The notes under the pieces: generated by a model
The model's database searches: none
What the model saw: only the letters and a program-made list of their open reading frames with translations
Told to the model about the DNA's origin: nothing
Shown here: piece after piece, positions 1 to 64,000 of the stretch
Layout of the letters: the number at the start of each line of letters is the position of its first letter
Position numbering within the stretch: the stretch's first letter is position 1
Program-made: the position numbers and the translations under genes
IMG/VR virus record: IMGVR_UViG_3300033146_003479
Location: 32,001-96,000 of that record
Reading direction: 5' to 3' (one strand)
Source: a virus
DNA: 64,000 bases

Positions 1-1306
1 GTAATTTGAAATAAATTCCGGATTCAGCATTACTTTCATTCTTATGATAAGTTAATTTATTAAAATTTCGAGGAAAACTATTACTTGTACCTGAAATTTC
101 ATATTTAGGCTTATCTAATTTTAAAATCTTATTTTCAGTGATAGGAATGTTAGTATTATTTATTTGTCCGACTCCTTTTTTGACAATCACATAATTCACA
201 TTATCATCTTTTATCTTAGCATTATCATTTGTTAGATTTTTTTCGATTGAGCCATATTTCAGATTCTCAGTAATAGTCCATAAATTAAACTCTATTATTG
301 ATGTAAATGATGTAATAAATGGTATAAATTGATATCCCACAAACACCGCTGAGAATATTGGCAAAAACGCCCAAGGAACATGAGGTATATCTGGAGCACT
401 ATCACTTAATGCAGGAATATTATAAAATAAATTTGCAATATCTAAAGATTGCGTACTTAATAATGCTGTCTCATCACCATCTGTAGTAAGAGATTCCATA
501 GACTTATAATCTCTGTTAGACATCTTCATATCAGTCAAAGAATTAACGTGAATGGATAATCCATCTATTATTTCATTATTATATGAAACATTTTCATCTA
601 AAATATCACTTATTTTATGTTGACGATTAAAATATTGAACATTTTCAATTTCTACTTTACCAATCGGAGGTTCAATGAGATTGGATTGAATCACATCTAT
701 CTTAGCGAAGTCGAAATACTGAATTATTGTAGTATTAGAAGAAGTCATCTGACTCATTGCAAATTCCTTTTCTATAAACTCAAATTCAACTAATAGTCTA
801 TCTGCTCCAATGAGACCCTCATCTAAATGATATTTAACTGCTGGATCCTTTAAATTCTCATCATCCTCTGCATCAACAATAAAATATTTAACTTGTAATC
901 CTAATTCGAAGGATAATTTTCCATCCTGAAGAGTTGGAATTTGAGATGAAGTTAGTTTATAATCTAACGAATTAATTTTCCAAACAGTTCCATCATAATA
1001 CACTAATCCAGACTCAGCAATTATAAACCACGAATCGGCATTACCATCATTCGAAGTGTCTCGTTTTTCTATCGATAAACTCATCCCTTGAACAATACTT
1101 CCATTCCTAAAGAATATATCTAAGAAATCTTTACCTTTCTCATTCAAAATGGTTTGCATTTGAGTGAGTTCTCTAGTTTGTAGCGGACGTCCAGGTTTGA
1201 ATAAAATTTGTCGATAATCTTTTGAGTTTGAATCTGATGAAAAATAGTCATCAAAATAATCGGCTTCTCTTAAATTATTTCTATTTACAATTGGTTTTTT
1301 GGCCAT
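1..1306 (-). CDS. DUF4815-family virion structural protein (partial, runs off left edge)
   Basis: Not in the ORF track. ATG at 1306 with AGAGGT RBS; translates MAKKPIVNRNNLREADYFDDYF...YRQILFKPGRPLQTRELTQMQTIL, the typical DUF4815 N-terminus (YFDD..ILF.PG..Q.RELTQ.Q). Confidence 0.8.
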   Translation of the reverse strand, partial: MAKKPIVNRNNLREADYFDDYFSSDSNSKDYRQILFKPGRPLQTRELTQMQTILNEKGKDFLDIFFRNGSIVQGMSLSIEKRDTSNDGNADSWFIIAESGLVYYDGTVWKINSLDYKLTSSQIPTLQDGKLSFELGLQVKYFIVDAEDDENLKDPAVKYHLDEGLIGADRLLVEFEFIEKEFAMSQMTSSNTTIIQYFDFAKIDVIQSNLIEPPIGKVEIENVQYFNRQHKISDILDENVSYNNEIIDGLSIHVNSLTDMKMSNRDYKSMESLTTDGDETALLSTQSLDIANLFYNIPALSDSAPDIPHVPWAFLPIFSAVFVGYQFIPFITSFTSIIEFNLWTITENLKYGSIEKNLTNDNAKIKDDNVNYVIVKKGVGQINNTNIPITENKILKLDKPKYEISGTSNSFPRNFNKLTYHKNESNAESGIYFKL

Positions 1307-1381
1307 AATTTACCTCTAAAATATATTAATTCGAATTACTTTTTATTTATCGTTTTGTTGGATCAATCGACCAAGAGTAAT

Positions 1382-2755
1382 TTATGGAATATTAATGGTT
1401 CTGAAATTAAATGTATAATCAGTAGATAGCGGAATTCCTAATGGGAATTCTGTTGATGTTCTTATCGATGACGTTGACTTATCTATAGAAACATGAAAAT
1501 TTTCCATATTAGATAAACTAGAATCAGGCATAAATTTATAAGATGTGAGTCCATAATTCATATCACAAATTATCCATCCATCAACATGTCTATCAAATCC
1601 ATAATATAAATCATTTAGAATGGAATCCCAGTAGAATTCTCCTTTCTTTGATGGAACAATGCTTCCTATAGGACTATCTATACCGATTATAGAATTAATT
1701 GGTATGATTTGTCCGGGAACAACAATAGAATTATCATTCATCACGCTAATGGATATGGAATTATGATTCATCATCTCATTGAATGTTATTATTATCGATG
1801 AATTAACATTTACAGATACTTGATCGTCAAATGGAGAAGTAGATATCACAAAAGGACGAACTTCTTTGCCGGTGGAAAATGACCACTCATACGATTCTCT
1901 CAGGGATTCATCATGTTTCCCTGTAGTATTTTGTTTATGAACAACTACTCGATATGAGGAATCATCAACCAATACTTTATTTGGCTTAAAATAATATAAT
2001 TTATTGTTAACTGTATCTATTTCACCTTGACCTGCTATTTTTTCTCCATGCTGATCGTATACTGAAATCTCCGCTGACTCGATGACTCGATCAAACTCAA
2101 CGGAAAATGAATCTCCTCTATATGAAGAATCATAAGATTTACCACTAAGCATATATGTAGAAGTTTGATTTAAAAAAGTCAATCTAATCTTTCGGATGAA
2201 ATTTCCCACACTCTTTGGAGCAAATCTACACGATACAGTTTGTTCTGAAAGTGGAGGAACAACTAAATCAACTATATGAGACAAAAATGCACCATCTTGA
2301 ATCTTAAATTTAAATGATTTTGTGGTTTCAGTAACGTATATATACTTAATGACTAATTCATAATTCGAATCATTACTAATAACAAATGATAAGTGGTTAG
2401 TTGTGTTTATTTCTGTATCCGAGAATAATAATGGCAAACTCACCCCAACTTCAACTCCTATCGCACTAGAGTTAAAGTTGCCAACTGAAGATGTATCATC
2501 AAAAAACTCAAAATCACAAGTAATTGCAGAATCAATAGTTGGAATCACAGAAACATTCATCGTAATTGTTTCTCCTATTGAAATCTCTTGATTAGTATTT
2601 TCAATGACAAAATTCACATCATCACTCATACTGATATTTGTTATAGTTACTGTCTCATCTCCAGAATTAGTTAATTCTAACGGAATTGACTGAATATCAT
2701 TAACATTTACATTACCAAAATTAAAAGATGTAGGGAAACAAGTTATGAGTTTCAT
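1382..2755 (-). CDS. Virion protein with tandem Ig-like domains (ASH/choice-of-anchor-D-like plus SbsA/Big_5-like)
   Basis: FNFGNV...LELTNSGDETVTITNI and VISTSPFDDQVSVNVNSSIIITFNEMM motifs; located in the baseplate cluster. Confidence 0.65.
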   Translation of the reverse strand: MKLITCFPTSFNFGNVNVNDIQSIPLELTNSGDETVTITNISMSDDVNFVIENTNQEISIGETITMNVSVIPTIDSAITCDFEFFDDTSSVGNFNSSAIGVEVGVSLPLLFSDTEINTTNHLSFVISNDSNYELVIKYIYVTETTKSFKFKIQDGAFLSHIVDLVVPPLSEQTVSCRFAPKSVGNFIRKIRLTFLNQTSTYMLSGKSYDSSYRGDSFSVEFDRVIESAEISVYDQHGEKIAGQGEIDTVNNKLYYFKPNKVLVDDSSYRVVVHKQNTTGKHDESLRESYEWSFSTGKEVRPFVISTSPFDDQVSVNVNSSIIITFNEMMNHNSISISVMNDNSIVVPGQIIPINSIIGIDSPIGSIVPSKKGEFYWDSILNDLYYGFDRHVDGWIICDMNYGLTSYKFMPDSSLSNMENFHVSIDKSTSSIRTSTEFPLGIPLSTDYTFNFRTINIP

Positions 2756-2756
2756 T

Positions 2757-4097
2757 TTATTCTCCTGTTGATATTTCAGTTGAATTATTCAAAGGATAAG
2801 TTGTCATCACATTCAGAGCATTTGATTCAGACACTATTGGTTGAAAGAACGTCTTAGGTTTTTGATCCCAAGTAATATGCATTCCCGCAGGATGCACAAT
2901 TTGGCACACTATATCTTTATAAACGTCCTCTTTTAAGTCTGTAACTAAAGTATATGCATAATATGTATACCACCAATCATGGTTTATTTGAGATTCATCA
3001 ATATACATTGGATTTGGGTCTATACCGTGTAAATGATCAAAACGATTAGTGTGAGGATTTCTACCACTAGCAACAGTATATCTCCAAACAGGACTATTAT
3101 CTTTAGACCAAACTGCTCTATAATTCTCAATAAATCCTTGCTCATATAATGTTTGTCCCAATAGTGTAGGGTTAATTCCAATAGGTAAAGTATATTTATA
3201 ATTCGGAACATCTATTGGAGCCGCAGGATAATTACTTTCCTCATGTAAATTATTAATAGCAACTATCGACTCTCGTTCTTCTGAACTTATATCGGATTTA
3301 AATCTAATGAATAAAATACCCTGTCTAGTATCAGTCACATTTATATCAACAGGAGCACTAGCACATATAATATCATCTGCATTTCTATAAATCTGCAAAT
3401 TGCCACGAAACATTCTAAATAATGCATAAAATGAATTAACACTACCCTTTGATTTATGAAACTCCCTACTCCAACGTAAAAAATTTCGAATATTATCATA
3501 ATTTAATAATAAATTATGATGTTCATCATATTGATAAATCTCATCCATTTGATTCGGATCAAATACAAAATCGGATTTATATAGTTTCCATGAATTAAAT
3601 TCCTTAATATATAAGCCATTCTCTATTATATTTTGATATTTCCATTTTAATTCATGAGTAACGCTATCTATTTGTTGAATTCCATCAGAATCTAAGTGTG
3701 GAAACCTCATTCTACCTGTTTTAGTAGCAATATATTTGCTACCTTGAATGGATCCCAGAGGTTCTCCCAATAATAAATCAACATGCTCTGGCATTCTAAC
3801 AAAATATGGAATAAATGAAATATTGTCTGAAAACTCTTGAGCAAACACATCAATCATCATCTTTAATGATAAATCAGGAACTCGTTCTATATCCACAAAT
3901 GAATCCAACTGACTCAATACTCTCCAAAAACCATATCGTCTTTTCCCAGTGGAATCAATATACATACTCTCAGATTGCTCAAGCCAAAGTTGTATGAATT
4001 TTGTAAAATTGGGATATTCTTCTAATTCCTCATTGGTGAAAAATCTACTAGTTAATACCGATAGATATTTCTTACTTATTTTTAATTTACTACTCAT
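2757..4097 (-). CDS. Baseplate wedge protein, T4 gp7-like (wedge initiator)
   Basis: FHKSKGSVNSFYALFRMF and C-terminal IVHPAGM motifs; directly downstream of gp6. Confidence 0.6.
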   Translation of the reverse strand: MSSKLKISKKYLSVLTSRFFTNEELEEYPNFTKFIQLWLEQSESMYIDSTGKRRYGFWRVLSQLDSFVDIERVPDLSLKMMIDVFAQEFSDNISFIPYFVRMPEHVDLLLGEPLGSIQGSKYIATKTGRMRFPHLDSDGIQQIDSVTHELKWKYQNIIENGLYIKEFNSWKLYKSDFVFDPNQMDEIYQYDEHHNLLLNYDNIRNFLRWSREFHKSKGSVNSFYALFRMFRGNLQIYRNADDIICASAPVDINVTDTRQGILFIRFKSDISSEERESIVAINNLHEESNYPAAPIDVPNYKYTLPIGINPTLLGQTLYEQGFIENYRAVWSKDNSPVWRYTVASGRNPHTNRFDHLHGIDPNPMYIDESQINHDWWYTYYAYTLVTDLKEDVYKDIVCQIVHPAGMHITWDQKPKTFFQPIVSESNALNVMTTYPLNNSTEISTGE

Positions 4098-6667
4098 TAT
4101 ACACTCATCTCGGCTTTCATTGCTATTTTCGACTGTCCTTTCATAATAATCACATTACCAACACTTTCAAAATCATTTGTTGATGTTTGAAATGCAAATT
4201 GCAAAGGAAACGTATCTTTCATGTGATTGTTCCCATTAATCCACATTGACGACTTACCATCCACATTATAGTAAACTTCTCCTCTATCTATTTCCACAAA
4301 TGATGATAATTCATCATCATACCGAATCGGCAATTGAGAAATTTCATCGAAATAATAGTCATATAAGAATAAATCTTCAATGTTTTTATATGCGAGTCTT
4401 GAATTCTCACTATCCACATAAAAATATTCAACTTCAATGTCATCAACATCAGCATAATATTGAACATCCAATGTTAATCGTTCAATTTCCTTTTGAAGAC
4501 GATCAACTTCATTTTGAAGCACATTTCTTCTCCATATGTCCCAAAATCCACGTAAATTATCAATTTTCTCTTGTAGCATTATCTTTTTTATTTTTAGATT
4601 ATTTTGCGATAATGCTAATTTTTCATTCGTTTTATTAATCTCTTCTCGTCTTGTTTCTAATCCCAACAATAAATTCTTTTGATTATCATTCATAAACATC
4701 CAAAATGAATTTCTAGTGTATAGTTGAATCAATCCAGTCGCATATGTGATTTTTCCAAACTCTTTCACTTTTCCTGTATGTTGCCACGTAGGTATAAATC
4801 GAAGACGACTTTGATCTTCTGAATATTTCTCTGAGACAAAAGAAACAGCATAATATTCATTTAAATATATAGTACCTGTACCATCATTATTGGGAATATC
4901 ACTAATTTCATATTTAAACATCTTATGAACTTTTGTTCTAGTATTATTCATATGGTTCAATTCACTTACCATTTGATTATCAGTATCTCTGAAAGTTGGT
5001 ACTCCATTTTCATTATAAATATCATAATAAGTGCTTCGATTAAAAACTTTCAAAAACGTTTTTGAAAGTTCGATCTTATCTATTTGTCCAACGGAAAGCG
5101 GATTATTTAAATTCAAATAAATATCACTCATGATGTCTTTTTTACTCACTAACTTGTAAAAATTCATAGTAAATGACGTATTATTATGATTTATTTCAGG
5201 AGCATTATCTAATGCTTGAATTACATTGGAATGTTTAAAGTATTGATCAAACCCTCTAATGTCATTAAATGCTTTAGCGATCACATTTTCTATTTCTAAA
5301 TCAACTAACTGGGGCTGATAACGTCTAGAATCAAAATAAACTGTGCTATTCACATTAACACTAACAAACTCAGGATCAATAAAAATTGGAGCAATAGATG
5401 TGATACTTTTTGATTTTATTATATTTGATAAAATCATTTGCTCTTCATCTGTGAGAATTAAATGACTTCGTTTAAAATCCAATAAATCTATACTCTTAGT
5501 TGCACAAATCCCAACTGCTCCCATTCGAATCGGTCGCAATTCTTCTCCACTCATACACTTAATATCATCAAGAGGTATACTCTGTTGATGAGACAAAAAC
5601 AATTCATAATCACGAGTTGTTACCATTCTATTTTGGGCAGACCAAAATGACGGAGCAAATTTCTTTATTGACTCCACATCTTCAACATCAGAACCCCCGG
5701 CTGAAACCTCTAATCTCTCTGTTAAAACAAACATCTCATTTAAATTATATGTCGCTAATGTTCCATTTTGCTTATAATATTCTATATCTCCTCGCAAAAT
5801 AAAATCTTTTTTACCATTACCCTCAATACCATCAGTTATGAAATAGTAAATGTTTAAAATGTTTTCTGGAATTTTACCTAAAACTCCATCTCCAAACTTT
5901 AATGATATGCCAGATTCATCATTATTAACAAAAAACATATTTGCGGCTTTTAATGAAAGTAAAAAATCATCCCAATTGTTAGTCCCTTGGGTTTTATCCA
6001 TATCAAAATCATCTAATGTGTCAAAATTATTCCACATATCATTTGTTATAGCATCTTGAACTACTAATGATCCCACTGCGTTATCAATATCAACATCATC
6101 TAATCTTATAGTTTGATTTGGAATATTATCTTCAGGGACAAAGGTGAGTTGTTGCCATTCTCCTTGTTGTGCTTCAACATACATCGGAGCATCATTAGTT
6201 GAAATAATTCCATTATCGATTCGAGTCCATGCTCCTTCGTACCAAATGAATTCCACATTTTCCATCAAACTAAACTTTGTTCCATCATCCGAAATGAGTA
6301 TTTTATATTTCGGAATCTTTAAAACATTAGTTCGATAATAATCAGTATTAGCATCAGTTAAATTATTTATTTTCAATAAAACTTTAATTCGTGCGGCTTT
6401 TTTTCGAGCAGGTTGATACCCCAATGTTCTACCTAAAGCATATATATTCTTTTTTAATTGAGCGTATGGTAAATATAATTCATTTATACTAGTTGTCATA
6501 TAATAATTGTTATAGAAGGTAATATATGCTAATTTTTCAATTAAATATGTTAATGCACTTCCTTCAAAATCATAATCTTTAAATGGAGAATTAGGATCAA
6601 ACTGGAATTTATTCTTTAATGATTGTTTTATTTCATCAAATTCTAAAGAAATTAAATCTACATTCAT
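4097..6667 (-). CDS. gp6: Baseplate wedge subunit, T4 gp6-like
   Basis: N-terminal LEFDEIKQSLK..FKDYDFEGSALTYLIEKLAY; GGSDVEDVESIKKFAP..AQNRMVTTRDY. Confidence 0.9.
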   Translation of the reverse strand: MNVDLISLEFDEIKQSLKNKFQFDPNSPFKDYDFEGSALTYLIEKLAYITFYNNYYMTTSINELYLPYAQLKKNIYALGRTLGYQPARKKAARIKVLLKINNLTDANTDYYRTNVLKIPKYKILISDDGTKFSLMENVEFIWYEGAWTRIDNGIISTNDAPMYVEAQQGEWQQLTFVPEDNIPNQTIRLDDVDIDNAVGSLVVQDAITNDMWNNFDTLDDFDMDKTQGTNNWDDFLLSLKAANMFFVNNDESGISLKFGDGVLGKIPENILNIYYFITDGIEGNGKKDFILRGDIEYYKQNGTLATYNLNEMFVLTERLEVSAGGSDVEDVESIKKFAPSFWSAQNRMVTTRDYELFLSHQQSIPLDDIKCMSGEELRPIRMGAVGICATKSIDLLDFKRSHLILTDEEQMILSNIIKSKSITSIAPIFIDPEFVSVNVNSTVYFDSRRYQPQLVDLEIENVIAKAFNDIRGFDQYFKHSNVIQALDNAPEINHNNTSFTMNFYKLVSKKDIMSDIYLNLNNPLSVGQIDKIELSKTFLKVFNRSTYYDIYNENGVPTFRDTDNQMVSELNHMNNTRTKVHKMFKYEISDIPNNDGTGTIYLNEYYAVSFVSEKYSEDQSRLRFIPTWQHTGKVKEFGKITYATGLIQLYTRNSFWMFMNDNQKNLLLGLETRREEINKTNEKLALSQNNLKIKKIMLQEKIDNLRGFWDIWRRNVLQNEVDRLQKEIERLTLDVQYYADVDDIEVEYFYVDSENSRLAYKNIEDLFLYDYYFDEISQLPIRYDDELSSFVEIDRGEVYYNVDGKSSMWINGNNHMKDTFPLQFAFQTSTNDFESVGNVIIMKGQSKIAMKAEMSV

Positions 6668-6668
6668 T

Positions 6669-7181
6669 CTACTCTCCCATTTTATTCACATGCTTCTTCA
6701 ATTCTTTTTTGATTTCAGAAGATGATCTCTGAACATAATCAGATAGTCCGTTTTTTAATGCTAGAGAGAAATCTGTACCATCTTCATCTAATTCATTTTT
6801 TTCATCACATTCTTGGAGAAATAATTGCTTATAGAATGACATAATATCAATAGACTCATATTTTTTTTTCTTCTTGCTCATTGATAATGGAGTCTGAGCA
6901 TACGCTATATCCGAAACTGAATTCATAATTGCACTTGAATCAGTTCCTACTCCATCTCCTCCCATTCCACCACCATCTCCACCGGCTCCATCTTCAGGTA
7001 AAGGTCGTCTAAATAAATTAGGATTTTCATCAAGCATTTGATCGAATATTTTTTGAATTTCACTCTGTTTAGTTTTACCATTAGATTCGGCGATTTTAAT
7101 TGCTTCTTGCCAACGATTAGTCAAATCGGCTCTTGAATATTTACCGTTCCGAACTAAAGTCTCAATATATTTTATATTCAT
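6669..7181 (-). CDS. Hypothetical late protein with Gly-rich segment and Lys run (candidate internal head protein)
   Basis: EDGAGGDGGGMGGDG...KKKKK; AGGAG RBS; TAAATA late-type box at 7212-7219. Confidence 0.5.
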   Translation of the reverse strand: MNIKYIETLVRNGKYSRADLTNRWQEAIKIAESNGKTKQSEIQKIFDQMLDENPNLFRRPLPEDGAGGDGGGMGGDGVGTDSSAIMNSVSDIAYAQTPLSMSKKKKKYESIDIMSFYKQLFLQECDEKNELDEDGTDFSLALKNGLSDYVQRSSSEIKKELKKHVNKMGE

Positions 7182-7230
7182 AAGACACTCCTATATAATT
7201 ATTATATATTATATTTAGAGTTTCTATAGG

Positions 7231-8217
7231 CTATACAAGAATATCCATAATATTAGATCCAACAATAGGGTCTTTTCGATTCAACCTAAACTTTTGCTTA
7301 TATGCATCATCATTACCATGAAAAAATCTCTCATATTCTCCCATACGATTCATGAGATTTTTCATTTGGTGTGCAATGAAAAAATTAAATAATTTGTTTT
7401 CACTTTTTTCACTTAATCGTTCCTTCTCAGCATTATACTCACGTATTATTGAACGCTTAATGTCTTCAGGACAACATGTTAAATCAATAAGCATTTGATT
7501 CCTCTTGAAATTACTCTTTAATTCATCACTACATAATAATGACGACATAACTGTATTATTTTCAATATGTTCCCAAACCTTAGTTGATTGCCACATTCTC
7601 ACAGTTTTACCTTCAGGCATAAATGCATTTGCTGGAGATTTCACATTGGGAATCCCATCGGCTCTATCTCCCGATAAAATTAACCACATTAATTCGTTAG
7701 TGGGATTCACACATTGAATTCGCTTCATATTTCTCGGAGAATATTGAATTACATTTCTATATTTCTGTAACTGAACAAAATCCTTATCTGATGATATTAT
7801 AATGAACTCTTCATCGATATTTCCCTTTAATTCTCCTAAAGTTCCTATAACATCATCTCCTTCGGCTCCATATACCGACACAATTATGAATGGGAAATAA
7901 TCTTTCAATTCTTGTTGAAATTCTTTCATACTTTTCCAAAAAGTTTCCCAATCAAAATCATCATCTTCTCTCTTACTATGTCTAGATGCTTTATAATAAG
8001 TTTTACCATCTTCAGATTGAAATGCCTTTTTCCTCCAAGATGAAAAATCTGATGCTAATACAACTTCACACTCTCGTTTAAACTCACTCGATATAGATAA
8101 AATCTGATTCAATATCAAATGTTTTAGGAAATGCATAGACTCATGAACATCTTTTTTATCCTTCTTTATGACAAACAGACTATTAAATACTAATTGTGAA
8201 AAATCTATTACTATCAT
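7231..8217 (-). CDS. rnh: T4-type RNase H / 5'-3' exonuclease (FEN family)
   Basis: VIDFSQ, YKASR, EGDDVIGTL, ISSDKDFVQL, LSGDRADGIPNV, RNQMLIDL motifs. Confidence 0.92.
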   Translation of the reverse strand: MIVIDFSQLVFNSLFVIKKDKKDVHESMHFLKHLILNQILSISSEFKRECEVVLASDFSSWRKKAFQSEDGKTYYKASRHSKREDDDFDWETFWKSMKEFQQELKDYFPFIIVSVYGAEGDDVIGTLGELKGNIDEEFIIISSDKDFVQLQKYRNVIQYSPRNMKRIQCVNPTNELMWLILSGDRADGIPNVKSPANAFMPEGKTVRMWQSTKVWEHIENNTVMSSLLCSDELKSNFKRNQMLIDLTCCPEDIKRSIIREYNAEKERLSEKSENKLFNFFIAHQMKNLMNRMGEYERFFHGNDDAYKQKFRLNRKDPIVGSNIMDILV

Positions 8218-8220
8218 AAC

Positions 8221-8952
8221 TTACCCCAAATCTCTTTTAAATCTTTCATTTAATCTCTGCATCCCTGTAATATACGTGCTAGCAACATCAACATCTGGCA
8301 TCTCTAATGAAATATCCTCTAATGTTTTACCGCCGTAGAATTTTTTCTTTATAATCACTCGCTCATTATTAGGCAAAGTATTAATGTTTCTATTATATTT
8401 CGCAAAGGTCTTCATCTTCTTATTCAATTGATCCAAGAGCATTCTATGTTTACTATAAGTAGATTTCATTTCAAGTTCTCGACTCACATCATTAATAAAT
8501 CTACCATTCCTATAGACCTCTGTAATAAAATATTTCCCATCTTCTCCGAGATTTGAAACACATTCCCAAAGATATTGATCTCGTGTGTTAATAAAATCCT
8601 CTTCATAATCAAGATCTAAATTATCATTTACAGAAATATCCCAGGTATAAGTAAATCCATCATCTGAATCAGAACTCTCATCATATCGAACTTCTGAAAA
8701 ATTATTTTTTAATATAGTTCTATGATAATAATTCACAACATCTGCTAACACAAAATTATATAAAAAATTATAAAATTCAAATTTATCATCATACTCTTCG
8801 ATTTTATCACACAATCGCTCAAATGCCTTCGAATATAACTCATCCATAACATGCTTTCTTGATTTTTCATGCTTAAATTTTCGATTAATCATACTATAAA
8901 CCAACTTAATATTCTTACTAATCAAATCTCTGTGCTCTCTTTTCATATACAT
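8221..8952 (-). CDS. Phage-encoded sigma70-family RNA polymerase sigma factor
   Basis: Region-2-like LISKNIKLVYSMINRKF...FYNFLYNFVLADVVNYYHR; region-4-like HTH at the C-terminus (LPNNERVIIKKKFYGGKTLEDIS). Confidence 0.7.
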   Translation of the reverse strand: MYMKREHRDLISKNIKLVYSMINRKFKHEKSRKHVMDELYSKAFERLCDKIEEYDDKFEFYNFLYNFVLADVVNYYHRTILKNNFSEVRYDESSDSDDGFTYTWDISVNDNLDLDYEEDFINTRDQYLWECVSNLGEDGKYFITEVYRNGRFINDVSRELEMKSTYSKHRMLLDQLNKKMKTFAKYNRNINTLPNNERVIIKKKFYGGKTLEDISLEMPDVDVASTYITGMQRLNERFKRDLG

Positions 8953-8968
8953 CTCCTTATATAAAAAA

Positions 8969-9268
8969 TTATTTATTATTCTCTTGAACCTCTAATTGAC
9001 GATACTCCATAAACATTTTAGGATATTTTTTTGCGAAATGACAAACCTGAGTTGATATGTCGTTTTCTTTTTGAAGATATTCAGAAAGAGTCTTCATCTC
9101 TTCTTCAGTGCCAGTCAATATTTTGGAGTATTTACCATCACTACTTCGCAATAACGAATATGTCCAAACTCCAAAAAAAAACTCTTTTTTATCGATATGA
9201 CGAAGAACCAACTTAATTTCATCAATATCTTTGTATGGTTGCACTAACACGAATTGTTTCATCTTCAC
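8969..9268 (-). CDS. Hypothetical protein
   Basis: ORF with GGAG RBS and upstream TGATATATTA motif; first gene of the sigma-rnh operon. Confidence 0.5.
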   Translation of the reverse strand: MKMKQFVLVQPYKDIDEIKLVLRHIDKKEFFFGVWTYSLLRSSDGKYSKILTGTEEEMKTLSEYLQKENDISTQVCHFAKKYPKMFMEYRQLEVQENNK

Positions 9269-9402
9269 TCCTGGATTTCAATAAATTAATAACATTATAA
9301 TATATCATAAAAATAAAAATTTCAATTGTTTTTATAACCGAAATTATATTTTACAATTTATTCATACTATATATATACTGATTTTTTACAGATGCAAGTG
9401 TA

Positions 9403-9612
9403 TTAATAAGAAAACTCGATATTTATTTTAGAAATGATTTCGGATTTCATTTTCTCTTTTAAATCTGAAACGACATGATTTAAAAATGACTCCGCGGTAG
9501 CAAAATTAGATTCATCATCTTTTGGATCTATTCCAGGCTCTTCTTGACAATCAGGACAATTCCCTTTTGTAAATTTTATATCGTCTAATATGAACCTCTT
9601 AAATGATTCCAT
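9403..9612 (-). CDS. Small hypothetical late protein
   Basis: AGGAG RBS; TATAAATA at 9647-9654 on the minus strand; N-terminal MESFKRFI. Confidence 0.5.
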   Translation of the reverse strand: MESFKRFILDDIKFTKGNCPDCQEEPGIDPKDDESNFATAESFLNHVVSDLKEKMKSEIISKINIEFSY

Positions 9613-9629
9613 GATGTCTCCTTTAATTA

Positions 9630-9654
9630 TATAAATATATACATATTATTTATA
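9630..9654. promoter_or_regulatory. Two opposed T4-type late promoter boxes (TATAAATA)
   Basis: TATAAATA on plus at 9630-9637 (towards ruvC) and on minus at 9647-9654 (towards the 69-aa ORF). Confidence 0.6.
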
Positions 9655-9670
9655 ACTTTAGAGGATAAAA

Positions 9671-10261
9671 ATGCAAGTTAAACATTTAGTAGGAATAGAT
9701 ATGAGTATTTCATCACCAGGAGTTAGCATATTCGATGTCGCCAAAAATACATATCAGATTTTCGCATACTCCAATAAACAAAAGTCAAAAATAGACTTGA
9801 CAGTTGATAATTTCCATCTAATTGTTGAACCACAAATGCAATGGAAAAAAATGAACATTTCGGATTTCGATAGATATCTTTTAATCGCCGAAAGAGCATT
9901 CAAATTCGTTCAGGATTTAGTGGACGTTAAGGGTACAATTGTTTATTTTGAAGGATACGCATTTGCGGCTAAAGGTAAAGTTTTTAATATCGCTGAAGTA
10001 ACTGGGATGGTAAAATATCTCATTCGCAAATACGGATGGAACTTTGAAGTGTTGGCACCTGCTGAATGGAAAAAAGAAATTATAGGTAAAGGAAATGCAA
10101 AAAAAGAAGAGATATATAATAAACTATATCTAGATAGTCCATTTCAAAGCGTTCTGAAGGAGTTAGAATCTAGAGGATTCCCATATAAAAAAGGGAAATT
10201 CGTTGAAGATATTTGTGATAGTTATTCAATCCTTCAATGGATCGTACAAAAATCAATTTAA
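9671..10261 (+). CDS. ruvC: RuvC-like Holliday junction resolvase
   Basis: VGIDMSISSPG (Asp), YFEGYAF (Glu), APAEWKKEIIGKGNAKKE, and C-terminal DICDSY catalytic acidic residues. Confidence 0.85.
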   Translation: MQVKHLVGIDMSISSPGVSIFDVAKNTYQIFAYSNKQKSKIDLTVDNFHLIVEPQMQWKKMNISDFDRYLLIAERAFKFVQDLVDVKGTIVYFEGYAFAAKGKVFNIAEVTGMVKYLIRKYGWNFEVLAPAEWKKEIIGKGNAKKEEIYNKLYLDSPFQSVLKELESRGFPYKKGKFVEDICDSYSILQWIVQKSI

Positions 10262-10686
10262 ATATCATATTTTTTCTGAAATTGATAAAACTTCTTGTCT
10301 TTTGACGGAATAACATCAACAAACACTTGAGACAACTCTTCAAATGAAATATCTAGCGATTCAACATCTCTCAATAAAACTAAATTCCATTTAACTAGTA
10401 AACTCATAACCTTTTTCAACATTAGAATATTCAAGTCTGTGGTAATCACAGACTTTCCATCTAATTCAAAAAATTGATTGAAGTGTCCAATATAATATCT
10501 ATCTTTTTTATGTAGTATGTGACAAGATTGACATAGAACATTCTCAGTTAATACGCCAATTCGTCCCAACGTCTCTCTTACAACTGAAAATGGTTGAAGT
10601 AATTCTATTTCAATAAAATTCGACAATATAGTTTCGATTTTATCCGGCGATAAACTAATCCAAGTCTTATTCTTTTGATTTATCAT
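10258..10686 (-). CDS. regA: RegA translational repressor
   Basis: VRETLGRIG..LCQSCHILHKKDRYYIGHF..FELDGK matches T4 RegA; follows gp44 and gp62 as in T4. Confidence 0.92.
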   Translation of the reverse strand: MINQKNKTWISLSPDKIETILSNFIEIELLQPFSVVRETLGRIGVLTENVLCQSCHILHKKDRYYIGHFNQFFELDGKSVITTDLNILMLKKVMSLLVKWNLVLLRDVESLDISFEELSQVFVDVIPSKDKKFYQFQKKYDI

Positions 10687-10688
10687 TT

Positions 10689-11126
10689 TTACCTCGATTT
10701 TCCACGTTTAATGTCATTTTGCTTAGCATTCAACATTTCAGTTATTTTCATTTCTTTCTTTATCTTCTTTAACGTCTCAGGACTTAATTTTTTAATATAT
10801 CTACTAATTAAAGTCTCATTTATTCCAAACCAAAGTGCCATTTTTTTAATTTTTGCATCAGATTTACTGTTTTTTAAAACTTTATTGTATCGTTTCTTCT
10901 TTGGCACACACTTTTGCATCAATTTATAATGTATTTCCTTTGGGATATTCGAAGAATATCTATTAAGATCTATAATATATTTATCCAACAATACAATATC
11001 CGCTTGAAAACTTCGATTGATCAGAAACGGGTCATAAATTTTCTCAATGTCTTCCCAATCTAATTCACCAACATTAGAACTTATATGATTTATAACTTGC
11101 CAAACTGTATATCCTTTCTTAATCAT
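10689..11126 (-). CDS. gp62: Clamp loader small subunit (gp62)
   Basis: YDPFLINRSF motif; lies between gp44 and regA. Confidence 0.8.
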   Translation of the reverse strand: MIKKGYTVWQVINHISSNVGELDWEDIEKIYDPFLINRSFQADIVLLDKYIIDLNRYSSNIPKEIHYKLMQKCVPKKKRYNKVLKNSKSDAKIKKMALWFGINETLISRYIKKLSPETLKKIKKEMKITEMLNAKQNDIKRGKSR

Positions 11127-11128
11127 AA

Positions 11129-12091
11129 TTATTCCTCACTAAGATATATATCTGCTACACATCCTACAAAATTTAACAGTTTATCTGCGGCTCTTGATGA
11201 TTTTTCTTGATATATTGCTAAATTCATTGCTACATTATTTATCTCAAAGTCAACATTATCAATTCTTTTAAATAAATAACCATAAATAGTTGTAAAATTA
11301 ATATCAGATAATTCCTGTAAAGTTTCTCTAACTTTCATTAAATTTTTAGTATTAATTGATTCAACTAAACGATCGATACTACCTCGACTAGTCACATTCA
11401 CTTGTGTAATTTCTCCAAATGTGTCATAAATATCCTCAAAGACCTCCCAGCAATCTCTATAATCAGGAAAATGATTAAATACGACCTTTGCTATAACTTC
11501 CGAACTATATTTAATATTCTCGGCTTCCAATACATCTTGAACTCTCTTCGAAAACGCTTGCATCATTTGTCCTTGCTCATCTTTCTGCAACTCAAACTCA
11601 AGAACCCTAAGTCGAGAACACAATGGCTCTATAAAATTACCATAATAATTTCCAGTAAGTATGAATCTCACCGAATCAGCATGCTCTTCAAGAAACATTC
11701 GCATCGCCTCTTGAGTCTGAGGAGTAAGACCATCAGCCTCATCAATAAAAACAATTTTTTGCTTTCCAAAAATAGAAACATTTTTAGCAAACGAGGTTAT
11801 CTTTGTTCGTAATGTATCGATGTTTCCATTTTGAGATCCATTAATCATTAACACATCTGCATCTAATGCTTCAATTATTATTTTCGCAATAGTTGTTTTC
11901 CCTGTCCCTGGATTTGGTGAAACTAATAACATATGTGGAATTTGTTTTGTGTCTATCCACTTCCGAACCTTTTTCTTGAGTCGTTCGGGTAAAATAACAT
12001 CATCTAATGTTTTTGGACGATATTTTAGTGCCCAAATACTCATCAATAACTCTTCTCTCTTCATTTTCATCTTACTCATAATGTTCTCCAT
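11129..12091 (-). CDS. gp44: Clamp loader large subunit, AAA+ ATPase (gp44)
   Basis: WALKYRPKTLDDVILP, Walker A PGTGKTT, Walker B FIDEAD, FILTGNY..LCSR, FPDYR. Confidence 0.95.
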   Translation of the reverse strand: MENIMSKMKMKREELLMSIWALKYRPKTLDDVILPERLKKKVRKWIDTKQIPHMLLVSPNPGTGKTTIAKIIIEALDADVLMINGSQNGNIDTLRTKITSFAKNVSIFGKQKIVFIDEADGLTPQTQEAMRMFLEEHADSVRFILTGNYYGNFIEPLCSRLRVLEFELQKDEQGQMMQAFSKRVQDVLEAENIKYSSEVIAKVVFNHFPDYRDCWEVFEDIYDTFGEITQVNVTSRGSIDRLVESINTKNLMKVRETLQELSDINFTTIYGYLFKRIDNVDFEINNVAMNLAIYQEKSSRAADKLLNFVGCVADIYLSEE

Positions 12092-12127
12092 AATAATCTA
12101 CACATAATATAAAATAAATCAATAATA

Positions 12128-12178
12128 TAATATATCATTCAATTAAAAAATAATAAAACTTTATTGAATGATATATTA
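12128..12178. repeat. Perfect 16-bp inverted repeat with 19-bp spacer
   Basis: TAATATATCATTCAAT (12128-12143) and ATTGAATGATATATTA (12163-12178). Confidence 0.85.
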
Positions 12179-12190
12179 ACCTCTCAACTT

Positions 12191-12508
12191 CTACTGAATA
12201 ATAGAACTTGTCTTTTTAACTCCACTTCTCTCAACTAAATACTGATCTTTAATCTCTGATCCTAGTTTCAATGATTCTAACTCCAGAACAAATAAAAACT
12301 TAGTCACTGGAATATTAACCTTAGTGACTTTATCTGTGATTTTATTTTTCATAATGTCAGGAAACAATAGTGGCATTACCATCATAGTATTCTCTTGCAT
12401 ATTTAAAAATAAAGAGTACGCTTGTTCTAAACTATCAGTTTCAGCATTATACTCTCCAATAATCATCGCTCCAGAATAACTCCCTAAATAAAATTCTCCA
12501 TTCTTCAT
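12191..12508 (-). CDS. Small hypothetical protein, possibly Sm-like beta fold
   Basis: G..IIGEY start and C-terminal QYLVERSGV pattern resemble small T4-like phage Sm-fold proteins (recollection only). Confidence 0.4.
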   Translation of the reverse strand: MKNGEFYLGSYSGAMIIGEYNAETDSLEQAYSLFLNMQENTMMVMPLLFPDIMKNKITDKVTKVNIPVTKFLFVLELESLKLGSEIKDQYLVERSGVKKTSSIIQ

Positions 12509-12519
12509 CTTTTTTCTCC

Positions 12520-12993
12520 TTAATTTAATAATTTTCGCATATCTATACTTCGAACTACACTTTTAACTCGGTTTATATATGTCGGATCTTCAGCATATCC
12601 CTTTAACTGTAAATCCATGTAAAATCCTTCTGGGGTTGTTCGATACTTATTTCTCGTGAAGTATCTTAACATATACTCATTAGCATCATCAATCGTATTA
12701 AAATGTCTCATACAAGATATTGGTCGACACACTTGATGAGCATTAGTCTTTGAAATTTGAGTACAGCACTGAGCATTTCTAAAATCTTTAATGCTAAAAT
12801 AATTATTTCGGATTCGATGAGAACGGTTTCTATACCATCCTGATTCTTGAATAGTCATTGCTGTAATTATTTTTGCAACAGCATTATATTTCGAATTAAT
12901 AAAAAACGAATAAATAATATTACTCTTTTTAATGATATCTGGTGATGAATATAGCACACTACTTAGAAATATCAATATTATTAATTTCATCAT
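12520..12993 (-). CDS. Glucosaminidase/FlgJ-like peptidoglycan hydrolase (putative endolysin) with N-terminal signal-like segment
   Basis: AMTIQESGW, NNYFSIK and GYAEDPTYINRV motifs; hydrophobic MMKLIILIFLSSVLYS N-terminus. Confidence 0.8.
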   Translation of the reverse strand: MMKLIILIFLSSVLYSSPDIIKKSNIIYSFFINSKYNAVAKIITAMTIQESGWYRNRSHRIRNNYFSIKDFRNAQCCTQISKTNAHQVCRPISCMRHFNTIDDANEYMLRYFTRNKYRTTPEGFYMDLQLKGYAEDPTYINRVKSVVRSIDMRKLLN

Positions 12994-13283
12994 GCTGTAC
13001 CTATTATTCGTTTCATTTCAAGTTTTAATTGAATCATTTCAAATTGAATCTGAGTTTCGTTAAATGCTTTATTAAATATAATTTCAATGAAATGAAACAT
13101 ATCTCGATCATAAGTTGAAAATGCTGAACTACTATCTAAATCACTTTGATAGTATCGAACTCTAGAACTCATAAACTGATAAACAGGGTCTTCATATTTT
13201 TTTTCGTCTTTAGTTTCATGTTGAGCATAAATAAATAATAATAATCGATCATTCACAAAACTATACGATGCTTGAACTAACAT
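12990..13283 (-). CDS. Hypothetical protein
   Basis: ORF overlapping the lysozyme start by 4 bp; TGATATACTA motif at 13312-13321. Confidence 0.45.
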   Translation of the reverse strand: MLVQASYSFVNDRLLLFIYAQHETKDEKKYEDPVYQFMSSRVRYYQSDLDSSSAFSTYDRDMFHFIEIIFNKAFNETQIQFEMIQLKLEMKRIIGTA

Positions 13284-13347
13284 ATTTTCCTCTAACTTAA
13301 TTATTCTAAGTTAGTATATCAGTATTTGAACTTTTTAAATATTTTTT

Positions 13348-13962
13348 TTAGTCCCAATCATAACCTTGGGTTTCATTATAAACTTTCAGTACAGCATCTA
13401 AATGACCATTTAGATCTTTAATTGTTTTTTCAGCATCTAATATAGTCAATGCTAATCCCACACTTAAACAATCCATAATTGCCGACACTTTTGCTGAATA
13501 TGAATTATATAATTGAGAATATGAAATCGAACGTATAAGTCCTTCCATTGCTATCACTCGATTCTCATGCCAATAATCAAACTTATCAATTGCTTCTTTT
13601 GGAATATCTCTCTCTCTCCATCTCATAAAAATTATCTCATTCGTTTTCGTAAAAAACTCCATCATATATAAATAGAAATCCTCATTATTTTGAAAATTCA
13701 TTAACGAAAATGAATGAATATTTTTTTTAGAAAATTCAGAATATGATTGAAATTTTATTATCAACATATCTTTATATACTATCTTTCTGGCAGGTAAAAC
13801 TAGATTTGGAATAATATATTTCACATATTCGTCAATTCTACGAAAAATCAAATGTCGCTTGAGTACATTATAATCTTTTTTTTTACCAAAAAGAGTTCTC
13901 GCTTCCGGGATCAGTTTTATTAACCTAACCAAATACAACACTGTTGTGACTAAAATTTTCAT
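13348..13962 (-). CDS. Membrane-anchored hypothetical protein (paralog 2; holin candidate)
   Basis: Hydrophobic N-terminus, LKRHLIF motif and helical pattern shared with 13977-14546; upstream of the lysozyme. Confidence 0.5.
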   Translation of the reverse strand: MKILVTTVLYLVRLIKLIPEARTLFGKKKDYNVLKRHLIFRRIDEYVKYIIPNLVLPARKIVYKDMLIIKFQSYSEFSKKNIHSFSLMNFQNNEDFYLYMMEFFTKTNEIIFMRWRERDIPKEAIDKFDYWHENRVIAMEGLIRSISYSQLYNSYSAKVSAIMDCLSVGLALTILDAEKTIKDLNGHLDAVLKVYNETQGYDWD

Positions 13963-13976
13963 TCATCTCTCCGATT

Positions 13977-14546
13977 TTATATTTTATTTACAAACATTAA
14001 AGTTACTGTCATCACAACATCTAATAATACAGGCATCTTTGCATCGTTACTTTTATATATATCAGAGTGACAAATGTTATTAATTTCATTTTTCATTACA
14101 TCGCCAATATCATCCAAACATCGTGTAGCCATCTCAAATTCACTTTTACTCTTTCCTAAATCCAAAAGTCTATGCTCTAAATCCTTACTCACTTTATAGA
14201 AAAAAGAGGAAAACAATTCATCTAAATCCTCTTTTCTATTCATCTTCAATCTATAATAGCGTTGAATAATCTCATTAACTCGATCGGATGTAATATTTAA
14301 ATAATTTCGCATTATAACTTTCCGTTTAGGATCCAAATTTTCACTTTGATTAATCCTCAAATGATATTCAGTAAAAATATCATAAATATCATGATTTTTC
14401 AAATTCTTCATTTTATGCTTAAATAATTTCTTAATCAATTTAATTATAGAAATTGCAACAAATGATATAACAAATATCAACTGAACCCAAGTATTTATAA
14501 AATTCGCATCTAGCCAAGCATTTAACGACATTATCAAGTCTATCAT
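13977..14546 (-). CDS. Membrane-anchored hypothetical protein (paralog 1; holin candidate)
   Basis: TM segment WVQLIFVISFVAISII followed by basic residues and LKNHDIY; late box GATAAATA at 14576-14583. Confidence 0.5.
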   Translation of the reverse strand: MIDLIMSLNAWLDANFINTWVQLIFVISFVAISIIKLIKKLFKHKMKNLKNHDIYDIFTEYHLRINQSENLDPKRKVIMRNYLNITSDRVNEIIQRYYRLKMNRKEDLDELFSSFFYKVSKDLEHRLLDLGKSKSEFEMATRCLDDIGDVMKNEINNICHSDIYKSNDAKMPVLLDVVMTVTLMFVNKI

Positions 14547-14597
14547 ATCTCATCTCCTATATCAAAATCAAAGATTATTTATCATTTTTAACCGAAA

Positions 14598-14622
14598 ATG
14601 GGTATCCTATGAGGATACCCAT
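14598..14622 (-). terminator. Rho-independent terminator
   Basis: ATGGGTATCCT-ATG-AGGATACCCAT perfect 11-bp stem followed by a T run on the minus strand, just after the 483-aa gene. Confidence 0.8.
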
Positions 14623-14647
14623 CGTAACTAATGCAATTAAGATTAAA

Positions 14648-16099
14648 TTATGAAAACTGTTTCCAACCCGCAGAAGTATGAATTAATAAACTTCCACCAG
14701 TTAATGTCAATGACTCAAGAGGAGCGAAGGTTTCAATTGTATAACTCGATACTGCTAGTGCTGACCCATCAAGTAATAAATTTATATCATCTTCTTGATT
14801 CAATTTTGTAGCAAGAACTATGGTATCATCATCTGTAATAGAAGCAACTATTCCCTTCAATGTCCAATTAATCCCATTAGCATCTTTAACATCTATTGAA
14901 ACTTTATCTCCAACATGAACTTGAGAAACACCCACAGTATTCCACCCAGCAAATGCTCCCAAAGTATTTTCTAAAGTTACGGCTGTAGTAGACGCATCAG
15001 TTAAAAATATTTTAGGTTCTCTTTTACTTGTAAGTCCTTCAACTGCTTCCAATTCTTCATCGAACAATGCAATTACTTGACCATTAGTACTTATTGCTTC
15101 TTCAAGAACAAATGTTTGATCATCAACCACAGATGCTATAATACCTCTGAGCCAATGAGTAACTGGCTTAGTAGGATCTGTAGCATCAGAAACTTCCATG
15201 AAGACTTCGTCTCCAGCAACTAACTGAAATGAACCAACTGTATTAAATTTACTAGTCGCTTCTACTGCTTTAAGTGTTTTGGCTGTTGAATCTGTAGCAA
15301 TATCAACATAAATACTTAATGGTCTTGTTACAGTAAAAGTTGCAACTGCTGATGCCGCATCAGGTAATGCTGAAATAATAGCAGAACTCCAAGCATCAGT
15401 CATAACAAGAACAGTATCGCTTGTAATTGAACTAACTATATTCGATTGAACTACATTTCCTGCTGTAATAGTAACTATATCGCCAACTAAAATCTGTCCA
15501 TCACCAACGCTATTAAATAATGATGTTCCAGCATTTGTTAAATCTGTATTTGCTGTTCCTGTATCTACCCAAACTCTCTCATCGAGTGCTGACTTTGGAA
15601 TATCACTAGTATACACATTTGATTTCTGTGGCACAATCACACTCTCAGTTCTAAATACTTTAAATGCTTTTCCATTTCCCGCAGTTAAACTTTGGATTTC
15701 ATCACTCAAAGTCTCAACAGTAGTAATCTGAGTCGCATTAATGATAGATGATATTTCAAATGGTCCGTCCAATTCCTCGTCAATTTTACCAAATCCTCTC
15801 CAAGAACCACTCTCTTCTTGAATTGATACAATATAAATTAAGTCTCCTACTCTAAAATGCTCTCTGATATCTGCAATTCCCTCAATGTCCAATGTTGTTG
15901 CGGCTGAACCAAAACAAGTTCCACCTGCAAACACATTATGACAAAGTCCCATATCATGTTTCGCAGTATGATCAACTGGAACATAATATACTTGTCCATT
16001 CTTTCTCTCACTTAACTTTGGTAAATCAAGTGCATTTAGAATTTCTCCTTTCCACTTCATTGTCTGATTAATTTTACTTCCTCTTAATACTGTAGCCAT
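14648..16099 (-). CDS. Virion structural protein with repeated beta modules
   Basis: Four repeats of the (V/A)GD.V.I...SI..DT type; Thr/Ala/Ser-rich; late box at 16157-16164. Confidence 0.55.
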   Translation of the reverse strand: MATVLRGSKINQTMKWKGEILNALDLPKLSERKNGQVYYVPVDHTAKHDMGLCHNVFAGGTCFGSAATTLDIEGIADIREHFRVGDLIYIVSIQEESGSWRGFGKIDEELDGPFEISSIINATQITTVETLSDEIQSLTAGNGKAFKVFRTESVIVPQKSNVYTSDIPKSALDERVWVDTGTANTDLTNAGTSLFNSVGDGQILVGDIVTITAGNVVQSNIVSSITSDTVLVMTDAWSSAIISALPDAASAVATFTVTRPLSIYVDIATDSTAKTLKAVEATSKFNTVGSFQLVAGDEVFMEVSDATDPTKPVTHWLRGIIASVVDDQTFVLEEAISTNGQVIALFDEELEAVEGLTSKREPKIFLTDASTTAVTLENTLGAFAGWNTVGVSQVHVGDKVSIDVKDANGINWTLKGIVASITDDDTIVLATKLNQEDDINLLLDGSALAVSSYTIETFAPLESLTLTGGSLLIHTSAGWKQFS

Positions 16100-16205
16100 A
16101 ATTATCTCCTTGATAATATTATTAATAAAAAACTCATCGTAAATATATGATAATTTTATTTAGTGTTTTGGCAATATCAATATAAAAACTAACAATTAAT
16201 ATAAC

Positions 16206-18197
16206 TTATATGTTGAGAAATCCAATGGCTTGAAATCCATCATTAGAATAATCGATGGATTGTGGATTAATCAACATAGTAGTGGGACTGACTGCTATTC
16301 CTATACAAAAAGGCAACGCTTCTTGGATGGAAATGGAAGATATTAATTCTCCCGATACATCCGAAACCATATGTGGCATATTTGTAGTCCAACTCATTCC
16401 AGAAACTTCGCAATGCCCCGCTATTCCAACTTCAACATTTGATCCAGATTCTTCGGAAGTTTTAGCAATACCAATAATAGTTGAATATCGACAATAATCA
16501 ATATTATCAACCACTCTAAAAAATTTAGTTTCCCCCGTCGAAAAGAATACAATTGAACGATTTGAATTTGGAATTATTATTCCTCCTATCGATGATGACT
16601 CCACATTTGGGAAGTTATATATTGTATGCCACCCAATATGATCATTCTTTATATGAAGATCTAATGATATCCCAAACATTTCATCACTTTGCAAATCTTT
16701 AAGAATGATTGATGGAGTTATATTAGTAAAAAACGTATCTTTAAGAATACTAACTTCAACAAACGAAACTGAATGTGTGAAATTATTCATAGGGAATTTC
16801 ATTGAATTAGAAACAATAGGCATATTATTAATTAATTTAAATATCACCATTCTGATATTATCTACATATAAAAATCGATCATCATCAATTTTAGCCAAAT
16901 CCACGCTTGAAGAATCAGTCTCTGGAATTATAGCGAAATCTGGAGTTAGAGATGTGGATGGAGTTTGAATGTCTCTAACAGACAACATTCTCAGTTTCAA
17001 TGCCCCTTGGGAATAACTAATTATATGAGTTAGTTCGAAATTAATAACTCGAATATTAGAATGAATTTCTGAAGCAAGTTCGATATTATCAAACTCCAAA
17101 GATGGAGAAGATAAATTATTATAATTAATTCCACTCCAATATAATCGATTCTCTGATGAGGTATTTTGCCAAATAGCAGTCACAATTAAAATGTCATTAT
17201 GTGTAGTTAAAACTATCTCTTGTGCCTCTGATGAGGCAATCGACACATCAAATGTTGAAATTTCATCTATATTTTCTGTATCAAAAGTGTAAGTATAAAT
17301 CTTAGTTCGAATATTGGTTAGATAGTTAAATGATAATGCTATAGTGCAAGTAGTCGAATCATTTCTAATAATTATCATATCGTGAACATTAAGTGCTCCA
17401 GCGAAAGTCATACTACTACTACTTGAAATGGAGTTATCTACATTAATTCTCATCGTTTCAAATTGAAACGAGGTTTCTCCGATTCGAATTGCCAAAAAAA
17501 TATCATCATTTATGTGCAACATAGGAGACTTATTATTATTATAAGTATCGGTGGAAAATTCAAAATCCTCTCCGAAATTAATATTAGCGAAATCGTCAAC
17601 AACACCATCTAGCAATCTAACGGCATGTCCTGCTGTAACTCCTCGATCTCCCACCTCAAAAATCGAACTTAATCCCGAAGAACTTCCTCCTGCTCCTCCC
17701 ACAATCTCAATATTCAATCTATTTTGACTAGGATCATCAGTAACAAGAACATCTCCTGTAAAGTTCAAATTTGGTCGATCGGGCTGTGATGTAGCGTTCA
17801 ATTGAATACCATGACGACTCAGAATCGGTTGCCAAATTGCAGATCCACTATCAGTATTCTTAGCAATATATATTGTAAATATACTTTCAGGATCCTCAAC
17901 TATTATAATATCACCTGGACGAAATCCAGTTGTACATTCATTGCCATTATCATCTATAAAATCCTCAACATCCACATCATACGATGCATCTGGAACTTGA
18001 GTTGTCCAAGAATTAGATCCTTCAACCTCAACCATATATATATAAACATTGGATGATATATAATTCTCCAAATCCATCCAATATGTTTCTCCAGTATCAT
18101 CTAATGCTGCCAACACTCTATTTGTAATATCGGAAGTTAATCCTCGCTTACTCTTAACCTTTAATTGATTAACAATTAATTTTGAAATACTTTCCAT
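16206..18197 (-). CDS. Virion structural / tail-associated protein
   Basis: 663 aa, beta-rich; GGAGGSSSG linker; C-terminal IIGIAKTS..VEVGIAG cement-like module. Confidence 0.5.
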   Translation of the reverse strand: MESISKLIVNQLKVKSKRGLTSDITNRVLAALDDTGETYWMDLENYISSNVYIYMVEVEGSNSWTTQVPDASYDVDVEDFIDDNGNECTTGFRPGDIIIVEDPESIFTIYIAKNTDSGSAIWQPILSRHGIQLNATSQPDRPNLNFTGDVLVTDDPSQNRLNIEIVGGAGGSSSGLSSIFEVGDRGVTAGHAVRLLDGVVDDFANINFGEDFEFSTDTYNNNKSPMLHINDDIFLAIRIGETSFQFETMRINVDNSISSSSSMTFAGALNVHDMIIIRNDSTTCTIALSFNYLTNIRTKIYTYTFDTENIDEISTFDVSIASSEAQEIVLTTHNDILIVTAIWQNTSSENRLYWSGINYNNLSSPSLEFDNIELASEIHSNIRVINFELTHIISYSQGALKLRMLSVRDIQTPSTSLTPDFAIIPETDSSSVDLAKIDDDRFLYVDNIRMVIFKLINNMPIVSNSMKFPMNNFTHSVSFVEVSILKDTFFTNITPSIILKDLQSDEMFGISLDLHIKNDHIGWHTIYNFPNVESSSIGGIIIPNSNRSIVFFSTGETKFFRVVDNIDYCRYSTIIGIAKTSEESGSNVEVGIAGHCEVSGMSWTTNMPHMVSDVSGELISSISIQEALPFCIGIAVSPTTMLINPQSIDYSNDGFQAIGFLNI

Positions 18198-18216
18198 TCT
18201 TAATCTCCTTCATTAA

Positions 18217-20757
18217 TTACCCATATCCACCATATGCTGGTCCAGACATATTAAATGATGCATATGGAGTCGCACTCGAACTTGTTATTATCCACGTCCA
18301 TTTAGTTACATATTCACCTGTCGCATCATCAAAATATATAAATTGACTTCCTTTTGTTATAGTCACTGAAGATGATGATCTTATGTAAATAGCATCAGTC
18401 ACGAAATCGTCTAAATTGGTGGAATATGTCCAACTAGATTCTCCAGTCTCTGAGTCCTCAGTAAATGATCCATGCAATGCTAATAAACATATAGTTTCGG
18501 GACCATTAGTTTTTATTCGCAAAGGCCAATATGTACGCATTCGAGTATCAGTACAAACTATTCGCAAATTGGATATAATAAATGATTCTCCTTCATGACA
18601 CATATTAATATTTGGCAACACTACTTCTCTAAAAGGAGTAGGATTAGGCACTCTATTAATAGAACTATTGGCTAAAATAATATCCATATTCGTACTTATT
18701 TGAAATGAAATATTTTCGTCATCTGACATATCAAACTCTGCAACAACTGGTAAAGTTGATCCTCCACTTAATCCTGACACATAATTAACTATTGCTTGAG
18801 TGGTTGCCCAATGGTTATGTGTAATATCTTCACTCACTGTTAAATCAGTTACTCTTTCTCTCCAAGTAGTCACATTATAATAATTGCCACTTGGGAGTTT
18901 CCACCGCAAATTATGATTTCGAGGTTGATTAATTACTGATAATGTGGATGTAGAGGGTATAGGAGTACTATTAAAAGTTATAGTGTTAACTTGAACATTC
19001 GTCGCATGAACTTCATTGAATATTCCCAATTCTCCCACAAAATTTAGAGATTGACACCATTTAACTAAACTATCGGCTGGAGTCACACTAAGTTCTGAGT
19101 TATATGTATCGTAAGTCCAAAGTCCTGCTCCGTCACCCCAAATCAATGAAGTTGCTGTTGAATCTATTTTAGGGATTTGACCTGGAGTCCCAAAAGTGTC
19201 TGGAGTATCTAATAGTGACAAAAATGATTTAGCATTACCTACTAGATTAGATGCTATTAATATTTTTCCTGGGAATTCTTCTCCATCTGGAACTTGAATC
19301 ATCACCTCATTATCATTAATCTGACGAATTTTATCAACCAATAATCTCTCTTCTTCAGGTTCAGTTTTATCCCATAATTGAATGAATATGTTGGAAGTGT
19401 TAAAGTTATGCTTAAAATTACGTCTTCGATAATTTATACCATCGTCCGTAAATAAATACCAACTCGAATAAGTAAACGTTGGAGAAGTCGAACCGTCGAA
19501 ATCGGTTGCCCAAAATAACCCATTAGGTGAAGTATTCGAAACTTCTTGTAAATTAATAATATTTATTCTACCTTTGAAGTCGCAAGTGTCCAATTCATTA
19601 CTAGGATTAGGGTCAAGTTCTGTTATTCGAAGAGTCATATTATTTCGATCATTTTTGACTATTTCATCAATATCAACTCGTCTCCAATCGTCAACTGATT
19701 GATCATTTGGCTCTTTCCACACTTCGACGACTAAATTATTAGAATCTAACTCATGTAAAAATTCTATTTCCCAAACAGTAACGTTGGGATAAATATCATC
19801 TGGAGCCCATCTAACATCTCCTATGCCATCGTGACGATCAAACTCTAAAGAAAACGTTGAATTGAAAAGATCTTCAGGATAATTCAAATAAATCATATTC
19901 TCTAGTGATATTACATTATATCCCGAATTATTAATGCTGGGATCTTCAGTTATATACTTTCCCCAATACTTATGATTTGGAGCAAAATTATCAGTAACAG
20001 TTTTACTATCAGTTATAAAATAAAAATTTCCACCAGTTGATCCCAATGATGATAATGGCATTGGCATAGAAACTTCTACATTATATTGTCCCAGATACGC
20101 AACATGATAATATACCTTACTCGGATTTCCATCATATTGTAATTTTGTATATTTTCCTATAATTATTCCCACCAACGCATTACTTTGAGTTGATTCAAAA
20201 GCAGTTTCGATTTCCCAAACATGACCTGCGGGATTTATATCATCAATGAAACTAGTTTCTTTAGTTACAACAGTCTCACCAAGATTTAATGGGGATTGAT
20301 GTGAATCATACACTCCAATTAAACTTCTATTTCCTTCATTTTCAGATAAATGTTGAATTGTCTGTTCGATTTTTCGTAAAAAGCCATCATCAGTATCTAT
20401 CTCAGTAGTTTCTTCTGGGAAAGGAGCAGTTGTGTCATCCTTTAAAGCATTTGCTTGAATAGCAATTACAAAATAATTAGTTATTCCATCAACAACCTCT
20501 TCAACTTCAATTTTATATGAACCACTCATATCCAAAGTTATATAATCAGTCTGTTGCTCACTAATATCTAATCCACTCTCGAATACATATTCTCTTGCTG
20601 GATTACCTATACTAAATGGAGTTTTTATTAATTTCCATTTTATTGACCATATAGTGCTAACTGGTTGATAATGTAACTTTATTCTAGTTTGCTGTTGGAA
20701 TGTTAATCCTGTAACTTCATGCAAAATAGTATATAAATCATTTACTATGACTGCCAT
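18217..20757 (-). CDS. Virion structural / tail-fibre-like protein
   Basis: 846 aa; HNFNTSNIFIQLWD-type modules and FLSLLDTPDTFGTPGQIPKI fibre motif; TATAAATA at 20786-20793. Confidence 0.55.
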   Translation of the reverse strand: MAVIVNDLYTILHEVTGLTFQQQTRIKLHYQPVSTIWSIKWKLIKTPFSIGNPAREYVFESGLDISEQQTDYITLDMSGSYKIEVEEVVDGITNYFVIAIQANALKDDTTAPFPEETTEIDTDDGFLRKIEQTIQHLSENEGNRSLIGVYDSHQSPLNLGETVVTKETSFIDDINPAGHVWEIETAFESTQSNALVGIIIGKYTKLQYDGNPSKVYYHVAYLGQYNVEVSMPMPLSSLGSTGGNFYFITDSKTVTDNFAPNHKYWGKYITEDPSINNSGYNVISLENMIYLNYPEDLFNSTFSLEFDRHDGIGDVRWAPDDIYPNVTVWEIEFLHELDSNNLVVEVWKEPNDQSVDDWRRVDIDEIVKNDRNNMTLRITELDPNPSNELDTCDFKGRINIINLQEVSNTSPNGLFWATDFDGSTSPTFTYSSWYLFTDDGINYRRRNFKHNFNTSNIFIQLWDKTEPEEERLLVDKIRQINDNEVMIQVPDGEEFPGKILIASNLVGNAKSFLSLLDTPDTFGTPGQIPKIDSTATSLIWGDGAGLWTYDTYNSELSVTPADSLVKWCQSLNFVGELGIFNEVHATNVQVNTITFNSTPIPSTSTLSVINQPRNHNLRWKLPSGNYYNVTTWRERVTDLTVSEDITHNHWATTQAIVNYVSGLSGGSTLPVVAEFDMSDDENISFQISTNMDIILANSSINRVPNPTPFREVVLPNINMCHEGESFIISNLRIVCTDTRMRTYWPLRIKTNGPETICLLALHGSFTEDSETGESSWTYSTNLDDFVTDAIYIRSSSSVTITKGSQFIYFDDATGEYVTKWTWIITSSSATPYASFNMSGPAYGGYG

Positions 20758-20803
20758 AGATATCTCCTATTAAATATTTACATTATATTTATAATTTTTT
20801 GAA

Positions 20804-20995
20804 CTATTGAAATTGACTCATTTGCTGTTCCATTCGCTCTCTCTCTTGTTTTTTCTTCTCAGTAAGCATACGAAGAAACATATCTCTCTCAAACGGATAC
20901 ATTCTCATAATCTCATCAAATAACCATTTCTCTCGCAACTCCAATAAACTATCATATAATGATTCTAATTTGTGAGCAAAAATTAAACTAATGAA
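20804..20995 (-). CDS. gp51: gp51-like baseplate hub assembly protein (no ATG; probable -1 frameshift product of gp26)
   Basis: LESLY...EIMRMYPFERDMFLRML resembles the small 'gp51' ORF of T4-like phages. The track start at 21037 is a GTG inside gp26. Confidence 0.7.
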   Translation of the reverse strand, partial: FISLIFAHKLESLYDSLLELREKWLFDEIMRMYPFERDMFLRMLTEKKKQERERMEQQMSQFQ

Positions 20996-21726
20996 AAAAA
21001 AAATTGTTGAATTGCTACCTCTTGTTCGAATCCACACTCTTTATCTTCACAAGTCAATGTCTTTGAATAAATTAATTTTGGACTATTTCTAATGAAATCT
21101 TCAACGTCGACTACAAATTTTGCAGGCAAAGATAATATAAATTCTCTCAATTCATCTCGGTCAAAATCAGTCTTAGTTTCATCGCCAATTGTAACACTAT
21201 CAATTGAATTTAAAACATTTTCTATCATAGATTCCTCAGATAACTCTTTAACGCCTAAAATAATATCCTTATTAACCATAAACGAAGTCACTTTAATGGA
21301 AATAATAATGTCCTTTTCTGCACCCTCTCTAGATGGAATAGTGATATTTCGTTTAAAATTCTCATAGTTTTCAACATGAATATCATTAATTAAAATATTC
21401 TTCGAATATTCTAATCCACAATTCTCACACTTAACTACAACTGGAATACTCTCAGAATCACTATTTAATTTGAGTTTCGCAAGAAGATATTGAATGTCTA
21501 CCAATGTGATATCAGACGCTTGCTTTGGAGTTAAAGCGTACTTTTCAACAACCATATTATATAATACATCCATTAAAATAGCATACTCTTGATTCATTTG
21601 GGCTTGAGATATTGTGAATTGATCCTTCACTGTATATGGAGTCCCTCGAACATCTTCATTTGTTGATAGTATTTTCTCACTAAAGAAAAAGGTATTCATC
21701 GCTTTAGATTCTTTTCTTAAATCCAT
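20983..21726 (-). CDS. gp26: T4_baseplate family hub protein (gp26-like)
   Basis: YTVKDQ, LTLVDIQYLLAKLKLNS, VKCENC, FIRNSPKL...LTCEDKEC and terminal FFF. Confidence 0.8.
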   Translation of the reverse strand: MDLRKESKAMNTFFFSEKILSTNEDVRGTPYTVKDQFTISQAQMNQEYAILMDVLYNMVVEKYALTPKQASDITLVDIQYLLAKLKLNSDSESIPVVVKCENCGLEYSKNILINDIHVENYENFKRNITIPSREGAEKDIIISIKVTSFMVNKDIILGVKELSEESMIENVLNSIDSVTIGDETKTDFDRDELREFILSLPAKFVVDVEDFIRNSPKLIYSKTLTCEDKECGFEQEVAIQQFFFSLV

Positions 21727-21773
21727 TATTTTCTCCTAATTAAATTAACATCACAACTATTATTTAGTGAATT

Positions 21774-24158
21774 CTAATTTTCTTCAAAATAAGTAAATGA
21801 AAAATTAACCTCGAATTTAGTTAAATCATCAGTTGAATCAAAACCAAATTCACTATATGTAACTTTTGTAGGATGCATATTATAAAATGTGAACTCTTTT
21901 ACTGGAGTTTGAGCGACCATATCATCCCCTAACTTAATTTGACTCGTGAATCGACTTTGACTGTTAGTTAATTGTGTACTATTAGATGGATTTATAAAAT
22001 CAACAAACGACTTGTGGAAAATTCGGTCATCAGTGTTCTCGTCAGCAAACCAGGTATCATGCGGTTTTCCCATTGCCATTAAGTAATTAAAAAAGAATTC
22101 TGGATAGGAAGGGACTAATGATGATGTAGGTAAACTTGATAGAGTTATCATATCATTCCATAACATATCTATTCCCACATTCGGATCCAAATTCCTAGCA
22201 ACATTTTCACTAATAAGCATTTTTTTAAAATCAACTAATGAGAACGTAAAGGTATATGCAGATAACGCTAAGGCTAATATCTGTAACACTTTCACACTCA
22301 CTCCTTTAACCTTATTTACAGTATCATTCACTTTTGAAAATCCTTTTTTGCCGTGAGGAAAAGTGTTACCTCGACTCTCTTTAACTAATTCACCATTTTT
22401 AACCACTAAAACATCATCGTCCAAATCGAAACTAAATGGATTGGCAATATTATTGAATGCATTTTGCTGTTCTCTATAAAATGTCTGCTCCAATTGTTTC
22501 TTCAAGCCTGCCATTCTAGTTTTCCCATAGCCGGTACTACCAGTCATAGAGCCTATCGGAATTAAATTCTCATCAAAAAAATAGCCATTCGTTAACGACT
22601 CATTCGCAGCAATTTGTTTCAAAATATATTCAATTTTTTCTTTCATATCCTTATTTGTATATTTTTTACTTTTTTTAAATGCCATCAGTCTATCTTTAAA
22701 TGTACTTTTAAGATTCTCATATTTTTTTTGTCCAACCTCATATTTATCTGATGATTTTCGAAGTCCCTTTTGAATCTCATTAAATGTATCTTTCAATGAA
22801 TCAAAATAATTTTCTTTAGATCCATTTTTCTGCAAAACTCCATATTCAATTCCCATATCAATATGAGTTTGCTCTATAATACTTTTTATTTCTGGATTTT
22901 CTAATAATTCATCCCAAGATTCTCGATATTTTTCATCAGAAAGTTGTTCAATTAACGCATCTAACTCCTCTTCAACTGATATTCTCTCATATTCAGCATC
23001 CGGTTTTCCCAAAGTTAAATTTTTTATGCGAGTTAAATCCGAGTCAGAGACAGAATCATCCTTATTTGCTGTTTCGGCGATAGCATTTAAAATATCATTG
23101 TTCTTAATATTTTCAATTAAGTCTGGGCTTGCATATTGAATAAAATATTCCATCATTTTTTGACTTTGATTTGTCAAGGTCTCCGTTGCAAAATCTCCAT
23201 CAGAATGTTCATTATCTAATATTCCAACTCCAAAAGCGGCTAACTCTGATGCCCATTCAATTCCGGCTGAAGCATAAACAAAAGTTATTTTAAATGTTTT
23301 CTGCAGAGTTTTCAAGAAAGTTGTGTTATAATACCACTCTCCATCTTTAACATTTTCCATCTCATTAACTACATTTCGCCACGATGTATGAAAATCGTTA
23401 AAATGCTTCTCATAATAAGTCTGATCGGTTGAGACTGCTCCTATAGATTCCTTCATATCATACTTTAGAGTATCCTCTTCGTGTAATTGACCTGGAGTCG
23501 TAATATCTTGTGATCCAACTACTGGGAAATATTGATATACTTTAACTTTTGGACAAACATAATCTCTAAAATATCGCATTCTCGTAGTAATAGGTTTTCC
23601 CTCATTATCGAGAATATACATATTATCCATCCAAATCTTGAAAAACTCACTTAAATTAAAGTACTTTAAAATTTTACCACTAGTGTTATATTGATAAACT
23701 TTATCATAAAAACTCACACTAATATCATCAAAATCAGTCCCTTTAGGTAAAGTCCACTCACGATTCAATATCTTCACTTGTCGAGTATTATTAGTTTGAT
23801 TTAATCCTGTAACTTTATGAGCCAAAACTTTTAAGTGAGCATTAGACTGATCATCTGGTAAAAAAACATCTAGAAATAAATCAATAAACTCATTAGTCTT
23901 TGTATTACGAAATGATTTAAAAATCTCTCTGGTTCGAGCATCGATAATCAATTCAAATTCAAACCAACAATTCTTCGGTACCTGAGAAACTAAATTTTTC
24001 ACATGAACATTATTAACTTCTCCAAAAGATATTGAATTAAATGTGTCTATTTTATCAAGTTTCTCTCCCGTATATATATTAGATCTATCAGATCTAATTG
24101 GACGACTCTCTCCTCTAGAATCCTTTAATGGAGGAGAACTTGAAATTTTACCGGGCAT
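21774..24158 (-). CDS. Tail-tube-fold protein (gp54/gp19-like) with a large internal insertion
   Basis: N-part DISVSFYD..FFKIWMDNM..YFRDYV..VKVYQ and C-terminal FTFYNMHPTKV..FGFDSTDDLTKFEVNFSFTY flank about 530 unrelated residues. Confidence 0.6.
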   Translation of the reverse strand: MPGKISSSPPLKDSRGESRPIRSDRSNIYTGEKLDKIDTFNSISFGEVNNVHVKNLVSQVPKNCWFEFELIIDARTREIFKSFRNTKTNEFIDLFLDVFLPDDQSNAHLKVLAHKVTGLNQTNNTRQVKILNREWTLPKGTDFDDISVSFYDKVYQYNTSGKILKYFNLSEFFKIWMDNMYILDNEGKPITTRMRYFRDYVCPKVKVYQYFPVVGSQDITTPGQLHEEDTLKYDMKESIGAVSTDQTYYEKHFNDFHTSWRNVVNEMENVKDGEWYYNTTFLKTLQKTFKITFVYASAGIEWASELAAFGVGILDNEHSDGDFATETLTNQSQKMMEYFIQYASPDLIENIKNNDILNAIAETANKDDSVSDSDLTRIKNLTLGKPDAEYERISVEEELDALIEQLSDEKYRESWDELLENPEIKSIIEQTHIDMGIEYGVLQKNGSKENYFDSLKDTFNEIQKGLRKSSDKYEVGQKKYENLKSTFKDRLMAFKKSKKYTNKDMKEKIEYILKQIAANESLTNGYFFDENLIPIGSMTGSTGYGKTRMAGLKKQLEQTFYREQQNAFNNIANPFSFDLDDDVLVVKNGELVKESRGNTFPHGKKGFSKVNDTVNKVKGVSVKVLQILALALSAYTFTFSLVDFKKMLISENVARNLDPNVGIDMLWNDMITLSSLPTSSLVPSYPEFFFNYLMAMGKPHDTWFADENTDDRIFHKSFVDFINPSNSTQLTNSQSRFTSQIKLGDDMVAQTPVKEFTFYNMHPTKVTYSEFGFDSTDDLTKFEVNFSFTYFEEN

Positions 24159-24173
24159 ATTATAACCTCTCTA

Positions 24174-25289
24174 TTACCAATAACTAAATTTTGCTTTTGC
24201 CATTACGTCAAAAAACGTATTTTGTTGTATAATATTTAGCAGTTTATTTTTTCCCATAGAAAGAACATACTCATTTACATCCTTCCCTTCAAGACGAATA
24301 TCATCAGGCAACAATGTAATTCCTATTTTAATTCTATCCTTCAACTCTAAACTAAAATCAATCGCTTTGCCAACTATTTTTCGGATTTCACGATTATATG
24401 GCTCATTATCAAATACAATAACTACCTCTTTAACGCCAATAGCCATCAATTTCTCCATATGACGTTTATAATTCGAACTATTTAATGATATTGCGTTCGG
24501 TAGGAACAAACTATCTAAATACCCCTCAGTAGCATAAACTCGATTGTGAATATTAATATTTTCTAAATTACCAATCATAACATCATCAGTTAATTGAACC
24601 GATAAGTATCTAACTCCACCAGTCAGCAACGATCTACCTTGAATTGCTATAACTTCGTTAGTTCTATTCTTAATGAACCAAAAAACTCTAGGATCCTCTT
24701 TGAATTGTCTATTTGATGCAATAGAAGTATTCATAAACGCTTTTAATGGTTTATAAACATATTCATAAAAATTATCAGTATAAAACATATTCGAATTCAA
24801 TGGAATTGCTCTATTTAATATATATGTCTTAGGGATAGACGAATCTCTCATATCAGTAAGCCTCTTTACGAAACCGCTATTCATCATATCATCTAAGAAC
24901 TCATTCAATTCATCATTCGAAACTGATTCATCAAATAAAGATGACTCTTGAGTTTTTCGCTGTTGTTCATCTGTCATATTTCGCAAAATCATTTTATCTT
25001 GATATTGCTTAAACATTATTTCCTTATATCGTTCCGGATGATTATTTTTCAAAAACCAAATTAATGCTCCAGTTGACTCATGACAATTGTGACAAAAGAA
25101 AATATATTCATAATCTCCTTTTTTATTCGGCTTCCATAAAAAATAACCACGTTTACTATTAGACTTTTCTCCATCTCCACAAATTGGACATTGAAATCTA
25201 GCATTATCTCCTTCCCATCTAAATAATTTTAATCCTAATGACTCTATAATTTGTTTTGATTCCACTTTAGATAACATTTTAATTCTCAC
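24174..25289 (-). CDS. gp61: DNA primase (T4 gp61-like)
   Basis: Zn finger FQCPICGD...FFCHNC; TOPRIM motifs TEGYLDSLF and VFDNEPYN; KDVNE. Confidence 0.92.
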   Translation of the reverse strand: MRIKMLSKVESKQIIESLGLKLFRWEGDNARFQCPICGDGEKSNSKRGYFLWKPNKKGDYEYIFFCHNCHESTGALIWFLKNNHPERYKEIMFKQYQDKMILRNMTDEQQRKTQESSLFDESVSNDELNEFLDDMMNSGFVKRLTDMRDSSIPKTYILNRAIPLNSNMFYTDNFYEYVYKPLKAFMNTSIASNRQFKEDPRVFWFIKNRTNEVIAIQGRSLLTGGVRYLSVQLTDDVMIGNLENINIHNRVYATEGYLDSLFLPNAISLNSSNYKRHMEKLMAIGVKEVVIVFDNEPYNREIRKIVGKAIDFSLELKDRIKIGITLLPDDIRLEGKDVNEYVLSMGKNKLLNIIQQNTFFDVMAKAKFSYW

Positions 25290-25341
25290 ATACTAATCAA
25301 TAATATAATAATATATCAATTATTATATTTTTTAACGAAAA

Positions 25342-26862
25342 TTATGCAACCTGCATTTCAATTTGATAAGTGTTATGTTTATATCCTTCTCTGCGATAAA
25401 CATCTTCCTTGACCTGAAGCCATTTGAAAATATTATTATGCTGTTTACCTTTAATGGGAATTTTATCAAAGAAATCATAAATCGTAGCCATTTTTTTACC
25501 CGAATAAAGTCTAATGGCTCTACCTATCATTTGAATGGCTAATATATCAGCGGACTTAAACGGAGTAGCAACTACAATCTGAAACACATTTGGTATATTA
25601 ATTCCTGTTCCCAAAATGCTCAAATTCGCAACTAGAATTCCTCCACATTTCTTTATTTTCTCTAATATAACTTGTCTATCTTTTTCTTTAATTTCACCAT
25701 AAATCAAATAAACATTATCATACTTCTCTTTCAGTTTCGCATACATATCCTTCAAATAATCAATTCGATTACCTAAAACTAGAAATGTTCCAACTGGCTC
25801 ATTATTATAAACATTTTGGATGAAATTCACGATCAAATCTCGTCTCTCCGGACACTTTAATACTGCCGAATACTCCTCATCAAACGTACTCAACTCTAAT
25901 TTCTCCTTCGTTTTCCATTTCAAAACAGTATTCTTCACTAAAAATTCAGACAAATGTCCTTCACTAACTAATTCAACAGTCGTCTTCGTTCTAAATGGAG
26001 TTCCTAAATGAGACGTTACTTGATATCTCTCCAAAAGATCACTTTGCAAAGTTCCTGTTGTTCCCAATCTAAATTCAGCATTAATGCAATTCTCACTAAC
26101 ATATCGTAGTTTATTGGCTTTTGCTCCATGACACTCATCAATAATAATTCCTCTAAATTGCTCGAAGAACTCATATTCATATTTATAAAGTGATTGCCAT
26201 GTAGATATAATAATTTGGCTTGAAAAATTCTTTTCTTGTCCATGATAAATCTTTTCAATATTATTGACACGTTTATATCCGTATCCTATGAAATCCTTAG
26301 CCATCTGCTCAACTAAAGTTGTATTTGGAACTACTAATAATAAACGATCATTTTCCTCAAACTCATGATCTAATATCCATCTAATATATCCATATAGAAT
26401 TAATGATTTACCTGAGCCTGTTGGAGAAATCAAGGTTGCTTTCTGAATCTTCAATGCTTGCTTGATTGCCTTTCGTTGATAATCTCTCAATTCCATTTTA
26501 CCTGGTAACGATGGATTTAAAACTTTATCGAAATATATATCTATCTTATCAAAATGCTTCAATTCTCTAATACCAATATCTCCATTCTCAAATATCAACT
26601 CAATTTGACGACTGGAGCAAAACTCCATAATAGGTCTCAATAATCCCACAGGGGCTAATGCTTTATCGCGATTTGAATCCAAGTAGTTAATGAAGCGGAC
26701 TTCTCCGTCCCAACTCCCATTCTTATATGCTGGCATAAATTTAGCATTCGGATGCATATATTGAAAATTTAGATATAGTTCTTGAATGTCAATAATGTCT
26801 GATGAAGTTATACCTTCAACTAAAAAATAGACTTCGTTGATTTTCGTAAATTTTAATCCCAT
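25342..26862 (-). CDS. uvsW: UvsW SF2 helicase
   Basis: WDGEVRFI, LRDYQ, SPTGSGKS, STWQS, IIDECHG, GTTGTL, QMIGRAIR. Confidence 0.93.
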   Translation of the reverse strand: MGLKFTKINEVYFLVEGITSSDIIDIQELYLNFQYMHPNAKFMPAYKNGSWDGEVRFINYLDSNRDKALAPVGLLRPIMEFCSSRQIELIFENGDIGIRELKHFDKIDIYFDKVLNPSLPGKMELRDYQRKAIKQALKIQKATLISPTGSGKSLILYGYIRWILDHEFEENDRLLLVVPNTTLVEQMAKDFIGYGYKRVNNIEKIYHGQEKNFSSQIIISTWQSLYKYEYEFFEQFRGIIIDECHGAKANKLRYVSENCINAEFRLGTTGTLQSDLLERYQVTSHLGTPFRTKTTVELVSEGHLSEFLVKNTVLKWKTKEKLELSTFDEEYSAVLKCPERRDLIVNFIQNVYNNEPVGTFLVLGNRIDYLKDMYAKLKEKYDNVYLIYGEIKEKDRQVILEKIKKCGGILVANLSILGTGINIPNVFQIVVATPFKSADILAIQMIGRAIRLYSGKKMATIYDFFDKIPIKGKQHNNIFKWLQVKEDVYRREGYKHNTYQIEMQVA

Positions 26863-26899
26863 TTTATTCTCCTAAATATAGTAATTATATTTAGTGATA

Positions 26900-27298
26900 T
26901 TATGGATTAATCAATATTTCAATTGTGATGGACAAACTTCCCTTAGAACTGATAAATTTAAAAACATTTTCGCTTGGAGAATTAAACGTTAATTGCTTAA
27001 CATTCACTTCTATAGATTCATCAGTAGAAGATAAAATTTCTATTTCTCCTGTACCTTTTTTATATCCATCCAACGAATGCTCTGAATATTCAAATTGACC
27101 TTCCACATTTAATTGTGAATTACTAACTTCATACTTGATGATACAACGCTCACTATCATCGCAAGATTTAAGTTTCTGTATGAATTCATTCAAATTATCA
27201 GTACTCTCTGTAATAGTTCTACCTAACTTAGACAAAGCATCGTAGTTAATGGACTCATCCATTCCTCTCATAACATCCTTCATTGTAAATTCTTTCAT
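26900..27298 (-). CDS. Hypothetical protein
   Basis: ORF in a tightly packed run with coupled starts and stops. Confidence 0.5.
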   Translation of the reverse strand: MKEFTMKDVMRGMDESINYDALSKLGRTITESTDNLNEFIQKLKSCDDSERCIIKYEVSNSQLNVEGQFEYSEHSLDGYKKGTGEIEILSSTDESIEVNVKQLTFNSPSENVFKFISSKGSLSITIEILINP

Positions 27299-27302
27299 TT
27301 TT

Positions 27303-27797
27303 TTAACCTCGTATCATCACATCAGACATATTTTCATAACCACGTATGAGATATGCTATTTTTGTCTTAACTTTACCTAATTGAATACTCTTAAACTTAC
27401 TCTTATTAATATAAATCTTACCTCCACAATTCAACATTATCATCAGGGAATCAGCACTCATTGAAACTTTCTTTAATATATCTTTATGGAAAAGTGTCAC
27501 TAAATTTTCAGTTTTCTTCCCGAATGATATAATTATCTCTTTTCCTACTCGTTCATCCAAAAACTCCTTGACGTTATCTAATGTCAAAGTATCATCTGCT
27601 TTAATAACTTCATCTTTGGGTTGGTTGTCGCTCTCATTAAACGGATTCATTACGGATTCTAAAATTTGATTCTGCTGATTCATCATCGAAATGCTATTTG
27701 TAGTTGGAACGTTTTTAGATTGCTGACCTAAAAGTCGATTCATATTAGCACTAAAACCGCTCATCATATCTTCCATAGAAACTTTTCTGGGGCTCAT
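27303..27797 (-). CDS. Hypothetical protein
   Basis: ORF with AGGAG RBS; ILES and FNES motifs. Confidence 0.5.
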   Translation of the reverse strand: MSPRKVSMEDMMSGFSANMNRLLGQQSKNVPTTNSISMMNQQNQILESVMNPFNESDNQPKDEVIKADDTLTLDNVKEFLDERVGKEIIISFGKKTENLVTLFHKDILKKVSMSADSLMIMLNCGGKIYINKSKFKSIQLGKVKTKIAYLIRGYENMSDVMIRG

Positions 27798-28247
27798 TTA
27801 TTTCTCCTTCTTATCGGTTATTATATAAATCTCTGTACTTTGTTTCATAAATTGAATATTCAATGAAACTCCATCTCCTTCAAATATCACCTTATCAACT
27901 TCAGTTAGAAATAAATTAATCATTGCATCCTTATATGTTAAGTTCAAGGTCAACATACTTCTATCTATAGTTATACCTTCTAATTCTCCATACACTCTAC
28001 TTTCAACTTTATCTCCACCAAGTTGCTTTTTGATTATCTGAAGTTCTCTATGATTACTTTTAAAATCATCCAGATACTCCGATAATCTCGGAATGGCTTT
28101 CTCTAGTGGCAATTCATCACGGAATTCATTAGATGAATTTGATTCATCACTAGAATCATTTTGTCCAATTTCACTCAATGTCTTCTCATCTTCAGTAAAA
28201 TAACTTTTATTATATTTAGCCATCGCCGATAATACACTGTTTTTCAT
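27798..28247 (-). CDS. Hypothetical protein
   Basis: ORF overlapping the upstream gene stop by 4 bp; GAGGAG RBS. Confidence 0.5.
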   Translation of the reverse strand: MKNSVLSAMAKYNKSYFTEDEKTLSEIGQNDSSDESNSSNEFRDELPLEKAIPRLSEYLDDFKSNHRELQIIKKQLGGDKVESRVYGELEGITIDRSMLTLNLTYKDAMINLFLTEVDKVIFEGDGVSLNIQFMKQSTEIYIITDKKEK

Positions 28248-30172
28248 TTTTGTTTCTCCTCACTTAAAAAGTTCATTATTTTTTTACATATCTCATTTCG
28301 ATGAAATCCTGGAGCGATATTACCATCTTTAATTTGTTGAATCCAATGATCGGATCGATCACGATAATTTGAAAAATTCTTCAGTACATATTTAGCCAAT
28401 TCAAAATCATCATTGATAACTATGATATCTAACACAATATCATCTATATGATCAATTCCCCTAAATAATTCAACTGAATCGTTTTTCAAAATAGCATCAA
28501 TCAATAGTTTATAGTTTGCTCGATATTTAAAATTAATCAATGGACTAGAATATTCAATACTCATAGATCTCACTTGGTACATTAAAGACTCAATAATTGA
28601 ATATGAAGCATATTCATGAAAATAGGTTTCACCAAGAAGCATCTTAACCGCTCGCAAATCGTGTCCAGTTCGAATGAATTCAAAAATTTCATCAAATTTC
28701 ATACTCTTCGACTTCAATCTATCACGAACTTCATCATACGACAATTTCGATATTTCAGATGTCTCATTATTCTCTTCAAAGTTCAATGGAACATCATCAT
28801 TAGGATTAGTTCTTTCTATTAATTCAACACACTTTGTGATAAATATATCATCATACATATTAGTGTAATTACGAATCAATTTAATCCAATTATTACCATT
28901 CATATAAAATCCATCAAATCGATCAAATATTAATTTTACTATTTCAATATCTCTCGACTCCATCGCCATTTCAAATAGAATCATATATAACTTCATCTCA
29001 CGCATAACAATCGTCTCATTTTTCAATATTGCATCCAAAACGAGACCAGTTCGCTTCACACCATTGAACGATGAAGGATTATAATTTAATATACTCACAA
29101 TCATTAATTTACCATTCTTCATCTTAGCATTCAATAAAAATTCAACAACATCATATCGTTCACTCCCTCGAACCAACTTAACTATATGCTCCATTCGCAA
29201 TAAATTAAAATTCTTTTTAATCGTCTTCAATGGAAAGTTCAATAACTTAGAACTATCCATCATAGCATTACTAGAAGCGTCATTTTTACTTCGAATATTA
29301 GGTAATGTTTTAATATTTTGGATAATGGACGTTTTAAAAATGATAGTTTGGACTTTTTCAGTGGGATAAATAATACCATGAATATCATCAATTCCATCAT
29401 ATCCTAATTTTTGAAATATTAAATTGAATTTAAAAATATTATTTCTTGTTGCAAACGTCGGTTCATTATTCATAACGTTCATAATTCTATCTCTATGTTT
29501 TTTATCCGTAGATAAATATAAACATAAAATATACATATTTAAAAATATAGGAGTATCATGATCTAGAGATTCTATTTCGTCTTCGTATTTCTTCATCATA
29601 TCTTCCAATTCTTCTATCTCAGCCTCAATTCGTTCTCTTTCTGAATCATCCATAGCATCTTGATTCTCAAGATATTCTATATCGGAATAAATATCATCAA
29701 TTTCATTAGCATTCACATTCTTGTTAAATTCATCTCTAGTATGAGTATATGGATGAAATCGTTGGTTGGAGAGGGACGTACTAGAATGGTTTCGGATAAG
29801 GATTTCATCTTTAGGATACAAACGTTTTAATTTTTCGAGGTCTTTTTTGAAGTCTACTTCGGAGTACTTATCTGTGACAAGGATTTTATTTGAATTGGAC
29901 AATGTAAATATCGATGCATACTTTGCGTTGCCTGCGAATGGGAAGTCAAAATTATATTCACGTTTCGACTCTTTAATGTTATATGCATAGACACCTGCAG
30001 GTGTCACGTATGGAGACTTCGGATTCACTCCCTTTTTGATGACGTTGATGAAAGTAACGTAAGTGTTCTCCGTTGATGAATACTTATTCAATAGGTCATT
30101 CACGTACTCCTTTGGGTTATTCTCAGGATTACGCCTCTTCTCGTTTAAATATGACCAACTAAATTTATCCAT
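28244..30172 (-). CDS. Hypothetical protein: N-terminal ART-like candidate domain plus C-terminal ankyrin-like repeats
   Basis: TPAGVYAY and LGYDGIDD..GII motifs; repeated VVEFLLN / IEIVKLIFD / AVKMLLG / LAKYVLK helices. Confidence 0.45.
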   Translation of the reverse strand: MDKFSWSYLNEKRRNPENNPKEYVNDLLNKYSSTENTYVTFINVIKKGVNPKSPYVTPAGVYAYNIKESKREYNFDFPFAGNAKYASIFTLSNSNKILVTDKYSEVDFKKDLEKLKRLYPKDEILIRNHSSTSLSNQRFHPYTHTRDEFNKNVNANEIDDIYSDIEYLENQDAMDDSERERIEAEIEELEDMMKKYEDEIESLDHDTPIFLNMYILCLYLSTDKKHRDRIMNVMNNEPTFATRNNIFKFNLIFQKLGYDGIDDIHGIIYPTEKVQTIIFKTSIIQNIKTLPNIRSKNDASSNAMMDSSKLLNFPLKTIKKNFNLLRMEHIVKLVRGSERYDVVEFLLNAKMKNGKLMIVSILNYNPSSFNGVKRTGLVLDAILKNETIVMREMKLYMILFEMAMESRDIEIVKLIFDRFDGFYMNGNNWIKLIRNYTNMYDDIFITKCVELIERTNPNDDVPLNFEENNETSEISKLSYDEVRDRLKSKSMKFDEIFEFIRTGHDLRAVKMLLGETYFHEYASYSIIESLMYQVRSMSIEYSSPLINFKYRANYKLLIDAILKNDSVELFRGIDHIDDIVLDIIVINDDFELAKYVLKNFSNYRDRSDHWIQQIKDGNIAPGFHRNEICKKIMNFLSEEKQK

Positions 30173-30182
30173 ATGTTATCTC

Positions 30183-31622
30183 CTATCCTAACTTTAAATA
30201 CACACAAGATAACTCATTTATCTTCAATGCTCCTTTATAAAATTCACCTAAAGTTTCAGATAATAAATCATTTTCATATAAAATAGCAAAGTCATAAAAA
30301 TATTTCAATCCTTCTATCTTCGAAATGATATAATTATCTAAAATCATTCTTTCTTGAATATTTATACTTTTCTTTGATTTATCTAATTCTAATAAAAAAT
30401 TCACAAAATCAGTATCATCTCGAAAGTTACTAATAAATTTCTCCTTAAATGCTCTTTGACAAACAGAAAACATTTCTCTCCATATATGAGGATATCGCAA
30501 TATCTCATCCTTTCGTTTTAATCGACCAACGGATAACGATTCGAATTGTTTAAAATGAGAATCTATAATCTTCGTTGGGATTTTACCATATCTAGCAATG
30601 GCCTTTTTACTTTTTCCTTCAATTTGAATGTTCCCGCTCATCCATGGATACTGCTTTAATTGACAATATAAATCTTTCTCCTCATCATTCACTTTACCTG
30701 TAGCATAGAATGTAGTATCTCTAGATTGCAATGTTCTATGTGAGGTATCACTCCATCGCATAAAAAATCGAATTTCTGATAAATCCCAATCGTTCACTCG
30801 AATTCGATCTAAATTAAAAGTCTCACATTTATTATTATCAGCATTAATTTTCTTTAATGAAATGGGAATCAATATTTTACTTAAAAAACAAGACTCAATA
30901 TACTCATTGATATGATGAATGTTTCCATTTTCATAATTTACAATCTCCGATAATTCATCTAGAATTACTCTCTCACTTTGAATATCAACAAGCCAAATGT
31001 CCGCAGGATTCCAAGTTGATATTTTAGTAAATCGAGAAATTAAAGCATAAAATTCATCAATAAACTTCGATTTTCTATACACCTCGTATTCTTTTTTATC
31101 AGAATTTGACAAAAAAAATTGGATAAGTTTTGCCTGATACTCAAATGATTTTCTCCAATCTAGAGTAATTTGAGGATAGATATTCATAATATCCGATTCA
31201 TCAGGAAATACACCATCATTAATAATACTTTTAATATATAAACTAGAACACAACTCCTGTTGCTTCGTGAACATTGAGCCTTGAGAATTACTCGTACTAT
31301 TAATCCCTTTAAATTTATTTATTTTGGCTACATCATTTAATTTTATTTGAGTGAAAGTGTCATCATCATTCTTAACTACTATTGCTGGTATATATCGAGA
31401 ATTCATCTTAAACGTATCCAATATATCTCCCGTTTGAGGAGACACATTTTCTCGCAGAAGTTGTATTAAGTGTCTATTAAACTTGGATTCTATAATTTTC
31501 TTATTCCCATTCACTAATTCAATTTCAGAATCAAATTCTAAGATATCGGCTAAAATTTCTTGTCTAGTTTTTTTTAAATCATTATTGATTTTATAAAGAT
31601 CTTCTATTTTCAATCCTTGCAT
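30183..31622 (-). CDS. Conserved T4-like phage protein with WNPADIW motif, putative PD-(D/E)XK-like nuclease
   Basis: QQELCSSLY, TWNPADIWLV and IPISLKK motifs; TAATG-coupled to uvsY. Confidence 0.5.
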   Translation of the reverse strand: MQGLKIEDLYKINNDLKKTRQEILADILEFDSEIELVNGNKKIIESKFNRHLIQLLRENVSPQTGDILDTFKMNSRYIPAIVVKNDDDTFTQIKLNDVAKINKFKGINSTSNSQGSMFTKQQELCSSLYIKSIINDGVFPDESDIMNIYPQITLDWRKSFEYQAKLIQFFLSNSDKKEYEVYRKSKFIDEFYALISRFTKISTWNPADIWLVDIQSERVILDELSEIVNYENGNIHHINEYIESCFLSKILIPISLKKINADNNKCETFNLDRIRVNDWDLSEIRFFMRWSDTSHRTLQSRDTTFYATGKVNDEEKDLYCQLKQYPWMSGNIQIEGKSKKAIARYGKIPTKIIDSHFKQFESLSVGRLKRKDEILRYPHIWREMFSVCQRAFKEKFISNFRDDTDFVNFLLELDKSKKSINIQERMILDNYIISKIEGLKYFYDFAILYENDLLSETLGEFYKGALKINELSCVYLKLG

Positions 31623-32062
31623 TATCTATCACCATTTGTGAAACGGTCATACTTCAAAGCGAAATCTAAAGCATATGACTTTTGAGTTAATAAATTCTTA
31701 ATGTCAGTCAAAAATTCCAATTTAGTATTAATATGTTGAACATCTTGTTGAATTTGATTCCATTCTAAATCTGCCTCTATAGCAATTCTCATATCAGTTT
31801 TATTTGAAAATTTCACTTTCGAATTCATTCTTAAATCCAAATAAATCTCATATTCTTTTTTTCGCATTTTCTCTTCAAGATTATTATTCATCATTCGACA
31901 TTGAGCCATTAATCGAACTACCTTATGCATATGTGAAGGTAAATCCAACATTTCCTCTCTCATATTACTTCGATCAACTTCTACCATGCGTTGAAATTCA
32001 TTTAAACTTGTTTCTGGGAATATATTTTTATATCTCTCAGTATTTAATGCTTGATTTGACAT
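31622..32062 (-). CDS. uvsY: UvsY recombination mediator
   Basis: Helical 146 aa; C-terminal KSYALDFALKYDRFTNG resembles the UvsY IK.AI.W.KF..G pattern. Confidence 0.8.
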   Translation of the reverse strand: MSNQALNTERYKNIFPETSLNEFQRMVEVDRSNMREEMLDLPSHMHKVVRLMAQCRMMNNNLEEKMRKKEYEIYLDLRMNSKVKFSNKTDMRIAIEADLEWNQIQQDVQHINTKLEFLTDIKNLLTQKSYALDFALKYDRFTNGDR

Positions 32063-32179
32063 ATAGACCTCTCATCATAATATTATTATTCTTACCTCTA
32101 AGTGTATTTATAAGGTTCATAATAATATATCAATGGAGATGGTTTTTAACGAATAAAATGAAAAAGATGGACAAATAAA

Positions 32180-32205
32180 AAAGGCTCTCTTAAAAGAGAG
32201 CCTTT
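32180..32205 (-). terminator. Rho-independent terminator after gp32
   Basis: AAAGGCTCTCT-TAAA-AGAGAGCCTTT stem-loop with a T run on the minus strand. Confidence 0.85.
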
Positions 32206-32225
32206 CAATTAGAAAAAGGAGATGA

Positions 32226-33200
32226 TTATTTTTCTAAATCTTTAAAGTATGATGCAAAGTCATCTGCTTCTGTTGAGTCCTCACTTTTCAAACTTTCATC
32301 TTCAGTTTGACGACCTCTTCTAGATGAAGTTTCTTTTTCTAAGTCATCGAGAACATCTTTCTTTGTTGCTGAATATACTTTCGAATCACTTTCTCTAGAT
32401 GTAGTTTCAACATCTGGATTTGCACTTGAATCTTTTTCAAGACCTACTGACGACAGGAATTTTGTAAGTTTATCATCCTGTTCATCATAAGTTTTATATG
32501 AAGTGTCATTAATGACTTCTTGAAGATCATAAAGATTGTCTTCAATTTTATTCCATGTTAATGTTTTGAACTCAGGATCATTCTTATGTGATTCATTAAT
32601 TTGCTCAATACTCTTCTCAACGACAGTTGGAACTGCGAATTCACTAGATGTCCAAGTTGCATAACCTGAACTTGTATCTTTCTTCACTTTAATCTTGAAA
32701 TTAGCACCTTCATCTGGATCAAAAAATATGAGTGGTTCTTCTCCAGCAAATGTTGGGAAAAGTTTCTCTTGAATTATCTTAAAAAGTTGAGGTCCGAATT
32801 CGAAAAGAAATTGTTTACCTTCATTTGCGGGATTTCCTGGATCACTAACGACTAAAATATTTGAGTAATATGATTTCTTTCTATATGTTTTTTGCTCTTT
32901 AACCCAATCAGATGGTTGCGATTTATTCCACTCACAAATTGCACATGGCTTTCCAATTGTAGTTGGACATTTATCGATCATGAATCGTTTTCCAATATTA
33001 ATTGAATGCTTAAATACTGGTCTAAATGGAAGACCATCAACTTTTGAATCCGGTAAAAATCTAATAACAGCAAACCCATTAGAATCTTTATCTCTTGTTA
33101 ATTGCCAAAATCTCTCATCTCTTTGTTTTGAACCGTTAACACATGTCTGTTTTGTGTTAATTAAAATTTCTGAATAATTCCTCTTTTTTCTCTTTGTCAT
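32226..33200 (-). CDS. gp32: Single-stranded DNA-binding protein (T4 gp32)
   Basis: DERFWQL..GFAVIRFLP, CPTTIGKPCAICE, YYSNILVVSDP.NP.NEGK, EGANFKIK and acidic tail. Confidence 0.95.
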   Translation of the reverse strand: MTKRKKRNYSEILINTKQTCVNGSKQRDERFWQLTRDKDSNGFAVIRFLPDSKVDGLPFRPVFKHSINIGKRFMIDKCPTTIGKPCAICEWNKSQPSDWVKEQKTYRKKSYYSNILVVSDPGNPANEGKQFLFEFGPQLFKIIQEKLFPTFAGEEPLIFFDPDEGANFKIKVKKDTSSGYATWTSSEFAVPTVVEKSIEQINESHKNDPEFKTLTWNKIEDNLYDLQEVINDTSYKTYDEQDDKLTKFLSSVGLEKDSSANPDVETTSRESDSKVYSATKKDVLDDLEKETSSRRGRQTEDESLKSEDSTEADDFASYFKDLEK

Positions 33201-33530
33201 GATTAAACTCCTTAATCCTTGTAATAACTAAAATAAACCTAACATCTTAAACTTCATAATATATTTAGTGTTTTAAATGTATTACATATAAACCAAAAAC
33301 ACTAAACACTAAACATTAGAAGTTCGATTGCTTATAAAATAATATATCAAATGAAATGACTTTTTAAATAATTTATTAGCCATTTTTCGAAAAAACATTT
33401 AAATGTAATATTTGGACATTTATTTCATTAACAATTCATTAAACTTACGTTGCAATGGAGAAATAATCATTTAAAAAATAATTATTTCCGATACATTATA
33501 ATCCTAAAAATGAGATTAAAATATATTGGA

Positions 33531-33957
33531 GATCATCTTTGATGAATCAAAATTGGTACAATTTTGATCTCTTTTTCGAAGAAAAAGAGTAATAGGTGTT
33601 CTGAAAATTAAGAATAAATGAAATTTTTTATTATTAATATTATCAATTACTTATTAATGAATGGACAAATAATTTTAAAAATAAATGTCAATGTAGATAT
33701 ATTCATTAGTCCTAGAAAAGAAAAAGAAGAAAAAAATAAGGATAGGATAGGATAATAAGGATAGGATAGGATAATAAGGATAGGATAGGATAATAAGGAT
33801 AGGATAGGATAATAAGGATAGGATAGGATAATAAGGATAGGATAGGATAATAAGAATTATCAATTTACATAAAAATTATTTTTTCAGAACACCTATTACT
33901 CTTTTTCTTCGAAAAAGAGATCAAAATTGTACCAATTTTGATACATCAAAGATGATC
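33531..33957. repeat. 77-bp inverted repeat pair (33531-33607 / 33881-33957), 1 mismatch, putative replication origin
   Basis: Direct comparison of the arms. Each arm contains ATCAAAATTG-gta-CAATTTTGAT and CTCTTTTTC-gaa-GAAAAAGAG palindromes (mirrored in the right arm). Located at the strand switch. Confidence 0.9.
33735..33854. repeat. Tandem array 6 x 19 bp (AATAAGGATAGGATAGGAT) plus 6 bp
   Basis: Six identical copies counted directly; no spacers. Confidence 0.95.
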
Positions 33958-34125
33958 CAATAATCATTATATTATAAATGTATAATCTTAATACTTTATT
34001 TTATTTTGGAGATTAATATTAATAAATGGACATATTAATGATATATTAATTATATAAAATTTGATTTTAATAAAAATATATGTTACATTAATAATGTTTT
34101 TATTAATTAAAAAAAGGAAATTATT

Positions 34126-36078
34126 ATGAAAAAGCAAATTGAAAAATTACAAACTATCATTAAACGTTCCAAAGAATTATATTATCATGGATTAATAAAT
34201 GATCCGGATTATATAACAGATCAAGAATATGATCAATTAGAAAAAGAATTAAAATCATTGGATCCTAATAATGAAATTTTAGATTATGTAGGATATGACA
34301 TATCTCAATCAACATTTAATAAAATTAAACATGTGGATAAAATGACTTCATTGGGAAAAGCATACACTGAAGAGGATATGCTACGTTGGAGAAAAGATTT
34401 TAATGATAATTTAAATATTATTGAATCTTTAAAAATGGATGGATTCGCAATAGAATTGGTTTATGAATGTGGTGAAGGTTCAGAATTTCAGGTAGAATAT
34501 ATTTTAAAGGAAGCATCTACAAGAGGAGATGGATTTATTGGAGAAGATATTACAGAAAATGTTAAAATGATTTCAGATATTCCTCATAGAATCATTATTA
34601 ATAATGATGATTTAAAAAAAGTAAATTCCACTATTAGAATTAGAGGAGAGATATTTATGAAAACAAGTATCTTTAATGAACTTCTAAAAGAAAATATCAT
34701 TGATGGAGAATCAAGAATTAGAAATATTGCTCCTGGATCAGTTAGACAAAAAGATCCTCTCGTTACTAAAAGAAGAAAACTAAACTTTTTTGCTTATGAT
34801 ATTAAAGGATGTGAATTTGATACATATAGTCAAAAAATGGAGTTTTTAAACAAAATGAAGATCCCAACAGTTCCAATGAATAAAATATCATTCGATGATA
34901 TGACGACTATGTATAACTCAATAATAATTAAAAAAGAGTTGATGGATTATCCCATCGATGGAGTAGTATTCAGATTAGATAATGAAGATGAATTTCAAAG
35001 TGCAGGAGAAACATCCCATCATCCAAAGGGATCTATTGCTTGGAAGTTTGAGGCTGAAACAGGAGTGAGTGTTTTGAGAAAAGTTGAATGGCAAGTAACA
35101 CGAACTGGACTTATTAATCCGGTAGGAAAATATGATCCAGTTGAAGTTGATGGAGCAATTTTAAGTGCCGCAACATTACATAACATTTCTCAGATGATGC
35201 GTTTAGATATTGGTATTGGAGATGAGATTGAAGTTGCTAGACAAGGTGGAGTGATTCCTAAAATATTCAGAGTTGTTTCAAAATCTTCAGCGGATAGTAC
35301 AGTGATAATTCCCTCAGAATGTCCAATATGTCATAAGCCAACTGAAATAGAAACTTCAGATGATGGTATAAAAACTTTACATTGCACAAATCATTTTTGT
35401 CCAGCAATCATGAAAGATCGTTTGAATCATTTTTGTAAAGTGATGGGTATAAAGGGAGTTTCTGATGCAATAATTAGTAAGTTGTATGATGAAAAGTTAG
35501 TTACAACTTTCGCTAATTTCTATGAATTGAAGATTGAAGATATTTTAAAATTAGATGGATTCAAACAGCGATCATCTGAAAAAATTATAAATGCAATTCA
35601 AGGACAACGAGAAGTTTCGTTTAATGTATTTTTAAGATCTTTGGGAATTCACACTTTAGGTAAAACATCATCGAAACTAATTGCAGATCGTTGTAACTCA
35701 ATAGAAGCGTTGGATGAATTAGAATTATCTGAGATTGAAGGTATTGGAGAAATTGGAGAAAATAGTATTAGAGAGGGGCTATTAGAGAATGAAGAATTAA
35801 TCACTCATTTATTGCAATATGTGACTATATCTATGGTGGACGAAACTATCTCTGAAGGTAAATTACAGAATCTTAATTTTTGTATAACTGGAAAACTTTC
35901 CGATAAGAAAATGATTCAATCCTTGATAGAATCCGCGGGAGGGAATATATTATCATCTGTGAGTTCTAAACTCGACTATTTGATATACGGTGATAAAGCA
36001 GGTAGCAAATTAGATAAAGCAAAGAAGAATAATGTTCCAATAATCACAGAAGATGAGTTCATGCTCATGTTAAAATGA
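34126..36078 (+). CDS. ligA: NAD+-dependent DNA ligase with BRCT domain
   Basis: KMDG adenylation motif, TRGDG..GEDITEN, IRGEIF, PIDGVV, WQVTRTG, ATLHN, C4 Zn finger, HhH and BRCT (FCITGKL). Confidence 0.97.
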   Translation: MKKQIEKLQTIIKRSKELYYHGLINDPDYITDQEYDQLEKELKSLDPNNEILDYVGYDISQSTFNKIKHVDKMTSLGKAYTEEDMLRWRKDFNDNLNIIESLKMDGFAIELVYECGEGSEFQVEYILKEASTRGDGFIGEDITENVKMISDIPHRIIINNDDLKKVNSTIRIRGEIFMKTSIFNELLKENIIDGESRIRNIAPGSVRQKDPLVTKRRKLNFFAYDIKGCEFDTYSQKMEFLNKMKIPTVPMNKISFDDMTTMYNSIIIKKELMDYPIDGVVFRLDNEDEFQSAGETSHHPKGSIAWKFEAETGVSVLRKVEWQVTRTGLINPVGKYDPVEVDGAILSAATLHNISQMMRLDIGIGDEIEVARQGGVIPKIFRVVSKSSADSTVIIPSECPICHKPTEIETSDDGIKTLHCTNHFCPAIMKDRLNHFCKVMGIKGVSDAIISKLYDEKLVTTFANFYELKIEDILKLDGFKQRSSEKIINAIQGQREVSFNVFLRSLGIHTLGKTSSKLIADRCNSIEALDELELSEIEGIGEIGENSIREGLLENEELITHLLQYVTISMVDETISEGKLQNLNFCITGKLSDKKMIQSLIESAGGNILSSVSSKLDYLIYGDKAGSKLDKAKKNNVPIITEDEFMLMLK

Positions 36079-36131
36079 ATTATATGATTCCATAAAAATT
36101 ATAAATAATGTAAAATGTTTGTGGAGTTATC

Positions 36132-36713
36132 ATGTCAAAAAAAGTATTGTTGTATATTGATGATTTTAATATGATCTCAAAGGAGATTCAAAAGAATCTG
36201 AATACATTGAAGCAAAAGTTGAAGTCGATGAAGAGTGTTCAAAAATGTATAATTTTAATTAAACAGGAGACTAATGATTTACTCACTGTAACAGAAAGGA
36301 AGCATTTATTAAATAAGACCTTAGATTCAGATAAGCAATTTGTGATCAAAACTACTAAATTAGCGAAGACATTTAAAATAATGAAGAAATTTGAAACCTC
36401 TAATATTGAAATTGAAACTATTTATGTTGACTCTAAGGATAAAAATTTCTTTGAATCAGGATTAAAAGGTCTCCCAATAAAGATTCAATCGTTTGATACT
36501 AAAGATCGAACTAATGATATCGTCGATGCTATTTCTAAAAATGAATATAAGAAGTATGTCAATTTAGTTCCAACTCCACTCATTGATGAATGGGAGTGGA
36601 TGAAAGAGAAGTTGTCTGGTAGAATGAAAGAGAGTGTTAATCCACATCTTTCATTGATGAATGATAGATTTTCTAAGATTTTAGAATTGATGGAGAATAA
36701 ATATGGAGATTAG
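36132..36713 (+). CDS. Degenerate HIGH-family nucleotidyltransferase-like protein (HxGH lost)
   Basis: DDFN, NDLLTVTERK.LL, IYVDSKD...F and AISKNEYKKYVNLVP line up with phage cytidyltransferase-like proteins; TATAAATA at 36100-36107. Confidence 0.45.
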   Translation: MSKKVLLYIDDFNMISKEIQKNLNTLKQKLKSMKSVQKCIILIKQETNDLLTVTERKHLLNKTLDSDKQFVIKTTKLAKTFKIMKKFETSNIEIETIYVDSKDKNFFESGLKGLPIKIQSFDTKDRTNDIVDAISKNEYKKYVNLVPTPLIDEWEWMKEKLSGRMKESVNPHLSLMNDRFSKILELMENKYGD

Positions 36714-36861
36714 TAGAGATGAGTTGTTAGGTTTGGTAGAAATTGCTATTAGAGAGGTTGAACGTCAATGTTTAACGGAGAAGATTAAACTTGACATTAT
36801 GAATGTGGTAAATCAAAAAGTAGATGATAAGGTCTTAGAACTATTCAATAAGGTTAAATAA
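36703..36861 (+). CDS. Small hypothetical protein (52 aa, not in track)
   Basis: GGAG RBS; MEISRDELLGLVEIAIREVERQCLTEKIK...FNKVK*. Confidence 0.5.
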   Translation: MEISRDELLGLVEIAIREVERQCLTEKIKLDIMNVVNQKVDDKVLELFNKVK

Positions 36862-36908
36862 ACTCGCAATTTTCCAAAAAATATGATATAATATATTGAA
36901 ACTTAACA

Positions 36909-37514
36909 ATGTTGGAGTATATTTTGGATAAATTAGACCGATTACTAAAGGAAGTTGAGCGAATGTCGATAACTGAATATAATGAATTTTATACTAAAAC
37001 TAAAGAACAAATTGATGGTGGTTTAACATTAGATATTTTTGATTTCGATGTGACTCTTTGTTGTACCGATTCAAAAGTTATAAAGACTAATGCTGATGGA
37101 ACAATTCAAAAACTATCGTCCACGGAGTTTAATAATATTAATGATTCAACGCTTGATAAATCATCTCTTGACTTTTCAGAATTTCATGAGTTAATTAATC
37201 CTAAAGTGAATGAAGATGTCCTTCAAGCATTTCGATTTTCATTGAAAAATAGTCGAGTGATTATATTGACTGCGAGACAATCTTCGATTCCAATTAGAGA
37301 ATTCTTAACTATGAATAATTTACCTCAAATTCCCATTTATTGTGATGAATTTAAAAGAGAATTTATTGAGAATATAATTTTAAGTGGTACCACATCTAGT
37401 ATAAATTTCTTCGAAGATGCTCCAAATTACATTCGAGATGCTAGACTTTTACAGAGAAAGTATCCTAATTTTAATTTAAATATTCATGAAACTTCTTTGG
37501 ATGGGTTTGCATAA
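36909..37514 (+). CDS. HAD-superfamily phosphatase (Pnkp-phosphatase-like)
   Basis: IFDFDVTL (DxDxT), IILTAR, KREFI and FFEDAPNY motifs. Confidence 0.8.
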   Translation: MLEYILDKLDRLLKEVERMSITEYNEFYTKTKEQIDGGLTLDIFDFDVTLCCTDSKVIKTNADGTIQKLSSTEFNNINDSTLDKSSLDFSEFHELINPKVNEDVLQAFRFSLKNSRVIILTARQSSIPIREFLTMNNLPQIPIYCDEFKREFIENIILSGTTSSINFFEDAPNYIRDARLLQRKYPNFNLNIHETSLDGFA

Positions 37515-39037
37515 TGATTGATATAAAAATAAAGAATTTAACAAAAGTTTTAACTAGTGATAAAAAAATCAAAGAATTCTTTAATGATGAATATGTCATT
37601 ACTGAAAAGTTTGATGGGACAAAATTAACAATAACTAGAAATAGTGTTGAGTTCGATAAAAGGAATTATAGTAACAATTGGATAATATCATATAAGGGAA
37701 ATGTAATTCTAAGAGATGAGATTGATAATATTAAATTGAAAAGTGTTCGAGATCACTCGATAGGAATTTCTCAATATGCATTAGTTCATGAGCATATGCG
37801 ACGAATTCATAAAAAAACAGAACAGATTCCTACAAATACTGAATTTTTTATAGAATTTATAATGAGAAAGCCGACATTAACTAGAAAGTATAAAATTTAT
37901 CATTCATTAGTTTTTTTAAAGTGTGAACGAGTAATTTTTACTACTGATGATTTAGAGTATGTGTCATCGTCGGGTTCTCAGGTGTTTGGTAAGATTTCTC
38001 CATTCGAACAATTGCAATTTGCTAATACTTTAAATCTTCACTCGTTACCTATTTTATATGAAGGTAAATTACATTATAACAAATTGGACTGGAGAAAATC
38101 GTTAGATAGTATAATTGACACATTCACTTCTTTCGAATCGATTTTTGGAGGAACTCCTGAAGGAGTAGTATTACGTTCTATTAATAATCAGTATAAGATA
38201 GTTCAGTTGGATCAATATGATAGACGAACTAGAGATATTATTAAAAATCAGTGGAGAATGGCTGACGTTGAGGAGACTGAATATTGGGATAAAGTTTATC
38301 AATTATCATCGAATTGGGTATCATTAGTAAAGAAGAATAATCCTGATTATAATGTTCGATGTATGTTGAGAGAATTGAGTGATAATATATATAGTAGACG
38401 ACCTAAGGTATTGCATACTAAAAAGAAGGTCATTAATCGACAAGATGATATTTATTTGACTAGTAAAATAATGATTAAAAAATTATTAGATATTGGTATT
38501 AACACTAAAACATTAGGACTTATTCCTATGGCGGCTAAACCTCTACATAAAGGACACTGGAGTTTAATTGAAAAGGCGAGTCGTGAGTGTGATAAAGTCA
38601 TAATTTTCACATCAACAATTAGTCGAGAGTTTATGAGTATTAAATCAGTTAATGCTATGTGGGCAATAATTAAGCCTAATTTACCTGAAAATGTTAGTGT
38701 GAGAGTTGTCGCTTCTCCTATTAATTCGGTGAATAGAGAGTTAGCGTACTATGATATTGTTGGTAAAAGTCCTATTCCAGAAATCCATGTATATGGTGGA
38801 AATAAAGATGCTAATGTGTGGAGGAATGTTGTTAAACAAAATGTTAAATTAACTAACAATGATAAAATATTTGTGCATTTATTAGATACTAATATTGTTA
38901 ACATTAGTGGTTCTCAGATGAGAGAATTTGTGCGATTAAATGATAAAGTATCTTTTATTGATGGACTTCCCAAAGGGTTTTCTGATAAATGTAAGATTGA
39001 TATATGGAATCTGTTATATAATTTGGAGGAAAAATGA
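37514..39037 (+). CDS. Fusion: RNA/DNA-ligase-type adenylation domain plus HIGH-family nucleotidyltransferase
   Basis: Ligase motifs I TEKFDG, III FFIEF, IV PEGVVL, V YKIV; C-domain KPLHKGH (HxGH) and ISGSQMR. Confidence 0.75.
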   Translation: MIDIKIKNLTKVLTSDKKIKEFFNDEYVITEKFDGTKLTITRNSVEFDKRNYSNNWIISYKGNVILRDEIDNIKLKSVRDHSIGISQYALVHEHMRRIHKKTEQIPTNTEFFIEFIMRKPTLTRKYKIYHSLVFLKCERVIFTTDDLEYVSSSGSQVFGKISPFEQLQFANTLNLHSLPILYEGKLHYNKLDWRKSLDSIIDTFTSFESIFGGTPEGVVLRSINNQYKIVQLDQYDRRTRDIIKNQWRMADVEETEYWDKVYQLSSNWVSLVKKNNPDYNVRCMLRELSDNIYSRRPKVLHTKKKVINRQDDIYLTSKIMIKKLLDIGINTKTLGLIPMAAKPLHKGHWSLIEKASRECDKVIIFTSTISREFMSIKSVNAMWAIIKPNLPENVSVRVVASPINSVNRELAYYDIVGKSPIPEIHVYGGNKDANVWRNVVKQNVKLTNNDKIFVHLLDTNIVNISGSQMREFVRLNDKVSFIDGLPKGFSDKCKIDIWNLLYNLEEK

Positions 39038-40458
39038 ATCGTAAAATAATTCGAGTTATAAGTGAATCTGAGAGAGAGTATTTTCAAGAATATTTAGATT
39101 TAGCCACAAATATTGATTCGCTGATGAAATTGAGGTTGATTTTAGTTGGAGGGTCTATCAGAGATTTATTAATTCGTGGTGATATTGTTGAACCTGAAAT
39201 TGATGATTTGGATTTTATGTTGGTTGATACCGATGGACATGGAGTCGTAGATGAAATTGATGTGTTGATGATTGAGTTGGCAAAATTAGATTATTCAATT
39301 GTGAATGACGGTAGAGAGTTTCTTCATTTCAAAGTAATACGAAATGGATTTGTGTTTGATATTGGTACTCCTCGAACTGAAATTTACGATGAATATAGTC
39401 GAAATCCGAAAGTTAAAGTGGGATCACTTCGAGATGATTATTTTAGACGAGATTTCACAGTTAATGCATTTTTTGCTCAAATAGTTAAGGTCGATGATCG
39501 AGTTGAATTGGAGTTATGTGGAGATGATGAGTTAATATCACGCTCGTATGATGATCTTTTATCGACCACATTGAACACTACTCAATATGAATCTAACGTT
39601 GTATTTGAAGAGGATCCTTTACGTATTCTACGAGCGATACGATTCATGGGGTATGGTTTTCAGTGTTCGAAGGAAATGAGTGTTGCTATTGATAATTTTG
39701 ATATGAATATATTCTTTAGGAAGGTATCGAAAGAGAGAGTTGCTATTGAATTGAAGAAGATATTAAGACGAGGAGATTTAGATTATTTTTTTGATCATCG
39801 AATTGTTAATAAGATTATTCCTGAATTTGATAATTTTATAAATCGAGAATATGAGTTTGATGAAATTGAGCATATTAAGAATGTGATTTTGAAAAGTCGA
39901 GAGTTATCTAATGACGATATGTTTTTATTAGTAGCATTATTTCATGATTTAGGTAAAAGTATAACTGGTACTATTCATAAAAGTCAAACTCGTTGGGCAT
40001 TTTTAGGACACGAAGATATATCATCAAAATGGGCGTACGATACTCTTAGACGATATCGATTTGATAATCAAACTTGCAATTCAGTGAGAGATATTGTGAA
40101 AATGCATATGTCATTGAAGTGGATTTCAAATTGGAAAAAAGGAACTATAGTGAAATTCATATTAAAACATTCACCAACATTAATACGTAATATTTTAGTA
40201 TTTAATCACATGGATTGGGGTGGAAAATCTGAGGAGTGGAAGATTAAATATAATGTGGCACAATCATTGGAAACGATAGATGAGATTGTGAATTATTGGA
40301 TAGACATTGTTGATGAAGTGGTGTTTTTTTATAGCAATGAACTAAGAGAAATTGGAGTTAATGCTAATGCTAATAAAAACATTCCACGAAATGAGTTACG
40401 AAATATTATTATTGGTGAAAAAATGAGATTTATTTTAAATAAGGAGAAATTATTGTGA
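39034..40458 (+). CDS. CCA-adding tRNA nucleotidyltransferase / poly(A) polymerase family with HD domain
   Basis: LVGGSIRDLL..DDLDF, RRDFTVNA, EEDPLRILRAIRF, VSKERV, LFHDLGK and FLGHEDIS. Confidence 0.92.
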   Translation: MNRKIIRVISESEREYFQEYLDLATNIDSLMKLRLILVGGSIRDLLIRGDIVEPEIDDLDFMLVDTDGHGVVDEIDVLMIELAKLDYSIVNDGREFLHFKVIRNGFVFDIGTPRTEIYDEYSRNPKVKVGSLRDDYFRRDFTVNAFFAQIVKVDDRVELELCGDDELISRSYDDLLSTTLNTTQYESNVVFEEDPLRILRAIRFMGYGFQCSKEMSVAIDNFDMNIFFRKVSKERVAIELKKILRRGDLDYFFDHRIVNKIIPEFDNFINREYEFDEIEHIKNVILKSRELSNDDMFLLVALFHDLGKSITGTIHKSQTRWAFLGHEDISSKWAYDTLRRYRFDNQTCNSVRDIVKMHMSLKWISNWKKGTIVKFILKHSPTLIRNILVFNHMDWGGKSEEWKIKYNVAQSLETIDEIVNYWIDIVDEVVFFYSNELREIGVNANANKNIPRNELRNIIIGEKMRFILNKEKLL

Positions 40459-40646
40459 AGTTGATATATTGTGTTGGTTGTGGAGAAAAATATAATCTAT
40501 CGAGTAGTTTTTTGATATCAAATACTTTTAATCCCAAACGAGTTGTAGTTTGGTGTGAAAACTGTGGTTTATTAGTGACTGGCAATATGATGATACATCG
40601 TGAGATTCAAAGTCCAATTATTAGATTTCCTAAATTGAGTTTTTGA
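40455..40646 (+). CDS. Small zinc-ribbon protein
   Basis: CVGC and CENC pairs; GTG start overlapping the CCA enzyme stop. Confidence 0.5.
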   Translation: MKLIYCVGCGEKYNLSSSFLISNTFNPKRVVVWCENCGLLVTGNMMIHREIQSPIIRFPKLSF

Positions 40647-40647
40647 T

Positions 40648-41253
40648 ATGAAAATATATGTTATTTCAGATACTCACTTTTTCCATTATAATATTATTAA
40701 GTATTGTGGTCGTCCATTTACAGATGAATATGAAATGAACGAGTATATTATCTCTCAATGGAATTCTTTAATTACTAATGATGATGTGGTTTTTCATTTG
40801 GGAGATTTTTCAACAGGACTCAAATGTCGATATGGAGAATTGCGAGAAGTGTTTTCTAGATTAAATGGACAAATACATTTAATTAGAGGGAATCATGATC
40901 ATCAATCAGATGAAGAATTGTTACAATTAGGATTTAAAAGTGTTCAGGAGTTTAAGATAATCAATGATACAATGTTGGTTCATTATCCATTTTTCTTACC
41001 CAAGGACAAATATAATAGTAAATTTCAACGATTTTACGATACATTTAATATGATATATACGGGAGAGAATTGTAGATATGTGCTATATGGACATTCTCAT
41101 GAATATCCATCGATATATGTGAATAAGTATAATGTTGCTGTTGATTTACACGACTTTAAGCCTATATTATTGGATGACATATTTAATAATGTATTTAAAA
41201 ATAATCTAATTCAAGAAAATATAATAAAGGAGAAAAAAGATGAGAATATTTGA
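40648..41253 (+). CDS. Calcineurin-like metallophosphoesterase
   Basis: SDTHF, HLGDF, RGNHD and YGHSH motifs. Confidence 0.9.
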   Translation: MKIYVISDTHFFHYNIIKYCGRPFTDEYEMNEYIISQWNSLITNDDVVFHLGDFSTGLKCRYGELREVFSRLNGQIHLIRGNHDHQSDEELLQLGFKSVQEFKIINDTMLVHYPFFLPKDKYNSKFQRFYDTFNMIYTGENCRYVLYGHSHEYPSIYVNKYNVAVDLHDFKPILLDDIFNNVFKNNLIQENIIKEKKDENI

Positions 41254-41695
41254 GTTTGCTACGGGATTTAAACTAGATTTAGATATGGTAATTGCGGTTG
41301 ATCATTCAACTCCGGATGGTTATGGCAATATGTCGTATTTTATTTTACTTAGTAGTGGTAAAAGACTCGAAGTATATGAAACAAAGTGTTATGATTATCT
41401 TGCATATCCTAGAGATGATTTTATTACTCGATGGGAAGAAGTAAAGTGTCCTAGCGATTCAATTGAACATTTTATGAATTATTGTGGTGATGTTGTTGAT
41501 ATTAATAAAGAAACTATGGAGTATCGCTTCGAGATAACAGATAGATGTTTATATACAATGTTTCATGATTCTGAGAGAGAGATGTTGTGGTATTTTAAGT
41601 CACTATATGATGTTGAATATATAGTGAGATGCACGAAATATTGTGTTGGACTGGGACAGAATCGTATTGTTGTTTTGAAAATAAAGGAGATATAA
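41240..41695 (+). CDS. Hypothetical protein
   Basis: AAGGAG RBS; overlaps the upstream gene. Confidence 0.5.
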   Translation: MRIFEFATGFKLDLDMVIAVDHSTPDGYGNMSYFILLSSGKRLEVYETKCYDYLAYPRDDFITRWEEVKCPSDSIEHFMNYCGDVVDINKETMEYRFEITDRCLYTMFHDSEREMLWYFKSLYDVEYIVRCTKYCVGLGQNRIVVLKIKEI

Positions 41696-41699
41696 TATT

Positions 41700-43382
41700 A
41701 TGGGTGGAAATTCACGAGCAATAAATAGAGAAACTGGTGAAGTTCAATCAATTAATGGAACTCCCGTATTTGCTCAAAAACTTGATTTGAGAGTAGTTAA
41801 TCGAAGAGTAGTTGTTAGTTTATTTACAAACACGTTCATCAATTTGTCTTCCATGTATGCTCAACAAAATCTTGGCAATCAATTGTGGGAACTGAAGAGA
41901 GAACTTTTCTCGACAGGATTAGTATACAATGGTTCATCTGAGCATTTATTCAATGATAGCATATCGGATGAAGAATTTGTGAAGTATAAACCGTTACTTG
42001 GTGATATTGATATTACCGTCGATGGAACAAAATTATCGAAGGTATTTGATTTATTAATTTTACTAGAAGGTAAAATTATCTATGAGAATGTGGACGGATT
42101 CATTCGATATATCGGTCAAAATAAATCTAAATTCCAAGGTGAGCAAATAAATTCTGTATTTGAGTTGAATGTGAATGATAAGAGTCATTATGTTCAGGTT
42201 GATTTTGAAGGAGTCGTTTATGAAAATGGAGTTCCTGATGAATTTTCGAAATTCGGACATTCATCTGATTGGTATGATATAACTAATGGTATTAAAGGAG
42301 TTGCTCATAAGTTTTTAATCATGAATTTAGTGCGAGGGAACACTTATTTATCTCCATCTCAAGGGATTCTTTTAACTAATGGTTCGATTGAGGATCCCAA
42401 TTCCGATAAATTAAGAGTTTCGGCTTCTCAGAAATATCTAAAGACATTTGCGTTTTCGATAACTAAAGGGCTTAGAAAGAAGGTTCGATATATTGGATTA
42501 AAAGATAGTATTCCTATGTATAAAGAATTATCAACATCCAATTCAATATATCAACGAGATTTGGTTGATATATTTCAAACTATATTTAATGTTTCTCCAA
42601 AAAAAGGAGAAATGAAGAAGTTCAGATCATTCATTGGAGTACTTGAACTTATTCAAAAATATTTTGATGTTAATGATGAACGTATCGCTCGAACTTTTGA
42701 TTTCTTATTGGATATAAATTTATTTGGAAATTCTGCTCAACGTTTAGATAGAGATAGTATGAAGGTGGATTTTGAGGTGAAGTATAATATGTTGGAGAAA
42801 ATCTTTGAGTTTATGCCTCAGTTGAAAACCTCAGATCGAACTGAGAAGATTAAGCATGCGATTGATTCTTATTATACTGTCCAGAATTATTTTAAAAGTA
42901 AAAATATAAATAAAACTACAGATAAAGCACAAATAGGAGAAAAAATGTCTGATACTATACAAAATGAAAATGCTCTTCGTCGAATCATTCAAGAGGAGAT
43001 TCAATTGATATTGAATGAAGATAGCAAATTGAATAAAACTTTATCTAAATTATTGAAGATTGTTAAGGAGACCGTGGGGCAAAAAGATTCTCGTAAAATA
43101 AAACGAGTTTTTATTTCATCCGATGGATCTAAATGGGTTGAAATTGAAATACCAAATACAACATATTCGTTGTCTTTAAATTTAAATAAAGATGAGATTT
43201 CATATGGCACAACTAAAATTGAAAAACTTTTTAAAATCAAAAGTTCAACTGCATCTAAGGAGTGGTTAGAGCATTCAAATAAACTTTTAAGGTATGCTGA
43301 AGACATTAAAGGTATTATGAAGATTTATGCGAAAATGAAGAAGTCCAAAAAAATTAAAACATTTATAGAAAAAGAACTTTAG
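41700..43382 (+). CDS. Pol-beta-superfamily nucleotidyltransferase-like protein (MGGN family) with appended C-terminal domain
   Basis: MGGN start, GSS, LGDIDITVD (GDxD), YVQVDF, GIKGVAHK; internal in-frame ATG at 42945. Confidence 0.65.
   Translation: MGGNSRAINRETGEVQSINGTPVFAQKLDLRVVNRRVVVSLFTNTFINLSSMYAQQNLGNQLWELKRELFSTGLVYNGSSEHLFNDSISDEEFVKYKPLLGDIDITVDGTKLSKVFDLLILLEGKIIYENVDGFIRYIGQNKSKFQGEQINSVFELNVNDKSHYVQVDFEGVVYENGVPDEFSKFGHSSDWYDITNGIKGVAHKFLIMNLVRGNTYLSPSQGILLTNGSIEDPNSDKLRVSASQKYLKTFAFSITKGLRKKVRYIGLKDSIPMYKELSTSNSIYQRDLVDIFQTIFNVSPKKGEMKKFRSFIGVLELIQKYFDVNDERIARTFDFLLDINLFGNSAQRLDRDSMKVDFEVKYNMLEKIFEFMPQLKTSDRTEKIKHAIDSYYTVQNYFKSKNINKTTDKAQIGEKMSDTIQNENALRRIIQEEIQLILNEDSKLNKTLSKLLKIVKETVGQKDSRKIKRVFISSDGSKWVEIEIPNTTYSLSLNLNKDEISYGTTKIEKLFKIKSSTASKEWLEHSNKLLRYAEDIKGIMKIYAKMKKSKKIKTFIEKEL
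42905..42947 (+). promoter_or_regulatory. Intragenic late promoter plus RBS plus in-frame ATG
   Basis: TATAAATA 42905-42912, AGGAGA 42935-42940, ATG 42945 (codon 416 of the 560-aa ORF). Confidence 0.65.
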
Positions 43383-43391
43383 GAGAACAGA

Positions 43392-43931
43392 ATGAAAGTA
43401 ACATTGTCTGAGAAAAGTCTAAGGAGATTAATTCGTCAAGAGACGACTAAACTGTTAAAGGAACAAGAGGAAAATGCATTTAATACGATCGATGATATGC
43501 AAAGTAAGTTTATAGAGGAGTTTAATAAAATTCTTAAAGAAAAATGGGCAAGAAAGATCAAAATGTTAAAATACGTTGATAATAGTTTTCAATTCATTTT
43601 AATTGGTGATGGTGATGAACGAGTTAAATTGGAATGGAATCCTAAATGGGATGTAACAATTAAAGGTAAAATTAAAGTGTCTCCAATTAAAGCCCTTAGA
43701 ATTGGACTTGAATTTTCCGAAAAAATGTATCGAGTTATTGTAAAAATTATTGAGAATGAGAAGGTTATTTATCCTATATTGGAAGAAATTTCTACAATGA
43801 TGAAGGATGGTGGAATGGGTAAAGAAGAGGTTAAAGATACTTCTGAAAAAAAAGTTGATGACTCTTTAACTGATGAATCTTCAACTGATGAATCTAATAA
43901 TGATAGTGAAAAAGGAGAAAAAGATGCGTAA
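43392..43931 (+). CDS. Hypothetical late protein (candidate internal head protein)
   Basis: LSEKSLRRLIRQE..LLKE N-terminal motif; acidic tail. Confidence 0.5.
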   Translation: MKVTLSEKSLRRLIRQETTKLLKEQEENAFNTIDDMQSKFIEEFNKILKEKWARKIKMLKYVDNSFQFILIGDGDERVKLEWNPKWDVTIKGKIKVSPIKALRIGLEFSEKMYRVIVKIIENEKVIYPILEEISTMMKDGGMGKEEVKDTSEKKVDDSLTDESSTDESNNDSEKGEKDA

Positions 43932-44379
43932 AAAGAAAGTGAATACATATTCATTAAATCAAATTTTGGAACAAATGGAGGATTTTGGAGGAAAGCAATA
44001 TCACAGACAGTTGATTGAATCAACTGATGCTCCAGAAGAGATTGAAGAGGCAAAAGAAGAAGAACTTGAGACAGAAGATGAAACTGATGATGAAGTTACA
44101 GAAGAGTCTATAAATGAAGGTTCTTTTAATACCAACAATGCTTCTGGGAAAAACACAGAAGAAGTTAATAATGAAAAAACTTCAATAAAAGCAACTACCA
44201 CTAAAGATGATTCAGGTAAAGTTTCAAATGAGGGTGGAGAAAACTCTAAAGATCAATGGAAACTGGCGAATAATAAAGCCAAATATGTTATGAATTCTAT
44301 GGGAAAATTCTTCTCTAACGATAGAAGTGGAACTCCTATTCAATTCAATGAAAAATCTGGAAAATTCGAAGCCGAATAG
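43924..44379 (+). CDS. Acidic hypothetical protein (candidate prohead core/internal protein)
   Basis: Start re-assigned to ATG 43924 (AAGGAG RBS, in frame with the track ORF); ILEQ, LIES, IEEA and INEG motifs with a Glu-rich stretch. Confidence 0.55.
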   Translation: MRKKKVNTYSLNQILEQMEDFGGKQYHRQLIESTDAPEEIEEAKEEELETEDETDDEVTEESINEGSFNTNNASGKNTEEVNNEKTSIKATTTKDDSGKVSNEGGENSKDQWKLANNKAKYVMNSMGKFFSNDRSGTPIQFNEKSGKFEAE

Positions 44380-44407
44380 GCACCAAATACCCATTCAAAA
44401 ATAAAAA

Positions 44408-44436
44408 TTGACATTGCATTCAAAATATGATATACT
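44408..44436 (+). promoter_or_regulatory. Host sigma70/sigmaA-type promoter with extended -10
   Basis: TTGACA (44408-44413), 17-bp spacer, TG-A-TATACT (-10 at 44431-44436). Confidence 0.8.
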
Positions 44437-44478
44437 TAATCTACAATGAATGTTTATTAATGTTATTGGAGAACTATT

Positions 44479-45072
44479 ATGATAACAGTGACTGGTGGAA
44501 TTTCTGTAGGGAAAAGTTTAATTGTGAATTATATATCAAATGAATATAATTTCAATATTATATCTGTGGATTTGATAGGACATCAAGTATTGTTGTGTGA
44601 AGATATTAAACGAGAAATATCATTTAATATTTCGAGTAAGATATTTGATATTAATGATAATATTGATCGACAAAAACTTGGGAAAATAGTTTTCTCTAAT
44701 AAAAAAAAGTTGGAGACATTGAATGCCATTGTGGGTCCATCTATTTTCTCTAAATTAAATGATGCTATTGAAGACTTGGGAGGGAAATCATCGAATGTTA
44801 TTTTGGAGCACCCAAAGATATTAGAATTCGATTATTATCGAGAATTTTCTCCGATAATTCAAGTTTCATCGATAAATCAATTACAGTGGCTAATGGAGAG
44901 AGATGGTATAAATGAGTCGGAAGCATTAATGAAAATAAATAGTCAATCTAAATTGTCAGAATTGATGAATAAGCCTGACTTTATGATTTCAACTGGTAAT
45001 TCAATGAGTGATAATTTAGAACAAGTTGATGTTATAATGGATTCTTTAATGTATAAAAAAATTAAAAGTTGA
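44479..45072 (+). CDS. coaE: Dephospho-CoA kinase family P-loop kinase
   Basis: VTGGISVGKS, DLIGHQVL, IDRQKLGKIVF and LNAIVGP match CoaE. Confidence 0.85.
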   Translation: MITVTGGISVGKSLIVNYISNEYNFNIISVDLIGHQVLLCEDIKREISFNISSKIFDINDNIDRQKLGKIVFSNKKKLETLNAIVGPSIFSKLNDAIEDLGGKSSNVILEHPKILEFDYYREFSPIIQVSSINQLQWLMERDGINESEALMKINSQSKLSELMNKPDFMISTGNSMSDNLEQVDVIMDSLMYKKIKS

Positions 45073-45104
45073 TATACTATAGTATTACTTTTTAATATTT
45101 AACC

Positions 45105-45959
45105 TTGGAGAAAAATGTGTCAAAAATCAAACTAGCCTTAACGTACGATGATGTTCAAATTATTCCGAAATTTTCAAAAATCAATAGTCGGTCGAATTGT
45201 AATCTGAGAAGCAGATTCACTAAGAATTATGTAGTAGATGTTCCTATAATTGCATCTCCTATGGATACCGTCACAGGAGACTCTATGATGATTGAAATGC
45301 ATAAATTGGGAGGAGCAGGGATTCTTCATAGATTTTCTGATATTGATGAACAAGTGAGAATAATTGAGTATATTGAGGATCAAGATGTTCGATTAATTCC
45401 ATCGTCGATTGGAGTTAAAGAGTCTTCGATTCAAGGAGCCGAACTATTATTGAAAGCGGGATCTAATGTGTTATTGATCGATGTGGCTCACGGAGATCAC
45501 GCACATGTGGAGCGAACAATTAAGTCACTGAAGGATAAATATTCAGGAAAATATGAGTTTGATATTATTGCTGGTAATATTGCAACTGCTGAATCTGCTG
45601 AAAATCTTATTAGATGGGGAGCAGATGCTTTGCGTGTTGGAATTGGAGGAGGATGTTTTATTCCAGGATCAAAAGTTAGAACTGAAAATGGATTGAAAAA
45701 CATCGAAGATATCACGATCGATGATAGAGTGTGGACACATACTGGAGACTTGCAACGTGTTGTTGATACATTGATGTTCGATAGAGATGAAGATATTATG
45801 AGAATTAATGATATTGAATGTACCAAAAATCATGAATTCTATGTTATAGATGCTGAAGATGTGCCAAATGTAACTGAAAGTAATATTCATAAGTTCGCTA
45901 GATGGATTCCTGCTGAAAAATTATCAACTCAGCATAAGTTGATAGAATTGATAACATAA
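45105..45959 (+). CDS. guaB: IMP dehydrogenase/GMP reductase N-extein fused to N-terminal split intein (true start probably GTG 45117)
   Basis: LTYDDVQIIP, PIIASPMDTV, GILHRF, IDVAHG, AGNIAT, RVGIGGG followed by intein CFIPGS. Confidence 0.92.
   Translation: MEKNVSKIKLALTYDDVQIIPKFSKINSRSNCNLRSRFTKNYVVDVPIIASPMDTVTGDSMMIEMHKLGGAGILHRFSDIDEQVRIIEYIEDQDVRLIPSSIGVKESSIQGAELLLKAGSNVLLIDVAHGDHAHVERTIKSLKDKYSGKYEFDIIAGNIATAESAENLIRWGADALRVGIGGGCFIPGSKVRTENGLKNIEDITIDDRVWTHTGDLQRVVDTLMFDRDEDIMRINDIECTKNHEFYVIDAEDVPNVTESNIHKFARWIPAEKLSTQHKLIELIT
45654..45956 (+). mobile_element. Split intein N-half (101 aa)
   Basis: Block A CFIPGSKVRTENGLKNIEDI; block B IECTKNHEFYV; ends at a stop with no endonuclease domain. 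Confidence 0.92.
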
Positions 45960-46047
45960 TAAAATAATATACATAGTGTGTTAATTGGCGGAGGAATACT
46001 GTGTATTGTTTTATTTGCGAAAAGGAAATTAATTAAGGAGAAAAAAG

Positions 46048-46167
46048 ATGAAATTTAAAATTAAAAATATTGATAATATAGAAGTTGTTCAATATTCAGG
46101 TAAAGTTTATGATTTGACTGTAGAAAAAGATCATTCGTATAATATTAATGGAGTTATTGTTCATAAT
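46048..46167 (+). mobile_element. Split intein C-half (40 aa)
   Basis: MKFKIK...block [13 protein letters not shown], block G VIVHN, then Ser+1; own AAGGAG RBS. Confidence 0.93.
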
Positions 46168-46674
46168 TCCGTCTGCTCAACTCGCATAATCACAGGAGTT
46201 GGAGTTCCAATGATAACTAGTATATTGGATTGCGTAGAAGTTGCAGATGAGTATGATATCCCAGTCATTGCGGATGGAGGAATTAAGACTCCTGGAGATG
46301 TAGCGAAAGCGTTGGGAGCAGGAGCATCAACTGTTATGCTAGGTAGTTTATTAGCAGGTACTCTTGAGAGTCCTGGAGTTATTAGTCGAGATGGAGTTTG
46401 GCCGAATGAGCAACTTTATAAGAAGTTCAGGGGCTCAGCATCACTCGCTAGTAAAATGGATCGTCAAGAAGGAGAAAAAAATGTAGAAGGAGTGAGTACT
46501 ATTATTCCATATAAAGGAAAAGTTAAGCGAATAGTTAATGATATTTGTGATGGAGTAAGATCATCTATGTCGTATGTTGGAGTTAATAATATGAATGATT
46601 TCAGTTCAAATGTGGAATTCGTTCAAGTAACGTCCTCAGGCATTAAAGAAGCATCTCCTCACGCAAAAAAATAA
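46048..46674 (+). CDS. guaB: C-terminal split intein fused to IMPDH/GMPR C-extein
   Basis: After HN: SVCSTR (catalytic Cys), [26 protein letters not shown] and [10 protein letters not shown]. Confidence 0.92.
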
Positions 46675-46744
46675 AAGAACGGTATTAAATTTCCGTCAAT
46701 AATTACAATATATGATATATTATATAGACTAAGTTTATTAATTA

Positions 46745-47221
46745 TTGACGGTAAAAATTATGAATCTAATGTTGTTGATGATATGGAGACATCGTAAGAA
46801 GAAAAGAGAGCAGAATCGACAGTTTTTGGATGAAATCGCTAGATTATCTGAGGATATCTCCAGTTCGAGTTCGAGTTGGTCAAATTATATCGAAGTTGAT
46901 TATGACAATATGATGGAAAATTTGAATAAATATGTAGATATATATCGTCGCAATAAAGCATCTCTTGATGATGATTATGCTGAATTGAAACGTGAGAATG
47001 AAGAGTTGAAATTGAGAAATTCTCAGTTGTCTGATATCATCAATACTCATTTGAATATTGAAGATGAGACTGTGTCTTCAAGAATATTCACTCAACGATA
47101 TGAAGATATATCAGGCAGTGATAGATTACTAAGTGATGCTACTATTCAAAGATTACATCAACAATATTGTCAAAAAATGGATGCAGGATTATATTATGCT
47201 CCATATATACCCTCATTTTAA
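46745..47221 (+). CDS. Hypothetical coiled-coil protein ending in a capsid-like DAGLYYAPYIP motif
   Basis: ORF after a TGATATATTA motif (46713-46722); start uncertain (TTG 46745 or ATG 46760). Confidence 0.45.
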   Translation: MTVKIMNLMLLMIWRHRKKKREQNRQFLDEIARLSEDISSSSSSWSNYIEVDYDNMMENLNKYVDIYRRNKASLDDDYAELKRENEELKLRNSQLSDIINTHLNIEDETVSSRIFTQRYEDISGSDRLLSDATIQRLHQQYCQKMDAGLYYAPYIPSF

Positions 47222-47233
47222 TGGAGAAAAAAA

Positions 47234-48946
47234 ATGAAACTGAAAGGATATAGAATTATGCATTTATTGAATACTGCGAGATATGATCGAAATGGTAAAT
47301 TTTTACACGATTTTGATTCAAACTTTAAGGTGATGATGAAGACAGTTAGATTTTTACCAGAATGTCATCATTATATTGTGGTCCCAGATAGGAATAGGTT
47401 TACAGGCACAGAGGATTCAATTAGAAAAGAATTTCATTTGAATAGTTCCAACATAACATTCTTATATTATAACTATACTCACGGTAGTGCATCGAACAAA
47501 GCAAGTTTTAGTGAGGAAGGTATGGATCACATGCTTAAAGACTTTGAAGTTGATTATGAAATTTCGCTTAATAATAAGCATTTAGATCGCAAGATAAGTA
47601 AACTATTAGATGTTCATAAAAATGCACTGGACGAGAAGGATTTTAATGATTTAGATGAACTTCGAAACTCTACTAAACATTTTGACGGAGTTAAATTCAA
47701 AAGTATGATTAAGTTACACTCTATGGATTTTGATTTTGTATTTAATCATTTGCCTGAAAATCATTATAATGTTCTTTCGGTATTTGGCTCTAAGAAGTAT
47801 GGTTTTTTAATTAATAGTTTTATATTTTATCATTGGGTAGATACTCCAGGTAGTAGATTGAATTATCAAATTTATCCTACATATATGAGACAATTAGAGG
47901 CTATTAATTTGTGTGATAAGGTATTTTTTCACACCACAGCAAGTTCAGAATATTTGAAATATAATTTCGATAAAGATCCTAATTGTACAGTTTCATTAAA
48001 TTTCGAAAATGTTCGCAAGAAAGAGAGTTATATGCCATTAGCCAGCGATGAGTTTCCAGAATCTGAAGCGTTTGATTTGCCAGTGTTTAAAAATAATAAT
48101 GGTGAAGAAAAGGATATAATATTATTTAATCATAGATGGAATACTACTACGGGCGTAGATCGAATGGAGCGATATATGGTTGGGTTAGAAGGTAGTTGTG
48201 AGATATGGTCAACTGATGTTAAAGTTAGTCCGTCAAAATATGTGAAGTCTGATAGATTGAGTTTAGGGCAATATAGATATTTAATTGAAAACACATTATG
48301 CTCAATTTGCTTTGTTGATAGTTATGCTACTTGGAATTTGAGTCTTCAAGATGGATTGAGATTGAAAAAACCAGTATTAATTTATAAACATCCTACATTT
48401 GTTGCAATGCTTGGAGAACAATATCCATTTTTCTTTGAAACCAAAGAAGAGTTTCAATTGTTAATTGAGAAAGTTAAAAGTCTGCGAGATAGACCATTTG
48501 AGTATCCTGTGCGAGATTTTGAGAGTGAATTTAAAACAAATATTCACAAAAGTATGATTGAATGTATTGAGACTCCGAAATATAAACAGGAAAGTAAAAA
48601 TCTTAAAATGTGGCTATTTATCATATATCAGTTATGTAAGGAGAATGGGTATGCAACGAAAGATACTGTGTTGTTTTATGGTACGAAGTTTTTAAGTAAA
48701 GATTCAGGTACAGTTAAAGATATGCATTCTGAAAGTGCATCTTGGCAATTTGTTAGACGACAATTAATGGAATTTGGTATTACAGATGACCACACATCTA
48801 AGCATACTAGATATACAATATCGAAAGATTTATTGCCAAGGGTGGAAACTGAAATTAAAGATATTAATTTCACAATGGATTTTAATGCATTAGTGAAAGC
48901 CAAGAAGGTTTCGAATAGTGTTAGTGTGATGAATCTCTTAAAATAG
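47234..48946 (+). CDS. GT-B fold glycosyltransferase (candidate DNA-modifying) with C-terminal extension
   Basis: FVFNHLPE, FYHWVD, ILFNHRW and WNLSLQDGL..KPVL motifs typical of phage GT-B enzymes. Confidence 0.7.
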   Translation: MKLKGYRIMHLLNTARYDRNGKFLHDFDSNFKVMMKTVRFLPECHHYIVVPDRNRFTGTEDSIRKEFHLNSSNITFLYYNYTHGSASNKASFSEEGMDHMLKDFEVDYEISLNNKHLDRKISKLLDVHKNALDEKDFNDLDELRNSTKHFDGVKFKSMIKLHSMDFDFVFNHLPENHYNVLSVFGSKKYGFLINSFIFYHWVDTPGSRLNYQIYPTYMRQLEAINLCDKVFFHTTASSEYLKYNFDKDPNCTVSLNFENVRKKESYMPLASDEFPESEAFDLPVFKNNNGEEKDIILFNHRWNTTTGVDRMERYMVGLEGSCEIWSTDVKVSPSKYVKSDRLSLGQYRYLIENTLCSICFVDSYATWNLSLQDGLRLKKPVLIYKHPTFVAMLGEQYPFFFETKEEFQLLIEKVKSLRDRPFEYPVRDFESEFKTNIHKSMIECIETPKYKQESKNLKMWLFIIYQLCKENGYATKDTVLFYGTKFLSKDSGTVKDMHSESASWQFVRRQLMEFGITDDHTSKHTRYTISKDLLPRVETEIKDINFTMDFNALVKAKKVSNSVSVMNLLK

Positions 48947-48998
48947 ATATTATTCTCCTAAAAATATAAATAATATTGAATATTTTTAGGAGATTTTT

Positions 48999-49262
48999 AT
49001 GAATATAATAAAAAGTAGATTGTCAGAGATTATTCGAGAAGAATTGGATATTGCCATTGAAAAAATTATCATAAGTCGAGTTCAAGAGAAATTAGGACGA
49101 CTTCGATCTGAGCCCGATACCTCAAAAAAATTGCAGGTAACAGAGAAAGTAATTAAGAACACCTCTGTTGAAATTTCAAAGTACATTAAGTTGAAAGGAT
49201 TAAATGAGTCGTTTGTGAACTCATTGAGTGACCGAATACTAAAAGATAGAATTGGAGAATAA
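48999..49262 (+). CDS. Small late protein (candidate internal head protein)
   Basis: TATAAATA at 48965-48972; AGGAG RBS; RLSEIIREEL and LNES motifs. Confidence 0.5.
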   Translation: MNIIKSRLSEIIREELDIAIEKIIISRVQEKLGRLRSEPDTSKKLQVTEKVIKNTSVEISKYIKLKGLNESFVNSLSDRILKDRIGE

Positions 49263-49686
49263 TATGGCTAGTAAACTCACATCATATCTAATTAAATATA
49301 AAACAAAGAAAATTAAACCGGGTGAGAGAATTATAAAGGCTAAGAATGCTGCCGATGCAATATCAAGATTGAAGCATGATGTTGAGGGATTAGTTAAAAT
49401 TGAAGAGCCTAAGTTAGCATCACAACGAGATTTAGATTTACGACAAACCAAGAGCGATAAGGAAACTTTAACTCAAAATAGACCTAAAATCAAGAGAACC
49501 TTGGGAAAACCTGATACCGCAAAACGAAGTAAAGAAGAGCGAAAACCAGAAATTGCTAGTCCATTATCCGCATCAAATAGAGGATCTCAAATGAATGCAT
49601 CCAAGCAGTATGATTTAGACTCTATAGATTTAATGATTATGAGAGAGAGTTTGAAATCAATTTTTAAGGAAATCATTTCTGAATGA
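49252..49686 (+). CDS. Basic late protein (candidate internal head protein; start probably ATG 49264)
   Basis: Lys/Arg-rich; C-terminal IMRESLKSIFKEIISE motif; GGAG RBS upstream of MASKL. Confidence 0.5.
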   Translation: MENNMASKLTSYLIKYKTKKIKPGERIIKAKNAADAISRLKHDVEGLVKIEEPKLASQRDLDLRQTKSDKETLTQNRPKIKRTLGKPDTAKRSKEERKPEIASPLSASNRGSQMNASKQYDLDSIDLMIMRESLKSIFKEIISE

Positions 49687-49745
49687 TTTTTTAGTTCAAC
49701 TAAATAGTATTGTCAATTGAAAATTAAATTTTACGGAGATTAGTT

Positions 49746-50216
49746 ATGAAAAGAAAAGATTTGGTATCATTGTATCACGCATTAAACACTTTAACAGACT
49801 CTTACAGTACAAAATTTGCATATGCTGTGAGTAGAAACAAAAAGTCACTTGAGGAGGAAGTTAAAATATTAGAAGAGCACCAGCCAAAATTAAATGAAGA
49901 ATTTGTCAATAAGAAAAATGAAGTAATTCAAAAATTTGCAGAAAAAGATTCTGATGGTAAAATAATTTGGGAAGATATTAATATTGGACTCCCAAAATAT
50001 AAAAAGGTCAATAAGAAAAAGGCTGAAACTGAGGTTGAAAAATTATCTATTGAGTATAGTGAAGATATTTCGACTTTTGATGCGAAAAGTAAGGAGTTCG
50101 TTGCATTTTTAGATGAAGATTATGAAATTGAACTATATAAGGTAGATATCGATAGTTTCCCTGAAACTATCGATCAAAAAGTGATGGATATTATTGGTGA
50201 GGCAATGATTAAGTAA
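49746..50216 (+). CDS. DUF1617-like phage protein (often beside tail fibre genes)
   Basis: L.TL....STKFAYAVSRNKKSLEEE motif; ACTAAATA at 49699-49706. Confidence 0.6.
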   Translation: MKRKDLVSLYHALNTLTDSYSTKFAYAVSRNKKSLEEEVKILEEHQPKLNEEFVNKKNEVIQKFAEKDSDGKIIWEDINIGLPKYKKVNKKKAETEVEKLSIEYSEDISTFDAKSKEFVAFLDEDYEIELYKVDIDSFPETIDQKVMDIIGEAMIK

Positions 50217-53022
50217 GTTTACTTTTTAATTCGTCAATCTCTTTCTTTAAGTTCTGCATTTCACTTATCATCGGAGCAATCAACTGAATATAATCTATAG
50301 CATCGGGTATCATTTCAAATTCAGACCTATTTTGAGAGTATTTCTTTTTAGTTTCTTTAAGTAGACGAGTTTTCTCTTTACTCGAAGGTAAATTCTGAAT
50401 TTCATGAATTGCCTTTGGGATATATGTTACTGCTGTCGTATTTATTTTGTCTAATTCTTCTGCAATTAAACCGAATTCCAAATTATTCTCGCTAGTACCT
50501 ATTCTATTATATACAACTGGAGTTAGTTCGTATATCCAATCACTTTTTTCTATTGTTTTAATGTTAGTTTTATATCTTTTAGATGATGTATGTCTATATA
50601 ATAGATTTTCTTCATTCACATAAACTGGTCCGAAGCCTATTATAGGATAGTCGTCTGGAGTATTTGGCTGACAATCGCTACCATCTGCGACATTGTATAT
50701 ATTTCCAATAAAGCATCTATGAGAAGATGGAGTAGTAGATGTGGTACCAATAACTATGCAATCATTAACAGCCCCTCCAGTAGAATAAATATCTGCATTT
50801 TGTCCGATGATGATGTTGTCATCTCCACTAGTTACTACTTGTCCCGCTAGGTGTCCAATAATTGTATTATCATATCCCGAAGATATATGATCTCCCGCAT
50901 TTCTGCCAATACATATGTTACCGTGACCAGTAGTATACCTTTGTCCAGAGTATGCTCCAAAACTAATATTATTATCGCCTGTGTTGGACCCATTTACACC
51001 TATTCCTGCACTATATCCCATCGCAACATTATAATCTCCAGTAGTATATCTATTAGCATAATTCCCGATTGCAACATTATAATCTCCAGTCGTTGTCAAT
51101 GATAGTGATGAATATCCAATTGCAACATTGCTACCTCCAGACGTTATCAATGCTAGTGATGAACGACCAAGAGCAGTATTGTTATTTCCAGATGTTATAT
51201 TCAGTCCACTTTGATAGCCAATAAATGAATTACCACTTCCAGTTGAATTTCCATCACTTCCTCGTCCCGCATTATAACCATTTGTAACGTTATATGATGA
51301 TGTAATATAACGTCCTGCATTATATCCTATTGCAACATTGTAATTTTGCGTAGAGACACTTGCTTGAGCGTATGATCCAATTGCAACATTGCTACCTCCA
51401 GTCGTTATTGATGATAGTGATACTCTGCCAAGAGCAGTATTGTTGCTCCCAGATGTTATATTCAGTCCACTTTGATAGCCAACAAATGAATTGCTACTTC
51501 CAGTTGAATCTCCATCACTTCCTCGTCCACTTTCATATCCTATAGTAACGTTAGATGCAGATATAATATAACGTCCTGCACTATATCCTATAGCAACATT
51601 GTTACTATGCGTAGAGTTGCTCGATTGAGCATAATAGCCTATTGCAACATTGCTACCTCCAGTTGTTATTGATAATAGTGATAATCGACCAAGAGCAGTA
51701 TTGTTGCTCCCAGATGTTATATTCAGTCCACTTTGATAGCCAATAAATGAATTACCACTTCCAGTTGAATCTCCATCACTTCCTCGTCCCGCATTATATC
51801 CTATAGTAACGTTAGATGATGATGTAATATACTGTCCTGCATTATATCCTATCGCAACATTGTAGTACTGTGTAGAGACACTTGCTTGAGCGTATGATCC
51901 AATTGCAACATTGTTACCTCCAGTCGTTATTGATGATAGTGATGAATATCCAAGAGCAGCATTGTTGCTTCCAGATGTTATAGTTAGTCCACTTTGATAG
52001 CCAACAAATGAATTTCTAGTTCCAGATGTTATATTCAGTCCACTTTGATAGCCAACAAATGAATTGCTACTTCCAGTTGAATCTCCATCACTTCCTCGTC
52101 CACTTTGATATCCTATTGTAACATTAGATGATGATGTAATGTAACGTCCTGCATTATATCCTATCGCAACATTGTTACTATGCGTAGAGACACTCGATTG
52201 AGCATAATAGCCTATTGCAACATTGCTATCTCCAGTTGTTATTGATGATAGTGATGAATATCCAAGAGTAGAATTGTTATTTCCAGATGTTATAGTTAGT
52301 CCACTTTGATAGCCAACAAATGAATTGCTACTTCCAATTGAATTTCCATCACTTCCTCGTCCCGCATTATATCCTATAGTAACGTTAGATGATGATGTAG
52401 TATACTGTCCTGCATTATATCCTATCGCAACATTACTACTATGTATTCTGTTACTCGCTTGAGCATAATATCCAATTGCAACATTACGAGTCCCAGTTGT
52501 TATTGATGATAGTGATGAATATCCAATTGCAACATTATGAGTCCCAGTCGTTATTGATAATAGTGATGAATATCCAAGAGCAGTATTGTAATTGCTACCA
52601 CTTTCGATATTGGCTCCTGATTGGTATCCTATCAAAGTATTTCCAGATCCAAGAGTTGCTTCAAATTCCAATCGATTTCCTTCCCAAGAAATTCCTGAAT
52701 TTTCTATCACATTAGTTCCTGAAAAAATAGCAAGTTGATTATCGACCCCTGCTCCAGTAATATTATTCATTATCACATCTTCCTTAAGTGCTAATGCATC
52801 AGTTATATATCCTTGAGTGCATAACGTGTCGTTATTGTTTGTTCCAGATGCTATATTCGAAATTAGTTGACTATCCAGATTGAGAGAGTCTCGAATATGT
52901 AGTTCGTGAAAAAATGCTTTATCCCACTGATTAGTGTTGTCTCCTAACGTTAGATTTCCTGTAGATGGGAATATATTCCCATCTGATATTAATCCATGTT
53001 TAACTTTAAATTCATTTGCCAT
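50209..53022 (-). CDS. Tail fibre with TAA-like 14-residue repeats and C-terminal Peptidase_S74 intramolecular chaperone
   Basis: MANEFKVK N-terminus; dozens of N(V/T)AIG / NSFVGYQSG repeats; SSKRYKTNIK..LTPV.Y..FGLIAEE..IDY..LIAPMI..Q.L coiled coil. Confidence 0.85.
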   Translation of the reverse strand: MANEFKVKHGLISDGNIFPSTGNLTLGDNTNQWDKAFFHELHIRDSLNLDSQLISNIASGTNNNDTLCTQGYITDALALKEDVIMNNITGAGVDNQLAIFSGTNVIENSGISWEGNRLEFEATLGSGNTLIGYQSGANIESGSNYNTALGYSSLLSITTGTHNVAIGYSSLSSITTGTRNVAIGYYAQASNRIHSSNVAIGYNAGQYTTSSSNVTIGYNAGRGSDGNSIGSSNSFVGYQSGLTITSGNNNSTLGYSSLSSITTGDSNVAIGYYAQSSVSTHSNNVAIGYNAGRYITSSSNVTIGYQSGRGSDGDSTGSSNSFVGYQSGLNITSGTRNSFVGYQSGLTITSGSNNAALGYSSLSSITTGGNNVAIGSYAQASVSTQYYNVAIGYNAGQYITSSSNVTIGYNAGRGSDGDSTGSGNSFIGYQSGLNITSGSNNTALGRLSLLSITTGGSNVAIGYYAQSSNSTHSNNVAIGYSAGRYIISASNVTIGYESGRGSDGDSTGSSNSFVGYQSGLNITSGSNNTALGRVSLSSITTGGSNVAIGSYAQASVSTQNYNVAIGYNAGRYITSSYNVTNGYNAGRGSDGNSTGSGNSFIGYQSGLNITSGNNNTALGRSSLALITSGGSNVAIGYSSLSLTTTGDYNVAIGNYANRYTTGDYNVAMGYSAGIGVNGSNTGDNNISFGAYSGQRYTTGHGNICIGRNAGDHISSGYDNTIIGHLAGQVVTSGDDNIIIGQNADIYSTGGAVNDCIVIGTTSTTPSSHRCFIGNIYNVADGSDCQPNTPDDYPIIGFGPVYVNEENLLYRHTSSKRYKTNIKTIEKSDWIYELTPVVYNRIGTSENNLEFGLIAEELDKINTTAVTYIPKAIHEIQNLPSSKEKTRLLKETKKKYSQNRSEFEMIPDAIDYIQLIAPMISEMQNLKKEIDELKSKLT

Positions 53023-53184
53023 ATTTTTCTCCTGATATAGAAGACACGAAGAGATTCAACATCACACGCTTCATTGTCCACATGTTAATTTACAAAATTG
53101 TCTAATATTATTTATCATTTTTATGGATGATAATATCCCTGAAAACATAAATAAAAATAGTAATAAACACAATGAGGATATATA

Positions 53185-54270
53185 ATGAAAGTTGTTGAAT
53201 ATAATTTAAAAGAGTTTGAATTAATTGAAGAATTCGAAAATGTTGATATTGCTTTGCGAATAAATAGTGCAATTGTAGATGAACGTGAAAATATTATTTT
53301 TTATTCACACATTTGTTCTGAATATTTGGAAATTTTTGCGGGAAAAGGTAATGTGAGTATAAGTTTCAAAGAAGAGTTGATTTTATCAATGAAAATGAAT
53401 GATCAGAATATCCCAAAGAACATTCGAATATCTAATATGATATCTTCTCCTCCATCTCAAATGAATCCATTGAATAATCATAGTGAGGAATATTATGTTG
53501 ATATTCTTTATCAAAAAAAGAAATTATTTGAGGAATCTCAAGGTATGAGTCCGGATTTAGTTTCCATAATGACAGAGGAGATCAAGAAGGGAAATCCAAA
53601 AGCGTTGTTGAATAATCAATGGTGTAGATCGTTGAATGGCACATTATATAAGAAACTTCAACAAATAAAAAATGGTGAAAATTTTGATTACGATTTTTCA
53701 AATGTAGGTACGTTGCCATATAGTGCAATTGAGATTATGAATTTGAATGAGCAAAATGAAAATATTAATCATATCATAATAGTCGAAGTGTTTTATGACC
53801 CGGAAGGTAAAGATGATAATCGAGAATGGCTAATTCTTTATAATCCGACGGATGATGATATTGACATTTGTGGTTGGGAAATTCAAGTTGCTGGGTCATA
53901 TTTTAAACCATCAGTTACTATTGGTGATGCAATTATAAAATCAAAATCGCATTTTATAATTGGAGGTTCATTAATTGATTCGCATGTGGATTTAGAGTGT
54001 GGGCTTTCTATGCAAAATGGAGGAACATGTACGGATGGAGTTAGAATAGTTAATTCCAATGGAATTGTTCAAGATACTGTTCTATACAATCTAAATAATA
54101 GTAATGCTTTGGCTGATGATGCCAAAACTCCAGCGATAAGTTTTGCTCCAGACGTAAATTCTGGACAATCGTTGTTGCGACGAACTATTGAAGGTCGTTA
54201 TGTTGATAGTAATGAGTCGGCGAAAGACTTTCAAGTTAATGAAACTCCTGATATTTCAAAATATCAGTAA
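53185..54270 (+). CDS. Lamin-tail-domain (LTD) protein
   Basis: IIIVEVFYDPEGKDDNREWLILYNPTDDDIDICGWEI is a typical LTD start; CATAAATA at 53146-53153. Confidence 0.75.
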   Translation: MKVVEYNLKEFELIEEFENVDIALRINSAIVDERENIIFYSHICSEYLEIFAGKGNVSISFKEELILSMKMNDQNIPKNIRISNMISSPPSQMNPLNNHSEEYYVDILYQKKKLFEESQGMSPDLVSIMTEEIKKGNPKALLNNQWCRSLNGTLYKKLQQIKNGENFDYDFSNVGTLPYSAIEIMNLNEQNENINHIIIVEVFYDPEGKDDNREWLILYNPTDDDIDICGWEIQVAGSYFKPSVTIGDAIIKSKSHFIIGGSLIDSHVDLECGLSMQNGGTCTDGVRIVNSNGIVQDTVLYNLNNSNALADDAKTPAISFAPDVNSGQSLLRRTIEGRYVDSNESAKDFQVNETPDISKYQ

Positions 54271-54283
54271 TTGAGAGATAAAT

Positions 54284-57200
54284 ATGGCTAAATTATCGAA
54301 CACTACAATATTAGATGTTGTTGGAAAACAAGGATTAGGGGTCTCATCTACTAATAATGATAAAAATTATTTTGAGGAATCGTATGAATGGAGACCTCAG
54401 TTAACTATAGATGATATTTTTGGTGAAATCGTTCCCATTGCGAATAATCCAACTGAAGCCGATGTAAATGTTGCCAATAATCCAACTATTATCGAAAAGA
54501 TAGTTGATTATCAGATGACAGAAATTCCGGCTAGCAATGGACAAGGATACGGAGTATTTTCTATCCCTGGTGATACCAATTCTTCACGACTCAAAGACTT
54601 TTTGACTCCGCAAAAATTTGGAAACGGATATGCTTGTATAATCAAAAACAACACTTCAGTGATAGATTTATCGATGGGACAATTTACTGTCGATTATGCA
54701 AACGGTATTATTAGATTTGATGTCGCTAGTGTTCCATCAACAATGGGCTGGACTTCATTGAATATTACTATATATAGATATGTTGGAGCGAAGGTTGAAG
54801 GAGGAACAAGTTCTAGTTCAGGTTTCGAAATGACATTTGTCGATGCAGATTTAACTGCGGGCATTTTAACAGTACCTCACAACTTAAATTCCACCAATAA
54901 TGTTGTTCATATAACTATTCGAGATGATAATAATGATGTTGTTGTGCCCGATAATGTGGAATTCGTGAACTCTAATAGTTCAGTTATTGATTTTAGTTCG
55001 TATTCTCCAATATCTAATACTTGGGCATTGACGGTTGGGATTGGAGGTTCGGGAACTGGAGAAGCAAGTGAAGTGACAGTTGATCCACTTCAGGTTGCAG
55101 GAAACACAGTTGATGCATTAACGGGAAGTTATACTTGGCTCAATCAGCAGATATCGGGGTTGCCGGATCCACATAATATATCATTACACAACATTGTAAA
55201 TATATCATATATGGTACCATCTCAACTATGGATAAACACAGAATTAACATCGAATGGTTCGACAAATTATATATTAATTCCAATATCAGGTAATACCTCA
55301 GAATATATAGTGGCAGGACAACATTTGATAGTAACTGGAGGGATTGCGAATGGAAATGAATATGTTATTGATGGTCAAATTGTATTGGATGGAGCCGCTA
55401 TTCCCACATATCACTTAGTCGAAGTTCAATTAGTTTCAGGTTCAGCGATAAGTTTTCCCACATATCCCACCACGGATAGTCCAACTTCTATAGATAGACC
55501 TGGGGGAGCACAACTGATATCTGTTGAATCTCAAGTTACTTCTGTTTCTGTAACATCCATTGGAATAATAAATTCCACGAGTGTTGCTAAGTCAATATCT
55601 AACATTGATATTTATTCAACTCATTTCATTCAAAATGGATACTTAGGGATTAATAAAAATGATCCTAAATATCCATTAGATGTTGATGGAGTTATTAATG
55701 CAGATGAAGTCATTTCGAATTCATCCTTGAATAAATTTAATATTGATTCAAATAGTGTTGATCTTATTGAAAATGATTTAGTATTTTTCGGAAAGAGTCC
55801 TAATAACAACTTAATGTTATCTAGTTCATTCGTTAAATCATATGATGAGGATTCTGAAGGAGTAAACGATAATATAGTTACAGGGAATCCCGATATGACT
55901 ATTGCTCCATATGGATTAGATTGTTTTGTTACATTAGTTAGTGGAGGAACAAATTATCAGTTAGAGTCATATACTATAGATTCAAATGGAGTAACACTGG
56001 GGTCAATATATGATTTAGGAGTTTCATTTCCTAATACGACTCAGTTATTTCCAATAAAGGCTACACATCAAACTCAAAGTGTCGAATCTCTTGATCATGT
56101 TGTTGGTTTATTTAGAAGTGATGTGACAACAAACACATATCATACTGGATATTATGATGTTAGTTCTAGTGTTGGTTGGAATATTACTCCTATAATATCA
56201 TTTAGAGATACTACTCATTCTATTCCATCAACATATAGATTTAAACGAATGATTTCGATTAAAACTAATGTTGGCAATGATTATGATCGATATTACGCAG
56301 TTTTAATGCAAGATGGTGGAGATGAATATTATATTCAAATGATAAAACTAGATATTGAATCTCAAGTTGAAACTATTGGTTCAATGAGAGTTTTGCCGTC
56401 TGGAGTAAATTATTCTGATAGTGAGATTTTTGCTCATTATCGAGAAAATTCCGGAGATGTGATTTTATTTTATGAGAACTCTGTGGGAGATTTTATAATT
56501 TGTTCAGCATCATGTGATTCTAGTGATATGAATGTTGAAGAATTCACAATATATAATATCATGAATTTAGATAAAGGTAGATTGCTATATGTAGAATGCT
56601 TTGATACTTATATTGGGACTAATTCATTTAACTTTAAAGCGATAGTTCATCATACTGGCAGTTTCACTATTCACGAATCGAGTTTCAAGAGTGGTGTTAG
56701 AAATATTGAATCTTATGTTCTAAAGGATAATGATTTAGAAGTTCACGGAGTGCATACATTTGTTATGAAACAGATGGGACTCAGTAGTCGAATAGTAGCG
56801 TTTGGACATCATACTGATACTTCGGTAGTTGTTATTGACTTGCTCGATAAAACAATGAAGAGCATTAAGGGCTCCACTGTAACCTGGGATTTTATTGGAC
56901 TAGAATCTGCAAGATTGAGAATGGTCCCATTAAGCGATAGATTATCACACTTAGAATATGCAGATCGATTTAAGACATTAAAGTTTTTTAATTCTGAAGT
57001 TGGAATTTTAAAGGAAGTTAAAGATGATGTGGCGTATGTGATGATGAATGGAGTATATTATAGTGAAAGTAATAGATTTAATGTGGGAGATAATGTAGCA
57101 TTAGGATCTATAGATTTAGGTGCAACGAGCGATTTGGGATTTTCAACGAATACTTCTTGTGGTATAAATTTAGGATCCATTATTGCTCCAAACACATTAT

Positions 57201-57673
57201 ATTTTAACCCTCAATTAAATGTAACTCCCGGACACGTTATTGCTGAATCAGAGTCTCGAATCGAGTATTCTTATGTGTATGTTAATGGAGCAACAACTGC
57301 GTTTACATCGGGAGGATCTACAACGTGTAATTGGGGAACTCCGATTGAAGATGAATTAGGTGAGATGAGTAGCGATAGATTCACAGCAACATCGGCTGGA
57401 TTGTATACCTTTTCATTTAATGTGACTACTGGATATCAATCTTGGAATGTTAATGAGGGTATCGTATTAATATTAAATAAAAATGGATCTCCACTTCAGC
57501 GAATGGATCGAACTAGATTAGGTGCCGCAGTGAGTGAGAATATATACACTCAAGGTAATATAACGCTGAAACTAAATGCTAATGATTTTATTCAGTTAAG
57601 TGTGTATGGTGATAATGTTGCGAGTTCTATGGATCCAACTCGTACCTTTTTGACAGTGATTCGAATAAGATAG
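54284..57673 (+). CDS. Large tail/virion protein with C-terminal C1q-like domain
   Basis: HNLNSTNN module; GYLGINKNDPKYPLDVDG fibre motif; FTATSAGLYTFSFNV...LKLNANDFIQL..TFLTV gC1q pattern. Confidence 0.65.
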   Translation: MAKLSNTTILDVVGKQGLGVSSTNNDKNYFEESYEWRPQLTIDDIFGEIVPIANNPTEADVNVANNPTIIEKIVDYQMTEIPASNGQGYGVFSIPGDTNSSRLKDFLTPQKFGNGYACIIKNNTSVIDLSMGQFTVDYANGIIRFDVASVPSTMGWTSLNITIYRYVGAKVEGGTSSSSGFEMTFVDADLTAGILTVPHNLNSTNNVVHITIRDDNNDVVVPDNVEFVNSNSSVIDFSSYSPISNTWALTVGIGGSGTGEASEVTVDPLQVAGNTVDALTGSYTWLNQQISGLPDPHNISLHNIVNISYMVPSQLWINTELTSNGSTNYILIPISGNTSEYIVAGQHLIVTGGIANGNEYVIDGQIVLDGAAIPTYHLVEVQLVSGSAISFPTYPTTDSPTSIDRPGGAQLISVESQVTSVSVTSIGIINSTSVAKSISNIDIYSTHFIQNGYLGINKNDPKYPLDVDGVINADEVISNSSLNKFNIDSNSVDLIENDLVFFGKSPNNNLMLSSSFVKSYDEDSEGVNDNIVTGNPDMTIAPYGLDCFVTLVSGGTNYQLESYTIDSNGVTLGSIYDLGVSFPNTTQLFPIKATHQTQSVESLDHVVGLFRSDVTTNTYHTGYYDVSSSVGWNITPIISFRDTTHSIPSTYRFKRMISIKTNVGNDYDRYYAVLMQDGGDEYYIQMIKLDIESQVETIGSMRVLPSGVNYSDSEIFAHYRENSGDVILFYENSVGDFIICSASCDSSDMNVEEFTIYNIMNLDKGRLLYVECFDTYIGTNSFNFKAIVHHTGSFTIHESSFKSGVRNIESYVLKDNDLEVHGVHTFVMKQMGLSSRIVAFGHHTDTSVVVIDLLDKTMKSIKGSTVTWDFIGLESARLRMVPLSDRLSHLEYADRFKTLKFFNSEVGILKEVKDDVAYVMMNGVYYSESNRFNVGDNVALGSIDLGATSDLGFSTNTSCGINLGSIIAPNTLYFNPQLNVTPGHVIAESESRIEYSYVYVNGATTAFTSGGSTTCNWGTPIEDELGEMSSDRFTATSAGLYTFSFNVTTGYQSWNVNEGIVLILNKNGSPLQRMDRTRLGAAVSENIYTQGNITLKLNANDFIQLSVYGDNVASSMDPTRTFLTVIRIR

Positions 57674-57683
57674 GAGAAATAAC

Positions 57684-58310
57684 ATGGCTAAACATGGAAT
57701 TATAGATAGTCGAAAGACATCGATAGTCTCATCTCCAGATAGTGGATATTTAAGATTAAAGGCGACAGAAAATAATACATTTGAAATTATTCGAGATGAT
57801 GGCACAAGAACTGATATTTCTGCTCCCTGGAGTTTACCAGTTGAGTCGAAAGTTATTGTTGATCCAACTACATTGACTCCATCTATTTGGCAACGATGGA
57901 TAGTTGGAATAGGTTCAACAGGAGATTGGAATTCTCATGATGACGAAATTGCTCAATGGAATGGGACATCATATGATTTTTTTATACCTGAGGTGGGCTG
58001 GGCAGTTTACGTTAAGGATGTTACTGGACTTAGTACCTTTGATGGATCGAATTGGAATGATTTGAGTGGAGCATCTAGTGGAATTGAAGAATTCTCGACT
58101 ACATTGACTTCGACTGATATAAGTAATGGTTTTGTTGATATCGGACAAACCATAAATAGTTTAGTAGATTTTAGAATTAGAGGAGCCGGAACTCAACATG
58201 AATCTTTAGATTATGAAATAGGAACTCCAAACAGTAGAGTTTCATGGACAGGATTGATATTAGATGGACAATTAAGAATCGGGCACGACATAGTAATTTT
58301 ATATAAATAG
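57684..58310 (+). CDS. DUF2793-containing virion protein
   Basis: RWIVG...GDWNSHDDEIAQWNG.SYDF.IP.VGW.VYV. Confidence 0.7.
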   Translation: MAKHGIIDSRKTSIVSSPDSGYLRLKATENNTFEIIRDDGTRTDISAPWSLPVESKVIVDPTTLTPSIWQRWIVGIGSTGDWNSHDDEIAQWNGTSYDFFIPEVGWAVYVKDVTGLSTFDGSNWNDLSGASSGIEEFSTTLTSTDISNGFVDIGQTINSLVDFRIRGAGTQHESLDYEIGTPNSRVSWTGLILDGQLRIGHDIVILYK

Positions 58311-58322
58311 GAGAACACAGAA

Positions 58323-59666
58323 ATGAGAATGAATGCTGAATGGATATCAAAGAATGGTCAACATTTTGATATATCACAAACTACTGACCTAACTTTACTT
58401 TTTAAACCTCAAGGTGGCTTGAACTCCGATGCTCAAGGTATTTATGTTGAAGGAACAATTTCCAATCTTCGGAGTGATGTTATTGATATTCAAGTCGATA
58501 ACACTTTGGATCCAGGTGCGACTCCAACAACAGGAGATAGATATTTATTAACTGACGTTGCAACATTGCATGCGAATTTTGGAACAATTGTTGGCATTGA
58601 AGATGATGATATTGTAGAATTCGATGGTTCGGATTTCGTTATAACTTTTGATGCAAGTGCAGATCAAGATGATAATGCTTTAGTTTGGGCAAATACTCCA
58701 AATCAATGGTGGCATTTTAATGGGAACGATTGGCATTTACATCAAGGACTATCATCATTAACAGCGGGAAATGGTCTTAATATTGCCGCAGGTCAGATTG
58801 ATTTGGTAATTGATAATGTTACAGGTGGAGATATTGCTCCTATTAATGTGAGTGCTAATGGAGTTGGAGTTGATGTTACCACATTAGACGGTGATCATTT
58901 GACTATTGATTGGGATCCAATTCATTATACTCCCGATGCTAGTTCAGCAGAAGCCGACTCAGTTGATGATTTGACCGCACATCTCGCAGGTATTGATAAT
59001 AAATTAGACGATATTGATGCCACTCATTTAGAACAAACTGTTACAGTGAATGGTCATGGATTTACAGTTAATCAAGTGGTGAGAATGAGTGGTAATTCTT
59101 GGGTTTTGGCTCAAGCGAATTCTGCAACTAATGCTGAAGCAATAGGAGTTGTCAATGAAGTTATAGATACTAATACTTTTGTGGTCGTAACTCATGGATC
59201 GTGTTTGAATCTTACAGGATTAACTGGAGATACCGTATATTATTTGGATCCAGTTACTCCTGGAGCATTAACTACAATTGTTCCGAGTTCAACTGGTCAA
59301 GTAGCCAAGGCTATATTATATGCTAAAAGTGCAACTGAAGCATATGTATATGATAGAATCGGAATTGAAGTTGCGGCTGATGATCCAGTTCCATATAGAG
59401 AGCATCATGTTATTACAGCAAGCGAAGAAACTGCTGGATTTTTTGTTTTAATGAATGTGCCAAGTAGCACATTGTTAGTTTCTGCGACTCCTGTGGGTGG
59501 ACCAGAACAAGTTAATCAAGATACTCCAGGTAGAACAGCAATGCCTGATTATCAGATATTAGGAGTAGGCTCAGATGAGTTTCATTTTAATAACAATGGA
59601 GTTGCTAGTGGATTATCTGAAAATATGGTCGCTGGGCATGAAATTATAATAGATTACTCTTACTAA
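58323..59666 (+). CDS. Virion protein (DUF2793-like plus cement/beta-tulip-like module)
   Basis: TTGDRYLL..DDDIVEFDG; HGFTVNQVVR..WVLAQAN...AIGVV. Confidence 0.55.
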   Translation: MRMNAEWISKNGQHFDISQTTDLTLLFKPQGGLNSDAQGIYVEGTISNLRSDVIDIQVDNTLDPGATPTTGDRYLLTDVATLHANFGTIVGIEDDDIVEFDGSDFVITFDASADQDDNALVWANTPNQWWHFNGNDWHLHQGLSSLTAGNGLNIAAGQIDLVIDNVTGGDIAPINVSANGVGVDVTTLDGDHLTIDWDPIHYTPDASSAEADSVDDLTAHLAGIDNKLDDIDATHLEQTVTVNGHGFTVNQVVRMSGNSWVLAQANSATNAEAIGVVNEVIDTNTFVVVTHGSCLNLTGLTGDTVYYLDPVTPGALTTIVPSSTGQVAKAILYAKSATEAYVYDRIGIEVAADDPVPYREHHVITASEETAGFFVLMNVPSSTLLVSATPVGGPEQVNQDTPGRTAMPDYQILGVGSDEFHFNNNGVASGLSENMVAGHEIIIDYSY

Positions 59667-59677
59667 GGAGACGAAAA

Positions 59678-61018
59678 ATGAATCATTCAAGTCCTAGAGC
59701 CAACTTTGGTTCCACAGCAGGCAGTGCATTTAGAATGAATTTGGGCATCAGAGGTATTATTGCAAAATATCCCGTTCAAATTGAAGAGAGTGAAGGAGTT
59801 ATTACAATTCGTCACACTTGCAGTTCTAGATTTTCTTTAGCAGTCACATCTCAAAATGATGAGACTGATGACATTGAAGTTGACTGGGGAGACGGTACAG
59901 TAACTCAAGAAACCCCATATGTTGGCTTGAATTTTCCAACACAAGAGGCTGGCGAGGCAGCCGCATGGCACCACACATATGCAGATGCTACTCCTAGAAC
60001 TATTACTATTACTCCTATATCGAACACTCAAATAAAAAGTTTTAGTATTCAACCTATGGCGTTTAGTTATGTTGGAGGAGTTGGTGAGGAATTTTATGAA
60101 ATACTAAATGTTAATCTTAGTGATGCTCCAGCCTTAGAGAGATTTAGAATATCTAAGCAGCCAAATCTGACAGAGATTGATATGAGTAATTCTATACAAA
60201 TTAAAGATTATTATGCGACTGATTGCGAAAATTTAACTTCAGTGTTGTTTACCTCAGGTGGAATGCAAAATCCATATGAAGTTTATTTAACTAATACTGG
60301 AATAACATCTCTTAATTTACCATCAATTTCTAAAGTTACTGGAATTAGAGTTGAGAGATCTGATAATTTAACCGAAGTTGATTTGTCATCTGAAAATAAC
60401 TATATATTGACTTCCTTTGGTAGTTGGGATTGTCCTAATTTAACTAGTATAGTGTTCGGTGACATTTCGATGCTGAATAGTGTTTCGGTAGGAAATTGTA
60501 ATTTATCAACTTCTACGATCAATAATATTTTAACTAAACTAGTTTATCAATGTGAGAATCCTCAACCTAATCCCGAGGAAGTTGCATCATTAGAGCAAGA
60601 TATTGTTAGATTGGAAGCAGATATAGATGCGTTGAATGATGATTTAACGCAAGCCCAAAGTGAATTATCTAACTTACAGACTATACTGAGTGGGTTGCAA
60701 GATGAGTTAGCATTATTAATCGAAGATAGTCCAGAGTGGATAGCAAAATACGATGAGATTTTGGAGATTGAAACTCAAATTGAATCTAAAAACGCTGAGA
60801 TTTACAATATAGAAAGTGATATCGCATCAACAGAAGATGCCTTGGAGTATGCTCAGGAGCAACTACAAGGGTTATATGACGATTTAGAGCCAATTCAAGG
60901 TAGTTTTAATTTTTCTAATAATCCTGGAGCAGAATTCTGTAATCAGACGGATGTCAATACACTAAGGGATACCTACGGTTGGGATATCGATGATGGGTTC
61001 GGTAGCGGAGGAGAATAA
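59678..61018 (+). CDS. PKD-like plus leucine-rich-repeat protein with coiled-coil insertion
   Basis: VDWGDG..HTYAD (PKD-like); LTEIDMS/LTSVLF/ITSLNL/LTEVDL LRRs; acidic heptad stretch before the LRR cap. Confidence 0.65.
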   Translation: MNHSSPRANFGSTAGSAFRMNLGIRGIIAKYPVQIEESEGVITIRHTCSSRFSLAVTSQNDETDDIEVDWGDGTVTQETPYVGLNFPTQEAGEAAAWHHTYADATPRTITITPISNTQIKSFSIQPMAFSYVGGVGEEFYEILNVNLSDAPALERFRISKQPNLTEIDMSNSIQIKDYYATDCENLTSVLFTSGGMQNPYEVYLTNTGITSLNLPSISKVTGIRVERSDNLTEVDLSSENNYILTSFGSWDCPNLTSIVFGDISMLNSVSVGNCNLSTSTINNILTKLVYQCENPQPNPEEVASLEQDIVRLEADIDALNDDLTQAQSELSNLQTILSGLQDELALLIEDSPEWIAKYDEILEIETQIESKNAEIYNIESDIASTEDALEYAQEQLQGLYDDLEPIQGSFNFSNNPGAEFCNQTDVNTLRDTYGWDIDDGFGSGGE

Positions 61019-61024
61019 CATCTT

Positions 61025-62272
61025 ATGAGATTAAAAAAGGCCTTTTTAAATAGAGATTTTTTGGATATAAATTCAGTTAATGCGAATAATTTATATTTCG
61101 ATGAGACTAGAGATATTAAAAGTGAAATTAATAGTCTTTCTGGTGACAACTTAACTATAGATGTAGTTAATGGAATCTTTTTATCCGGATGTTTGGATTC
61201 TAATAAAAATGGTCTTTATCTCTATGCAGGAATCATATCAAGTAAGCCGTATTATACTTTAGGTAACTATAGAATAATATGGTCGAATAGTAATTATAGA
61301 TGGGAAATACAACAAATAACTCCTAACGTTTTAGAGTTTCATGGCACATCTATTGAAAATCTTTCTCAACCATTTTATGATCCAACTTGGGTTGCCGATA
61401 ATGGAAGTGGGACTCCATCATTTTTATTGTCAGATAAACTTATCAAAAATAAAAATATTGATTATATCATAGATGATGATAATGAAAGCATTGATGGATC
61501 TAATACTCCAATGGTTGATCCTCATCGAGAATTGATTACCAGAGCATTTGCTGAGAGTATTGTGCAGAATGCGAATCATTGGACAAAAAATGGAAGTGAA
61601 TTGATACCTCAAGATGCGAATGTTAACGTTCTCACCTTGGATAGAAATCACAATGCTTACACGCAAGTGATGGTGAGAAATGAGAATTCTACTGGTAATG
61701 GAGCAGGGGCTCTTATTGAGATAAAAGGGTCAGGAGCCAATTATACTAATAATGCATATTTTGGAATTTATAGTCCGAATTTCTGGCTTTCTCAATTAGC
61801 CGGTAATTCGGTTCTTATGACTGATAGGAAATTAGTTATAGGAACAGTTGATGTAAATGAGTCTATTGAATTTTTAGTTGGAAATTCATATTCGAATCCT
61901 ATAGTAGTTGGTCATCTAAATCAAGATGGACTTCATTTAGATACTCTTCAAACGACAACAGTTCATCCAGCAAGTTATTATAACGTTTTCGTTGATGCAA
62001 CAACTGGATTACTATATGGTAGTAATACTGGAGCAACTGGGAATACTCCTAATATTGAAACATTTACGATTACATCGACAATAATTGCAAATTTATATAT
62101 TGATTTATCTGAAACTCCATCTTCCGATAATCATAATTCAGTGAATTTGAATGGATCAATATTATTCGAAGGATCAGGAGAAGATTATGAGATATCCAGT
62201 AACAGAGTGAGTTTTGACTCAAGTGTTAATTTAACACTTGGAGATAAAGTTCAAATAAAGTATAAATATTAG
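61025..62272 (+). CDS. Virion structural protein
   Basis: ELITRAF fibre motif; C-terminal EDYEIS.NRV.F...L.LGDKVQIKY module. Confidence 0.5.
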   Translation: MRLKKAFLNRDFLDINSVNANNLYFDETRDIKSEINSLSGDNLTIDVVNGIFLSGCLDSNKNGLYLYAGIISSKPYYTLGNYRIIWSNSNYRWEIQQITPNVLEFHGTSIENLSQPFYDPTWVADNGSGTPSFLLSDKLIKNKNIDYIIDDDNESIDGSNTPMVDPHRELITRAFAESIVQNANHWTKNGSELIPQDANVNVLTLDRNHNAYTQVMVRNENSTGNGAGALIEIKGSGANYTNNAYFGIYSPNFWLSQLAGNSVLMTDRKLVIGTVDVNESIEFLVGNSYSNPIVVGHLNQDGLHLDTLQTTTVHPASYYNVFVDATTGLLYGSNTGATGNTPNIETFTITSTIIANLYIDLSETPSSDNHNSVNLNGSILFEGSGEDYEISSNRVSFDSSVNLTLGDKVQIKYKY

Positions 62273-62282
62273 GAGAAGTATT

Positions 62283-62510
62283 ATGACTGATATATATATC
62301 ACAGAAGAGCGAGAGATTAAAGTTAGAGAGTTAAGTTTAGCCGCATTTATAAAAACCCATAATTTAATATTAAAACGAGTTGATAATGGTGAGTTTATAT
62401 TTGATAGTAAGTTGAGTTTAAGTGAGTGGAAAATGGAATTCCTAAAGTCAGAAAGTTGTAAGTTCGACCGAGAGGTTAGAGATTTACGATGGATTTTAAA
62501 AAACAAATAA
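62283..62510 (+). CDS. DUF5659-like small protein
   Basis: ELSLAAFI...EFIF pattern; AGGAG RBS. Confidence 0.5.
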   Translation: MTDIYITEEREIKVRELSLAAFIKTHNLILKRVDNGEFIFDSKLSLSEWKMEFLKSESCKFDREVRDLRWILKNK

Positions 62511-62522
62511 CGGAGACATACT

Positions 62523-64000
62523 ATGGCTTTATTAAGAGGTTCAACGCAAATACTTGATGCGAGTATAAATAGACCGAAATTGTCGGCTGATTTTTTAAAC
62601 GGTAGTAATTGGGATATTACAGATGGAAATAATAATTTTACGATCACTGGATTAGTCGCAGGTACAAATCCATTTGATGCAGTAAATTATCAACAGTTGA
62701 TTGACCTAATTGAAGGACAGAGAGTTCGTGAAGTTAGAGTTATCACAGACACAAATCAATCATTAACAGGAGCAGCCACTATTGATGGAGTAGTTCTTGC
62801 TGGTGACGGAACAAAAGCAAATTCAGATAGAGTATTTGTTCATGGACAAACTACTTCAACTCAAGATGGTATTTATTATGTGAATACTGGTGGAGCATGG
62901 GTTAGAACTGAGGATTTCGCATTAGGATTTGAAGCGAGATCGTGTAAGATCTTAGTATCAGAGGGAACAGTAAGTGCAGATACTCAATGGTTCATAACTA
63001 ACGATAAAGGTGGAGATGTTGTTGGAACAGCCAATTTAGTAGCAGTTCAAACAGGTTCATCAGGTATGTTAGGAGCCAACAATGGTCTTACATTGTCGGG
63101 TTCAGATATAATTCTTGGTGGAACATTGAACCAAGGAACCACTGTTGCTCAAGCAACTAATGCTCTAACTTTTTCAGGCGGAGCATTCACTGTTGATGGT
63201 GGAGCAACTGATGTGTTACTTCTTAGAAGTGGAGGAGATGTTAGTCTAGTTAGTGGCACAGGAGATGTAACAGTTTCATCTATGTCTGCTGATATTCATA
63301 TTAATGCACTTACAGTTGTTGATTTTTTTGACAATGAAATGCAAATGTCAACTTCTATGGGTGGAAATTTGTTACCATTAACAGTGACAACAACTGTAGA
63401 TCATGGTAGTGGTACAAGTGCCGGTGATTTAATGGACGATTTTGTTGCTACATTTACTGATATCGGAATCGTGAATGCTATTATGGAAAATAGAGATGCT
63501 ATTTCAGCAACATCTAGTTTGTATAGTGCGAATGGGACACTTACTGGAAATCGAGCAGTAACATTAGATGAGAATAGTTTAAGTTTTGTTGGTTCTCAAA
63601 ATGCAAATGAGATCGTAAGTTTTGGAGCAACATCAACTGAAATTAATAGTTTTGGTGTTAGTACAATAGCCAATATTACATTTACTTCAACTTCTGGTAT
63701 ATTTGAGGTTACATCAAGTAATTTTAATATAGGCAACACATCTAATGCTTATACTATTGGGCATCAGCCAGATGGAACGGTTGCTTTAGCGATAGCAACT
63801 ACGGGATATGTAGACTCTGCAATATCTTCGGGATATTCATTCTCAAATGGTCTTACATCAACTGGAAGTGGTCCTATAGCAGTTACTTTGGGAGGAAATT
63901 TAGATGCAGGTACAACTACAATAGGAGTTACTTCTGGTAGAAATTTAGATTTCATAGGTACATTTAGTGGACCAGGACAAGCAAGAATTCGTCATGAGAT
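62523..64000 (+). CDS. Virion/tail-fibre-like structural protein (partial, runs off right edge)
   Basis: Not in the track. GGAG RBS, ATG 62523: MALLRGSTQI...DAVNYQQL...LTG..TIDGV.L...DRV.V..QT...DGIY...GAW.R, a common virion module. Confidence 0.75.
   Translation, partial: MALLRGSTQILDASINRPKLSADFLNGSNWDITDGNNNFTITGLVAGTNPFDAVNYQQLIDLIEGQRVREVRVITDTNQSLTGAATIDGVVLAGDGTKANSDRVFVHGQTTSTQDGIYYVNTGGAWVRTEDFALGFEARSCKILVSEGTVSADTQWFITNDKGGDVVGTANLVAVQTGSSGMLGANNGLTLSGSDIILGGTLNQGTTVAQATNALTFSGGAFTVDGGATDVLLLRSGGDVSLVSGTGDVTVSSMSADIHINALTVVDFFDNEMQMSTSMGGNLLPLTVTTTVDHGSGTSAGDLMDDFVATFTDIGIVNAIMENRDAISATSSLYSANGTLTGNRAVTLDENSLSFVGSQNANEIVSFGATSTEINSFGVSTIANITFTSTSGIFEVTSSNFNIGNTSNAYTIGHQPDGTVALAIATTGYVDSAISSGYSFSNGLTSTGSGPIAVTLGGNLDAGTTTIGVTSGRNLDFIGTFSGPGQARIRHE

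What the first reader, a model, noticed from the sequence alone, without database searches (positions are those of the whole stretch)
36132..43382. Dense nucleotidyl-transfer / RNA end-healing island next to the ligase
Seen: six enzyme-type genes in about 7 kb. They are a HIGH-NTase paralog lacking HxGH, a DxDxT HAD phosphatase, a ligase-fold (KFDG/EF/EGVV/K) domain fused to an intact HxGH NTase, a CCA-type enzyme with HD domain, a calcineurin-like phosphoesterase and a GDxD pol-beta NTase. Known: phage Rnl/Pnkp, CCA enzymes and phosphoesterases repair tRNA cut by host anticodon nucleases. Inferred: this is a multi-enzyme heal/extend/seal counter-defence module with three unrelated NTase folds, a combination I do not recognise as characterised. 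No Pnkp-type 5' kinase is evident within the cluster.
Basis: partly seen in the sequence, partly recalled or inferred. Interest (0 to 1): 0.75.

Follow-up and report, generated by a model that had tools for sequence, protein, structure and literature searches.

The report
Phage ligase–nucleotidyltransferase end-repair gene island
An uncultured T4-like giant phage carries a tight block of enzymes that look built to trim, refill and rejoin broken RNA ends, and its core (an RNA-ligase-type enzyme always fused to a small adenylyltransferase, plus a new polymerase-beta-type enzyme and a phosphoesterase) is a phage-only operon, unnamed in PHROGs and Pfam and absent from the papers I could search.

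Summary
All six enzyme calls hold at sequence and fold level.

- ORF A is a HIGH-NTase paralog that has lost HxGH.
- ORF B is a DxDxT HAD.
- ORF C is an Rnl2-like ligase domain fused to an intact PPAT/NMNAT-like HIGH NTase.
- ORF D is a class II CCA-type enzyme with an HD domain.
- ORF E is a calcineurin-type phosphoesterase.
- ORF G is a Pol-beta-superfamily NTase.

Comparative genomics recasts the island. Only C, G and E form a conserved unit. In 80 related viral loci the ligase domain always comes with the HIGH domain. A G homolog is adjacent in 70 loci and fused into one 954–1333-aa protein in 30. A Pnkp-like P-loop kinase appears in 11 loci and the phosphoesterase in 12. Three loci carry the full operon PolB | ligase-HIGH | kinase | phosphoesterase. 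This composition mirrors bacterial Pnkp plus RlaP, so heal/extend/seal of broken nucleic acid (most likely RNA/tRNA) is the best reading.

A, B, D and the NAD-dependent DNA ligase are additions specific to this phage. A looser copy with a CCA enzyme, Rnl1 and a kinase exists in Vibrio phage pv27.

The role of the HIGH domain, the substrate and any counter-defence function are not shown. This scan has already noted the same module on at least six other phage genomes.

The parts
34126..36078 (+). NAD-dependent DNA ligase (LigA). A neighbour only, not part of the conserved module.
   Evidence: Pfam DNA_ligase_aden 8e-51, OB, HhH and BRCT domains. No LigA homolog lies within 10 kb of the C homolog in any of 80 related loci.
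36100..36107 (+). TATAAATA box (T4 late-promoter consensus) 24 nt upstream of the ORF A start. Function uncertain.
   Evidence: The window-wide count (16) equals chance (15.7), so this is only a lead.
36132..36713 (+). ORF A, 193 aa: a HIGH-superfamily (cytidylyltransferase-like) fold paralog of the C-terminal domain of ORF C. The HxGH motif is lost (NMIS in its place), so it is probably catalytically inactive.
   Evidence: Atlas structure TM about 0.7. Family alignment A3. hhalign A3 against A1: 93.5%, E 2e-7.
36909..37514 (+). ORF B, 201 aa: HAD-fold phosphatase (D45xD47xT49) with an N-terminal helix of about 35 aa.
   Evidence: phrog_415, 1e-6. Atlas features 0.95 and structure TM 0.83 to DUF2608/HAD-IIIB viral proteins. 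Not linked to C/G in other loci.
37514..39037 (+). ORF C, 507 aa. It has three parts: an Rnl2-like covalent nucleotidyltransferase (ligase) domain (aa 1-245, K32 nucleophile), a helical linker (aa about 250-330), and a PPAT/NMNAT-like HIGH NTase (aa 331-507, H345-K-G-H348, ISGS465).
   Evidence: Catalytic residues are invariant in 80-81 homologs.
39034..40458 (+). ORF D, 474 aa: class II tRNA nucleotidyltransferase (CCA-type head, RRDFTVNA and EDPLRILRAIRF motifs) with a C-terminal HD phosphohydrolase domain. In this phage it sits between C and E.
   Evidence: Pfam PolyA_pol 3.7e-12, HD 2.8e-5. phrog_2244 1e-32. NCBIfam tRNA_CCA_actino 7e-37, below its cut-off. Sequence.
40648..41253 (+). ORF E, 201 aa: calcineurin-type binuclear metallophosphoesterase, a conserved third member of the module.
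   Evidence: Metallophos_2 2e-12. phrog_547 6e-41. PDB 1xm7 3e-13. Adjacent to the C homolog in 12 loci. A 40%-identical homolog exists in Vibrio phage pv27.
41240..41695 (+). ORF F, 151 aa: unknown, with no homolog in related loci.
   Evidence: No hit in Pfam, PHROGs or NCBIfam. A singleton in the clustering.
41700..42899 (+). ORF G core (aa 1-400): Pol-beta-superfamily nucleotidyltransferase of an unnamed phage family (phrog_19290). Motifs are GGN at aa 2-4, GS78-79, GD102xD104 and D168.
   Evidence: Motif residues are invariant in 68 of 68 complete homologs.
42900..43382 (+). ORF G tail (aa 401-560). It starts with an in-frame ATG (42945), followed 10 aa later by the leader-like motif LRRIIQEE and then a domain weakly similar to ORF H. 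A TATAAATA box lies at 42905.
   Evidence: Most G homologs end at about 400 aa. The tail is shared with P0041. hhalign against H: 58%, E 1e-4. Motif enrichment. Box.
43392..43931 (+). ORF H, 179 aa: N-terminal leader-like motif (SLRRLIRQE) plus a domain that in other phages is fused to the C-terminus of ORF-A-family HIGH NTases.
   Evidence: An HMM of the C-terminal extension of long A homologs hits ORF H at E 2e-19. Motif.
44479..45072 (+). ORF J, 197 aa: dephospho-CoA kinase (CoaE) family P-loop kinase with its own sigma-70-like promoter (44408-44436). It lies nearby but is not shown to belong to the module.
   Evidence: PF01121 86.6 bits. TIGR00152 108.9 bits against a cut-off of 65.55. PDB dephospho-CoA kinases 4e-16. 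Promoter. No homolog in the 80 loci.

Best explanation
The island is this phage's elaborated version of a conserved, essentially phage-restricted nucleic-acid end-repair module.

The core has three members: ORF C (an Rnl2-like ligase domain obligately joined to a small HIGH-superfamily adenylyltransferase), ORF G (a new family of Pol-beta-type nucleotidyltransferases) and ORF E (a binuclear metallophosphoesterase). Relatives add a Pnkp-like 5' kinase.

Proposed mechanism (inferred, not shown):
1. A host nuclease leaves 2',3'-cyclic-phosphate or 3'-phosphate and 5'-OH ends.
2. The phosphoesterases (E, the HD domain of D and the HAD enzyme B) restore a 3'-OH.
3. A kinase restores the 5'-phosphate. 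Relatives encode a Pnkp-like one. None is present on this 60%-complete contig apart from the CoaE-type ORF J.
4. G adds back lost nucleotides at internal 3' ends, and the CCA enzyme D rebuilds tRNA 3' termini.
5. The ligase domain of C (Lys32-AMP) seals the break.

The HIGH domain is required in some way, because it is never separated from the ligase. My best guess is that it supplies or recycles the adenylate donor, or handles adenylylated 5' ends. ORF A is a degenerate, probably non-catalytic paralog of that domain.
For: Domain identities.

Linkage in 80 loci from IMG/VR:
- LIG with HIGH in 80 of 80 (79 fused, 1 adjacent split).
- PolB present in 70 of 80. It is fused as LIG-HIGH-PolB in 30, and 26 of the 38 PolB-then-LIG-HIGH pairs overlap or lie within 4 nt. 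Six of the 10 loci without PolB are cut by a contig end.

Informative fusions:
- kinase-PolB (L044, the closest IMG/VR relative);
- kinase-LIG-HIGH (L071);
- CCA-head plus a G-like domain (P0092).

The kinase matches AAA_33 (37 bits), phrog_505 'polynucleotide kinase', and weakly the kinase end of bacterial Pnkp TIGR04075.

The translationally coupled operon PolB|LIG-HIGH|KIN|MPE occurs in L050, L051 and L058.

Catalytic residues of all three NTase domains are invariant across homologs.

Vibrio phage pv27 carries E-like, Rnl1, AAA_33 kinase, CCA enzyme, G-like and C-like genes on one strand within about 15 kb.

Known precedents:
- Bacterial Pnkp is kinase + Mn-dependent 2',3' phosphoesterase + ligase (PMC3675462 abstract).
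- RlaP Pol-beta NTases next to RNA ligases add 1-2 nt to damaged RNA 3' ends (PMC12776372).
- A survey of jumbo phages describes ligase, kinase, HAD, RlaP and CCA repair sets (PMC7824862).
Against: - No biochemical or genetic data exist.
- The HIGH domain has no role in any known heal-and-seal pathway.
- G has no match to RlaP PF10127. Its best structural matches are family X DNA polymerases at only Z 7-8.2, so DNA is a possible substrate.
- This contig has no Pnkp-type kinase and no tRNA genes.
- In most relatives and in CP220 the module sits among head and packaging genes and glycosyltransferases, not among RNA-repair genes.
- A, B and LigA are linked only here.
- The Pfam RNA_ligase hit of ORF C (24.9 bits) is below the gathering score of 27.
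Confidence: 0.6

Rival explanations
1. A DNA rather than RNA repair kit. G is a minimal family-X-like gap-filling polymerase, C seals DNA nicks, and E, B and the kinase clean DNA ends. This would parallel Pol X plus ligase systems of large eukaryotic viruses, and would serve phage genome repair or end processing around packaging.
For: The longest structural alignments of G (170-190 residues, Z 7-8.2) are to Pol beta, mu, lambda, TdT and ASFV Pol X palm-thumb. The module sits next to terminase, portal and protease genes in many loci. E weakly resembles the ligase-associated DNA-damage phosphoesterase PdeM (TIGR04123, 4e-5, below cut-off). Earlier scan notes reached this reading on other genomes.
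Against: The ligase domain matches RNA ligases (Rnl2, NgrRnl, Rnl1, Rnl3), not DNA ligases, in Pfam and Foldseek. It has no OB domain. G-like domains are fused to a CCA/poly(A)-polymerase head. The island here and in pv27 includes a tRNA nucleotidyltransferase, and pv27 also has Rnl1. The phage already has a dedicated DNA ligase.
Confidence: 0.17
2. Dinucleotide-cofactor metabolism. The HIGH domain is an NMN or phosphopantetheine adenylyltransferase that rebuilds NAD+ (for the adjacent NAD-dependent LigA, or against NAD-depleting defences) or dephospho-CoA (finished by the CoaE kinase ORF J). The kinases and phosphatases act on small molecules.
For: The C-family profile hits NMNAT (2.9e-9), PPAT (5e-9) and NadR. 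Structure Z is 13.9 to PPAT and 12.7-13.1 to NadD and NadM. Many homologs carry the GRFQP motif typical of NadM/NadR. LigA lies 1.4 kb upstream of ORF C, and a bona fide CoaE lies 1.1 kb downstream of the island. First-stage note e1-5942665 proposed an NAD+/NMN loop.
Against: This reading does not explain the obligate fusion to an RNA-ligase domain or the near-universal Pol-beta partner. Neither LigA nor CoaE is linked to the module in any of 80 loci. CP220 carries the C homolog alongside an ATP-dependent DNA ligase. The kinase in relatives resembles polynucleotide kinases, not ribosylnicotinamide kinase. No NAMPT-type partner was seen among the ORFs examined in the window.
Confidence: 0.1
3. 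No functional unit. A run of unrelated early or auxiliary genes happens to encode phospho- and nucleotidyl-transferases.
For: A, B, F, H and LigA have no conserved linkage. The flanking genes (CoaE, split IMPDH-like genes) are ordinary auxiliary metabolic genes.
Against: The synteny and gene fusions of C, G, E and the kinase across 80 loci cannot be chance.
Confidence: 0.05

Closest known systems
Bacterial Pnkp (kinase / metallophosphoesterase / ligase) of the Pnkp-Hen1 RNA repair system (e.g. Clostridium thermocellum Pnkp)
   Same: The enzyme set is the same: a P-loop 5' kinase (in relatives), a calcineurin-type binuclear 2',3' phosphoesterase and a covalent lysyl-AMP ligase, encoded together. 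The kinase of relatives weakly matches the kinase end of TIGR04075.
   Different: The functions are on separate or differently fused polypeptides. The ligase is Rnl2-like and always carries a HIGH NTase. A Pol-beta NTase is an almost constant extra partner. No Hen1 was seen. This window has no Pnkp-type kinase.
RNA ligase plus RlaP (PF10127, RNA-ligase-associated Pol-beta NTase) repair systems of bacteria and jumbo phages
   Same: A Pol-beta-superfamily NTase is genetically coupled to an RNA ligase. RlaP adds 1-2 nucleotides to damaged RNA 3' ends before sealing (PMC12776372; PMC7824862).
   Different: G has no PF10127 match even at E 10. It has a larger palm-thumb resembling family X polymerases. 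It is frequently fused to the ligase-HIGH protein.
T4 RNA ligase 2 (gp24.1) / Pfam RNA_ligase PF09414 family, including Naegleria Rnl and kinetoplastid editing ligases
   Same: The best fold matches of ORF C aa 1 to about 330 (Foldseek 9e-7). Motifs I, III, IV and V are conserved. From general knowledge, kinetoplastid editing also pairs Rnl2-type ligases with Pol-beta terminal transferases.
   Different: The Pfam score is just below threshold (24.9 against 27). Motif V has a single Lys. There is an obligate C-terminal HIGH NTase domain, which I know of in no characterised RNA ligase.
T4 Pnkp + Rnl1 tRNA repair that counters the PrrC anticodon nuclease
   Same: A phage-encoded heal-and-seal logic. 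The HAD phosphatase ORF B matches the PHROG that holds phage Pnkp-type proteins (phrog_415).
   Different: There is no Rnl1 and no Pnkp kinase on this contig. The ligase family differs, and there are extra NTases.
NadM/NadR NMN adenylyltransferases and PPAT (CoaD)
   Same: The HIGH domain of C, and the A family, share the fold, size, (H/T)xGH motif and ISxT motif.
   Different: No Nudix or ribosylnicotinamide-kinase partner is present. The domain is always attached to a ligase domain, and its substrate is unknown. ORF A lacks the catalytic histidines.
Multifunctional CCA-adding/repair enzymes with an HD domain (E. coli Cca type)
   Same: ORF D has the class II head, motifs B and D, and an HD domain.
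   Different: It is far below every NCBIfam equivalog cut-off (127 bits against 439). Whether it adds CCA, CC, A or poly(A) is untested.

Membership tests
Covalent nucleotidyltransferase / RNA ligase (Pfam PF09414, Rnl2-like): ORF C N-terminal domain | Motif I KxDG with the nucleophilic lysine | tested here: met
   K32-F-D34-G35. K, D and G are invariant in 80 of 80 complete homologs.
Covalent nucleotidyltransferase / RNA ligase (Pfam PF09414, Rnl2-like): ORF C N-terminal domain | Motifs III (E), IV (EG) and V (K) | tested here: met
   E114, E216-G217 and K228 are invariant in 81 of 81.
Covalent nucleotidyltransferase / RNA ligase (Pfam PF09414, Rnl2-like): ORF C N-terminal domain | Score at or above the Pfam gathering threshold | tested here: not met
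   24.9 bits against a cut-off of 27. Homologs P0002 and P0003 carry a precomputed PF09414 hit.
Covalent nucleotidyltransferase / RNA ligase (Pfam PF09414, Rnl2-like): ORF C N-terminal domain | RNA ligase fold | tested here: met
   Foldseek: T4 Rnl2 9e-7, NgrRnl 2e-5, T4 Rnl1 6e-5, archaeal Rnl3 1e-4.
Covalent nucleotidyltransferase / RNA ligase (Pfam PF09414, Rnl2-like): ORF C N-terminal domain | Self-adenylylation and strand-joining activity | not testable with these tools
   Needs purified protein.
HIGH-superfamily nucleotidyltransferase (PF01467; PPAT/NMNAT class): ORF C C-terminal domain | (H/T)xGH motif and ISxT motif | tested here: met
   H345-K-G-H348. H348 is present in 81 of 81, the first position is H or T in 80 of 81, and S465 is present in 81 of 81.
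HIGH-superfamily nucleotidyltransferase (PF01467; PPAT/NMNAT class): ORF C C-terminal domain | Rossmann-like HIGH fold covering the whole domain | tested here: met
   Z 13.9, rmsd 2.7, 150 aligned residues of 159 (PPAT). NadD 13.1, NadM 12.7. Profile against PDB: NMNAT 2.9e-9.
HIGH-superfamily nucleotidyltransferase (PF01467; PPAT/NMNAT class): ORF C C-terminal domain | Substrate class (NMN, phosphopantetheine or other) | tested here: inconclusive
   PPAT and NMNAT matches are tied in both sequence and structure.
HIGH-superfamily nucleotidyltransferase: ORF A | HxGH catalytic motif | tested here: not met
   N-M-I-S occupies the aligned position, where relatives P0096 and P0098-P0102 have H-x-G-H. 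The fold and family are retained.
Pol-beta-superfamily nucleotidyltransferase: ORF G | GS ... DxD ... third acidic residue | tested here: met
   G78-S79, D102-I-D104 and D168 are invariant.
Pol-beta-superfamily nucleotidyltransferase: ORF G | Pol-beta palm fold | tested here: met
   Rows 1 to 33 of the VIA list are, apart from one alarmone synthetase (rank 24), Pol-beta-fold nucleotidyltransferase-like proteins. The best are Pol beta Z 8.2 (174 aligned) and Pol mu 7.3. The Z values are only middling.
RlaP (PF10127) | Match to the family model | tested here: not met
   No match in the whole contig at E up to 10. No Pfam hit for G at 0.01.
Bacterial Pnkp-type heal-and-seal system | 5'-OH polynucleotide kinase present | tested here: not met
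   None in ORFs A to H or on the contig. It is present in 11 related loci. ORF J is CoaE-type.
Bacterial Pnkp-type heal-and-seal system | Binuclear metallophosphoesterase next to the ligase | tested here: met
   ORF E. Adjacent to the ligase gene in 12 loci.
Class II CCA-adding enzyme with HD domain: ORF D | PolyA_pol head, motif B RRD(F/Y)T(I/V)NA, motif D EDxxR, HD motif | tested here: met
   Pfam hits. RRDFTVNA, EDPLRILRAIRF and FHDLGK are in the translation.
Class II CCA-adding enzyme with HD domain: ORF D | Equivalog-level score or CCA-adding activity | tested here: not met
   Best NCBIfam hit 127 bits against a cut-off of 439. Activity cannot be tested here.
HAD phosphatase: ORF B | Motif I DxDx(T/V) and HAD fold | tested here: met
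   D45-F-D47-V-T49. Atlas structure TM 0.83 to DUF2608/HAD-IIIB clusters.
Dephospho-CoA kinase (CoaE): ORF J | Equivalog model above its cut-off | tested here: met
   TIGR00152 108.9 bits against 65.55. PF01121 86.6 bits.

The most novel reading that the evidence does not exclude
The enzymes may be a pre-made kit carried in the virion. The leader-like peptide (M-x6-9-LRRIIKEE type) and the H domain tether NTases such as G and the A family for loading into the capsid. The repair or modification enzymes would then enter the cell with the DNA and act before any phage gene is expressed. In this reading the ligase-bound HIGH domain works directly on polynucleotide 5' ends, by making or resolving adenylylated or dinucleotide-type ends, rather than on a free cofactor.
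Probability: 0.2. Interest if true: 0.85.

Novelty: new variant of a known kind. Interest (0 to 1): 0.66.

Why it matters
Phage RNA repair is the textbook counter to anticodon nucleases, but it is known from only a few enzyme families (T4 Pnkp, Rnl1, Rnl2, RtcB, RlaP).

This work delimits a large phage-restricted system. It occurs in at least 80 IMG/VR contigs and in cultured Campylobacter CP220-like and Vibrio pv27/Va1-like phages, against only 4 MAG contigs among 185,579 cellular genomes. Three different nucleotidyltransferase chemistries are hard-wired together in it, often within one polypeptide of about 1300 aa.

Both core families are 'unknown function' in PHROGs and absent from Pfam. 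If the repair reading holds, the system would give:
- a new RNA ligase class with an obligate adenylyltransferase partner, a domain with no role in any known heal-and-seal pathway;
- a new terminal-transferase or gap-filling family;
- testable counter-defence genes in phages used against Campylobacter and Vibrio.

Tried and rejected
- Megablast of the island against GenBank phages found no match.
- The search for related loci with the single ORF C protein found no pattern hit. With the ORF A alignment it found no confirmed locus.
- phmmer of C, G and B against PDB gave nothing useful. The G-family profile against PDB gave no credible hit.
- BLASTP of A against C was not significant. The relationship appeared only with profiles and structure.
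- RlaP PF10127, AAA_33, Rnl1 PF09511, RtcB and DUF6267 are all absent from the contig. The DUF6267 model also failed to ring in any control genome, so that result is uninformative.
- A weak Zeta_toxin-like P-loop at window 11840-11956 lies in an unrelated minus-strand ORF.
- The idea that the module serves the adjacent NAD-dependent DNA ligase was rejected as the main reading, because LigA is never linked elsewhere.
- The sigma-70 promoter scan was uninformative in this 30%-GC DNA (93 sites against 85 expected). The TATAAATA count equals chance.
- BLASTP of the G tail against H was not significant. hhalign was only suggestive.
- ORF F and the small ORFs 36703-36861 and 40455-40646 stayed unassigned.
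- The key review by Burroughs and Aravind (2016, PMC5062991) is not held.
- The hydrolase next to the CCA gene of pv27 has no PDB relative.

Full report
**Context.** The window is bases 32001-96000 of a 134,396-bp IMG/VR viral contig. CheckV estimates it at about 60% complete. It is a 30%-GC, T4-like large myovirus with gp32-type SSB, T4-type structural genes and virion proteins. At about 33.2-34.1 kb gene polarity switches. From there a plus-strand block runs as follows:
- NAD-dependent DNA ligase (34126-36078);
- ORFs A to H (36132-43931);
- an acidic ORF I;
- a CoaE-type kinase J;
- two IMPDH-like ORFs.

ORF A has no sequence-family hit. Its Atlas model superposes on cytidylyltransferase-like proteins at TM about 0.7. 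A full HMMER scan found 11 relatives. In their alignment six members carry H-x-G-H where ORF A has N-M-I-S. The A-family profile aligns over 150 columns with residues 335-507 of ORF C (hhalign 93.5%, E 2e-7). 'HIGH-NTase paralog lacking HxGH' is therefore accurate.

ORF B has D45xD47xT49 and a HAD fold.

The AF2 model of ORF C (pLDDT 88, pTM 0.83) matches T4 Rnl2, Naegleria Rnl, T4 Rnl1 and archaeal Rnl3 with its N-terminal part. Residues 331-507 match PPAT, NadD and NadM at Z 12.7-13.9. A family profile hits NMNAT and PPAT at about 1e-9.

ORF D is a class II tRNA nucleotidyltransferase with an HD domain. ORF E is a calcineurin-type phosphoesterase.

ORF G (AF2 pLDDT above 90 for aa 1-400) has an invariant GS...GDxD...D signature. 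It yields only Pol-beta-fold proteins as top structural matches. The longest alignments are to family X polymerase palm-thumb, at a middling Z of 7-8.2. In BFVD it resembles only uncharacterised phage proteins.

**What is conserved.** An alignment-driven scan of IMG/VR returned 80 loci encoding ORF C relatives. tblastn, all-against-all clustering and domain HMMs show the following.
1. The ligase domain is never without the HIGH domain: 79 fused, and one split into adjacent genes (L060).
2. A G homolog lies on the same strand next to it in 70 of 80 loci. Six of the ten exceptions are cut by a contig end.
3. In 30 loci a single ORF of 954-1333 aa carries ligase, HIGH and Pol-beta domains. The global protein collection also holds such fusions of 903-1303 aa.
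4. Of the 38 loci in the order PolB then ligase-HIGH, 26 have overlapping or nearly abutting genes.
5. An E-type phosphoesterase is adjacent in 12 loci.
6. A P-loop kinase is present in 11 loci. It is once fused to PolB (L044, the closest IMG/VR relative, arranged C-E-[kinase-G]) and once fused to ligase-HIGH (L071).
7. L050, L051 and L058 carry the complete coupled operon PolB | ligase-HIGH | kinase | phosphoesterase.

The kinase matches AAA_33 above threshold, phrog_505 'polynucleotide kinase', and weakly the kinase end of bacterial Pnkp. The catalytic residues of all three nucleotidyltransferase domains are invariant across the set. One database protein (P0092) fuses a CCA/poly(A)-polymerase head to a G-like domain.

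ORF A, ORF B, LigA and CoaE have no counterpart in any of the 80 loci. The CCA enzyme appears once. The family is nearly absent from 185,579 cellular genomes, with only four MAG contigs.

**Cultured phages.** C and G homologs co-occur in Campylobacter CP220-like and Vibrio Va1/pv27-like phages, and are annotated as hypothetical proteins. In CP220 they lie 65 kb apart, and C sits among head genes.

In pv27 one strand carries the following within about 15 kb:
- an E-like phosphoesterase;
- a gp63/Rnl1-type RNA ligase;
- an AAA_33 kinase;
- a CCA enzyme;
- G;
- C.

This is a looser copy of the island, sitting beside canonical RNA-repair genes. It is the best independent support for including the CCA enzyme in the functional picture.

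**Interpretation.** Kinase plus binuclear phosphoesterase plus lysyl-AMP ligase is the composition of bacterial Pnkp (PMC3675462 abstract). A Pol-beta NTase coupled to an RNA ligase is the RlaP arrangement. RlaP adds one or two nucleotides to damaged RNA 3' ends and is needed to restore over-trimmed tRNA (PMC12776372). It is common in jumbo phages together with CCA enzymes and HAD phosphatases (PMC7824862).

The most economical reading is a heal/extend/seal system for broken polynucleotides, probably RNA or tRNA. This phage has added a CCA/HD enzyme between C and E, and a HAD phosphatase and a degenerate HIGH paralog upstream. G is not an RlaP family member. The resemblance is in how it works, not in membership.

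Four things remain unexplained.
- The obligate HIGH domain. PPAT and NMNAT are equally good matches, and no known heal-and-seal pathway needs such an enzyme.
- The missing kinase on this incomplete contig.
- The absence of tRNA genes.
- The habitual location of the module among head and packaging genes in relatives. From my own knowledge, T4 rnlB (gene 24.1) also lies among head genes, so this location does not argue against repair.

**Extra anatomy.** The last 160 aa of G are not part of the family core, since most homologs end near 400 aa. This tail begins with an in-frame ATG (42945), followed ten residues later by LRRIIQEE.

The same motif starts ORF H and ORF 48999-49262. That is three occurrences in the genome against 0.01 in shuffles. 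It also sits about 8 residues from the N-terminus of ten ORFs in related loci.

ORF H is homologous (E 2e-19) to the C-terminal extension that long ORF-A-family proteins carry. The G tail is weakly H-like. 'NTase - leader-like peptide - H domain' is therefore a recurring architecture. In this phage A and H are separate genes bracketing the island.

TATAAATA boxes precede ORF A (36100) and the internal ATG (42905). Their number in the window is no more than chance.

Earlier notes of this scan on other genomes describe the same PolB/ligase-HIGH module and propose capsid loading through such leaders. I did not test packaging.

**Rivals.** I weigh three alternatives.
- DNA repair by a Pol X-like enzyme plus ligase: 0.17.
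- NAD+ or CoA-type cofactor synthesis: 0.10. This includes the NAD+/NMN loop of note e1-5942665 and a PPAT-like plus CoaE pairing.
- Coincidental clustering: 0.05, already excluded for C, E and G.

**Verdict.**
- The true unit is the C-(E)-G module with an optional kinase.
- It is a new variant of known heal-and-seal systems.
- It is unnamed in PHROGs and Pfam, and I found no description of it in the papers I could search.
- This scan has seen it repeatedly on other phage DNA.

Noticed in passing
window 44479-45072 (+): A bona fide dephospho-CoA kinase (CoaE; TIGR00152 108.9 bits against a cut-off of 65.55). The best sigma-70-like promoter of the region lies just upstream (44408-44436). CoaE is rare in GenBank phage records (18 of 50,697, mostly fragments). 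It lies 5.4 kb from a PPAT-like HIGH domain. PPAT and CoaE catalyse the last two steps of CoA synthesis.
   Followed up: partly
window 42975, 43419 and 49020 (+); related loci L005, L006, L008, L014, L026, L042: A leader-like peptide (L-[RSKE]-[RESK]-[IL]-[IL]-[RQK]-[EQ]-E, e.g. LRRIIKEE) lies about 8 residues after the initiator Met of many otherwise unrelated ORFs. It also occurs inside ORF G after an in-frame ATG. There are three hits in this genome against 0.01 in shuffles. It may be a targeting or processing signal.
   Followed up: partly
window 43392-43931 (+) and proteins P0095, P0097, P0099-P0102, P0104: ORF H is homologous (E 2e-19) to the C-terminal half of 376-430-aa phage proteins whose N-terminal half is an ORF-A-type HIGH NTase with intact HxGH. 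A fused gene elsewhere therefore corresponds to two genes here, lying 6.7 kb apart on either side of the island.
   Followed up: partly
L011:11630-12920 (+) and the other fusion proteins of about 1300 aa: A segment of about 430 aa between the HIGH and Pol-beta domains has no assignment. The only hit is weak, to the crAss001 auxiliary capsid protein family (PF25650, 7e-4).
   Followed up: no
Campylobacter phage CP220, NC_027997.1 53.6-54.5 kb (locus L090): One 355-aa open frame combines an HD-domain stretch similar to that of ORF D with an AAA_33 kinase (51.7 bits). This looks like an HD-Pnk-type end-healing enzyme in a phage that also carries C and G homologs.
   Followed up: no
related loci, e.g. 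L029:7839-9974, L034:7159-9093: Large multidomain glycosyltransferase proteins (GT1 + GT9 heptosyltransferase-like, or GT1 + FkbM methyltransferase) lie 2-6.5 kb upstream of the fused module in 17-18 loci. Terminase, portal and prohead protease genes lie downstream.
   Followed up: no
window 45105-46674 (+): Two adjacent ORFs match the two halves of one PHROG 'dehydrogenase' family (phrog_9582 positions 7-183 and 183-348). This is consistent with the split IMPDH-like gene noted by the first stage.
   Followed up: no
L086 (JAOZSQ010000001.1, 427-kb contig binned as a Thermoplasmatota MAG): One of only four 'cellular' hits of the ORF C family lies on a 427-kb contig. This may be a mis-binned giant phage.
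   Followed up: no
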